Positions 1-44,481 of a stretch of 44,481 bases of DNA are shown here, piece after piece. Source of the stretch: Marine Group I thaumarchaeote (lineage in GTDB: Archaea; Thermoproteota; Nitrososphaeria; Nitrososphaerales; Nitrosopumilaceae); the NCBI GenBank assembly GCA_044358425.1, contig CP054849.1:914810-959290 (forward strand). The letters run 5' to 3'. Under the pieces are notes generated by a model, which searched no databases, was not told the DNA's origin, and worked only from the letters and a program-made list of their open reading frames with translations. How positions within the stretch are numbered: the first letter of the stretch is position 1; each line of letters starts with the position of its first letter. The translations under genes were made by a program, and so were the position numbers.

Positions 1-2
1 CC

Positions 3-437
3 TCTAACAAAGTATCTGTTAGGTGCTGGTGTATATCCAGTGACTTTTGCTCTGTACTGATGGAAATCAGTCATTGCTGCATTCATGTATGCATTTTCTA
101 ATGCATCTTGTACAGTTGCTGGAGCAGATGCTTTTTCAGCTGGTTTTGGAGCGTCTTTTACAGTTTCTGCAGGTTTCTCAAATCCTTTTGGCAATGTACC
201 TTTAGGTTTTGTTGTTGCTGCAGGTCTCTCAGCTGGTTTTGGAGCTTCCTTTGGTTTTGGTGTAGAACCTTTTGGAAGTGTAGGTTTTGGCTTAGCTGTC
301 TCAGCTGGTTTTACCTCAGCAGGTTTAGTTTCTGCTGGTTTTGCGGTAAGCTGATCAGATAATTGATTTAATTTTGCTTCTAATTCGGCAATCTTGTCTT
401 CAAGATCTTTTTTTGTTTGCTTTTTAGCAGCTGCCAT
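3..437 (-). CDS. Partial (runs off left edge) protein: N-terminal coiled coil, Lys/Pro/Ala/Glu-rich low-complexity linker, start of a globular region
   Basis: ATG at 437 gives MAAAKKQTKKDLEDKIAELEAKLNQLSDQLTAKPAETKPAEVKPAET...DFHQYRAKVTGYTPAPNRYFVR, open to the window edge. The plus-strand ORFs 85..354 and 108..362 are its antisense shadows. Confidence 0.85.
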   Translation of the reverse strand, partial: MAAAKKQTKKDLEDKIAELEAKLNQLSDQLTAKPAETKPAEVKPAETAKPKPTLPKGSTPKPKEAPKPAERPAATTKPKGTLPKGFEKPAETVKDAPKPAEKASAPATVQDALENAYMNAAMTDFHQYRAKVTGYTPAPNRYFVR

Positions 438-533
438 TAATTTTGATGCCTAATTCGGGGTTTATGTACATTTGGTTTGAACTAGGTGTACAAATATGAT
501 CAATTTTATATGTTTAATCTGATGTTCTTTCGT

Positions 534-908
534 ATGGACGACTTTGAAAAAGAATATCCAGATTTTGATTGGAAAAATACACCTGCATACAAACATCCAG
601 GTGGAAGAAATTGTCCATGTCCAAAACACGAATACATTAGAGAACAAATCAATTTCACAAAACAAGTTAATGAAAAGGGTAAAGAGCCTTCCAAAGTTAC
701 ACTAAAGTTTTGTCCAGATCACTACAGAGTATATCTAGATGAAGTAATCCCAGCAATGCCATTGAAATATCGAATATTAACAAAAATTGCACTAAAATTA
801 GGTGCAATTCAAATTGAACAGTTAAAATACATGGAATCAGAATTATGTTTTTACTGCAAATTTGGTTCTGGTGGTCATGACAAAAAAACAGAACTACCAC
901 CAATGTAA
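534..908 (+). CDS. Hypothetical Cys/His-rich protein, probably metal-binding
   Basis: ORF 486..908. ATG 534 preferred because TTTTATA lies about 25 nt upstream. Motifs CPCPKH, FCPDH, CFYC. Confidence 0.75.
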   Translation: MDDFEKEYPDFDWKNTPAYKHPGGRNCPCPKHEYIREQINFTKQVNEKGKEPSKVTLKFCPDHYRVYLDEVIPAMPLKYRILTKIALKLGAIQIEQLKYMESELCFYCKFGSGGHDKKTELPPM

Positions 909-968
909 ATAGTAACAAAGTGTAAAAAATCCAGTTAAGCTTATACCTGATTTATGAAGAGCTTGTTT

Positions 969-2411
969 GTGCCAATTCAAGATACTCAAGAATTCATCAA
1001 AGAACTTGAAAAACAAGGTGAGCTAAAAAGGGTCAAAACAGAAGTAGATCCAGATTTAGAAATTGCAGAAATTTTAAGAAGAGAAATGTATTCCAACGGT
1101 CCAGCTGTTCTTTTTGAAAATGTAAAGGGGCACAGCATGCCAGTTTTAGGTAATGCATTTGGTTCAATGAGAAGACTTGAGATAGGACTTGAGATGACAG
1201 ATTTTACAGAAATAGGCCACCGCATTACAGACATGACAAAAATGGACATGCCATCAGGAATTCTAAATAAGATTAAAAAATTACCAGAACTTTCAAAAAT
1301 GACAGCATCATTTCCAAAATCAGAGTCCAGTGGATTAGTTACAGAAATTACATCAACAGATGCATCTTTTGACGATTTACCAATTATAAAATCATGGCCT
1401 AACGATGCAGGACGATTCATAACATTAGGATTAATTGCAACAAAACATCCTGAAACAGGAGTTCGAAATTTAGGAGTATACAGAATGCAAATCATAGATA
1501 AAACACATGCATCAATGCATTGGCAAAAACACAAGAGAGGTGCAAATCACGGAGATATTTCAAAAGACAGAGGAGAGAAAATTCCAACAGCAATAATTTT
1601 CGGAGGGGAACCTGCAACAGTTTTTTCATCAATTGCACCAGTTCCTGAAGGATTAGACAAATATCTATTTGCAGGAATTACAAGAAAAGAAGGAATCAAG
1701 ACAGTAAAATGTAAGACAATAGACTTGGATGTTCCAGCAAATGCAGAAATTGTTTTGGAAGGATATGTAGATCCAGAAGACATCAGAGATGAAGGACCAT
1801 TTGGAGATCATACAGGATATTACACACCTGTTGAACCATATCCAACATTTACATTAACAGGGATTATGAGAAGAAAAAATCCAGTTTATGTAACAACAGT
1901 TGTCGGAAAACCGATTTTAGAAGATGCATATATTGGAAAAGTTATTGAACGTTCATTTTTACCACTTGTTCAAATGTTCCATCCAGAAGTAGTAGATTTC
2001 AGCATGCCAGCAGCAGGATGGTTTCAAGGTTTTGCAGTAATATCAATTAAAAAAAGATATCCAGGTCAAGCAAAAAAAGTCATGATGGGTTTATGGGGAA
2101 TGGGACAATTATCACTAACCAAAATGTTTGTTGTTGTGGATGAAGATATCAATGTACATGATATGGATGATGTTATTTGGGCAATCACAACAAGAGCTGA
2201 TGCTGCAAGAGATACAACAATTATCAACAACACTCCAACAGATACATTAGATCCAGCATCACCATTAGTCAATTTTGGTTCTAAAATGGGAATTGATGCA
2301 ACACAGAAAACAAAAGAAGAAGGATACATGCGAGAAATTCAACAACAAGTAAAAGTTGATGAGAAAACAAAGAATCTAGTAGATTCAAAATGGTCTGAGT
2401 ATGGACTATAA
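969..2411 (+). CDS. ubiD: UbiD-family (prenylated-FMN) decarboxylase, menaquinone biosynthesis
   Basis: EGPFGDHTGYY, NLGVYRMQ and DTLDPAS motifs; next to mqnC. GTG 969 is the likely start (ATG 954 is the alternative). Confidence 0.92.
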   Translation: MPIQDTQEFIKELEKQGELKRVKTEVDPDLEIAEILRREMYSNGPAVLFENVKGHSMPVLGNAFGSMRRLEIGLEMTDFTEIGHRITDMTKMDMPSGILNKIKKLPELSKMTASFPKSESSGLVTEITSTDASFDDLPIIKSWPNDAGRFITLGLIATKHPETGVRNLGVYRMQIIDKTHASMHWQKHKRGANHGDISKDRGEKIPTAIIFGGEPATVFSSIAPVPEGLDKYLFAGITRKEGIKTVKCKTIDLDVPANAEIVLEGYVDPEDIRDEGPFGDHTGYYTPVEPYPTFTLTGIMRRKNPVYVTTVVGKPILEDAYIGKVIERSFLPLVQMFHPEVVDFSMPAAGWFQGFAVISIKKRYPGQAKKVMMGLWGMGQLSLTKMFVVVDEDINVHDMDDVIWAITTRADAARDTTIINNTPTDTLDPASPLVNFGSKMGIDATQKTKEEGYMREIQQQVKVDEKTKNLVDSKWSEYGL

Positions 2412-3524
2412 TGTACGAATAGGATTATAGAAATTATCTCTTTCTTCAACTTGATAACCAATTTGATGAATGGCATCAACGATAATTTTATCAGTCAATT
2501 CAGTGGAACGAGCACCAGTACAAGATACGACTTCTTCACCAATAAGAGTGCCGCCAAAATCATCAGCACCATATTGTAAAGCAAGTTGTGCCATACCAAC
2601 CCCATTAGTTAACCACGAAGATTGAATGTGAGGTATTAGTCCATCTAAAACCAATCTAGAAATTGCAATCATTTTCAAAAGTTGAATTCCTCCAGTACCA
2701 TAATCAACAATACCCTCATCTTGCATCAAAGTATTATTTGGTTCAAAGTTCCAAGGGATGAAAGCCATAAACCCATTAGTCTTTTCTTGTAATTTTACAA
2801 TTTTTGAAAAGTGCTCCACAATATCATTATTATTTTCAACACTACCATACATCATTGTAGCAGAACCAGGAATACCTAAAGAATGTGCTTCATCCATTAT
2901 TCTAATCCAATCAGCACTAGAAATTTTCTTAGGACTAATAATTTCTTTAACAGAGTCAGTTAAAATTTCAGCACCTGCACCAGGTATAGATTGTAAACCT
3001 GCATCTTTTAATCTAGATAGAATTTCTTTTGTGGATGATTTTTCAACTCGAGCAATCATGTCAATTTCAGATGTAGATAATCCATGTACACCAACAGTCG
3101 GAAATTTTTCACGAATCATTTTGAACGCATCTTCATAATATTCAATTTTTAAACTTGGATTGTGTCCACCTTGGATCAAAACCTGACGAATCTTAAACAT
3201 TTCATAAGAAGTCTTTACACGAGTTTCAATTTCATCAAGAGATAAAGTGTAAGAGTCTTCAGCACCAGGTGATCTATAAAATGCACAGAATTTACAATCA
3301 GTGATACAGACATTAGTATAATTCAAGATAATATTATTGACAAATGACGCTTTGTTGCCAAATTGTTTTTTGGATAAATAACCAGAAACTAATCCCATTA
3401 AATGAACATCGTCAGATTCCAGAAGTCTCAAAATATCCTCCGGTCCAGGTCTAACACCGTTAAGAGAATTTTCTAAAATATCTTTAATATCGCTTTTTTG
3501 TATCTGCTCAGTAGTCTGACTCAA
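2406..3524 (-). CDS. mqnC: Cyclic dehypoxanthine futalosine synthase (radical SAM, CofH/MqnC family)
   Basis: NYTNVCITDCKFCAFYR (CxxxCxxC), QGGHNP, PGAGAEIL, GADDFGGT. Confidence 0.85.
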   Translation of the reverse strand: MSQTTEQIQKSDIKDILENSLNGVRPGPEDILRLLESDDVHLMGLVSGYLSKKQFGNKASFVNNIILNYTNVCITDCKFCAFYRSPGAEDSYTLSLDEIETRVKTSYEMFKIRQVLIQGGHNPSLKIEYYEDAFKMIREKFPTVGVHGLSTSEIDMIARVEKSSTKEILSRLKDAGLQSIPGAGAEILTDSVKEIISPKKISSADWIRIMDEAHSLGIPGSATMMYGSVENNNDIVEHFSKIVKLQEKTNGFMAFIPWNFEPNNTLMQDEGIVDYGTGGIQLLKMIAISRLVLDGLIPHIQSSWLTNGVGMAQLALQYGADDFGGTLIGEEVVSCTGARSTELTDKIIVDAIHQIGYQVEERDNFYNPIRTL

Positions 3525-3667
3525 TTACCATTAATCCTTTAGAATTTCTATTTATTCCTTGATAGAATAAATCTTAAAAATTAATGAAGAATACACTAAA
3601 TTTAAAATATTTTTGAGCATGCAGACGCACGTTATTTTTAAGTAGGGCTGAAAGAACAAAACAAAAC

Positions 3668-4450
3668 ATGGTATCAGCAAATGAAATTAGATTAAACAGA
3701 ATTATGAGAAAAGGCAGAATGCTTTGTATTCCAATGGACCATGGAATTTCAAATGGACCTATTGAAGGACTTGAAAATCCAGCTGATACAATTTACAAAT
3801 GTGAAGGACATGGATTGACTAGTGTCATCATCAACAAAGGAATTCTCAAATCATTACCAAAACCACCAAAAATTGGAACTTTAGTTCATTTTTCAAGCAG
3901 TACAGCATTATCATTAGCACCAAATCGAAAGATGCTTACAGGTACAGTCAAAGAAGCTGTAGCATTAGGAGCAGATGGTGTTTCACTACACATCAACATC
4001 GGAGGAAAAGAAGAACCAGAAATGCTAGAACAACTCGGTTTAACAGCAGATCAATGTCACAGATGGGGAATGCCACTTTTAGCAATGATGTATCCAAGAG
4101 GTGAAAATATTCCTAACCCACATGATCCAGAAATTGTAGGACATGTTGCAAGAATTGGTGCAGAGTGTGGAGCAGACATTGTAAAAACATTATACACAGG
4201 AGATATAGATTCATTTTCAAAAATTGTTAAAAGTACACCAGTTCCAATTGTAATTGCAGGAGGACCTAAAGCTAAAACAGATTTAGATATACTCCAAATG
4301 ACTGAGGATGCAATTACAGCAGGAGCTAAAGGAGTAACATATGGAAGAAATATTTTTGCACATAAAAGACCAGAAAAAATGGTTCAAGCACTATCAGAAA
4401 TAATTTTCAAAAAAGGTACTGCAAAGGAAGCAATGAAAAGAATTGAGTAA
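3668..4450 (+). CDS. aroA': 2-amino-3,7-dideoxy-D-threo-hept-6-ulosonate synthase (class I aldolase)
   Basis: PMDHG, AMMYPRG, GADIVKT, IAGGPK motifs; directly upstream of DHQ synthase II. Confidence 0.9.
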
Positions 4451-5504
4451 AACAAGAGAATTAATAATTTTACCAAAAGTAAATCAGGCACAATTAACAA
4501 AATTTTTGCCTCAACTAGAGGAAGAAGGAATTAAAACAATATTTTTAGATCCAAAAAAATTAGGTAAGAAAAAAACAAAATTAAAAACAATATCTACATC
4601 AAATTCTTCAAACTATGTTGTCTTAGAAAAAGAAAATTCAACCAAACCAAAAGGGAAAAAAATTGGAATTAAATTTGAAGTTCTATCTAATGCAGATATT
4701 GACAATGTATTATCAATTTCAAAAAAAGGATTGGATTTTGTCATCATAGAAGTGAAAGACTGGAAAATTATTCCTCTTGAAAACATTATTGCAAAATTAC
4801 ATAAAATACACACAAAGATTTTTGCAATTGCCAGGACACCGGAAGAAGTAAGAAAAATGTTTTCAATTTTAGAAGTAGGAGTAGACGGAGTAATATTCAG
4901 TACATCATCAATCAACGAAGTAAGAGAAGCAATGGTGTATCTAGGTACAAGAAGTTTCGACATGAAACCAGCAAAAATTCTTGAAATTAAAGAAGTAGGG
5001 GATGGAGAAAGAGTTTGTGTAGATACAGCATCAATGTTACATAAAGGGGAAGGAATGTTAATTGGAAGTAGATCAAATTTCTTATTTCTTGTACACAATG
5101 AATCAGTAGGCTCATCGTTTACATCACCACGACCATTTAGAGTAAATGCAGGTGCAGTTCATTGTTACACTTTATCTCCAGATGGTACAACAAATTATTT
5201 ATCAGAAGTAGAAACAGGTTCAGAAGTATTAATTCTAAATTCCAAAGGCAAAGCACGTAGGGCAACAGTTGGAAGATCAAAAATTGAACGAAGACCTATG
5301 TTAATGATTAAAGCATCAGTAGGAAATGAAATTGGAGGAATTATTGCACAAGACGCAGAAACAATCAGATTCGTCAAACCTAACGGCCAATTAGTATCAG
5401 TAACACATCTAAAGAAAGGAGACATAGTGATGGCACATGCAAAACCTGCAACAGGGAGACATTTTGGAATGGAAGTTTCAGATGAATACATATTAGAAAA
5501 ATAA
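4443..5504 (+). CDS. aroB': 3-dehydroquinate synthase II
   Basis: DWKIIPLEN, GERVCVDT, RPFRVNAGAVH, GRHFGM. Confidence 0.95.
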   Translation: MSKTRELIILPKVNQAQLTKFLPQLEEEGIKTIFLDPKKLGKKKTKLKTISTSNSSNYVVLEKENSTKPKGKKIGIKFEVLSNADIDNVLSISKKGLDFVIIEVKDWKIIPLENIIAKLHKIHTKIFAIARTPEEVRKMFSILEVGVDGVIFSTSSINEVREAMVYLGTRSFDMKPAKILEIKEVGDGERVCVDTASMLHKGEGMLIGSRSNFLFLVHNESVGSSFTSPRPFRVNAGAVHCYTLSPDGTTNYLSEVETGSEVLILNSKGKARRATVGRSKIERRPMLMIKASVGNEIGGIIAQDAETIRFVKPNGQLVSVTHLKKGDIVMAHAKPATGRHFGMEVSDEYILEK

Positions 5505-5505
5505 A

Positions 5506-6183
5506 ATGAAATACAAAACATGTATATCAATTGGAGAAAAGTCTCCAAAGAAAATTAAAAATAAATTAAAAGATTCATTAAAAAAATCAGATTATGTAGA
5601 AGTAAGATTAGATTTTTTAAAAGCAAAAGAAATTCCAGATACATTAGAAATAATTAAAACAGATTTAAAAAAAATTGTTTGTACTTTAAGACCAAAAAAT
5701 GAAGGTGGGAAATTCACAGGTTCTGAAAAAGAAAGAATTGCAATATTGAAATTAATTGCAGAATATAATCCATTTTTGTTAGATGTTGAATTTAACACAT
5801 TAAATAAAAATAAGGAATTATCAAAATATCTCAAAAGTACCAAAACAAAATTATTAGTATCATGGCATGATTTTCAAAAAACTCCTAAGACAGCAGAATT
5901 AAGGAACAAAATTAAAAAAATGAGTAAATTTTCAAACAATGTAAAAATTGTCAGTACAGCAAAATCAGTAGACGATGCAACCAGAATGTTAGAATTGTAT
6001 GATAAAAAAGGAAAAAATAATTTAATTTCATTTGCAATGGGTGATGCGGGTAAAATTTCAAGAATTTTGTGCCTATATTTGGGTAGTCCATACACGTATG
6101 TATCATTAGGAAAAGCAGTGGCACCAGGGCAGTTTAGTGTAGACGAAGTAAACAAAATAATCAATCTAAAAAGTAGCAAATAA
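5506..6183 (+). CDS. aroD: Type I 3-dehydroquinate dehydratase
   Basis: EVRLD, TLRPKNEGG, VSWHDF, FAMG, APGQ. Confidence 0.93.
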   Translation: MKYKTCISIGEKSPKKIKNKLKDSLKKSDYVEVRLDFLKAKEIPDTLEIIKTDLKKIVCTLRPKNEGGKFTGSEKERIAILKLIAEYNPFLLDVEFNTLNKNKELSKYLKSTKTKLLVSWHDFQKTPKTAELRNKIKKMSKFSNNVKIVSTAKSVDDATRMLELYDKKGKNNLISFAMGDAGKISRILCLYLGSPYTYVSLGKAVAPGQFSVDEVNKIINLKSSK

Positions 6184-6224
6184 AAAATTGAGAGTTTAAA
6201 TCAATCTATTTCTCAAAAAGTCAT

Positions 6225-7043
6225 ATGGGAAAAAGTTTTGCAGTAATTGGAGATCCTATCAATCATTCATTATCTCCAAACATACACAGTGCAGCGTTTA
6301 GAGAATTAAATTTAGATTCTTCATATATCGGATACAGAATTCCAAAAGGAGAATTAGAAAGTGGGGTCGAAGGACTTAAAAAAATTAAGATTAGTGGATT
6401 TAATGTTACAATTCCTCACAAAGTTGAAATGATGAAATATTTGGATAAAATGGATGAGTCATGCAGCATTATTGGTGCAGTTAATACAGTTGTGAATAAT
6501 GAAGGAGTTCTAAAAGGATACAATACAGATATGGATGGATTTTTAGAGCCACTGAAAAAAAGAAATATTTCAATTCAAGATAAAAAAATACTGTTAATTG
6601 GAGCAGGAGGTGCTGCAAGAGCCATTATTGCAGGAATGTCTAAAGAAAAAGCTGAAAGAGTAGACATTGCAAACAGAACAACCAAAAATGCAGAGAAATT
6701 ATCAGAATTTGCCACAAGAATTGAATTGCCTACAAATGTAAAAAAAATAGAAGAAATTAAAAATTTACAAAACTATGACATTATAATTAATTCAACATCA
6801 TTAGGATTAAAAAATGAATTAAGTCCAATTTCATTTGAGCAAATAAATCAAGATTCAGTGATTTATGATATTGTATATTCTCCAATGAATACAGATTTTA
6901 TTAAAAAAGCAAAAGACAAAAAGTTAGAAGTTATTTACGGATATGAAATGCTTTTAGGTCAGGCTACCAGAGCATTTGAAATTTGGCATGGAATGAAAGC
7001 GCCTTATAATGCAATGAAAAAAGCATTGTTAGGAGGATTTTGA
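6225..7043 (+). CDS. aroE: Shikimate dehydrogenase
   Basis: GDPINHSLSP, NVTIPHK, GAVNT, NTD, GAGGAA. Confidence 0.96.
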   Translation: MGKSFAVIGDPINHSLSPNIHSAAFRELNLDSSYIGYRIPKGELESGVEGLKKIKISGFNVTIPHKVEMMKYLDKMDESCSIIGAVNTVVNNEGVLKGYNTDMDGFLEPLKKRNISIQDKKILLIGAGGAARAIIAGMSKEKAERVDIANRTTKNAEKLSEFATRIELPTNVKKIEEIKNLQNYDIIINSTSLGLKNELSPISFEQINQDSVIYDIVYSPMNTDFIKKAKDKKLEVIYGYEMLLGQATRAFEIWHGMKAPYNAMKKALLGGF

Positions 7044-7897
7044 TGGCAAAAGTAAAAGCTACTGTGCATGGTGCAGTTTCAATAGTTAGTGCCATAGCAA
7101 GTAAAAAAGGAGCAACATTAGGAATATCACTAAAAGTTGAAGCAACAGTTGAAACATCAATAGGAAAAGGAATCATAATTCAATCAGAAAACAAGAGTCT
7201 CAGTTCCAGATTAATTAATAAAACAATTGAAAAAATTGTATCAAAAAAAGATTTAGAAAAAAATAAAATTACAATTACATTAACTTCAGAAATTCCAACA
7301 GGGTATGGATTAAAAAGTTCCAGTGCAATATCATCAGTAGTTGCATTAGCATGTGCAAAAATATTCAAACCAAAATTAACAGATAAACAAATTCTTTTAG
7401 CTGGAGTGGATGCATCCATTGAAACCAAAGTAAGTATTACAGGAGCATATGATGATGCATGTTCTTGCTATTATGGAGGATTCAACGTAACAGATAACGG
7501 AAAAAGAAATAGAATAAATTTTGAGAAAATCCCACCAAATTTGAGTGCAGTTATTTTTATTCCAAGAAATAGAAAAAGAGGAAACTTAAAGAAATTAAAA
7601 ATTCTCTCATCAATTTTTAACAATGCATGGGAGTTAGCAAATGAGAAAAAATATTGGGAAGCAATGACAATAAACGGTTTAGCCACATCCTCTATTCTAA
7701 ATTCAGATCCTAAAATCATAGTGGACTTGATTGACAAAGGCGCATTAGGAGCCTCAGTCTCAGGAAATGGTCCATCAATTGCAGCAATTGTAAAAAAAGA
7801 AAATATTTCCAATGTTAAAAAAATATTTTCAAATTTAGAAGGCAGCATAATTGTTTCAAAAATAAATAACAAAAAGGCAGAAGTACATGAACTGTAA
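7043..7897 (+). CDS. aroK: Archaeal shikimate kinase (GHMP family)
   Basis: PTGYGLKSSSA, SITGAYDD, SGNGPS; TGATG stop/start overlap with aroE. Confidence 0.93.
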   Translation: MAKVKATVHGAVSIVSAIASKKGATLGISLKVEATVETSIGKGIIIQSENKSLSSRLINKTIEKIVSKKDLEKNKITITLTSEIPTGYGLKSSSAISSVVALACAKIFKPKLTDKQILLAGVDASIETKVSITGAYDDACSCYYGGFNVTDNGKRNRINFEKIPPNLSAVIFIPRNRKRGNLKKLKILSSIFNNAWELANEKKYWEAMTINGLATSSILNSDPKIIVDLIDKGALGASVSGNGPSIAAIVKKENISNVKKIFSNLEGSIIVSKINNKKAEVHEL

Positions 7898-9155
7898 AGT
7901 AGAAAAATCAAAAATAAGCGGAGTCATTCACTGCCCTCCAAACAAAAGTTATACACATAGAGGAATTTTTCTAGCATCACTTGCAGGCAACAACAGCAGA
8001 GTAGAAAATATTCTCATTTCAGCAGATACTAAAGCAACCATTGAAGCATGTAAAAAATTTGGAGCAGTCATAGAATTAATTGATTCAACAGTAATCGTGA
8101 AGGAATCAATCAAAATAGGGTCAAAGGTTCCAGAAATAAACACGGAGAATTCCGGAACAACCATTAGAATTGCAATTGGAATTGCAAGTCTATTTTCTGA
8201 AGAAATTACTTTGACAGGCGATGACAGTATTCAAAAACGACCCATGCAACCATTGTTAGATGCATTAGCAAGTATTGGTGCAGAATGTAGTTCAACAGAT
8301 GGAAAACCTCCAGTAAAAATTAAAGGGAATATTTTAGGAGGAGACATAAAAATTCCAGGAAATTTATCAAGTCAATTTATTTCATCACTATTAATTTCTG
8401 CACCATTAACAAAAAATGGAATTAATTTAACTATTGAAGGAGACTTAGTTTCAAAACCATATTTAGATGCAACAATCACAACAATGAGAAAATTTGGAGT
8501 TTCAGTCCAAACATTAATTCCGTATAAAAAATACAACATATCACCACAAATTTATAAAAATACAACATTCAATGTTCCAATAGATTTTTCAAGTTTGGCA
8601 TTACTTCTTTCTTTTACTGTACTTAATGGAGAAAATGTAACAATTAAAGGAAGTATGGGAAATTTACCTCAAGGAGATGAAGCATTCATTGACTTTTTGG
8701 AACAATTAGGAGTTTCAGTAATAATTAATGATAATGAGATTAAAATTAAATCGCCTGAAAAATTAACAGGGGGGATTTTTGATTTAAGAAATTCCCCAGA
8801 TCTTCTTCCACCACTAGCAATTCTATCATTAATTTCGTCAGAACCTATAGAAATTGTAAATGTGAAACATGCTAGATTAAAAGAAACAGATCGAATTTCC
8901 ATACTTGCAAGAGAATTACCAAAAATTGGAATTATGGTTGAAGAAAGAGAAGATGGTTTAATTTTGAAACCATCAGATATTCTAACAGGAGCAAAATTAG
9001 ATTCAGAAAACGATCATAGATTATTCATGGCATTTTGTATTGCAGGAACATATATCGGAAATTGTACAGTGACTGATTCAAAATCAGTTCAAGTATCATA
9101 TCCAAATTTCATAGAAGAAATGAATAGATTAGGCGCAAAAATTGAGAAAATATAG
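7887..9155 (+). CDS. aroA: EPSP synthase
   Basis: KSYTHR, NSGTTIR, SSQFISS, RLKETDR, DHRLFMA. Confidence 0.96.
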   Translation: MNCKVEKSKISGVIHCPPNKSYTHRGIFLASLAGNNSRVENILISADTKATIEACKKFGAVIELIDSTVIVKESIKIGSKVPEINTENSGTTIRIAIGIASLFSEEITLTGDDSIQKRPMQPLLDALASIGAECSSTDGKPPVKIKGNILGGDIKIPGNLSSQFISSLLISAPLTKNGINLTIEGDLVSKPYLDATITTMRKFGVSVQTLIPYKKYNISPQIYKNTTFNVPIDFSSLALLLSFTVLNGENVTIKGSMGNLPQGDEAFIDFLEQLGVSVIINDNEIKIKSPEKLTGGIFDLRNSPDLLPPLAILSLISSEPIEIVNVKHARLKETDRISILARELPKIGIMVEEREDGLILKPSDILTGAKLDSENDHRLFMAFCIAGTYIGNCTVTDSKSVQVSYPNFIEEMNRLGAKIEKI

Positions 9156-9295
9156 ACTCAAATCAAAAAAATAACAATCCAAGTAAATCAATCAGACAAG
9201 CAAAAAAGGATAATTTTTACTAATTATGATAGATTAGTCAATGATGCGTTCACGTAAAACCACGAGGAATTATAAACATCACTTAACTAGATAAT

Positions 9296-10393
9296 ATGTT
9301 GCCGGGAAGTTCTATTGGTCAGCGTCTTGTTTTGACAAGTTTTGGTGAAAGTCATGGTAGATCAATTGGTGCAGTTTTAGATGGATGTCCTGCAGGATTA
9401 GAAATTGACGAAAAAGAAATTCAAGATATGCTAAATTTAAGAAAACCAGGTCAAAACATTATTTCAACACAAAGAAAAGAAGGAGATGTTGTAGAAATTG
9501 TATCAGGAGTATTCAGAGGTTTTACAACAGGTGCCCCAATTACCATGTTAATTTGGAATGCAGATCAAAAATCAAAAGATTATGAAAATTTGAAAACAAA
9601 ATTAAGACCAGGTCATTCAGATTATCCTGCCATGATGAAATATAATCAGTTTAATGATCATAGAGGAGGAGGTAGATTTTCAGGGAGATTGACTGCAACA
9701 CATGTAATGGGCGGAGCAATTGCAAGAAAATTACTCAAAGTCACGTTAGGAATTAAAATTAATTCATTCACTGCACAAATTGGAAAAATAAAGATGGAAA
9801 AAGAATTCAATGAAAAAATGTCAAAATTAATTTATAAAAATGAAGTAAGATGTCCCGAAGAAAAGACAGCAAAGAAAATGAGAGAATCAATTCTAAATGC
9901 AAAGAAAAAAGGAGATTCGTTAGGAGGAATCATTGAATCAATTACAACAAACGTGCCAGTAGGATTAGGAGAACCAATATTTAGTTCACTAGAATCTGAC
10001 TTGAGTAAAGCAATTTTTTCAATTCCATCAGTAAAAGGAGTAGAGTTTGGTTCAGGGTTTAGAGGTTCAGAATTATTTGGCTCTGAAAATAATGATTTGT
10101 ATACAATGAAGAGAGGAAAGATAGTTACAAAAACAAACAACTCAGGAGGAATTTTAGGAGGGATTTCTAATGGAATGCCAATTACAATGAGAATTGCGTT
10201 TAAACCAGCATCATCAATTGCTCAAAGACAAAATACTGTAGATATTAAAAATAAAAGAGATGCAATTTTACAAGTTAAAGGCAGACATGATCCATGTGTA
10301 GTACCAAGAGCTACACCAGTAGTCGATTCATTAGTAGCTCTAACCATTGCAGATCATGCACTGATCACAGGTACAATTAAACCAAGTTTATAA
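9296..10393 (+). CDS. aroC: Chorismate synthase
   Basis: FGESHG, RPGHSD, GGGRFSGR, GRHDPCV; own TATA-like TTATAAA near 9270. Confidence 0.97.
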   Translation: MLPGSSIGQRLVLTSFGESHGRSIGAVLDGCPAGLEIDEKEIQDMLNLRKPGQNIISTQRKEGDVVEIVSGVFRGFTTGAPITMLIWNADQKSKDYENLKTKLRPGHSDYPAMMKYNQFNDHRGGGRFSGRLTATHVMGGAIARKLLKVTLGIKINSFTAQIGKIKMEKEFNEKMSKLIYKNEVRCPEEKTAKKMRESILNAKKKGDSLGGIIESITTNVPVGLGEPIFSSLESDLSKAIFSIPSVKGVEFGSGFRGSELFGSENNDLYTMKRGKIVTKTNNSGGILGGISNGMPITMRIAFKPASSIAQRQNTVDIKNKRDAILQVKGRHDPCVVPRATPVVDSLVALTIADHALITGTIKPSL

Positions 10394-10397
10394 AAAA

Positions 10398-11768
10398 ATG
10401 TCAGACATTAATGAACTTCGTAATGAAATGGATGCAGTAACATTAGAAATGATCAAGTTACTCAAAACTCGAACAGACATTGCAAAACAAATTGGAGAAG
10501 TCAAAAAAAGTATTGGAAAAGGAGTTACAGATGAAGAGCGTGAAGAGAATTTACGTAGAAAAATCATGAAAGTGACTCAAGAAATAGGATTAGATGAAAC
10601 ATTGGCATCAAAATTTTTGAATTTTTTATTAAATGAATCAATCAAAGTTCAATCAGATAATAAACAAACACATCTGTCAATATTTCTAAAAGCAAAATCA
10701 CTAGAACAAGAGGGCAAAAAAATCATACATATGGAAGTAGGAGAACCAGATTTCTTACCACCAGAAATTGTTAAAAAATCATTATCAGAAGTTTTTGATG
10801 AAGGGTTTATGAAATACGGGCAAGCAAGAGGAATGCCAAAATTTAGAGAAGCACTTGCAAAATATGTTTCACAAAAATTCAACACAAAAATTACGCAAGA
10901 AAATATCATTGTTAGTCCAGGTGCAAGATTTTCAATTTTTTCAGCAATTAGCACATTACTTAATCCAGGCGATGAAATGATTGTGATTGAACCATCATGG
11001 CCAGCATACAAAGATTGTGCATTAAATTCAGGGATAAAAGTTAGAACAATAAATACAACATTAGAAAAAAAATGGGAGCCATCTGTTGAAGAAATTAAAA
11101 ATGCAATTAATTCTAATACAAAAATGATTGTTTTAAACTATCCAAATAATCCAACGGGAAAAATATTACCAGAAAAATTGCAAGATGGCATCATAAATTT
11201 AGCAAAAGAAAATGATCTCTATGTGTTAAGTGATGAAATTTATTCACAATATGCAAAAACAAATTGGAAAAGTATTCTAAGTTATAATTATGAAAAAAGT
11301 ATAGTCACACAATCATTTTCCAAATCACATGCAATGACAGGTTTCAGAGTAGGTTATGCAATAACATCGAAGAAAATTATAGAAAAAATGGTCAAATTAG
11401 AAGCACTCTGTTTAACAAATGTATCCGAACCAATTCAATACGTGGCTATGAAAGCATTAGAATCAGATACATCAAGTAATTCAAAATTAATTCAAAATAG
11501 ATTAAACATGTTAACAGAAAAAGCTAATGAAATGGGATTAGAATTTATGATTCCAGATGGAGCAATGTATATTTTTGCAAAAATTAATCAAAAAGACTTT
11601 GATGGGGTTGAATTTGCCAATAAATCATTAGAAAAAGGCATAGCAATAGCCCCAGGAGAAGGCTTTGGAAATTATAAGAATTTCATCAGAATATCTGCAT
11701 GTCAAGATGAGAAAACACTAATGGAAGGAATGCATATACTAGGCAACATTATGAGGGATATACAGTGA
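10398..11768 (+). CDS. Fused chorismate mutase (AroQ type) and class I/II PLP aminotransferase
   Basis: N-terminal INELRNEMD...RTDIAKQIGEVKK...DEERE (AroQ pattern); C-terminal NYPNNPTG, SDEIY, SFSKSHAMTGFRVG. Confidence 0.88.
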   Translation: MSDINELRNEMDAVTLEMIKLLKTRTDIAKQIGEVKKSIGKGVTDEEREENLRRKIMKVTQEIGLDETLASKFLNFLLNESIKVQSDNKQTHLSIFLKAKSLEQEGKKIIHMEVGEPDFLPPEIVKKSLSEVFDEGFMKYGQARGMPKFREALAKYVSQKFNTKITQENIIVSPGARFSIFSAISTLLNPGDEMIVIEPSWPAYKDCALNSGIKVRTINTTLEKKWEPSVEEIKNAINSNTKMIVLNYPNNPTGKILPEKLQDGIINLAKENDLYVLSDEIYSQYAKTNWKSILSYNYEKSIVTQSFSKSHAMTGFRVGYAITSKKIIEKMVKLEALCLTNVSEPIQYVAMKALESDTSSNSKLIQNRLNMLTEKANEMGLEFMIPDGAMYIFAKINQKDFDGVEFANKSLEKGIAIAPGEGFGNYKNFIRISACQDEKTLMEGMHILGNIMRDIQ

Positions 11769-12616
11769 AAAAACTAACAGTAATTGGTGCAGGTGGACAG
11801 ATGGGTCAATGGTTCACAAAGTATTTTGCAGGTTCAGATTTTGAAGTTACAGGATATGACACTGAAACGAAAAGTTTTGGCAAGGATATACTAGTATCAG
11901 AATCATTAGTGGGTGCAATTCTAAAAGCAGATTACGTAGTACTTTGTACACCAACAAGACGAACACCAGAAATTATCAGATTAATTGCAAAGGAAATGAA
12001 AAAAGGAACGTATCTAATTGAAATTTCTTCAGAAAAATCTAAAGTCGTATCATCATTGTCAAAAATGCCAGATAAAATAAATCCAATTTGCATTCATCCA
12101 ATGTTTGGTCCAGGTATAAAAACAATAAAAAATCAGAACATAATTTCTGTACCAATTAAAGATGCAAAAAAAGAATTAACAGTAGCTAAAACCCTATTTG
12201 AAGGAGCTAACTTTGTTACAATAGATGCAATTGAACATGATAAAAAAATTGCAGTAATTTTAGGTTTAACTCATTTAATGAATTTAGTTTTTGCAAACAT
12301 AATTTCCAAAGATGAGAAAATGTTATTGACAGAGAAAATGTCTGGTACTACATTCAGAGTGCAAAAAACATTAGCAGAGAGCATCATGACAGAAACACCA
12401 GAATTAATTGAAACAATAATTGCAAATCCAGAAATTAGAAGAGTAGCAGAAGAATTATGGAAAGATATAGGAAGATTACTTACATCAGTGCAAGAATCAA
12501 AAACAGAAGAAGTTATAGAATATATCAAAAATTGTCAAGAGAGACTTTCAAAACACACCGACCTTGATGAGTCATACAAAAAACTCTCAAAGATGGTCAA
12601 ATCAGTTGAAAAATAA
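11765..12616 (+). CDS. tyrA: Prephenate/arogenate dehydrogenase
   Basis: GAGGQMG Rossmann motif, HPMFGP, EHDKKIA; GTGA overlap with the upstream gene. Confidence 0.9.
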   Translation: MKKLTVIGAGGQMGQWFTKYFAGSDFEVTGYDTETKSFGKDILVSESLVGAILKADYVVLCTPTRRTPEIIRLIAKEMKKGTYLIEISSEKSKVVSSLSKMPDKINPICIHPMFGPGIKTIKNQNIISVPIKDAKKELTVAKTLFEGANFVTIDAIEHDKKIAVILGLTHLMNLVFANIISKDEKMLLTEKMSGTTFRVQKTLAESIMTETPELIETIIANPEIRRVAEELWKDIGRLLTSVQESKTEEVIEYIKNCQERLSKHTDLDESYKKLSKMVKSVEK

Positions 12617-12619
12617 AGA

Positions 12620-13024
12620 ATGCGTTCAACAAGAATAGTTACATCTTTTATTAAATTTAATGATCAAATTTTAATTCTAAAAAGAAGTGAAAAAGTAAGA
12701 TCAATGAAAGGGTTATGGTCAGGAGTTAGTGGAATAATTGAAAATAATGAAAATCCAATAGACAGAGCAAAAATTGAAATTTTTGAAGAAATAGGAATTA
12801 GAGAGAAAGAAATTAGATTGCTTAAGAAATTAGAAAAAATGAAAATATCTTCACAACAATATAAAAATCACGAATGGGAAATTTTTCCATTTTTATTTGA
12901 AACTAAAAACAGAAATATTGAATTGAATTGGGAAAATTCAGAATTTAAATGGATTCTGCCTAAAGAATTAAAGAATTATCAAACAGTTCCTAGTCTTGAA
13001 AAAATACTACTCAATTTGTTGTAA
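12620..13024 (+). CDS. NUDIX hydrolase
   Basis: GIIENNENPIDRAKIEIFEEIG Nudix box, LNWEN. Confidence 0.85.
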   Translation: MRSTRIVTSFIKFNDQILILKRSEKVRSMKGLWSGVSGIIENNENPIDRAKIEIFEEIGIREKEIRLLKKLEKMKISSQQYKNHEWEIFPFLFETKNRNIELNWENSEFKWILPKELKNYQTVPSLEKILLNLL

Positions 13025-14335
13025 GTTTTCATTTTCTTTATCATATTTTTTTTGTTGAGGCAACATCATGTAAACACATGCACCACCACACATAGTACAA
13101 GGAACATTATTTCCAGGATGTTGGCCAGTTCTAGAATGAATTTTTGCTGCTGCTTCTGGATCAATAGATAAAGCAAGTTGCTTTTCCCAATCCAATGTTC
13201 GTCTAGCTTCAGTCATCTCCATATCCCATTTGATTGCCTTATCACGCATTTTTACAAGATCACCAGCATGAGCTGCAATTCTATATGCAATTAATCCAGC
13301 TTTGACTTCTTCAGCATTAGGTAATGCCAAATGTTCAGAAGGTGTAAGATAACATAAAAGGTCTACACCTTCGCTTGCAGAAACTGCAGCACCAATTGCA
13401 CTTGCAATATGATCATGTCCAGATGCAATATCAGTTACTAAAGGACCAAGAACATAGTATGGAACATCACCAATTAGAGATTTAGCTAATCGAACATTTG
13501 CAGCAACTTCATTTAATGGAACATGACCGGGACCCTCAACCATAACCTGAACATCATTTTCATGAGCTCGCTTGGTTAATTGAGAGATATTGATCATTTC
13601 CTGTACCTGTAATTCATCATGGGAATCTAAAATGGAACCAGGTCTCAATGCATCACCAAGACTAAATGTAACATCATATTTTTTAGCAATTTCCATCATG
13701 TAATCATAATGAGTAATGTAAGGATTTTCTTTATCATGTTTTAACATCCAAGCAGCAGTTATTGTTCCACCTTTACTAACAACACCACCATATCTTTGAA
13801 CTTTAAGAATTCTTTTTGCAATATCTTTAGTAATTCCACAATGAACAGTAGTATAGTCAACCCCATCTTTTGCATTATTTTCAAATGCTTTGATATAATC
13901 ATCTTCAGTTAAATTCAGAGGATTTTTGTGAACTTCAACACCGTAGTTGTAAGCTTCGTAAATAGGAACAGTTCCAAAAGTAATTGGTGCGTTATCCATC
14001 AGGGTTTGACGAATTTTTTTAACATCACCACCATCACTAAGATCCATCATTGTGTCAGCATGATATTTTATTGCAACTTTAGCTTTTTCAATTTCTTCAT
14101 TCAAATTTACATTAAGAGTGGAAGTTCCAATATTGACATTGACTTTAGTTTTTAATCCCTTACCAATTCCAACATTGTGAATTTTTTGAGGTCTAACATT
14201 GTTACTAGGAATAATGATTGAACCTCTAGCAATTTTTGGAATTAACCAGTTAAGGGAAACGTCCTCATCTTTTGCAACTTGTTTCATTTCATCAGTTGCA
14301 ATTCCACGACGAGCAGAAGTCATTTGAGTAGCCAT
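13007..14335 (-). CDS. thiC: Phosphomethylpyrimidine synthase
   Basis: KVNVNIGTS, SLGDALRPG, EGPGHVP, GHDHI, EHLALP, CTMCGGAC. Confidence 0.97.
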   Translation of the reverse strand: MATQMTSARRGIATDEMKQVAKDEDVSLNWLIPKIARGSIIIPSNNVRPQKIHNVGIGKGLKTKVNVNIGTSTLNVNLNEEIEKAKVAIKYHADTMMDLSDGGDVKKIRQTLMDNAPITFGTVPIYEAYNYGVEVHKNPLNLTEDDYIKAFENNAKDGVDYTTVHCGITKDIAKRILKVQRYGGVVSKGGTITAAWMLKHDKENPYITHYDYMMEIAKKYDVTFSLGDALRPGSILDSHDELQVQEMINISQLTKRAHENDVQVMVEGPGHVPLNEVAANVRLAKSLIGDVPYYVLGPLVTDIASGHDHIASAIGAAVSASEGVDLLCYLTPSEHLALPNAEEVKAGLIAYRIAAHAGDLVKMRDKAIKWDMEMTEARRTLDWEKQLALSIDPEAAAKIHSRTGQHPGNNVPCTMCGGACVYMMLPQQKKYDKENENLQQIE

Positions 14336-14361
14336 GTATCAATCTAGTTTTTACCTGATTT

Positions 14362-14389
14362 AAACAATCGTGAGAAAAAATGATTGTTT
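14362..14389. promoter_or_regulatory. Inverted repeat overlapping the thiC TATA/BRE; candidate operator
   Basis: AAACAATC-N12-GATTGTTT; TTTAAA at 14359-14364 is 24-29 nt from the thiC ATG. Confidence 0.45.
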
Positions 14390-14461
14390 TGATCGCATTT
14401 TAAGTTAGCACTATATTAAGAAAAATTTTATGTTTAAATTCAAAAAAACTCACTTTACTGT

Positions 14462-14560
14462 ATGAAAATAATTAGAGAATGCATGCATTGTGGAAAAGAA
14501 TTTCAAAGCATGAGAGACGAATTTTGCTCATTTGATTGTGTTACTCAATCTACATCTTAG
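14462..14560 (+). CDS. 32-aa C4 zinc-finger microprotein (CxxC-x11-CSxxC)
   Basis: MKIIRECMHCGKEFQSMRDEFCSFDCVTQSTS*; TTTAAA at 14433-14438; stop overlaps the stop of the convergent ORF. Confidence 0.72.
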   Translation: MKIIRECMHCGKEFQSMRDEFCSFDCVTQSTS

Positions 14561-14778
14561 AATAAAAAAAGATTTTTTTCTACTTCTCTCTTCTCAGACC
14601 TAATTTGAGTAATTCTCCTCATAATAGGCTCGATAAGTCTGTCCAAATCATCAGAGCCAGAAAAATTTTGTCGTATTTCAAGAATCCTTTGGATTAATTC
14701 AATTTCAGCAGAAATCAAATGTTTATAATTATCAAATTGTTCAAGGGTGGATTTTTGAAGATCAGTTTTAGAGTCCAT
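14557..14778 (-). CDS. Small helical hypothetical protein
   Basis: MDSKTDLQK...; ATG 14778 overlaps the upstream TAA (TAATG coupling), so it is preferred over 14796. Confidence 0.7.
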   Translation of the reverse strand: MDSKTDLQKSTLEQFDNYKHLISAEIELIQRILEIRQNFSGSDDLDRLIEPIMRRITQIRSEKREVEKNLFLF

Positions 14779-14969
14779 TATCTGGGAGGACTCCAACTTT
14801 CTTCCATATCATCATCAGTGTTTTGAGAAACAAAATATTTTTTTCCACATTTAAAACACTGCCAAAGAAATTTTCCATCCTTTTTTTCTTGATATTGCAT
14901 TGGAAGTAAACAATTAGTGCATTGTAATTGATCAGGAATACCATCATCAATCATAGGAATTTTACTCAC
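14778..14969 (-). CDS. Small zinc-ribbon protein
   Basis: CTNC...WQCFKCGK; acidic C-terminal tail. Confidence 0.75.
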   Translation of the reverse strand: MSKIPMIDDGIPDQLQCTNCLLPMQYQEKKDGKFLWQCFKCGKKYFVSQNTDDDMEESWSPPR

Positions 14970-15069
14970 ATTATAAAAAAATCATTCAAGTATAAAATAG
15001 ATGATATAATTTTAAATGGAAATTATCAAATATGGAAAAATAGATTAGTGTTAAAAATTAGTAAATGAT

Positions 15070-16377
15070 GTGAATTTATTATCAATTGGAGGTTCAGATC
15101 CATCATCAGGTGCAGGTATTCAAAGTGACATTAAGACATTCTCAACATTGAATGTACACGGATTAACAGTAATTACAGCAATTACAGGACAAAATACATC
15201 AAATTTTGGAATGATAGAACCAATATCAAAGAAAATTTTAGAAAATCAATTAGAATCAGTAATTACAGATTTCAAGATTGATGGAATAAAAATTGGAATG
15301 GTGTATAATTCAGAAATAATAAAAACAATTTATCAATATCTAAAAAAATTAGATATTCCAATTGTCGTAGATCCAGTAGTAAAATCAACTACAGGAGCAA
15401 TGTTGATAGAAAAAACAGCCATAGTAGATTTTAAAAAATTCATCGTTCCTCTTGCAACGATTATTACACCAAACAAATTTGAAGCTGAAATTTTAGCAAA
15501 AACAAAAATTAATTCTAAAAATACACCTGAAAAAATTGCTAAAATAATTCAAAAGATGGGAGCAAAAAATGTGATAATTACAGGAGTTGAAAATAAAAAT
15601 AATAAAATATCAGATTTTGTTTTGGAATCAGATAAAAAATATTTTCTTGTTGATAAAAAAATTCCAAAAATTAATCGTGGTAGCGGAAATATTCATTCAT
15701 CTGTAGCACTATATGGAATTGTAAAATATAAAAAAATTAAAAAATCATTAGAGTTTGCAAAACAAATTACTCTTAATTCAATAAAAAATTCGAAAAAAAT
15801 TGGTAAAGGTTTTGAAATTACAAATTTTGACGAATTAGATACTAAAAAGGTAAAACTTGCAAAAGCAATTAATGAATTCACAAAAATTAAAAATATTTTT
15901 GAAAATATTCCAGAATGCCAAACTAATTTCGTATTTTCAGAAAATAAACCAAAATCCATTAAAGAAATACTAGGAATTTCAGGAAGAATAGTGAAAGCAG
16001 GTGAGAGAATCATAGTTGCAGGAGATTTAGAATATGGGGGTTCAAAGCATGTAGCAACAGCACTATTATCTGTAAATAAAAAATATTCAAACATTCAATC
16101 TGCAATAAATTTGAAATATAGGGAATCAACGATTTCTAAAATTAAAAAAATGAAATGGAATACATTTGATTATGATCGAAATGAAGAACCAGAAAACATC
16201 AAAATAAAAGGTTCAACCATAGCATGGGGAATTACAAACGCAATTAAAAATTCAAAAAAAACCCCTGATGTAATTTTTCATAAAGGAGATTTTGGAAAAG
16301 AACCAATGATAATATTATTTGGAGAATCTCCAGAAATAGTAATAAAAAAAATACAGAAATTATTCAAAGAAAGATAA
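15070..16377 (+). CDS. thiDN: Bifunctional HMP(-P) kinase / thiamine-phosphate synthase ThiN
   Basis: GGSDPSSGAGIQSDIK, VVDPV, TPNKFEA; C-terminal IPECQTN, GGSKHVA, GDFGKEPMI. Confidence 0.92.
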   Translation: MNLLSIGGSDPSSGAGIQSDIKTFSTLNVHGLTVITAITGQNTSNFGMIEPISKKILENQLESVITDFKIDGIKIGMVYNSEIIKTIYQYLKKLDIPIVVDPVVKSTTGAMLIEKTAIVDFKKFIVPLATIITPNKFEAEILAKTKINSKNTPEKIAKIIQKMGAKNVIITGVENKNNKISDFVLESDKKYFLVDKKIPKINRGSGNIHSSVALYGIVKYKKIKKSLEFAKQITLNSIKNSKKIGKGFEITNFDELDTKKVKLAKAINEFTKIKNIFENIPECQTNFVFSENKPKSIKEILGISGRIVKAGERIIVAGDLEYGGSKHVATALLSVNKKYSNIQSAINLKYRESTISKIKKMKWNTFDYDRNEEPENIKIKGSTIAWGITNAIKNSKKTPDVIFHKGDFGKEPMIILFGESPEIVIKKIQKLFKER

Positions 16378-16419
16378 ATTTATCCTTGAACATAAATACT
16401 CAAATTTGAAATAACGTTT

Positions 16420-17124
16420 GTGAAAGCAGTAATTCTTGCAGGAGGCCTAGGAACAAGATTAAGACCATTAACCAACAGTAAGCCCAAACCCATGTTGCCA
16501 GTAGGAGAAAAACCAATTTTAGAACATCTTATAGAATGGACAAAAAAAGGAGGAGTAAAATCGATAGTTATTTGCGTAAGTTATCTCAGAAAATCAATTG
16601 AAGATTATTTTGAAGATGGAAGTAAATTTGGAGTTAAAATCGAATATGCAATTTCAAACAAACCATTAGCTACAGCAGGACAACTAAAAACAGCAGAAGA
16701 ATTTATCGATGATGATTTTGTATGTATGTATGGGGACTCAATATTTAATTTTAGTTTAAGAAGTATGATAAAACAACATGTTATGCAGAAATCATTTGTT
16801 ACAATGAGCTTAAATGAATTTAAAACAAATTTACCATACGGGGTAATTGAAACTTCTAAAAATGGAAAAATAGTAAGTTGGAATGAAAAACCAGAAATAA
16901 AAGCAAATGTAAACATGGGATGTTATGTAATGAATCCAAATATTTTTGATTTAATTCCAAAAAACAAGGCATACGGAATGGATGATGTAATAAAAAAAGC
17001 AATGAAGAACAAACAGGCAGTGAATAGTTTTATTACAAAAAAGGGCTTTACAGATATCGGAAATAAAGAATCATACAAGCAAGCATGTGACGAATATGAA
17101 AAAAGGTTAGAGAAATTAAAATGA
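16420..17124 (+). CDS. Sugar-phosphate nucleotidyltransferase (no C-terminal left-handed beta-helix)
   Basis: AVILAGGLGTRLRPLT..PKPMLP, YGD, EKP, DIG. Confidence 0.9.
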   Translation: MKAVILAGGLGTRLRPLTNSKPKPMLPVGEKPILEHLIEWTKKGGVKSIVICVSYLRKSIEDYFEDGSKFGVKIEYAISNKPLATAGQLKTAEEFIDDDFVCMYGDSIFNFSLRSMIKQHVMQKSFVTMSLNEFKTNLPYGVIETSKNGKIVSWNEKPEIKANVNMGCYVMNPNIFDLIPKNKAYGMDDVIKKAMKNKQAVNSFITKKGFTDIGNKESYKQACDEYEKRLEKLK

Positions 17125-17558
17125 ATGAACCCACAATAAGAGAAATAGAAGAAGGTGATTTTCAAAAAGGTTTTCTAAACACATTGGATACATTAAGAGA
17201 AGCAAGTAATATCAGTAAAGAAAAAGCATCAGAAATTTTGAAGAATATAAAATCAAATCCAAATCACATCATCATTGTTGCTGAAATGAATGATAAAATT
17301 ATCGGGGCAACAACTCTTCTAATTGAGCCTAAATTTATTCATAAAGGAGGATTTGTAGGGCACATAGAAGACGTAGTGGTCAGCAAAGAGTTCCAAGGTC
17401 AAAAAATAGGTGAAAAAATTATCAAATATGTTTTAAAAGTTGCTGAAAAACATAATTGCTATAAAACAATTTTAGATTGTTCAGATGACGTTAAACAATT
17501 TTATGAAAAAATGGGTTTCAAATATCATTCAAACGAATTTAGATTTGATCACAACTAA
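17121..17558 (+). CDS. GNAT acetyltransferase, glucosamine-6-phosphate N-acetyltransferase (GNA1)-like
   Basis: LIEPKFIH...GHIEDVVV...QGQKIG...CYKTILDC...FYEKMGF. Confidence 0.85.
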   Translation: MNEPTIREIEEGDFQKGFLNTLDTLREASNISKEKASEILKNIKSNPNHIIIVAEMNDKIIGATTLLIEPKFIHKGGFVGHIEDVVVSKEFQGQKIGEKIIKYVLKVAEKHNCYKTILDCSDDVKQFYEKMGFKYHSNEFRFDHN

Positions 17559-17998
17559 AAATATTCTTTTGTAGGACGTTTTTTTCGTTTTAAGATTAAT
17601 CTTGATCCAACAAACATTACAGGAGCAGATAATATTATGAATAAGATTGGCAGATATTGAACTGCATCTGTTTGATAATTTTCTGGAACAGAGTCAACCC
17701 AAGAATAAACTACAAGATTACCGGCAAGTAAAATAACACCGCCAACAATAATTAAACCACCAATTTGTTTCGAACCATAATTCCTTGACATAATGTAAGC
17801 AACTGCAGCTAAAATTCCAGCTGGTGCAACACCAATGGAAACAAATTGAATTAGTTTTGGATCAGGTGTAAATCCTTGTGCAACAACAGCATCTTCAGGA
17901 ACAGTTAACATAAAATAATAAACAGAAATCATTTCACCAGCAAACATTGCAAAAAGAGCGACACTAATTACTGCAAGCCATTTTTCAACATTTCCCAT
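17555..17998 (-). CDS. Membrane protein with about four TM helices, unknown function
   Basis: Four hydrophobic stretches and a basic C-terminus. Confidence 0.8.
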   Translation of the reverse strand: MGNVEKWLAVISVALFAMFAGEMISVYYFMLTVPEDAVVAQGFTPDPKLIQFVSIGVAPAGILAAVAYIMSRNYGSKQIGGLIIVGGVILLAGNLVVYSWVDSVPENYQTDAVQYLPILFIILSAPVMFVGSRLILKRKKRPTKEYF

Positions 17999-18039
17999 TA
18001 ACAGAAGTAAATAGAGTTGATAAATAAACCATTCAGAAA

Positions 18040-19053
18040 CTAAAGGATTCCAACAAGATTAGCTAGTTCTTTCCTACAAGCTATTCCAAGTTTTTCAGCA
18101 GCATCTTCAGGAGACACATCATTCAAAAATATCCCATAGCCACGTTCTAAACCAGACCAAGGTTTAGTTATTGGATAAATTTCAATGTGCCAATGAATTT
18201 GTCTAGTATTTTTCTTTTCAGGTGAAAGGTGAAAAACCAGATTATATGAAACATTTTTGATAGTTTTTGTTAAACCACCTAAAGTAGCCCTCAAAATTAG
18301 GGATAAATCATTAATTTCTTTTTGAGTGATTTTTGAGAAACTAGTTGTGTGTTTTTTAGGGGCAATCCAGAATTCATATGGATATGATGGAGCCCAAGGA
18401 GAAAAAGCAATGAATCCATCAGTTTGAAGTATTTGTCTTGGTCCACTCAACTCCTCATTAATGGTTTGACACATATGACATACTCCTTTTTCATTCAAGA
18501 TTTTATGAGAAGCTTCAGCCTCTGCATCAATTACAGGAGGAATAGTAGAAAGAGTTAGAATGTTCAAGTGAGGATGAGGGTTAGTACTACCTGCCAATTC
18601 ACCATTATCACCATAAATTGAAACGTAAGTAACACCCTTTTGAGTATAAAGCCATCGTAATCTATCTTGAACAACAACTAAAACATTTGACCATTGCTCT
18701 GGACTAATAGTTGAGAACGTATCTTTAGTGTTTGGAGAAGCTACAATGACATAATGATATCCATAATTTGGTTCACTGTAAAATGGTTTTTCACTGTAAG
18801 AGTTTTCTGTTTCAACAGTAACTACAGGATTTTTACTTTCAAAAACACGTATAGACCAACCTTCAACAAAATCATCTTCACTGTCTTGAAGACGTTGTAA
18901 CATACCATCTTTTTCAACAAGTGATAAAACAGAAGGATTAGTAAGAGATTCATTTCCAGGTGCAAATGGATTTTTTTTACCGTCTACAGATTTTTTATTT
19001 TTCGAAACAATCATGAATCTTTCAGAAACATAATCTTTTCGCATATCACCCAT
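18040..19053 (-). CDS. galT: GalT-family (HIT superfamily) nucleotidyltransferase
   Basis: PHPH active site, PFAPGNE, PYEFWIAPKKH, HWHIEIYP, GLERGYG. Confidence 0.8.
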   Translation of the reverse strand: MGDMRKDYVSERFMIVSKNKKSVDGKKNPFAPGNESLTNPSVLSLVEKDGMLQRLQDSEDDFVEGWSIRVFESKNPVVTVETENSYSEKPFYSEPNYGYHYVIVASPNTKDTFSTISPEQWSNVLVVVQDRLRWLYTQKGVTYVSIYGDNGELAGSTNPHPHLNILTLSTIPPVIDAEAEASHKILNEKGVCHMCQTINEELSGPRQILQTDGFIAFSPWAPSYPYEFWIAPKKHTTSFSKITQKEINDLSLILRATLGGLTKTIKNVSYNLVFHLSPEKKNTRQIHWHIEIYPITKPWSGLERGYGIFLNDVSPEDAAEKLGIACRKELANLVGIL

Positions 19054-19239
19054 AATGGTTACTGAAAGTAATTGTATGTTAAAATGTTTACTAAAAATTA
19101 AAATGAAAATAATTCAAAAATTAAAAATATATTTTTCATTTTACAATAATTGTTTATTGAAAAGATTTGAAATTTTTTGATCGCAAAATCATTGCAAGAT
19201 TTAAAACAGAGATCAAAGGGTTGGGTAAACAGGGTTCAA

Positions 19240-20538
19240 ATGGATAATTCTAACATACACATGATCTATGTTCTTTTAGATGGTGTTGGAGATCTACCAC
19301 ATCCAGATTTAGATGGAAAAACACCTTTAGAAGCAGCAAATACGCCTACTTTAGACAAAATTGCAAGTAATGGAACCATTGGAGAAGTAATTTCAGTGGG
19401 AAAGGGAATTGCCCCAGAATCAGATATTGCTGTTTTCAATATGTTAGGATACAAATTTGATCATGCAGATTATGCTGGAAGAGGCGTCATTGAGGCAATA
19501 GGAGTTGGAATTGATTTTAAAGATGGAGATTTAGCATTAAGAGGAAATTATTCAACATTAGATGAGAACGAAATAATCACAGATAGAAGAGCTGGAAGAC
19601 ACATAGAAAAAGAGGATGCAGACGGCATAGCAAAAGAATTAGAGGAAAAAATTCAATTCTCAATACCAGACACAAAAATTGTTGTTGCACCAACAATAGG
19701 ACACAGAGTAACAGTTAGAATTAGAGCACCATCTAAAAAATTATCATCAAGAATTACAAACACTGATCCAGCATACAGCAACATTGGCGGAATGGGAGTA
19801 GCAAAAGCAGTAGGTGACTTTTTGAAAGTCGAAAAATGTTTGCCATTAGAGGACATAGAAGATGCAAAAATCACATCTAACTTAGTAAATGAATTTTCAG
19901 AACAATCAATTAAAATTATGAAAGATAGCGACATCAATAAAAAACGAAAGGAACAAAACAAAAAACAATTAAGTTGTATTCTGCTTCGCGATGCAGGTAA
20001 CAAATATCCAGATGTTCCACCAATTAATGAAAAACATGAAATGAAATTTTCATGTATAGTAGACATGCCAGTTGAATTAGGAATTTCAGAAGTTCTAAAA
20101 ATGAAGGCATTTGAAGCAGGAGGTCTAACAGATTATGAGGAAAAAGCAAAAGTTGCTGCAAAAGCAATGGAAACACATAACGCAATCTATGTTCACCTCA
20201 AAGGACCTGATGAATTTGGTCACGATGGAGATGCAATTGGCAAAATGAAAAATATAGAAGAAATTGATCAAAGATTTTTCAAAACACTAGTAGAAAATAT
20301 AGATTCAAGTAATGTCGCAATAATTATTTCGGCAGATCATTCAACTCCATGCATCAACAAAGGACATAGCGATGATCCAGTACCAGTAGTTGTATCAGCA
20401 GATTTTATCAAAAATGATGGTACAACAAGAATGACTGAAGAACAAGCAAAAAAAGGAAGTATTGGATTATTACAAGGTGCAGAGGTTGTTACAAAATCAC
20501 TAGAACTAATTAGATCTCAAATAAAACCAAATCATTAA
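19240..20538 (+). CDS. apgM: 2,3-BPG-independent phosphoglycerate mutase, archaeal type
   Basis: LDGVGD, KTPLEAA, PESD, KGPDEFGHDG, ADHSTP; ATG 19240 preferred. Confidence 0.92.
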   Translation: MDNSNIHMIYVLLDGVGDLPHPDLDGKTPLEAANTPTLDKIASNGTIGEVISVGKGIAPESDIAVFNMLGYKFDHADYAGRGVIEAIGVGIDFKDGDLALRGNYSTLDENEIITDRRAGRHIEKEDADGIAKELEEKIQFSIPDTKIVVAPTIGHRVTVRIRAPSKKLSSRITNTDPAYSNIGGMGVAKAVGDFLKVEKCLPLEDIEDAKITSNLVNEFSEQSIKIMKDSDINKKRKEQNKKQLSCILLRDAGNKYPDVPPINEKHEMKFSCIVDMPVELGISEVLKMKAFEAGGLTDYEEKAKVAAKAMETHNAIYVHLKGPDEFGHDGDAIGKMKNIEEIDQRFFKTLVENIDSSNVAIIISADHSTPCINKGHSDDPVPVVVSADFIKNDGTTRMTEEQAKKGSIGLLQGAEVVTKSLELIRSQIKPNH

Positions 20539-21070
20539 TTTTCTGCATTTCAATAGATTTTGACCTTATTCTTTCAACATCTATGGAATGATACATTGAA
20601 GGAGAAGTTCCTAATTTTTCTAAAGCTCTTGTCAGCATAGCAACTCCAATACTCAATTCATTTTCTTGGGCATGAGCATATGCAACTGCTACAAGAATAA
20701 TTCCCTGAACTAATTCTTTTTCACGGCCAAAACATTGTTTCCAAACACCTTCAAATGCCTCATGACATTCCCAAAATCTTTCACTGTTAAAATAAAATAT
20801 TCCATCTTTAATTCCTTGATCTATTTCAATTTCTTCCTCAACAACATGTCTAATATTATCTAAATCTCCAATTGGGGATAATTTATCAACTAATTCATCC
20901 ACATCTTTTGTTTCAATAGCTACATCAAATTCAATAAACGTAGTAGCAATTCTGCAAAGTCGAATATGAGCATCTGTTCCAACAATCAGATCCCTTGCCC
21001 GATAAAGAATTTCACGAGAATTTACAGGAATAAATTTCTCATTTTTTAAATGAATCAAATATCGCTCCAT
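20510..21070 (-). CDS. DUF309-domain protein
   Basis: FNSERFWECHEAFEGVW...QGII motif. Confidence 0.8.
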   Translation of the reverse strand: MERYLIHLKNEKFIPVNSREILYRARDLIVGTDAHIRLCRIATTFIEFDVAIETKDVDELVDKLSPIGDLDNIRHVVEEEIEIDQGIKDGIFYFNSERFWECHEAFEGVWKQCFGREKELVQGIILVAVAYAHAQENELSIGVAMLTRALEKLGTSPSMYHSIDVERIRSKSIEMQKINDLVLFEI

Positions 21071-21152
21071 ATCAGTGATTCATTCCATTTTCTTAAATTT
21101 CTTATGTAAGTTCAACTAGGTTTATATGAAATATCCAAAGGATTTTTGATAC

Positions 21153-21539
21153 ATGTCAACTATTGAGACACTTTCAGATGTGAATAATACCTTCTTATCT
21201 AGAAGAGAATTAACTTGTGATTTTCCAGGTTCAAGTGGAAAATTGAAGAGTATGGAAGCAGTAGACATGGTTACAAAAGAATTCAAACTAGATGGCAAAG
21301 TAGTGATACCAATGAGATTAAAAACTCATGTAGGAATGTCAAAAGTTACTGGAACATTCTATGTTTATGAAGATGAAGGTTTAGCAAAAAAACACATCAA
21401 TCCAACAATCTTTTCAAGATTAGAAAAAACTAAAGCAAAAATAGCTGAAGCAGAAAAAGCAGCTGAGGATGCAGCAGCAGAAGCACCAGCTGAGGATGCA
21501 GCAGCAGAAGCACCAGCTGAAGAGGAGAAAACAGAATAA
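21153..21539 (+). CDS. rps24e: Ribosomal protein S24e with acidic Ala-rich tail
   Basis: NTFLSRRE motif; conserved adjacency to S27ae. Confidence 0.9.
   Translation: MSTIETLSDVNNTFLSRRELTCDFPGSSGKLKSMEAVDMVTKEFKLDGKVVIPMRLKTHVGMSKVTGTFYVYEDEGLAKKHINPTIFSRLEKTKAKIAEAEKAAEDAAAEAPAEDAAAEAPAEEEKTE
21460..21520 (+). repeat. 27-bp in-frame tandem repeat (two full copies plus 7 nt) encoding AEDAAAEAP
   Basis: cagctgaggatgcagcagcagaagcac at 21460-21486 and 21487-21513. Confidence 0.9.
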
Positions 21540-21724
21540 TGCCTGTAGAGAAAAAAGGTAACAAAGGTTCCAGTCCAAAAGTTTACGGATATTTCAAAAT
21601 TGATGGAGACAAAGCAACAAGAACTAAAAAAAATTGTTCAAGATGCGGAAAAGGAGTATACATGTCTGAACACAAAGACAGAAACACCTGTGGAAAATGT
21701 GGCTTAACAGAATTTAAACAATAG
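21539..21724 (+). CDS. rps27ae: Ribosomal protein S27ae
   Basis: CSRCGKGVYMSEHKDRNTCGKCG. Confidence 0.96.
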   Translation: MPVEKKGNKGSSPKVYGYFKIDGDKATRTKKNCSRCGKGVYMSEHKDRNTCGKCGLTEFKQ

Positions 21725-21749
21725 AAATAATTTTTTAAAATAAATTATA

Positions 21750-22457
21750 TCAGTACAATCTTTTTTTATGAATTTTTGAACTTTTTTCTTCTAGCTCAGT
21801 AATTTTTATGACAAATTTAGGGTCAAGCTTAATGTTTGATAAAGATTCAGCAGATAATTTCACATTATTAGCATCCAAGGAAACATTAGATTTTGGTAAA
21901 TTTCTGTCAGACCAAAATTTTATTACTTTGTCTTCAAGTTTGTAATCACGAAAACCTGAAGGAAATTTTTTAGTAATATGATTTAGTAAAGTCTTATCAT
22001 TAAAAACAGCTCGGGGTTCAAACAAACGAGTCTCATCACTATACACATTTTCAAATAAATTACCAGATAATTCATCAGAAATTAATTCCATTTTGGAGAT
22101 TTTTCTAATTAATTCTAAAAAATGTAAAAACTCATGAGCCAAAATTGCATGTATCGTACCCTTTAACCCATAAGCAATCAAAGGGGCAGAAATTTGAATA
22201 ACCACCTGAAATTTTTCTTCAAACATTACAGGAATTGTTCTAGCAAATAAAATTCCATATTCATATGAATTTGAATCAGATGCAGAAAGTACTAGAGAGG
22301 GTTCCACATATGCCACAGGATATTGAATTCCAGATGCTTTTTCAATTCGATTAATTCCAGCAACAGTTATTGGAAAACGTTTCAAAGTCAAGTCATATAC
22401 GTCCTGAGGGATAAGACCCTTGGAATATGCATCTCTAAAACGTACTAAAGGATCCAA
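21750..22457 (-). CDS. Hypothetical protein with HExxH zincin motif
   Basis: AILAHEFLHFLE. Confidence 0.75.
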   Translation of the reverse strand: MDPLVRFRDAYSKGLIPQDVYDLTLKRFPITVAGINRIEKASGIQYPVAYVEPSLVLSASDSNSYEYGILFARTIPVMFEEKFQVVIQISAPLIAYGLKGTIHAILAHEFLHFLELIRKISKMELISDELSGNLFENVYSDETRLFEPRAVFNDKTLLNHITKKFPSGFRDYKLEDKVIKFWSDRNLPKSNVSLDANNVKLSAESLSNIKLDPKFVIKITELEEKSSKIHKKRLY

Positions 22458-22498
22458 CGTTAATTATTAAAAATTTTAATGTAAAAATGTTGATTTTC

Positions 22499-22597
22499 TT
22501 ATGATCTAGGTTTTCCACACTTTGCTTTTTTTACTCGACGAGTATTTGCTCTTTGATCAGCATGTCTTTGATGTTTACCTTTTTTTCTCATTGGCAT
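22499..22597 (-). CDS. 32-aa highly basic micropeptide
   Basis: MPMRKKGKHQRHADQRANTRRVKKAKCGKPRS*; starts 25 nt after the pus10 stop on the same strand; higher GC than the flanks. Confidence 0.68.
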   Translation of the reverse strand: MPMRKKGKHQRHADQRANTRRVKKAKCGKPRS

Positions 22598-22622
22598 GAT
22601 TAATCACAATATTTACTGCTAG

Positions 22623-23777
22623 TTAATTGTTATCATTGATAATAATCTCTAAGAAATCAAATTCATCAGCAATACAATTAGTTCCAATAGTGTCAGAAAC
22701 ACTAGGAGTAACATCAGTTCCAATCACAAATCGTTTAATTGGCAACCCACCTTCAACCCTTATTTTTACCAAAATAATTTGATCAGAAGTTTTTTTGTAA
22801 TTTATATCAAAAATTTTTTTTTCATAAGATCTTCCAGATTTTTCAGAAACAATTACGGGGTAATTTTTAAGATTTTTTAATTTTTTCAAACATTTAGAAT
22901 CAAATTTAGAATCAGTTGAAATTTTTATTGTAACCAAAGAGGAAAATTTCAATGGAGTTTTAGGAGAATCACCAACTATCTTCAGATTAAAAATAGAAAT
23001 AAAATCAGAAATACAATCAGAGAGTTTTGTGTTTCTTTTTAATGGATTTTGTAGTTTTACAATAAAAGGTCTACCAGAGCCCAACACCAAGCTAGATTTA
23101 TCCTCACCACCTATCCAAGTAAATTTTGTAGTTGTTCCACCAAATTTTTCAAAAATTAATTTTGAGATAACACCTTCAACACTATTAAATTCAGAAATTC
23201 CATGAAAGTTGCAAGTTCTACATCCTTTACCTGAACAATTCTCACAAGATTTTTGTTTTTGAGAATACCCTCGTTTAGATTTAGTATATCGACCAGAAAT
23301 AATAATCGGTTTTGAACGTAAATTACAAGAATGTTCTTTAAGATTTACAGTAAAAATAATTTCAGGATCATCATAATTTAGAATTTTTTTTGTCTTTTTT
23401 GAAAAAAGTTTTCCTAATTCTTTTGTAATATTAGATTTGATACCATCAATCCCCCTTAACTTAAATTCAGATTTTAAGGCATCATCTCTATCAACAATGG
23501 AAGGTTTGATTATTGTTCCAATACTAAAAGTCCTAAATTCATAATCAAATGAAGAGTCAAGCATTAATTTTGAAAAATGATCTAAATTGTCAAAGAGATT
23601 TTTACAAATGTAACATGAGTGCTTTGATTCATATCCATTCTTTAATTTTTTTCCAAGTAGTTTATTTGAAGATAAGTGAAGATGTTTTGTAAATAATCTA
23701 CCCAAACAATAATCACACAAGGGGTATTTTTTAATAATTTTATTGGAAGTGGAAAGAACAGTAGAATAATTAGACAT
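22623..23777 (-). CDS. pus10: Pus10-family tRNA pseudouridine synthase, divergent catalytic motifs
   Basis: LCDYCLGR, CYIC, GRYTK..R..SQ, CENCSGKGCRTC, GGED...LGSGRPF, GGLPIK. Confidence 0.85.
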   Translation of the reverse strand: MSNYSTVLSTSNKIIKKYPLCDYCLGRLFTKHLHLSSNKLLGKKLKNGYESKHSCYICKNLFDNLDHFSKLMLDSSFDYEFRTFSIGTIIKPSIVDRDDALKSEFKLRGIDGIKSNITKELGKLFSKKTKKILNYDDPEIIFTVNLKEHSCNLRSKPIIISGRYTKSKRGYSQKQKSCENCSGKGCRTCNFHGISEFNSVEGVISKLIFEKFGGTTTKFTWIGGEDKSSLVLGSGRPFIVKLQNPLKRNTKLSDCISDFISIFNLKIVGDSPKTPLKFSSLVTIKISTDSKFDSKCLKKLKNLKNYPVIVSEKSGRSYEKKIFDINYKKTSDQIILVKIRVEGGLPIKRFVIGTDVTPSVSDTIGTNCIADEFDFLEIIINDNN

Positions 23778-23799
23778 TTTTGATTTGAGATTAATTCAG

Positions 23800-25125
23800 T
23801 TATCCCAAACCCATTTTTCTAAGGGTACCTTGCATTTGACGACCTTTAGAAGCTTTCATCAAATTCTTAGAATTTTTATAATTTTTCATTAATTCTTTTA
23901 CTTCACCTTCAGGCCATCCAGAACCTCTAGCAATTCTTTTGATTCTTGATGAATTAAGTAAATCAGGATCTGCTTTTTCATCTTTATTCATACTTTGAAT
24001 AATGTATCTCCATTTGGATACTCTATCTTCCATTTGATCAACTTGATCCTCTTTAACCATACCAGACATTCCAGGCATACTGTCAAGGAGTCCTTTAAGA
24101 GAACCAACTTTTGTAACCTCCTCCAATTGATAAAAGAAATCATCCATGTTCATTTTTCCACTAGATATACGCTTCATCCTAACATCATCACCCTCATTTT
24201 CTAATCTTTTTGCTAAATCTAAGACAGCCTGAATATCGCCCATTCCAAGTAATCTTCCAACAAACCGAGTTGGAGAGAATTTTTCTAAATCATCTATTCT
24301 TTCACCAGTACCAATGTACATAATTTGTGCACCAGTTGCAGCAGATGCTGCTAATGCACCACCTCCTTTTGCAGAACTATCTAATTTTGAAATTATAACA
24401 CCACCAACAGGAATTGTTTTATGAAATGCTTCTGCCTGATTGAAACACTGTTGTCCAATGGTACCATCAATTACAAGTAAAGCTAAATCAGGTTCTGCAA
24501 CTTTGTTTATTCTACCCATTTCTTCAAGTAAATCTTGTTCTTCTTTGTGACGACCAGCAGTATCAATAATAATTACATCAAGGGGTTGACCTGCAAAATG
24601 CTTTAAACCATTTTGAACAATGTTTGGAGAATCTTTATTATTTTCTTCTCCATAAACTTCAACATTTGATTTTTCACACATCATTTTTAATTGAACCAAT
24701 GCTCCCGGTCGATATGTATCAGCACCAACAACACCAACTTTATGACCTTCTCCAGTCAAAAATTTAGCAAGTTTTGATGCAACTGTGGTTTTACCACTTC
24801 CCTGAATTCCTAATAAGATAATTTTATTTTGTTTTCCAGGTTTAAAATCAAAATTAGATTCATTACCCAATAATTTTGATAATTCATCATATAGAATTTT
24901 TACAATATGATCTTTACGGGATAATCCAGGAGGAGGGGTTTCATTTAATGAGCGTTCTTCCAATCGTTTAGTAATTTCAAGTACTAATCGGACATTAACA
25001 TCAGAAGTCAATAAAGCCCGTTGAACGTCCTTACAGAGATCTTTAATTAATTCTTCATCAATGCCTGAAGATTTAACAATTTTTTTAATTGCATCGCCTA
25101 AACTACTTTTTAATCCATCAAGCAT
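23800..25125 (-). CDS. srp54: Signal recognition particle protein SRP54
   Basis: GIQGSGKTT, DTYRPGA, DTAGRH, KLDSSAKGGGA, M-domain SRIKRIARGSG. Confidence 0.97.
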   Translation of the reverse strand: MLDGLKSSLGDAIKKIVKSSGIDEELIKDLCKDVQRALLTSDVNVRLVLEITKRLEERSLNETPPPGLSRKDHIVKILYDELSKLLGNESNFDFKPGKQNKIILLGIQGSGKTTVASKLAKFLTGEGHKVGVVGADTYRPGALVQLKMMCEKSNVEVYGEENNKDSPNIVQNGLKHFAGQPLDVIIIDTAGRHKEEQDLLEEMGRINKVAEPDLALLVIDGTIGQQCFNQAEAFHKTIPVGGVIISKLDSSAKGGGALAASAATGAQIMYIGTGERIDDLEKFSPTRFVGRLLGMGDIQAVLDLAKRLENEGDDVRMKRISSGKMNMDDFFYQLEEVTKVGSLKGLLDSMPGMSGMVKEDQVDQMEDRVSKWRYIIQSMNKDEKADPDLLNSSRIKRIARGSGWPEGEVKELMKNYKNSKNLMKASKGRQMQGTLRKMGLG

Positions 25126-25807
25126 TGTAATTTAACTCCGCATCCACTATTTCAAACCTTCCTCTATAACCATCCCAATTTTTTGTGAATTTATTAATTT
25201 TAATTGAACTAAAAAATAGTGGGCAGTCAGTAACAAAAGTTTCAGCCTCACCACCCTCAAAATTCAGATTAAATCCAAATTTATCAGATAATGTTTCCAA
25301 AGTGTTCACATCAGATTTTGAAATCAATTTGCCTAACCATTGATCGTCTAAACCATCTGATGATACAGTAGTCATCATAAAATGAAAGTCTGATTCAAGT
25401 AAATCATTCATGTATTTTTTAGGTTCACTTTCCCACAATGGGGAAACAAGAATTAAATTTAATTTCTCACATAAAATTTCAAATTTTTCTTTTTGAAATT
25501 TACTTTTTATTCCACCATGAACTAATCCTTCAATTTTAAATTCATCAATTGCATTTTTCAATAGTTTCTCTAAAACAATTAATTCATCATTTGTCTCATC
25601 TGAAGATGAATCAATGATTAGTTGAGGAATTTTCATTGATTCAGATTGTAATTTTGTCCATTTTAAATTCGGATGGTGCAAAAGATGACTTTCATCAGAT
25701 TTTGGAAAAACACTCAACAGACAAGTAACTTCATGACCCTGTTTTTTTACAAGATGAATTGCATAGGTACTATCCTTTCCACCTGAAAAAAGACAAGCTA
25801 ATTTCAT
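25118..25807 (-). CDS. dph6: Diphthine--ammonia ligase (PP-loop ATPase)
   Basis: SGGKDS, PLW, EGGEAET. Confidence 0.88.
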   Translation of the reverse strand: MKLACLFSGGKDSTYAIHLVKKQGHEVTCLLSVFPKSDESHLLHHPNLKWTKLQSESMKIPQLIIDSSSDETNDELIVLEKLLKNAIDEFKIEGLVHGGIKSKFQKEKFEILCEKLNLILVSPLWESEPKKYMNDLLESDFHFMMTTVSSDGLDDQWLGKLISKSDVNTLETLSDKFGFNLNFEGGEAETFVTDCPLFFSSIKINKFTKNWDGYRGRFEIVDAELNYNA

Positions 25808-25854
25808 CAATCAATAAAAATAATCACCTCAATAAAATTCTAAAATATTTTAAA

Positions 25855-25919
25855 AGATGCTTCAATACTCATAATCGTCATCACAAATCAGACGGCTTTT
25901 CCGATAATCATCAGCATCT
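25855..25919 (-). ncRNA. Box C/D 2'-O-methylation guide sRNA
   Basis: Minus strand: C box CTGATGA (25914-25908), D' CTGA (25891-25888), C' GTGATGA (25884-25878), D TTGA (25865-25862), closed by a terminal stem AGATGCT/AGCATCT. Confidence 0.85.
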
Positions 25920-26017
25920 ATGAAAATTTAGTAATCATAGAATTTTAGTGCTGTGATTAAAAAATCAATTAATAATTTTTAAGTAAATAATTTTAAAAAT
26001 ACTAGAAAATATCCACT

Positions 26018-26431
26018 CTAACTATTTTTTATAGCCATAATTTTGGTGTGTTCCATAACAACCCAATATTCAACATTTTGTCCATTTTCTAATTTGCCTG
26101 CAACGGATTCATCAACCATACCAACATCTATGGTTTCAAAAGATTCATTGTCCATAACTTGTACAGTATCGCCATTAATTGAGATGATTTGGCCAACTTT
26201 TTTGTTGATCATTGGAACATGGATTTGCATACTGACAGGTCCAACATGAGGTCTGTTTTTACCATCAAAGATACCTTGGCCAACTATTCGAGCTTTTGCT
26301 GCACCGTGTTTACCAGGTTTTGATGTATCATATTCAATAATTCTACAAGCTTCACCACTAGGCTGATCCGTATGTGGAAGTAAAATGTATGATCCAATTT
26401 TTAATGAACCTAAATCAGAGGGTTTACTCAT
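26018..26431 (-). CDS. eif5a: Translation factor aIF5A
   Basis: SKPGKHGAAK hypusine motif. Confidence 0.97.
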   Translation of the reverse strand: MSKPSDLGSLKIGSYILLPHTDQPSGEACRIIEYDTSKPGKHGAAKARIVGQGIFDGKNRPHVGPVSMQIHVPMINKKVGQIISINGDTVQVMDNESFETIDVGMVDESVAGKLENGQNVEYWVVMEHTKIMAIKNS

Positions 26432-26462
26432 AAAAAACAGTTTTTGCTCGAATATTTAACTT

Positions 26463-27074
26463 CTACTTTAGTTGATCAAGAATAGAAAGACTCAAGAGAT
26501 TAGATAAAGTAAAGCCTTTTCTAGTAACATCTCGTTGTGTTTGATCACAATATTTTTTGACACTTTGATGACTTTTCTCACTAGCAACTTCAATTACAAT
26601 CATATTTTCAGAATAAGGGAAAGTAAATTTTGAAGGTGTGGAACAACTAGTAGTCATATTTCCAATTCCAGCTACTTCAATTTTTTCTCGCTTTAACAGT
26701 AAACCTGCAATTTCAACTAAATCATCCATATCTTCTCCATATTCTAAATAATATATTGAAATGAAATTTGTTTCGCCTAAAACTTCTCTTTCAAAGAGAT
26801 CATCATGGATATTGAAAACAAATGATGTTTTTTCTTGAATATGTTTGGACAATTCTTTTTCTACAATTGAACTATCCTTGAATTTCGCCAACAAATAATG
26901 ATTTGCAGATGTTGAAAAATATGGTTGGCTATCTCTCGAAAAAGTACCAGTTACAAAAAATAATTTTTCAATATTTTTGGAATTTGACCAAGATTCTTTT
27001 AATTCAAGTGAATCTCGATTGTGTAAATATGGTGCACATACATATCCGGGATAAGATAATTTTAATTCAGACAC
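26463..27074 (-). CDS. Hypothetical protein
   Basis: 203-aa ORF with GTG start filling the space upstream of eIF5A; no motif recognised. Confidence 0.7.
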   Translation of the reverse strand: MSELKLSYPGYVCAPYLHNRDSLELKESWSNSKNIEKLFFVTGTFSRDSQPYFSTSANHYLLAKFKDSSIVEKELSKHIQEKTSFVFNIHDDLFEREVLGETNFISIYYLEYGEDMDDLVEIAGLLLKREKIEVAGIGNMTTSCSTPSKFTFPYSENMIVIEVASEKSHQSVKKYCDQTQRDVTRKGFTLSNLLSLSILDQLK

Positions 27075-27167
27075 AATAATGTGAATTTTTAAGAGTATTT
27101 ATCCATATATCAGAGTAAATAAAAAAGCACGATGGTTTTTTAATAACTCAATATACATAATTTTTGT

Positions 27168-27294
27168 CCCGTGGTAGCTCAGCCTGGTAGAGCTTCCGGC
27201 TGTAGTTGTTGGCTTAAGATGGCTGACCGAAAAACAGCATATCAGGCATACAGAAACCGGGTTGTCGCATGTTCAATTCATGCCCGCGGGACCA
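27168..27294 (+). tRNA. tRNA-Tyr(GTA) with a 50-nt intron at 37/38 (27206-27255); CCA encoded
   Basis: Acceptor CCCGTGG/CCGCGGG (C1-G72, A73), anticodon GTA at 27202-27204, T arm GCATG TTCAATT CATGC, BHB helix CTGT/ACAG. Confidence 0.95.
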
Positions 27295-27333
27295 CAAAAT
27301 TTCAAAAAATTGATACGACGATTAAACAAATCA

Positions 27334-28374
27334 TTATGGAGAAGCAATAACTTTTGACATTACAAGATCACTGGGAATGTTATTTTCTACAGCATACGAG
27401 ATAGAAGATAAATTTCTAATTTCATAGTCGTATAATCTCACAACAGAAACTACAGTGGATAATTTGAACATATTTGCAAATTCTTTTAGCAATGAATCAT
27501 ACAAAAACAGATCAAATTTTTGTTCAAATTCATTTATCATCACAATGTCATCTGCCTCAGAAGGAATTATTTCAGAAAATTTTGTCTTGGATAATTCCAT
27601 AAAACTGCTTTTAAGATTTTCAGCAGAAATCATCTTAGACAATAATTCATCACTAGTACTGGAAGTATGAGAAACCAATAGATCACTAATTGATTGTTCA
27701 TCTAAATTCCAAAATTTTCCACGTACAATGTTTGTGATGTTATACAAATCTAATTCAGTACCAAATAATTTTAATAAATTTAGATCAGCCTTACTTTTAA
27801 TACTATCAGCTAGATTTTGGTATAAAATTTTATCAAGATACGTATCAATTACACCAATTTCGCCTAAATCATTGTAAAGCATAATTGCTTTTTCAACATC
27901 ATTTCCAAAATTGTATGATTTAAAATTACTAATTACTTCTTCAATATTTTTTGAAGGTAAAGCTTTGAGTGTCACATCTCTTCGTTGAATTAATTCCTCT
28001 GCCCTTAATCCGATAGTAGACTCTATTTGAGATTGAGTCTTTCCCAGAATTTTTCCCTTAAGAATATTTTTTAAATTTTTAAAAATAAATTTGTAATAAT
28101 ATGCCATAAGTAAATTTGAACCACCGACAGAATTCATCATCATATAATACAGTTCAGCTTGTTTTCCCCTAAAACTAATTTCAATTTTATTTGATGTGTA
28201 TGGTTTTGGAATTTTTCGAATATAATCAGAGTACAAAGTACTGTTTAATCGACTAGCAAATTGATCAAGATTTCTAGATTCTGCCAATGTTTGAAATGTT
28301 TTTTTAGAAAGTAGTTTGCCCTTTAGACTATATGCCTTTACAGTTGCGTATGTCACTAAGGACCCTACGACCAA
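27334..28374 (-). CDS. atpC: A/V-type ATP synthase subunit C (V0 d homolog), solitary
   Basis: YATVKAYSLKGKLL, FKNLKNILKGK, ELDLYNITNIVRGKFW, YEIRNLSSI. Confidence 0.85.
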   Translation of the reverse strand: MVVGSLVTYATVKAYSLKGKLLSKKTFQTLAESRNLDQFASRLNSTLYSDYIRKIPKPYTSNKIEISFRGKQAELYYMMMNSVGGSNLLMAYYYKFIFKNLKNILKGKILGKTQSQIESTIGLRAEELIQRRDVTLKALPSKNIEEVISNFKSYNFGNDVEKAIMLYNDLGEIGVIDTYLDKILYQNLADSIKSKADLNLLKLFGTELDLYNITNIVRGKFWNLDEQSISDLLVSHTSSTSDELLSKMISAENLKSSFMELSKTKFSEIIPSEADDIVMINEFEQKFDLFLYDSLLKEFANMFKLSTVVSVVRLYDYEIRNLSSISYAVENNIPSDLVMSKVIASP

Positions 28375-28376
28375 TG

Positions 28377-28388
28377 ATCACTAGTGAT
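28377..28388. promoter_or_regulatory. Perfect 12-bp palindrome between the atpC TATA and start codon
   Basis: ATCACTAGTGAT; minus-strand TTAAAT at 28402-28397. Confidence 0.4.
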
Positions 28389-28539
28389 GATTGTGAATTT
28401 AAGAATACCTCACGATAATCGAACAAAAAGATGTAAAAATTTCAAAAGAAAATATAATTTATTCATTTAATTAAAAATAATAAAAAAATAGACTGTTTAA
28501 GAAAACATAGATGAAATCTTAATTTAAAAATTCAATTGT

Positions 28540-28731
28540 CTACTCTAATTTTTTGACTTTTTGTGCTGCTGGGCCTTTTTGGCCTTCTCCGATTTCAAAC
28601 TCGACTTTATCGCCTTCATTGATGAATCCATCAACGTCAGATTTGTGTACGAACATATCGTCGCCACCTTCTCTTTCGATAAAACCAAAGCCCTTAGTAC
28701 GGTTGAACCATTTTACGGTACCTTGTTCCAT
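28540..28731 (-). CDS. csp: Cold-shock domain protein (CspA family)
   Basis: GTVKWFN, KGFGFI (RNP1), MFVHKS (RNP2), KGPAA. Confidence 0.96.
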
Positions 28732-28780
28732 AAATTCTGAAACAACGTAATCACTATATTAACTAAGGTATATTTTGATT

Positions 28781-29092
28781 CTAGAAATCTTTTGCAATAT
28801 GGCCATTATCTTTTAGCCATTCTACTTGTGGTAAAGTAAATCTCCAAACAATATCGCCACGTTCGTTGTCATTGAAATCCCAAGGAGCAATTATTACAAT
28901 ATCATTATCTCGAATCCATACACGTCTCTTTAATTTTCCACGAATTCTACCTCTTCTAGTAATATTATCATCACATTTAATCATGACATTTTCTCCACCC
29001 ATCATTTTCAATACTCTGCCAAACAGTTCACCCTCTTCAGGAAGACGAATCTCTTTTAGTGCACTCTCATTTTTTACTTGACGCTTACCCAC
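28781..29092 (-). CDS. eif1a: Translation initiation factor aIF1A
   Basis: GRIRGKLKRRVWIR..DIVIIAPWD, GDIVWRF; GTG 29092 is the likely start. Confidence 0.95.
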   Translation of the reverse strand: MGKRQVKNESALKEIRLPEEGELFGRVLKMMGGENVMIKCDDNITRRGRIRGKLKRRVWIRDNDIVIIAPWDFNDNERGDIVWRFTLPQVEWLKDNGHIAKDF

Positions 29093-29190
29093 AAAAAGTC
29101 TAGATCTAGTTACCATATAACTGATGAGGTTTTAAAAAAAGTAAAACAAAGATCAGAAGGAAATTTATCTATTTTAACAATAAACAAGAC

Positions 29191-29760
29191 ATGGAGTTTA
29201 GATGTGTTGAAGAATGTTCAGATTGTTGTGTTCAGCGAGAATATTATCCAACAAAACAATTTGGAAAAATAGGAGTACTAATTTTACCAAACGAAAAAGA
29301 AAAAATTGAGAAATTTGCTAATGACAATAAAATTGAAATTAAAATTTTGCCCAGAATAGGAGTTTCAGAAAATCCAAACCAAATTCCTACAAAAATTTTA
29401 GCTTATCAATTAATGGGAATTGAAGAAAATGGAAACACCTGTCCTTTTTTAGATACTGAAAGTGGGCAAAAATCAACTCACGGAGGATATCCATGCAAAA
29501 TATACAAGAGTAAACCACTTGCATGTAGTGCTTATCCATTAATTGAATCAAATCCAATAACACTTGACGAGAAATGCAAATTTTGTAAAGAATGTGGAAC
29601 TGCAAATCAAAATCTAGAGTTTGAGACAGAATCATTATTAAAAATTAAAGAAAATATGCAGACAAATGCAAATCACATTTGGAGATATGCAACGGGAATT
29701 GGTGAAAGAGAAGATAAAGAAATAATCAAGACAGGTTGGATTTTAGAAGAAGGGATTTAG
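29191..29760 (+). CDS. YkgJ/CxxCxxCC-family cysteine-cluster protein
   Basis: FRCVEECSDCC, CPFL, CKIY..KPLACSAYP. Confidence 0.85.
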   Translation: MEFRCVEECSDCCVQREYYPTKQFGKIGVLILPNEKEKIEKFANDNKIEIKILPRIGVSENPNQIPTKILAYQLMGIEENGNTCPFLDTESGQKSTHGGYPCKIYKSKPLACSAYPLIESNPITLDEKCKFCKECGTANQNLEFETESLLKIKENMQTNANHIWRYATGIGEREDKEIIKTGWILEEGI

Positions 29761-29761
29761 A

Positions 29762-30811
29762 TTAAGGATTAATTACTGCGCGTCCTAAAATTTTTCTATT
29801 CTTTAGATCATCTAAAGCACCAGTTGCTTCATCTAAAGTATAATGTTTAGATACAATTGGGTTGATAACACCTTGTTTTGCAAGTTCAATTAATTCAACC
29901 ATATCTTTGTAGTTTCCAGTATAAGCACCTTGGATTGTTATTGCCTTTAATGGCACAGATACTAAAGGTAAATCTACAGAACCACCAAACAAACCAACTA
30001 AGATAATATTTCCACGTTTTCTAACTACGGATAAATCAAGTTTTACAGTTGGAGGTGCATTGACAAAGTCAACTATGCTATCAACACCTTTTTCATTACA
30101 AATAGACATTATTTTTTGTGATGCATCACTTTCTTTCGTATTAATTACATCAGTTGCACCCAATTCTTTTGCAGTTTTTAATTTCTCATCATCAATATCA
30201 GCACAAATAATTTTACATTTTGCCATATGGTTTGCTATCTGAACACCCATCAAACCCAGACCACCTGCACCAACAATTAAAATTGATTCAGGATTATTTA
30301 CTAAAGCTTTTTTGATTGCTGTGTAAGCAGTTAATCCAGAGCATGCTAATGAGGATGCAGAATCAGGATCCACATTACCAATATTTGCTAAAAATTTGTA
30401 ATCAGGAACAATAACTTTTTCAGCATATCCTCCATCTTGGAAAACACCTAATGATTTAGGAGATTCACACAAATTTGTATCTCCTTTTTCACAAGTTGGA
30501 CATTTTGCACATCCAATCCAAGGGTAAACTAAGACAGTATCACCAATTTTCACATCAGTTACAGAGTCACCAATTTTTTCAACATTACCAACAACTTCAT
30601 GACCAGGAGTAACAGGGAATTTTACACCTCTATCTGTAACTTTCATGAATCCATCACCTGTATCATATCCACCTTCCCAAAGATGAAGATCACTATGACA
30701 GACTCCTGTAGAGACAACTTTGAGTAATACTTCAGTTCCTGTAGGATCGGTAATTTCAACTTGATGTAGTTCAAGTGGTTTATCAGGTTCAATTATTCGT
30801 GCTGCTTTCAC
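29762..30811 (-). CDS. adh: Zn-dependent medium-chain alcohol dehydrogenase
   Basis: GVCHSD, GHE, CAKCPTC...C, GAGGLG. Confidence 0.95.
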   Translation of the reverse strand: MKAARIIEPDKPLELHQVEITDPTGTEVLLKVVSTGVCHSDLHLWEGGYDTGDGFMKVTDRGVKFPVTPGHEVVGNVEKIGDSVTDVKIGDTVLVYPWIGCAKCPTCEKGDTNLCESPKSLGVFQDGGYAEKVIVPDYKFLANIGNVDPDSASSLACSGLTAYTAIKKALVNNPESILIVGAGGLGLMGVQIANHMAKCKIICADIDDEKLKTAKELGATDVINTKESDASQKIMSICNEKGVDSIVDFVNAPPTVKLDLSVVRKRGNIILVGLFGGSVDLPLVSVPLKAITIQGAYTGNYKDMVELIELAKQGVINPIVSKHYTLDEATGALDDLKNRKILGRAVINP

Positions 30812-30905
30812 AAAAGGAATTTGTTATTTTGCAATATAAGAGTTGACTGGAAGTAAGAAAAAAGTAGAGTAATTAGATATTATGGAATAATAAAATAGTC
30901 AATCT

Positions 30906-31592
30906 GTGAGTGATCCACAAACACCAAACAGTATTTCTCAAGAACCAGTAAATATCCTATTCAGTCCCTCATCAGTAATTAAAAAAGATGTTTGGGAAAT
31001 AGATTTAATTCAGATTTTGAATTTATTAATTAAAATTCTTGAAAAAACTGGAAAAAAAGATCTTAAAGTTGCAGGAATGGCAGCACTGTCATCATCATTA
31101 ATTTACAGAATGAAAGTAGAAAGTATTTTTGCATTACAAAGGGCAGCAATGGAGAAAAAACCAACCACACAAAGAACTGACGTAGACATTGAACTAATCG
31201 ATATTCCTTATAGACATGAATCAACATATCCAGTTTCATTAGATGATTTGTTAGGACTATTGCAAAACCTCATTGGAACAATTGCAAATCCACAATCACG
31301 AAGAAACAAAAAATTAGATATTGAACCAATTGAAGCACCTGATTTTCAAGAATACTTTATTTCATTAGAAAGCATTATTGGAAAATATGAAGAATTGATT
31401 ATGAAAAAAATTGCAAGTAAGAAATTCGGATTACTACAAGAAATTATTGCTGATTTAGATCAAGTGGATTCTATAAGGTGTTTCTTTGCAGCATTATTTT
31501 TAGCAAGAGACCAAAAAGTAGATTTGGAGCAACAAAACGATGATATCAAAATCATACTCATGGATAATCAGCCAGAAGTAGAAAATGTTTAA
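30906..31592 (+). CDS. scpA: Segregation/condensation protein A (kleisin)
   Basis: DVWEIDL, FFAALFLA; upstream of scpB. Confidence 0.85.
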   Translation: MSDPQTPNSISQEPVNILFSPSSVIKKDVWEIDLIQILNLLIKILEKTGKKDLKVAGMAALSSSLIYRMKVESIFALQRAAMEKKPTTQRTDVDIELIDIPYRHESTYPVSLDDLLGLLQNLIGTIANPQSRRNKKLDIEPIEAPDFQEYFISLESIIGKYEELIMKKIASKKFGLLQEIIADLDQVDSIRCFFAALFLARDQKVDLEQQNDDIKIILMDNQPEVENV

Positions 31593-31619
31593 CAGAAATC
31601 AAAAGGAGAATAAATCAAG

Positions 31620-32198
31620 ATGGTAAGAGTTGAAGATATAACTGAAGCAACTGCAAGAATTGAGGCAGCCCTATATTCAGCTGGAAGGCCACTTAGAATA
31701 GAAGACATTGTTAGAGCGTCAGGCACAGAATCTAGAACAAAGACATTAGATTTACTTGAAACTATTATGAAAAAAACAAAAACAGCATTCAAAGCATTAG
31801 AAATTGTTATTTTACCAGATGGAACATATGTAATGCAATTAAAACCAGAATACAGTTCCACAGTTAAAAGATATGCATCAAAACCAGTTTTACCAAATGC
31901 AACATTAAAGACATTATCATATATTGCATACATGCAACCAATCGCATCAAAACAACTTGTAGAAACAAGAGGTTCAGGGGTTTATGCACATCTTAAAGAA
32001 CTAAGACAATTAGATTACATCACTCATCAAAATGTAGGTAGATTGAAAATTTATACAACTACTGAAAAATTCCAAAAATATTTTGGAATTAAAGGAGATG
32101 TTGAAGATCTTAAATCAAGATTATTTTCAAAAGTAAGAAAAACTGCAAGTAAAGGTCAAACAAACAGCTCACCGCAAATCACAGCAGAAAGTAAATAG
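31620..32198 (+). CDS. scpB: Segregation/condensation protein B
   Basis: IEAALY, TLSYIAYMQPI, TTEKFQKYFG. Confidence 0.93.
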   Translation: MVRVEDITEATARIEAALYSAGRPLRIEDIVRASGTESRTKTLDLLETIMKKTKTAFKALEIVILPDGTYVMQLKPEYSSTVKRYASKPVLPNATLKTLSYIAYMQPIASKQLVETRGSGVYAHLKELRQLDYITHQNVGRLKIYTTTEKFQKYFGIKGDVEDLKSRLFSKVRKTASKGQTNSSPQITAESK

Positions 32199-32264
32199 AG
32201 AAATTTTGATTTAAGGCTAATTTATGGCGTTTTGTATAAATTAGAGTAATTCAACTAATTTTTT

Positions 32265-32648
32265 GTGAGAAAATCAGTAGAGAATCTAGCAACCAGTAAA
32301 ATTACTGGAGGACGAAGAAGTCCACTTAGAATTAGAAGAAAATATGAAACTGATAGATATCCAAATGAAGCAGTTAATGGAGCTCAAGTAACAGTAACAA
32401 GACGTGTTCGCGGAAGTAACAACAAAGTTGCACTAAAATCAATTGATTTTGTTAATTTAGCAACAGGTGACTCCAAAGTAATTAAATCAAAAATTATCAA
32501 AGTTTTAGATAATGCTACAAACAATGATTACAGAAGAAGAGGAATAATTAGCAAGGGTGCAATTCTTGAAACAAAAGAAGGCAAATGCAAAGTTGTTTCC
32601 AAACCAGGACAAACTGGAATAGCTAACGCAATTTTACTTAAGGAATAA
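32265..32648 (+). CDS. rps8e: Ribosomal protein S8e
   Basis: KITGGR, RVRGSN.K, IISKGAI, SKPGQTG. Confidence 0.95.
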   Translation: MRKSVENLATSKITGGRRSPLRIRRKYETDRYPNEAVNGAQVTVTRRVRGSNNKVALKSIDFVNLATGDSKVIKSKIIKVLDNATNNDYRRRGIISKGAILETKEGKCKVVSKPGQTGIANAILLKE

Positions 32649-32649
32649 A

Positions 32650-32949
32650 ATGAAGGATTACGAGCACGTCGTAATCTGGTTGGATTATTTTAATAAAAAT
32701 TTAAAAAAATCAAAAGGTAGAAGATTAGGATTAGAAAAATGTATTTTTGATCCTTCTCTAAAAGAACTAATCGATGCTACAAAATCAGCTGGTTATGAAA
32801 TTGCAGAATCAGAAGAGAAGGTAAGATTTCCAAGAAGACCGTTTGTAAGGTCAGGGTATGTTGTGTTGCCAAAAGGATCCTCTAAGACAATAATTCTTAA
32901 CAAAATTTCACAAAAACTTGTTTCAAAAAGAGCCAAGCAAACAAAATAA
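32650..32949 (+). CDS. srp19: Signal recognition particle 19 kDa protein
   Basis: VIWLDYFN...KGRR, PSLKEL, FPR...GYVV. Confidence 0.88.
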   Translation: MKDYEHVVIWLDYFNKNLKKSKGRRLGLEKCIFDPSLKELIDATKSAGYEIAESEEKVRFPRRPFVRSGYVVLPKGSSKTIILNKISQKLVSKRAKQTK

Positions 32950-33023
32950 AATGAATTCTAGCTGTTAGCTAAAGTAAAGTTGACAGAAGTCTATGATAGT
33001 GTCAGCATATCTAGTATTGTTAA

Positions 33024-33293
33024 TTGCAGGAGGTAGGCGAAATAATGCACCTAGCCGGTAGTGGCAGGGTAATCGTTCAACTTTCAAAAGAATTAGTTGA
33101 AGGACAGATACTCTGTGACAACAAAGGAACTAGAGTTGCAAAAGTAATGGAACTAATTGGTCCAATAAAAAGGCCGTTTGCATCAGCAACGCCTTTAACA
33201 AATAGTATAAACAAATTTGTTGGAAAACAAGTTTTCATTTTTGACCAAACTACTGCAAATAAACCAAAAAAATTTAGGAGAAAAAGAAGATGA
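33024..33293 (+). CDS. gar1: H/ACA RNP protein Gar1
   Basis: VGEIMH...V.ELIGPIKRPF; gar1-tfb synteny. Confidence 0.85.
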   Translation: MQEVGEIMHLAGSGRVIVQLSKELVEGQILCDNKGTRVAKVMELIGPIKRPFASATPLTNSINKFVGKQVFIFDQTTANKPKKFRRKRR

Positions 33294-34246
33294 ACATATT
33301 ACAAACCGAAAACTGCCCAGAATGCAAATCATCATTGATTGATGATATGCAAAATGGCGAAATAATCTGTTCTGGTTGTGGAGTAGTTGTCGATGATCAG
33401 ATTACAGATAGTGGTCCAGAAACAATAAGTTCGAATCTCGAAGACAAAATGAAGCTTGCAAGAGCAACAGGACAAACAACCTATTCTCAACATGATTTGG
33501 GAATAACAACTGAGATTTCAATTAGTGCAAAAGACTTCAGTGGAAAAAGAATCAATCACGAAGTTGCAAACCAAATGAATCATCTCAGAAAATGGCAACA
33601 AAGAGTAAGAGTATCAACACCAAAAGAAAGACGACTCGCAAATGTTTTAGCAAAAATGGGTGAAACATGTGAATCACTTAATCTTTCGAAAAATGTGTTG
33701 GAAACAACTTCAATGATTTATAGAAATTTAGACGGACATATGGATGTCAAAGGAAAATCAGTTGTTTGTATTACAGCAGCAACAATCTACATGGCATGCA
33801 AACAATGTGATGTGGTAAGATCATTAGAAGAAATTTGCCGAGAAATTGTTCCAGCAAAAGATGTTAAATCAAAAACAAAACTTGCAGCAAGATATTACAG
33901 AACCATGGTAATGGAAATGGGCGCAATTAAAGCTCCAGTACTTACTATGGACAAATACATCTCAAAGATAGCAAACATGACACAAACAGAGGTTAGAGTA
34001 GAAAGACTAGCCTTAGAAATTGCAGAAAAGACAAAAGATAACAGTATTTCAGATGGAAAATCTCCAAACGGAATTGCTGCAGCATATCTTTATGTCTCAT
34101 CAGTACTACTTGGACAAAATGTACTACAAAGAGACGTTTCAAGTATTGCAGGTGTAACAGAAGTCACTATCAGAAATAGATGTAAAGAGATTCTAACAAA
34201 TCATAAACTCAAAATTACTTTGAGACCTTCTCTGGCCAAATATTAA
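33290..34246 (+). CDS. tfb: Transcription initiation factor B
   Basis: CPEC...GEIICSGCGVV zinc ribbon, LRKWQ, cyclin repeats, GVTEVTIRNR. Confidence 0.95.
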   Translation: MNILQTENCPECKSSLIDDMQNGEIICSGCGVVVDDQITDSGPETISSNLEDKMKLARATGQTTYSQHDLGITTEISISAKDFSGKRINHEVANQMNHLRKWQQRVRVSTPKERRLANVLAKMGETCESLNLSKNVLETTSMIYRNLDGHMDVKGKSVVCITAATIYMACKQCDVVRSLEEICREIVPAKDVKSKTKLAARYYRTMVMEMGAIKAPVLTMDKYISKIANMTQTEVRVERLALEIAEKTKDNSISDGKSPNGIAAAYLYVSSVLLGQNVLQRDVSSIAGVTEVTIRNRCKEILTNHKLKITLRPSLAKY

Positions 34247-34248
34247 CA

Positions 34249-34258
34249 CCCCCCCCCC
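34249..34258 (+). repeat. C10 homopolymer
   Basis: Ten consecutive C starting 3 nt after the tfb stop, followed by a T-rich tract. Confidence 0.9.
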
Positions 34259-34336
34259 TTTTCATTTTATTAAAAAAGCCGTTAGGATTAGCTAAATTTC
34301 GTCGGTATTATATAGAGAATCAAAATTCTTTGGAAT

Positions 34337-35107
34337 ATGGTAGTATTAGAAATCAAAGATCTACACGTATCTAGAGAAGGTAAAGAAATTCTAAAAGGAG
34401 TCAACCTAAAAACAGGTCCTGGCGAAGTACATGCAATTATGGGACCAAATGGTTCAGGAAAAAGTACATTATCTTATACATTATTAGCACATCCAAAATA
34501 CGAAGTTACAAAAGGAGATATTCTATTAGATGGAGAAAGCATTTTAGATTTAACAGCAGATGAAAGAGCTAAAAAAGGATTATTTTTAGCATTTCAATAT
34601 CCAACTGAAGTTTCAGGAGTAGGATTCTCACATTTCTTAAGAACAGCATATAATTCTCTCAGTAAAGCAATGGAAGGGGACGATAGAGAAGTATTCATCA
34701 CAGTAAGAGAATTCCAAAAATATCTAAAAGAAAATTTAGAAAAAGTTGGATTAAGAGAAGAATTTCTTTCCAGATATCTTAATGAGGGATTTTCAGGTGG
34801 GGAGAAAAAACGTGCAGAAGTTTTACAGATGGCAGTCTTAAAACCTAAAATTTCAATTCTAGACGAACCAGATTCTGGATTAGATATAGATGCAGTTCAA
34901 TCAGTAGCTCAAGCAATCAGTAAAGTTTCAACAAAAGATGCAACAGTAATAATTATCACACACTATGCTAGAATTTTAAAATTCTTAGATAAATTAGATT
35001 ATGTTCACGTATTTGCCCAAGGCAAAGTACTTGAAACAGGCGATGCATCTCTTGCAGACAAACTAGAAGCCGAAGGTTATGAATGGGCTTTAGAAAAAGC
35101 AGCATAA
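34337..35107 (+). CDS. sufC: Fe-S cluster assembly ATPase
   Basis: GPNGSGKST, FLAFQYP, NEGFSGGEKKR, LDEPDSGLD, ITHY. Confidence 0.96.
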   Translation: MVVLEIKDLHVSREGKEILKGVNLKTGPGEVHAIMGPNGSGKSTLSYTLLAHPKYEVTKGDILLDGESILDLTADERAKKGLFLAFQYPTEVSGVGFSHFLRTAYNSLSKAMEGDDREVFITVREFQKYLKENLEKVGLREEFLSRYLNEGFSGGEKKRAEVLQMAVLKPKISILDEPDSGLDIDAVQSVAQAISKVSTKDATVIIITHYARILKFLDKLDYVHVFAQGKVLETGDASLADKLEAEGYEWALEKAA

Positions 35108-35122
35108 TTAGAATTTAAAATC

Positions 35123-35797
35123 ATGTCAGAAAATAGTGAACAATACTTTTTCAATTTTTCATTTTTCAAAGTTGATCCTAAATGGAGATGGATGGCAGAT
35201 TTAGCAAAAGAAGAATCAGCAAAAGAAGTAGAAAATATCATTAGCAATTCAGGTATAATGTTTAGATCATATTCAAATTTAGGATTAAGAGATGATGCAG
35301 ATTTTTTATTTTGGTTTGCAGCTAAAACAGTAGAAGAAATTCAAATTGTGATTGAAAAATTATACAAGACAGTATTTGGAAAATACATTATTGCATCAAT
35401 GACATATTTGTCATGTACTAGACCATCACTTTATGTAAAAGATCAAAAAGCATTAGGTTTCATGACAGGAAATAATCCAAAAAAACACGTCATTGTATAT
35501 CCATTTACAAAAACAAGAGAATGGTATCTATTACCAAAAGAGAAACGTCAAGAAATAATGGATGAACATATTGAAGTAAGTAAAAAATATCCACAAATAG
35601 TACTCAACACAACTTATTCATTTGGAATACATGACGAAGATTTCATGCTAGCCTTCGAAGTAGATGAAATCAGAGATTTCCAAGATTTAATCATGGATTT
35701 AAGAGAAACACAAGTTTCAACATATGTAAAAAATGATATTCCAATGATTGTGTGTGTAAAAAAAGACATTATCCCGCTAATTACTAGTTTGGGCTAA
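35123..35797 (+). CDS. Chlorite-dismutase-superfamily protein, probable coproheme decarboxylase (ChdC/HemQ-like)
   Basis: YPFTK..EWY, MDEH proximal His, YSFG..DEDF; near the heme genes. Confidence 0.75.
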   Translation: MSENSEQYFFNFSFFKVDPKWRWMADLAKEESAKEVENIISNSGIMFRSYSNLGLRDDADFLFWFAAKTVEEIQIVIEKLYKTVFGKYIIASMTYLSCTRPSLYVKDQKALGFMTGNNPKKHVIVYPFTKTREWYLLPKEKRQEIMDEHIEVSKKYPQIVLNTTYSFGIHDEDFMLAFEVDEIRDFQDLIMDLRETQVSTYVKNDIPMIVCVKKDIIPLITSLG

Positions 35798-35886
35798 GCA
35801 TTAAAACAAAATAACAGAGTCACAAATCTCGGATAAACATAAATGATGAATTTTCAAATAAAAAATGAAATTAAAAGGAGATAAAA

Positions 35887-36885
35887 TTGAATTACAATAA
35901 ACTTGGAAAAACAGACATCAAAGTATCAGAATTAGGATTTGGCGCATGGTCAATTGCACTAGATTGGTGGGGTAAGAAAATTGAAGAAGATGAAGCAAAA
36001 AGAATGTTAAAAAAAGCATATGATTTAGGAATCAACTTTTTTGAGACTGGAGATATGTATGGAAAAGGAAAAAGTGAAAGACTGATTGGCGAAGTTTTCA
36101 AAGATATGAGAGATGAAGTTGTACTATCTACAAAGTACGGTTATGATTTCTCAGAAGTTGAACAAATTGGGCATGCAGAATTACCTCAAAAATTTGATGA
36201 AGATTTTACTAGAAAGGCATTAAGAAATAGTTTAGAAAGATTACAAACTGATCATTTAGACATGTATGGACTACATAATCCAAAATTAAACCACATTAGA
36301 GATGATTCTATTTTCAATTTGCTAGATAGTTTTGTCGAAGATAAATCAATTAGCACATATCAAGTAGCTTTAGGTCCTGCAATTGGATGGACACAAGAGG
36401 GCTTAGAAGCAATGGATAGACCGAACGTTAGCGCAGTTCAAACAGTTTACAATATTTTAGAACAAACTCCAGGAAATGAATTAATGACAAAAGCACAAGA
36501 AAAAGATGTAGGAATTCTTGTCAGAGTTCCAGAAGCATCAGGAATACTTACAGGAAAAGTAAATGCAGAAACTAAAATTGATGAAAAAGATCATAGATCA
36601 GTGCGAAAAGGAGAATGGATTAAAGCATCATTAGAAAAAGTCGAAAAATTAAAACCAATTGCAGAAAGAAATGATTTAACAATTACAGAACTATCAATGA
36701 AATTCATTATGTCAAAGAAAGGATTTGCATCAGTGTTTCCAACAGTAGTAAGTGAAGAAGAGATTGTAAATTATGTTGAGATGACTAAAGGTGGATATAT
36801 CTCAGCATCAGATATGAAAGAAATTGAAGAACTATACAATACATGGCCATCTTATGAATTAAAAGCAACTCCACAAACAAGCTAA
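35887..36885 (+). CDS. Aldo/keto reductase
   Basis: VSELGFG, GINFFETGDMYG.G.SE, STK, SLERLQTDHLD, YNIL. Confidence 0.93.
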   Translation: MNYNKLGKTDIKVSELGFGAWSIALDWWGKKIEEDEAKRMLKKAYDLGINFFETGDMYGKGKSERLIGEVFKDMRDEVVLSTKYGYDFSEVEQIGHAELPQKFDEDFTRKALRNSLERLQTDHLDMYGLHNPKLNHIRDDSIFNLLDSFVEDKSISTYQVALGPAIGWTQEGLEAMDRPNVSAVQTVYNILEQTPGNELMTKAQEKDVGILVRVPEASGILTGKVNAETKIDEKDHRSVRKGEWIKASLEKVEKLKPIAERNDLTITELSMKFIMSKKGFASVFPTVVSEEEIVNYVEMTKGGYISASDMKEIEELYNTWPSYELKATPQTS

Positions 36886-36892
36886 ATATTAA

Positions 36893-37231
36893 ATGAAAAA
36901 ACCAATTAACATAGAAAAAACTCTTGAAATTATTGAAAGAATGAAACTAGCCAAAATTGGCGATTATAAAAAATGGGAGACAATTATTAAAAAAATTAAT
37001 AAAAAACAAGGTCTGAATGCAGAGGAATTAGAATATTATTCAAATTTAACACGAATTTACAAAGACTCATCAGTTACAAGTAGAACAAAAATTTACCATA
37101 CAAAATTATCAAAAGAAGACAAAAAACCTCCGTGTAAAGAATGTGGAGAAGATTCGCTATACTACTGTAACATGAATGATCAATATTTTTGCAACATACA
37201 TGTTGTAGGGCACGATAAAAATGAAGTTTAA
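36893..37231 (+). CDS. Hypothetical protein with C-terminal Cys/His zinc finger
   Basis: CKEC-x7-C-x7-CNIHVVGH. Confidence 0.75.
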   Translation: MKKPINIEKTLEIIERMKLAKIGDYKKWETIIKKINKKQGLNAEELEYYSNLTRIYKDSSVTSRTKIYHTKLSKEDKKPPCKECGEDSLYYCNMNDQYFCNIHVVGHDKNEV

Positions 37232-38250
37232 GAAGTTGCTGCGTCTTCTAAACTAAAAGAATTTTCTACAAAATATTCAACACGAGTTTTTTTGAATTCA
37301 CGTGAACTAAATAAAATTCTAAATTCATCAACATTAATTTGATTTTGAATTGTTTTAGCAACATCATTTGCCTCATCTTGTGTTTTACAATGAATCATTG
37401 AAAATACATTATATGGCCAATCATCATAAGTAGGACGCTCATAACAATGACTAACTTGAGGAAATGAACCCAATGTCTCACCAACTGAAGTAATTCTATC
37501 TTCAGGAACCTTCCAAACTATCATACCATTTGCAGTAAATCCAACTTGACGATGTCTAAGAATAGCTGCAAATCTTCGTAAAACACCAATACCCTCATAG
37601 TGTTTCATTTTTGCAAATAACTCATCTTCAGTCATTCCAAGATTATTTGCTGCTTTTACAAATGGTTCATCAATTATTTCCATATCCTTTTGTAATTCAC
37701 GGATAAAATCTTTATCTTGTTCAGTGGGTTCAAATTTAACATTTTTAATTTCTTTTTTTTCTTCAGTTGGTGCAACATCATGTTTTTTGTCATCAACCAT
37801 GTCAAGTTTAACACCAATTTTGAATAATTGTAATGTTGGAAGCATCCTAACTTTTTTAATTCCTTTCAATACATTGAATTTTTCAAGTTCTATTTTCAAA
37901 TCAGCTCCTGGAGGAACTGCTAGAGTGAACCAAAGATTGAATTGATGATCACGCTCATAGTTATGACTAACTCCAGGATGACGATTAATTTGTGAAGCTA
38001 CATAATCTAATTTATCATGTTCAATCTCCATCGCAACTAATGAACTAGTATAACCTAGTTTTCGTGTATCAAATATTGCACTTAGTTGTCGTAAAACACC
38101 AATTTCTTTCAAATGGTTTAATTTTTCTTTAATAACTTCAGGAGTAGTATCAAATTTTTTAGCAATAGCATCAAATGGCCTAGTAACTAAAGGGAAAGTC
38201 CATTGAATTTCATTTAGAAGTTCCTTATCAGATTCGCCTAAAGAAGACAA
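37228..38250 (-). CDS. ahbAB: Siroheme decarboxylase, fused AhbA-AhbB (Lrp/AsnC-like fold twice)
   Basis: VSHNYER..FNLWFT and VSHCYER...WPYNVFSMIH halves; divergent from sirC-hemA. TTG 38250 is the likely start. Confidence 0.88.
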   Translation of the reverse strand: MSSLGESDKELLNEIQWTFPLVTRPFDAIAKKFDTTPEVIKEKLNHLKEIGVLRQLSAIFDTRKLGYTSSLVAMEIEHDKLDYVASQINRHPGVSHNYERDHQFNLWFTLAVPPGADLKIELEKFNVLKGIKKVRMLPTLQLFKIGVKLDMVDDKKHDVAPTEEKKEIKNVKFEPTEQDKDFIRELQKDMEIIDEPFVKAANNLGMTEDELFAKMKHYEGIGVLRRFAAILRHRQVGFTANGMIVWKVPEDRITSVGETLGSFPQVSHCYERPTYDDWPYNVFSMIHCKTQDEANDVAKTIQNQINVDEFRILFSSREFKKTRVEYFVENSFSLEDAATS

Positions 38251-38343
38251 TACGTGAATTACCTGGCAATTCAATTAAAAATGTAGCTAGTATTTGAAAA
38301 ATTGGTTTTAATACATAAATAGAAACTGAGGGGTGTTGGATCG

Positions 38344-38997
38344 ATGATAATTAATCTAAATCTAGAAGGTAAAAAAATCATTATAGTAGGCGGAGGAAAC
38401 GAAGCAGAAAAAAGAATTAAATCAATATTAAATGAAAAATGTGAAATTTTAGTAATTAGTGATTCAATAAACAAACAAATTAAAAATTGGGTTAAAATAA
38501 AAAAAATTAAATTAAAAAAACAGAAAATTGAAAATTTAAAATTTATTACAGAATTAAAACCAGATTTAATAATTACAACCACAAATGATAAAAAAATTAA
38601 TCAAAAGATAATCACATCTGCAAAAAAGAGAAAAATCATAGCATATAGTTCAGACAATCCAGATGACAGTGATTTTTCAAATGCAGCAATAATAGATTTT
38701 GAAAAAATAATACAAATTGCAATTTTTACTGGCGGTAAAAGTCCAGCAATGTCCAAAAAGATTAAATCAAAATCTGAAAAAGCACTAAAAAAAGTAATTT
38801 TGAAAGAAGATATTGATCAAATTAAGATTCAAAAAATATCACGAAAACTTGCCAAAGAGATCATTCCCACTCAATTCGAACGAAAACAGTGCTTGAATAA
38901 CATCATGAATGACAACCATATTGATCAGTTAATAAAAGACGGTCAGGTAAAAAAGGCAGAAAAGCGAGCAATAGAGATAATTAAAAAATGGAAATGA
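38344..38997 (+). CDS. sirC: Precorrin-2 dehydrogenase / siroheme synthase N-terminal type
   Basis: IIVGGG.EA, DNPDDSDF, IAIFTGGKSP. Confidence 0.85.
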   Translation: MIINLNLEGKKIIIVGGGNEAEKRIKSILNEKCEILVISDSINKQIKNWVKIKKIKLKKQKIENLKFITELKPDLIITTTNDKKINQKIITSAKKRKIIAYSSDNPDDSDFSNAAIIDFEKIIQIAIFTGGKSPAMSKKIKSKSEKALKKVILKEDIDQIKIQKISRKLAKEIIPTQFERKQCLNNIMNDNHIDQLIKDGQVKKAEKRAIEIIKKWK

Positions 38998-40259
38998 ATC
39001 AAAATATCATCAATGCACGTGTAACATTTCGTAATTCACCAATCCATATTTTAGAAAAATTTACAATAAAAGACATAGATAATGCATATCAACAATTTAA
39101 GAAACATTCAGAATTGGATGAATGTGTAATTATTCAAACGTGTAACAGAATCGAATTATTTGGTAAATCAAAAACGGATAATGTAGATAAGATCAAAAAA
39201 ACATGGGCAAGTATTGCAGGATTAGACGAAGAAACATTTGAAGAAAATATAGAATTTGTAGAGAATCATGATGCTCTTCATCATCTGTTAAAACTAACAT
39301 CAGGCTTAGATTCAATGGTATTAGGCGAAGAGCAAATTTTAGGCCAAATAAAAAATTCAATTACATCTGCAAGAGAATCAAAAGCATCTGGTCAACATCT
39401 AAACACATTATTTGACAAAGCAATCAGAATGGGAACAAGGATTAGAAACTCTAGTGGAATTGGAAAAGGCGGAATATCAGTTGGTTCAATGGCAGTAAAA
39501 CTTGCAGAGGAAAATATTGATGAATTAAAAACAAAAGAGATCTTATTAATTGGAACAGGAGAAGTTTCCACTCTTGTTGCAAAATCATTACAAAGAAGAG
39601 GGTATGCGTTTAAAGTTACAAGTAGAACAATAGGTAGGTCAGAAACATTTTGTGAAACTATGGGAGGCAATCCAATTAAATTTGAAGAAATACTTTCAGG
39701 ATTTGACAAATATGATATAATATTTGTTGCAACAACAGCACCATATTTTCTTGTCACTCAAGATAGAATTACAAATGCAATGAAAAATAAAAGTAATGGA
39801 ATGATGATATTAGATTTATCAAATCCAAGAACAGTTGATGAAAAAGTAGCTACCATCAAAGGAGTCAAATTAATGAATTTAGATCAAATTGCAGAAATGG
39901 TCGAAAAGAACATGAATGCTAGATTAAACAAGGTGAAAACCGTTGAAAATATAATTAGAGAAGAAATCTCAGTATTAGAGGCTTCAATGAAAAGACTAGC
40001 TGCAGAACCACTTGTAACAGATGTATTCAAAAGCATAGAGAATCTCAGAGAAAAGGAATTACAAAAAGCATTGCAAATGTTAGATGAAAAAGATGAGAAG
40101 AAAGTCAAAATTATCGAGGAATTAACAAAAGCAGTGGTAGAAAGCATAGTATCAACTCCAATGAACAACATCAGAAAAGCATCAGAACAAGGCCAGCCAG
40201 ATGTATTAGAATTAGCAACTAGACTTTTTGACTATAAAAAACAAAATCAGGCTGACTAG
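38988..40259 (+). CDS. hemA: Glutamyl-tRNA reductase
   Basis: TCNRIE, SGLDSMVLGEEQILGQ, DLSNPR. Confidence 0.96.
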   Translation: MEMNQNIINARVTFRNSPIHILEKFTIKDIDNAYQQFKKHSELDECVIIQTCNRIELFGKSKTDNVDKIKKTWASIAGLDEETFEENIEFVENHDALHHLLKLTSGLDSMVLGEEQILGQIKNSITSARESKASGQHLNTLFDKAIRMGTRIRNSSGIGKGGISVGSMAVKLAEENIDELKTKEILLIGTGEVSTLVAKSLQRRGYAFKVTSRTIGRSETFCETMGGNPIKFEEILSGFDKYDIIFVATTAPYFLVTQDRITNAMKNKSNGMMILDLSNPRTVDEKVATIKGVKLMNLDQIAEMVEKNMNARLNKVKTVENIIREEISVLEASMKRLAAEPLVTDVFKSIENLREKELQKALQMLDEKDEKKVKIIEELTKAVVESIVSTPMNNIRKASEQGQPDVLELATRLFDYKKQNQAD

Positions 40260-40289
40260 GATTATATTTTAGCCAGAATAAATTCAGAT

Positions 40290-41270
40290 ATGTCATTTCC
40301 AACTAAACGTCTTAGAAGATTAAGAATTTCAGAAAAAATGAGAGAGTTAGTTCAAGAAACAACATTAACTCCAAAAGATTTCATTTGTCCAGTATTTGTT
40401 CAAGAAGATCTTAAAACTAGAATCAAAGTAGAATCAATGTCAGAAATTGAGAGATTACCATTAGAAGAAGTAAATCAAGAAGTTAAAGAAATTATAGATT
40501 TAGGAATTCCAGCAATAATGTTATTTGGAATTCCTACACAAAAAGATGAAGCAGGCAGTTCAGCTTTTGATGATGAAGGAATTGTTCAAAAAGCAATTAC
40601 ACAAATTAGAAAAGAATTTGGAGATAAAATAGTAATTATGGCAGATGTCTGTTTGTGTCAATTTACATCTACAGGTCATTGTGGAATTATTCAAGGAGAT
40701 AAAATAGATAACGATACCAGTTTAGATACACTTGCAAAAATTGCTGTTAGTCAAGCTAAAGCAGGAGTAGATACAGTTTCACCATCAGCAATGATGGACG
40801 GTCAAGTTGCTGCAATCAGAAAAGCATTAGATGAAAAAGGATTTACAGATGTATCCATAATGTCACATTCAGCAAAACATCGTTCAAACTTTTATTCACC
40901 TTTTAGAGATGCTGCAGAATGTGCACCAAAATTTGGAGATAGAAAAACATACCAAGTTCCTTTTACAAATGCAAGGGAAGCAATGATGGAAGTAGAAACA
41001 GACATTGATGAAGGAGTAGACATGGTGATGATTAAACCAGCATTATCATATTTGGATTTAATTGCAGAAACTAGACGAAAGTACAATGTCCCAGTATCAG
41101 CTTATAGCGTATCGGGAGAATATGCATTGGTTAAAGCAGCATCACAATTAGGATATGTGAATGAAAAAGACATCACATTAGAAATTCTTCATTCCATTAA
41201 AAGAGCAGGAGCAGATATGATAGTCACATATTTTGCAAAATCAGCCTCAAGATTTCTTCAAGAATCATGA
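40290..41270 (+). CDS. hemB: Porphobilinogen synthase (Zn type)
   Basis: DVCLCQFTSTGHCG, PSAMMDG, FYSPFRDA, MIKPA, VSGEY. Confidence 0.97.
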   Translation: MSFPTKRLRRLRISEKMRELVQETTLTPKDFICPVFVQEDLKTRIKVESMSEIERLPLEEVNQEVKEIIDLGIPAIMLFGIPTQKDEAGSSAFDDEGIVQKAITQIRKEFGDKIVIMADVCLCQFTSTGHCGIIQGDKIDNDTSLDTLAKIAVSQAKAGVDTVSPSAMMDGQVAAIRKALDEKGFTDVSIMSHSAKHRSNFYSPFRDAAECAPKFGDRKTYQVPFTNAREAMMEVETDIDEGVDMVMIKPALSYLDLIAETRRKYNVPVSAYSVSGEYALVKAASQLGYVNEKDITLEILHSIKRAGADMIVTYFAKSASRFLQES

Positions 41271-41578
41271 GAAATGATGAACGTTTTGAAATAGAAAGGG
41301 CCTTTGATTTATTGCCACATGTTGTAGGGGCAAGTTGGACAGCAGTTTGGTTTAGAATGCAAGGAATAAGAAAACCAACAGTAGAAGAATTCAGGGAAAA
41401 AACTTTAGAATATCTAAAAATGATTGAACCAGTCTTTGAATCATTTCCAAAAAATGAAGAATTTGATGCAATCAACAAGTACATAGATTCTAGAAAAAAG
41501 CAAGAATATGAAAAAATTATTTCTGGAGAGAATAAGGAAATCGAAAAAAGATATGATAGATATGTCGATTATGGCTAA
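41267..41578 (+). CDS. Hypothetical protein coupled to hemB
   Basis: ATGA overlap with the hemB stop; 103 aa. Confidence 0.75.
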   Translation: MRNDERFEIERAFDLLPHVVGASWTAVWFRMQGIRKPTVEEFREKTLEYLKMIEPVFESFPKNEEFDAINKYIDSRKKQEYEKIISGENKEIEKRYDRYVDYG

Positions 41579-42195
41579 ATTTCACTTTTAAATTGTTTTA
41601 AAAATATTTTCAAGACCTTAGTTCTTTTTTTAGCTTCTATTTTACCAGATTTTGTATTCATCAAAGATTGTAATTTTAATAATTTATTAAAAAAATGATC
41701 AATGGCCCAGCGATTGTCATCAGGTTTTCGTCCATTACAAAAAGGATCATCAATTTTGTAAAAAGGTCTATTCAATGAACCACTAGTAGCAAAAACTCTT
41801 GCAATGCCTATTGCACCTAATGCATCAAGTCTATCAGCATCTTGCAATATTTTTCCCTCAATAGTTCTAGGAATTCTATTTTGAGAAAAACTATGATCTT
41901 CAATAGCATCACAAATTATAATAATTTCCTCATTTGAAAAATTATATTTTTTTAAAATAGATTTCGATTTTTTTGCACTTTCAACAGAAGAAAGTTTAGA
42001 TCGTTTACTTGATTTGGGATATGAAACTATATCATGTAGTAGTGCTGCAATAAGAACTAATTTTTGATTTGCCTTTTCTTTTTTTGTAATTTTTTCTGCA
42101 TTATGATAAACTCTCATTACGTGTTCAAAATCGTGTGCAGGATCATTATTCATTATTTTTATTACTTCTTTTTTTATAGAATCTAATTCTTTCAT
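41575..42195 (-). CDS. HD-domain phosphohydrolase
   Basis: AHDFEHVMRV, ALLHDI, QDADRLDALGAIG. Confidence 0.92.
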   Translation of the reverse strand: MKELDSIKKEVIKIMNNDPAHDFEHVMRVYHNAEKITKKEKANQKLVLIAALLHDIVSYPKSSKRSKLSSVESAKKSKSILKKYNFSNEEIIIICDAIEDHSFSQNRIPRTIEGKILQDADRLDALGAIGIARVFATSGSLNRPFYKIDDPFCNGRKPDDNRWAIDHFFNKLLKLQSLMNTKSGKIEAKKRTKVLKIFLKQFKSEI

Positions 42196-42813
42196 TTATA
42201 ATCTCCAAATTTTTGGTTTAACAAATTTTATTTTTCTTTGAGTAATCAATACAGTCCAATTAATGCATGCAAATAAAACAATTAGGCCAATTCCAACTCC
42301 ATCAATCAACAATATACCAGTAAGACGGTCCTCAAAGATTTCTAAAAAGGGTGTTAAAACAGCATTACCAAAATATATCATTATAATATAGGAAATAGTT
42401 CTACCAAACCAAAATCCAACATAAATTCCAACACTCTTTGCTCGCATTAATCCATAGGTAATGAATAAAATATTACTTGGAAGAGGTGTTGCTCCAAACA
42501 AAAATGATGCCAGTAAATATCCATATTTTTTCTTATTCAAATAATCTCCAATAATATCAAGATTTGATTTTTGTTCTTCACCAACAAATTTTCGAAACAA
42601 TCCACTTATTTTTTTTAAAAAAAACCTACCAATAGTAGCTCCAGTTGCACCAACTGCTGCAAGAAGTACAATATTCAAAGTAGGATCAAGGAGATAGAAA
42701 GATGTCAAAACAATCCAACTTGGAGGCATTAAAATCGGCGAAGCATTAACACCAATCAACACCAGGAAAATTCCAAAATATGAAAACTCTCCAAATAATT
42801 CAAAAATATCCAA
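42196..42813 (-). CDS. DedA/VTT-like membrane protein
   Basis: PILMPPSW, GATGATIG, TPLPSN; multiple TM segments. Confidence 0.7.
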   Translation of the reverse strand: MDIFELFGEFSYFGIFLVLIGVNASPILMPPSWIVLTSFYLLDPTLNIVLLAAVGATGATIGRFFLKKISGLFRKFVGEEQKSNLDIIGDYLNKKKYGYLLASFLFGATPLPSNILFITYGLMRAKSVGIYVGFWFGRTISYIIMIYFGNAVLTPFLEIFEDRLTGILLIDGVGIGLIVLFACINWTVLITQRKIKFVKPKIWRL

Positions 42814-42911
42814 TTTTCTTCAATAATTGTACACGTATTTTGTTTCTAAACCCTTGGATCCATATTTAGTCAGTAGATAATATGATAATTTTTAGAAATT
42901 ATCAAAAAATT

Positions 42912-42950
42912 TCATGTTTTTACAAACAATGATCATGTTTTACAACAAAT
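42912..42950. promoter_or_regulatory. Two tandem palindromic boxes upstream of TATA CTTATAAG (42971-42978)
   Basis: tcaTGTTT-ttac-AAACAat and tcaTGTT-ttac-AACAaat, about 21 bp apart. Confidence 0.5.
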
Positions 42951-42999
42951 AGGATCAATCATGCAATATCCTTATAAGCAATTTGTGGGTTTATTAGGT

Positions 43000-43122
43000 A
43001 TGTCAGATACTGTTTGGAAGTGCTATAGATGTAATCTTACTTTCAAAGATGATCAACTTGCAGAAATGCATAAAAGCATATCAAACCATTCAGTCAGCAA
43101 AACCAAAACAATTGTTGCATGA
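43000..43122 (+). CDS. 40-aa single C2H2 zinc-finger microprotein
   Basis: MSDTVWKCYRCNLTFKDDQLAEMHKSISNHSVSKTKTIVA*; W-x-C-x2-C-x3-F-x8-H-x5-H; TATA 22-29 nt upstream. Confidence 0.8.
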   Translation: MSDTVWKCYRCNLTFKDDQLAEMHKSISNHSVSKTKTIVA

Positions 43123-43148
43123 TTTTTGAAATTTTAGTATAATTATAG

Positions 43149-43251
43149 TGCAGAGGGTGGGATTTGAACCCACGAACTCCTAAGAGAAGGGATTTCCTAT
43201 ATTATAGAGATCTTGAGTCCCTCTCGGTTGACCGGGCTTCGATACCTCTGC
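43149..43251 (-). tRNA. tRNA-Leu(CAA) with an intron of about 18 nt (43194-43211 if at 37/38)
   Basis: Acceptor GCAGAGG/CCTCTGC-A, stem AGGGA/TCCCT, anticodon at 43215-43213, long variable arm, T arm GTGGG TTCAAAT CCCAC. Confidence 0.92.
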
Positions 43252-43360
43252 AACAATACTATATTTTTCCAATATTTCTCAATTACTATTTGATAAATTG
43301 ATCCATGATTTTAGAGATTTTTTAACAAAGCTTATAATCGAAAAGGTTATTGAAAATCAC

Positions 43361-43678
43361 ATGTCAGAATCAATACCAATTTCCGAAGCAAAAAAAATGC
43401 GAAGTGGAGTTAATGTTGAAGCCGAAGTTATTGGCAAAGGAGATCCAAGAACTGTGAACCTCAAATCAGGAAACGGAACAGTAGATGTCTGTGATGCAAC
43501 AATAGCCAACGGAGACGGAACTGAAGAAAATCAAATGAAACTTACATTGTGGGGTGACGACATTAAAGCAGTTAATGTCGGTGACAAAGTTGTCATTGAA
43601 AACGGATACACAAATGAGTTTAGAGGAGAAGTATCTTTAACCAAAGGAAAATTTGGCAAGATGACTGTAAATCCTTAG
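43361..43678 (+). CDS. ssb: Single OB-fold ssDNA-binding protein (crenarchaeal-type SSB)
   Basis: VNVEAEV..KGDPRTV, KLTLWG, GDKVVIENGY..EFRG; ATG 43361 preferred. Confidence 0.88.
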   Translation: MSESIPISEAKKMRSGVNVEAEVIGKGDPRTVNLKSGNGTVDVCDATIANGDGTEENQMKLTLWGDDIKAVNVGDKVVIENGYTNEFRGEVSLTKGKFGKMTVNP

Positions 43679-44280
43679 AAGTTTTTTTTATTTTCAAAAT
43701 TATTTTTTAAATCAATCAAGATCACTATAATCCCTATTATCATAGTAACAATTCCAACAATTAGCAATAGACCAGAAACAATTAGCGGAACAACCATTTC
43801 AGCAATAGGTGAATTAGGATTTGTAAAAGATTCAGAATTTTCAGGATCTTCGGCAAACATTATTACAAATTCTATATCAGTAGTACCGATATTTTCAATT
43901 TCAAAATTCAATGTATCAGATTGCTCAACAAAAATTGTTTCAAAATAAACTGAATCAGATTGAACATATTCACCATAAGAGTCACCAAAAATATTTGAGA
44001 TTGTTATAGATAATTTATCACCATTTTGATAATCCAGAATTTGGATACCCCAAAGTACAGGAACATCAGAAATGAAAGTACTAAAAGAAGTATAAACCAT
44101 ATTTCCAGGCATAATTTGAAAGGGTTCAGAGACATCATCAAACATCCCTTCAAAGAGAGAAGAGATCAATAAAGATTCAGATTGTGGAACTTCAGTAGGA
44201 ACTGCAGATACAGCTACAACTAAAGAAAGCATAATTAAAAATGAACCAGCAAATGAAATTAAAGGTCCTCGTTTATTCAT
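43675..44280 (-). CDS. Membrane protein with N- and C-terminal TM helices around an acidic beta-rich domain
   Basis: Hydrophobic termini; acidic middle region. Confidence 0.75.
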   Translation of the reverse strand: MNKRGPLISFAGSFLIMLSLVVAVSAVPTEVPQSESLLISSLFEGMFDDVSEPFQIMPGNMVYTSFSTFISDVPVLWGIQILDYQNGDKLSITISNIFGDSYGEYVQSDSVYFETIFVEQSDTLNFEIENIGTTDIEFVIMFAEDPENSESFTNPNSPIAEMVVPLIVSGLLLIVGIVTMIIGIIVILIDLKNNFENKKNF

Positions 44281-44334
44281 TTTAAAAATTAAATATCAGA
44301 AACATTGGTAACTCATTAAAAAATTGAAAAAGAC

Positions 44335-44481
44335 TTAACGACGTGTTTTCTTTGCAGGTTTTCTTTTAGCTGCTGTTTTCTTTGCAGGTTTTCTTTTAGC
44401 TGCTGTTTTCTTTGCAGGTTTTCTTTTAGCTGCTGTTTTCTTTTCAGGTTTTCTTTTAGCTGCTTTTTTCTTTGCAGGTTT
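44335..44481 (-). CDS. 3' end of a histone-H1-like Lys/Ala/Pro/Arg-rich protein (partial)
   Basis: ...KPAKKKAAKRKPEKKTAAKRKPAKKTAAKRKPAKKTAAKRKPAKKTRR*; TAA at 44337-44335. Confidence 0.8.
   Translation of the reverse strand, partial: KPAKKKAAKRKPEKKTAAKRKPAKKTAAKRKPAKKTAAKRKPAKKTRR
44344..44481. repeat. 30-bp tandem repeat, at least 4.6 copies, reaching the window edge
   Basis: Unit tgttttctttgcaggttttcttttagctgc with few substitutions. Confidence 0.95.

Follow-up and report, generated by a model that had tools for sequence, protein, structure and literature searches.

The closest described counterparts of the locus reported here are guide RNAs for the wobble base of elongator tRNA-Met. 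In Haloferax volcanii, sR-tMet is a box C/D guide for C34 of the intron-containing elongator tRNA-Met (PMC4033218 and PMC2584109). The available portion of PMC2584109 also states that in haloarchaea the methylation of tRNA-Met must come before splicing, names Pyrococcus sR49 as a predicted Cm34 guide for tRNA-Met, and counts 18 archaeal candidate guides for tRNA-Met Cm34. Pyrococcus has in addition guides for position 34 of tRNA-Leu(CAA), according to the part of PMC7994747 at hand. In human cells, SNORD97 and SCARNA97 were found through knock-out and rescue to direct a D-box-dependent Cm34 of elongator tRNA-Met(CAU), and this Cm34 guards the tRNA from angiogenin (excerpts of PMC6601510). Concerning ribosomal RNA, Cm2880 of Arabidopsis 25S rRNA is equated with human Cm4456 and assigned to AtU49/ZmU49 in a table of PMC8583080. 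In the literature searched, we found no description of box C/D sRNAs in ammonia-oxidising archaea, and the 18 candidates of PMC2584109 may include a relative of the RNA described below.

The window, that is, the whole stretch of 44,481 nucleotides that was analysed, contains a 65-nt element between the genes for aIF5A and a Dph6-like protein. To judge from its sequence, this element is quite probably a true box C/D sRNA of the archaeal methylation-guide type in which both guides work, one on tRNA-Met and the other on 23S rRNA. It most likely directs Cm34 of elongator tRNA-Met and the methylation of one base near the catalytic centre of the ribosome.

Layout and genomic setting of the sRNA

The features of the sRNA and its neighbours are as follows (window positions).

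25855-25919, minus strand: whole box C/D sRNA, 65 nt, recognised from its sequence layout; conservation in relatives is limited to the RNA
25914-25919, minus strand: 5' strand of the terminal stem, AGAUGC, 6 nt; compensatory changes in 6/6 pairs
25908-25914, minus strand: C box CUGAUGA; the core UGAUGA occupies 25913-25908, with the C ahead of the core
25892-25907, minus strand: D' guide/spacer UUAUCGGAAAAGCCGU, 16 nt; the D'+5 nucleotide is G at 25896
25888-25891, minus strand: D' box CUGA, invariant in 25 aligned members
25878-25884, minus strand: C' box GUGAUGA, with UGA and GA invariant in 25 aligned members
25866-25877, minus strand: D guide CGAUUAUGAGUA, 12 nt; the D+5 nucleotide is G at 25870, opposite C34 of elongator tRNA-Met
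25862-25865, minus strand: D box UUGA, non-canonical; all 25 aligned members have the GA, and at least 90% have the U before it
25855-25860, minus strand: 3' strand of the terminal stem, GCAUCU, seen through covariation; a short T run comes after the stem
26018-26431, minus strand: aIF5A gene (Pfam IF5A-like_N and eIF-5a), the upstream neighbour
25118-25810, minus strand: Dph6-like diphthamide synthase gene (Pfam Diphthami_syn_2, E = 7e-55), the downstream neighbour
23800-25125, minus strand: SRP54 gene (Pfam)
22623-23777, minus strand: Pus10 gene (Pfam)

All four neighbouring genes are on the minus strand, and the sRNA must therefore be read on that strand. The order is stem, C box, D' spacer, D' box, UUU linker, C' box, D guide, D box, a single A, and stem. 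Near the 5' end lies a C box of the RUGAUGA type known from archaeal box C/D guides, the internal D' and C' boxes are separated by a 3-nt linker as in such guides, and a terminal stem of 6 bp joins the two ends. The box cores did not vary among the 25 distinct members aligned; in the C box, AUGAU was invariant and the G before it nearly so.

The canonical D box is CUGA and archaeal guide spacers are usually 12 nt. Here the spacer is 12 nt on the D side and 16 nt on the D' side, and the D box is UUGA. In the K-turn model the first D-box base is paired to the second G of UGAUGA, and a U at this place would give a G-U pair. This first base is U, A or G in the own family and C in other families, and AUGA or ACGA boxes were found among relatives. 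Other box C/D sRNAs of the clade (loci L026, L142 and L145) were also observed with a D' spacer of 15-16 nt, a D spacer of 12 nt and a UUGA or AUGA D box, which suggests a lineage-wide variant of the archaeal architecture.

The initial annotation, made from the sequence alone, had described a full C, D', C', D layout closed by a terminal stem of 7 bp and lying between eif5a and dph6 on their strand, in a gene run with SRP54 and Pus10. The layout was borne out, but the D box is UUGA instead of CUGA, and the D' spacer, taken there as 12 nt, measures 16 nt. The ends do close with 7 pairs in RNAfold, one U-A pair extending the 6-bp stem that was tested for covariation, and Pfam searches confirmed all four neighbours (aIF5A, Dph6, SRP54 and Pus10); the sRNA does lie between the first two on the same strand.

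The element is more than a chance arrangement of boxes. A strict pattern of the full layout with a stem of at least 5 bp matched only the sRNA site in the 1.36-Mb genome, and no site in any of five shuffled genomes. All six pairs of the terminal stem showed compensatory changes, with 96% of the cells in the alignment paired; none of 500 shuffles equalled this, and in slid stem registers the paired cells fell to 34-61%.

At Rfam gathering thresholds there was no match at the sRNA site. When Rfam was searched in E-value mode, 17 of the 18 weak matches in a 401-nt stretch and 21 of the 22 in a 96-nt stretch were C/D-box families, all on the minus strand. The best E-value of all Rfam matches there belonged to sR41 (RF01126; 22.4 bits, gathering threshold 54). 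Below their thresholds were also SNORD97 (RF01291; 21.3 bits in the 401-nt search and 14.2 in the 96-nt search, threshold 45), snoR28 (24.8, threshold 63), SNORD49 (RF00277; 13.6 bits, threshold 37) and sR-tMet (RF02163; 14.7 bits, E = 2.2, threshold 50), the last with an alignment that covers UAUGAGU of the D guide. A weak resemblance to plant snoR77Y, whose guide presumably fits the 530-loop of 18S rRNA, was judged coincidental.

The setting of the sRNA is well kept in relatives. Among same-genus loci, Dph6 adjoins the sRNA in 22/22 and eIF5A in 19/22. In an order-wide set of 30 loci, Dph6 adjoins it in 25, eIF5A in 22, and at least one of the two in 28. Most same-genus copies begin 3-8 nt past the eIF5A stop codon and are followed by TTTT(T); the gap from the eIF5A stop to the sRNA is 98 nt in the study genome. 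Upstream of eIF5A, an ORF of 203 aa (window 26463-27074, minus strand) belongs to no Pfam family and is kept beside eIF5A in many relatives.

We also inspected metatranscriptome contigs over 24800-26800. Contigs of one run out of four (X1) overlap the sRNA and come from relatives with many differences, and those of runs X2, X3 and X6 do not cover it; assembled contigs are blind to transcript ends, strand and small RNA and may include carried-over DNA, so nothing follows from them either way.

Predicted targets of the two guides

Through ARAGORN with introns allowed, 36 tRNAs were found in the genome, three of them with a CAU anticodon: the initiator with its GGG/CCC anticodon stem, an Ile-like tRNA, and an intron-containing elongator tRNA-Met. 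The Ile-like tRNA is presumed to be tRNA-Ile2, as suggested by an acceptor stem and D arm that resemble those of tRNA-Ile(GAU). The elongator tRNA-Met gene is located at G000:C1:317228-317343 on the minus strand (locus L034) and has an intron of 40 nt. Exon 1 ends with GCCAG and exon 2 starts with ACUCAUAAUCUGG, which places the intron between positions 30 and 31. This splice assignment departs from that of ARAGORN and yields a regular 5-bp stem and a 7-nt loop.

Position 30/31 is an unusual place for an intron. It was observed that the intron is about 20 nt in other families and absent in family f15, and in two genomes (G035 and G029) inspection by eye suggests a second intron, in the form of extra sequence past the anticodon arm of the tRNA-Met gene.

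Guide positions 2-11 were scanned against all tRNAs, the spliced tRNA-Met and both rRNAs (7476 nt in total). The D guide forms a perfect 10-bp duplex with positions 31-40 of elongator tRNA-Met, ACUCAUAAUC, and the D+5 base faces C34. No other perfect 10-bp duplex of the D guide was found among the 36 tRNAs and the rRNAs. Shuffled D guides reached a perfect 10 bp anywhere in 15 of 3000 cases, and in any tRNA in none of the 3000. Over its whole length the D guide pairs with 11 of the 12 nucleotides of the genomic target, the exception being its 5'-most C, which faces U41. When no more than one mismatch was allowed, the 12-mer target turned up at three places in the genome other than the guide itself, one of them tRNA-Met.

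In place of the A31 and U39 of tRNA-Met, the initiator and the presumed tRNA-Ile2 carry G31 and C39, and neither passed the guide scan. Judged by complementarity, the D guide is specific to elongator tRNA-Met among the CAU tRNAs. What the scan shows is this specificity; a role of Cm34 in telling tRNA-Met from the agmatidine-modified tRNA-Ile2, as the initial annotation suggested, would be a further and hypothetical step. Both predictions of the initial annotation hold here: aligned with the CAU tRNAs of the genome, the guide places its D+5 base on C34 of the elongator, and the A31/U39 pair, which it had brought forward for the elongator over the initiator, does separate the elongator from the other two.

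Two further tRNAs were considered as substrates and judged unlikely. tRNA-Ile(GAU) pairs over 9 bp with a G-G clash at the target nucleotide itself, and tRNA-Lys(CUU) pairs over 9 bp with a mismatch beside the target nucleotide.

The second guide was overlooked in the initial annotation, as was the non-canonical nature of the D box. The 12 bases beside the D' box have one perfect 10-bp match, in 23S rRNA, with D'+5 on C2609; 19 of 3000 shuffled D' guides did as well. Both guides thus pair with a stable RNA in the N+5 register at the length expected of such guides (at least 9-10 bp), one on tRNA-Met C34 and the other on 23S C2609. Through alignment to the annotated E. coli 23S gene, C2609 was found to correspond to C2510 of E. 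coli, which comes shortly after A2503-U2506 on the 3' side. This site could be considered that of Arabidopsis Cm2880 and human Cm4456 because each lies 42 nt before the A-loop Um (U2552, 2922 and 4498, respectively), an equivalence that is based on spacing and not on alignment.

The D' guide and its rRNA target show two forms. In six genomes of the own family, rRNA GGCUUUUCC (UUUU) occurs together with guide GGAAAAGCC (AAAA), and in four genomes of other families rRNA GGCUCUUCC (UCUU) occurs together with guide GGAAGAGCC (AGAA). Guide and rRNA are consistent in 10 of the 12 genomes checked, the co-change counting as a single event on the tree. By comparison of these sequences, the changes in guide and in rRNA fall on the same branch, the one leading to the own family. 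The other two genomes (G111 and G103) combine an A-form guide with a C-form rRNA, giving an A-C mismatch; as their sRNA copies sit away from the eIF5A locus and have another D guide, they may be paralogues.

Some other RNA genes were observed in the genome. A second box C/D sRNA at G000:C1:84845-84916 (plus strand) has the D guide GGAUCUUGAGUU and a canonical CUGA D box. This guide forms a perfect 10-bp duplex with tRNA-Leu(CAA), with D+5 on C34, and the target tRNA is encoded in the window at 43148-43251 (minus strand); the same guide appears in the second-best matches of three other genomes (G038, G027 and G086) to the covariance model R1 described below. The window holds two tRNA genes with introns, tRNA-Tyr(GUA) at 27168-27294 (plus strand) and the above tRNA-Leu(CAA). 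ARAGORN reported no tRNA in the window by default and both of them with its intron option, and tRNA-Leu(CAA) was also detected by Rfam.

Distribution of the family and the predicted function of its guides

Strong BLAST matches were found in 21 of 24 same-genus genomes, and the similarity spans the RNA and not its flanks. A covariance model (R1) was built from the alignment of 25 distinct sRNA members. It gave 90.9 bits on the own sRNA (window 25850-25924, which is 5 nt beyond the RNA on each side) and recovered the copy of G002, one of the three same-genus genomes missed by BLAST. With R1 the family was found in 110/151 genomes of the order and in 132/151 genomes of the class. In the other orders of the class, matches were found in f24 (7/7), f25 (6/6), f26 (11/12), f27 (1/1), f21 (3/8) and f22 (1/10), and none in the single genomes of f23, f28 and f29 (0/1 each). 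The initial annotation had proposed to look at the conservation of boxes and guides across Nitrosopumilaceae: all 92 genomes of this family carry the sRNA by R1, a count that takes in the unpublished genome G256.

Of the 73 members collected from the order, 41 have the 10-nt core of the D guide, GAUUAUGAGU, without any change. By family it is present in 23/24 members sampled of the own family, 13/16 of f15, 3/4 of f12 and 2/2 of f6, and absent from f4 (0/8), f9 (0/9), f13 (0/4), f19 (0/4), f8 (0/1) and f17 (0/1). In other orders, R1 gave matches in 29 genomes and the best match was retrieved for 19, of which 12 have the exact core, six a one-base variant and one a more divergent sequence. On the side of the tRNA, the intron-containing tRNA-Met gene is 91-100% identical over its full length in 23 of 24 same-genus genomes, and none of the 30 tRNA-Met loci examined in the order departs from the target ACUCAUAAUC at the start of exon 2.

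Four families (f4, f9, f13 and f19) have replaced the D guide: none of their 25 members has the tRNA-Met guide, and the D' guide is kept. In five genomes without the tRNA-Met guide in this sRNA, a search for a relocated copy gave three pattern sites in two genomes, none of them with boxes. The tRNA function is therefore either dispensable in these families or provided in another way.

The replacement guides were examined for targets of their own. For f9 we found a conserved and different D guide, UACCAGUUCAAU, next to a retained rRNA guide (L030, L113, L123, L125, L126, L130, L132 and L133); this guide has no tRNA or rRNA match and is treated as an orphan guide. In 5/5 genomes of one genus the complement of its positions 1-11 is also found at a conserved site, where the strand identical to the guide is, by eye, the start of a conserved ORF. 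Retargeting to C34 of another tRNA was considered for two more families. For f17 (G040) it is a candidate reading, the D guide being a perfect match to the tRNA-Leu(CAA) of the study genome; for f13 a match to tRNA-Gln is unsupported, as the exact 11-mer occurs only in the sRNA gene and at one non-tRNA site.

These replacements, together with the D' core being the most constant part of the sRNA across the class and the D box being non-canonical, might suggest that only the rRNA guide works and that the D guide is an orphan, its match to tRNA-Met being a coincidence or a relic; the available part of the review PMC7994747 reports many orphan guides in archaea. We consider this unlikely. No shuffled guide gave a perfect 10 bp to any tRNA, and the register falls exactly on position 34, where an RNA-guided Cm exists in Haloferax and human. 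The core is also unchanged in at least four families within the order and five outside it, and there is variation around it, in the guide positions on either side, in the linker and in the D-box base that comes first.

The intron at 30/31 allows another reading, in which the D guide acts mainly as a chaperone or timing device for pre-tRNA-Met, keeping the anticodon region around the intron open, and methylation is secondary or absent. The 40-nt intron is conserved in the genus at the 91-100% given above, the folded precursor leaves the target largely unpaired, and the haloarchaeal order of methylation before splicing (PMC2584109, available portion) would fit such a role. However, family f15 has an intron-less tRNA-Met with ACUCAUAAUC retained and keeps the same guide, so that recognition across the class does not depend on the intron. 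The outer guide positions 1 and 12 do not track the tRNA (C against U41 here, A against G41 in f15), which indicates that the selected pairing is with exon positions 31-40; the invariant core matches these alone, and the guide position that faces the last intron base varies. Methylation would call for strict conservation of the D+5 base and of its target nucleotide, which is what is observed, and a chaperone or timing role is very unlikely to be the main one.

Finally, a conserved DNA or mRNA element without an RNA gene, such as an eIF5A terminator, a 3' UTR structure or a dph6 leader, would fit the position directly past the eIF5A stop and before a T run in most relatives, but it is hardly credible, since the four boxes are conserved, the stem covaries, there are two 10-bp complementarities to stable RNAs in the N+5 register, one of them with a co-change, and a simple terminator hairpin gives no reason for unpaired guides to be conserved.

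We return to the methylation guide with two targets as the preferred explanation. The protein partners may be at hand: the Nop and fibrillarin domains are found in one ORF of 718 aa (L155:415-2571, minus strand; G000:C1 at about 292.3-294.4 kb). The linker of this ORF, whose sequence was partly masked (X), is a long arginine/glycine-rich repeat (GGRRE... units) and resembles the GAR domain of eukaryotic fibrillarin. The sRNA is probably transcribed together with eIF5A and processed out of the 3' end of that transcript, and would bind L7Ae and the Nop5-fibrillarin protein. The D-guide core would then pair with positions 31-40 of tRNA-Met(CAU), and fibrillarin would methylate the 2'-OH of the wobble C34 (Cm34); the initiator and tRNA-Ile2(CAU) would be left alone because their positions 31 and 39 differ. 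The D' guide would pair with 23S rRNA just after the nucleotides of the peptidyl-transferase loop and lead to the methylation of the C equivalent to C2510. Weighing against this explanation are the UUGA D box, the 16-nt D' spacer and, once the tRNA is spliced, the need to unpair target positions 31, 39 and 40, which belong to the anticodon stem.

We might go further and speculate that one dual-guide RNP, joining the U49/SNORD49 site in 23S rRNA and the SNORD97 site at C34 of tRNA-Met and released from the 3' end of eIF5A mRNA, is ancestral to the class, though the proposal as a whole is rather doubtful. If true, the methylation of ribosome and tRNA-Met would be tied to the expression of a translation factor, and both guide functions would predate the split from the lineage leading to eukaryotes, where they are found on separate snoRNAs.

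Comparison with known guides

The guide function for tRNA-Met Cm34 is already known, and the function proposed in the initial annotation is right in kind, although the Pyrococcus sR49 and human SNORD97/SCARNA97 work went unmentioned there. Its description of the sRNA as a functional counterpart of the haloarchaeal guide agrees with the same C34 being predicted here and with the sub-threshold overlaps of sR-tMet and SNORD97, and does not extend to family membership: at 14.7 bits against a gathering threshold of 50, the sRNA is no sequence-family member of sR-tMet.

Like sR-tMet, the sRNA is a free-standing box C/D RNA whose D guide is predicted to act on C34 of elongator (pre-)tRNA-Met. The two differ in the pairing and in the partner guide. 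The haloarchaeal guide also pairs with intron bases, as given in the available portion of PMC2584109, and the core here matches exon positions 31-40 only. The intron here lies at 30/31, before the anticodon, and the partner guide has an evident target in rRNA.

Pyrococcus has a predicted position-34 guide for tRNA-Met (sR49) and guides for the same position of tRNA-Leu(CAA), and guides for both tRNAs are predicted here too. The consensus of Sulfolobus sR41 shares UAUGAG ahead of the D box, and by our reading of this consensus sR41 may target tRNA-Met.

SNORD97 and SCARNA97 differ in being eukaryotic, intron-encoded and large (142 and 216 nt), and in being two cooperating RNAs; to our knowledge, the protection from angiogenin has no archaeal counterpart. 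On the rRNA side, the D' guide picks the site equivalent to E. coli C2510 as does U49/SNORD49 (AtU49/ZmU49), and the consensus of Plasmodium snoR28 shares GGAA..GCCGUC ahead of the D' box.

With this sRNA, which is predicted to be a mixed rRNA/tRNA dual guide, the ammonia-oxidising archaea join haloarchaea, Pyrococcus and humans among the groups where an RNA-guided Cm34 of tRNA-Met is predicted or shown, and another lineage with such a predicted guide makes an ancient origin of this route more plausible. It also provides two precisely predicted sites, C34 of tRNA-Met and the equivalent of C2510 in 23S rRNA, for an abundant marine group in which RNA modification has received little study. Compared with the described guides, what is new is the lineage, the depth of conservation, the exon-only pairing, the variant D box, the long D' spacer and the conserved pairing with an rRNA guide.
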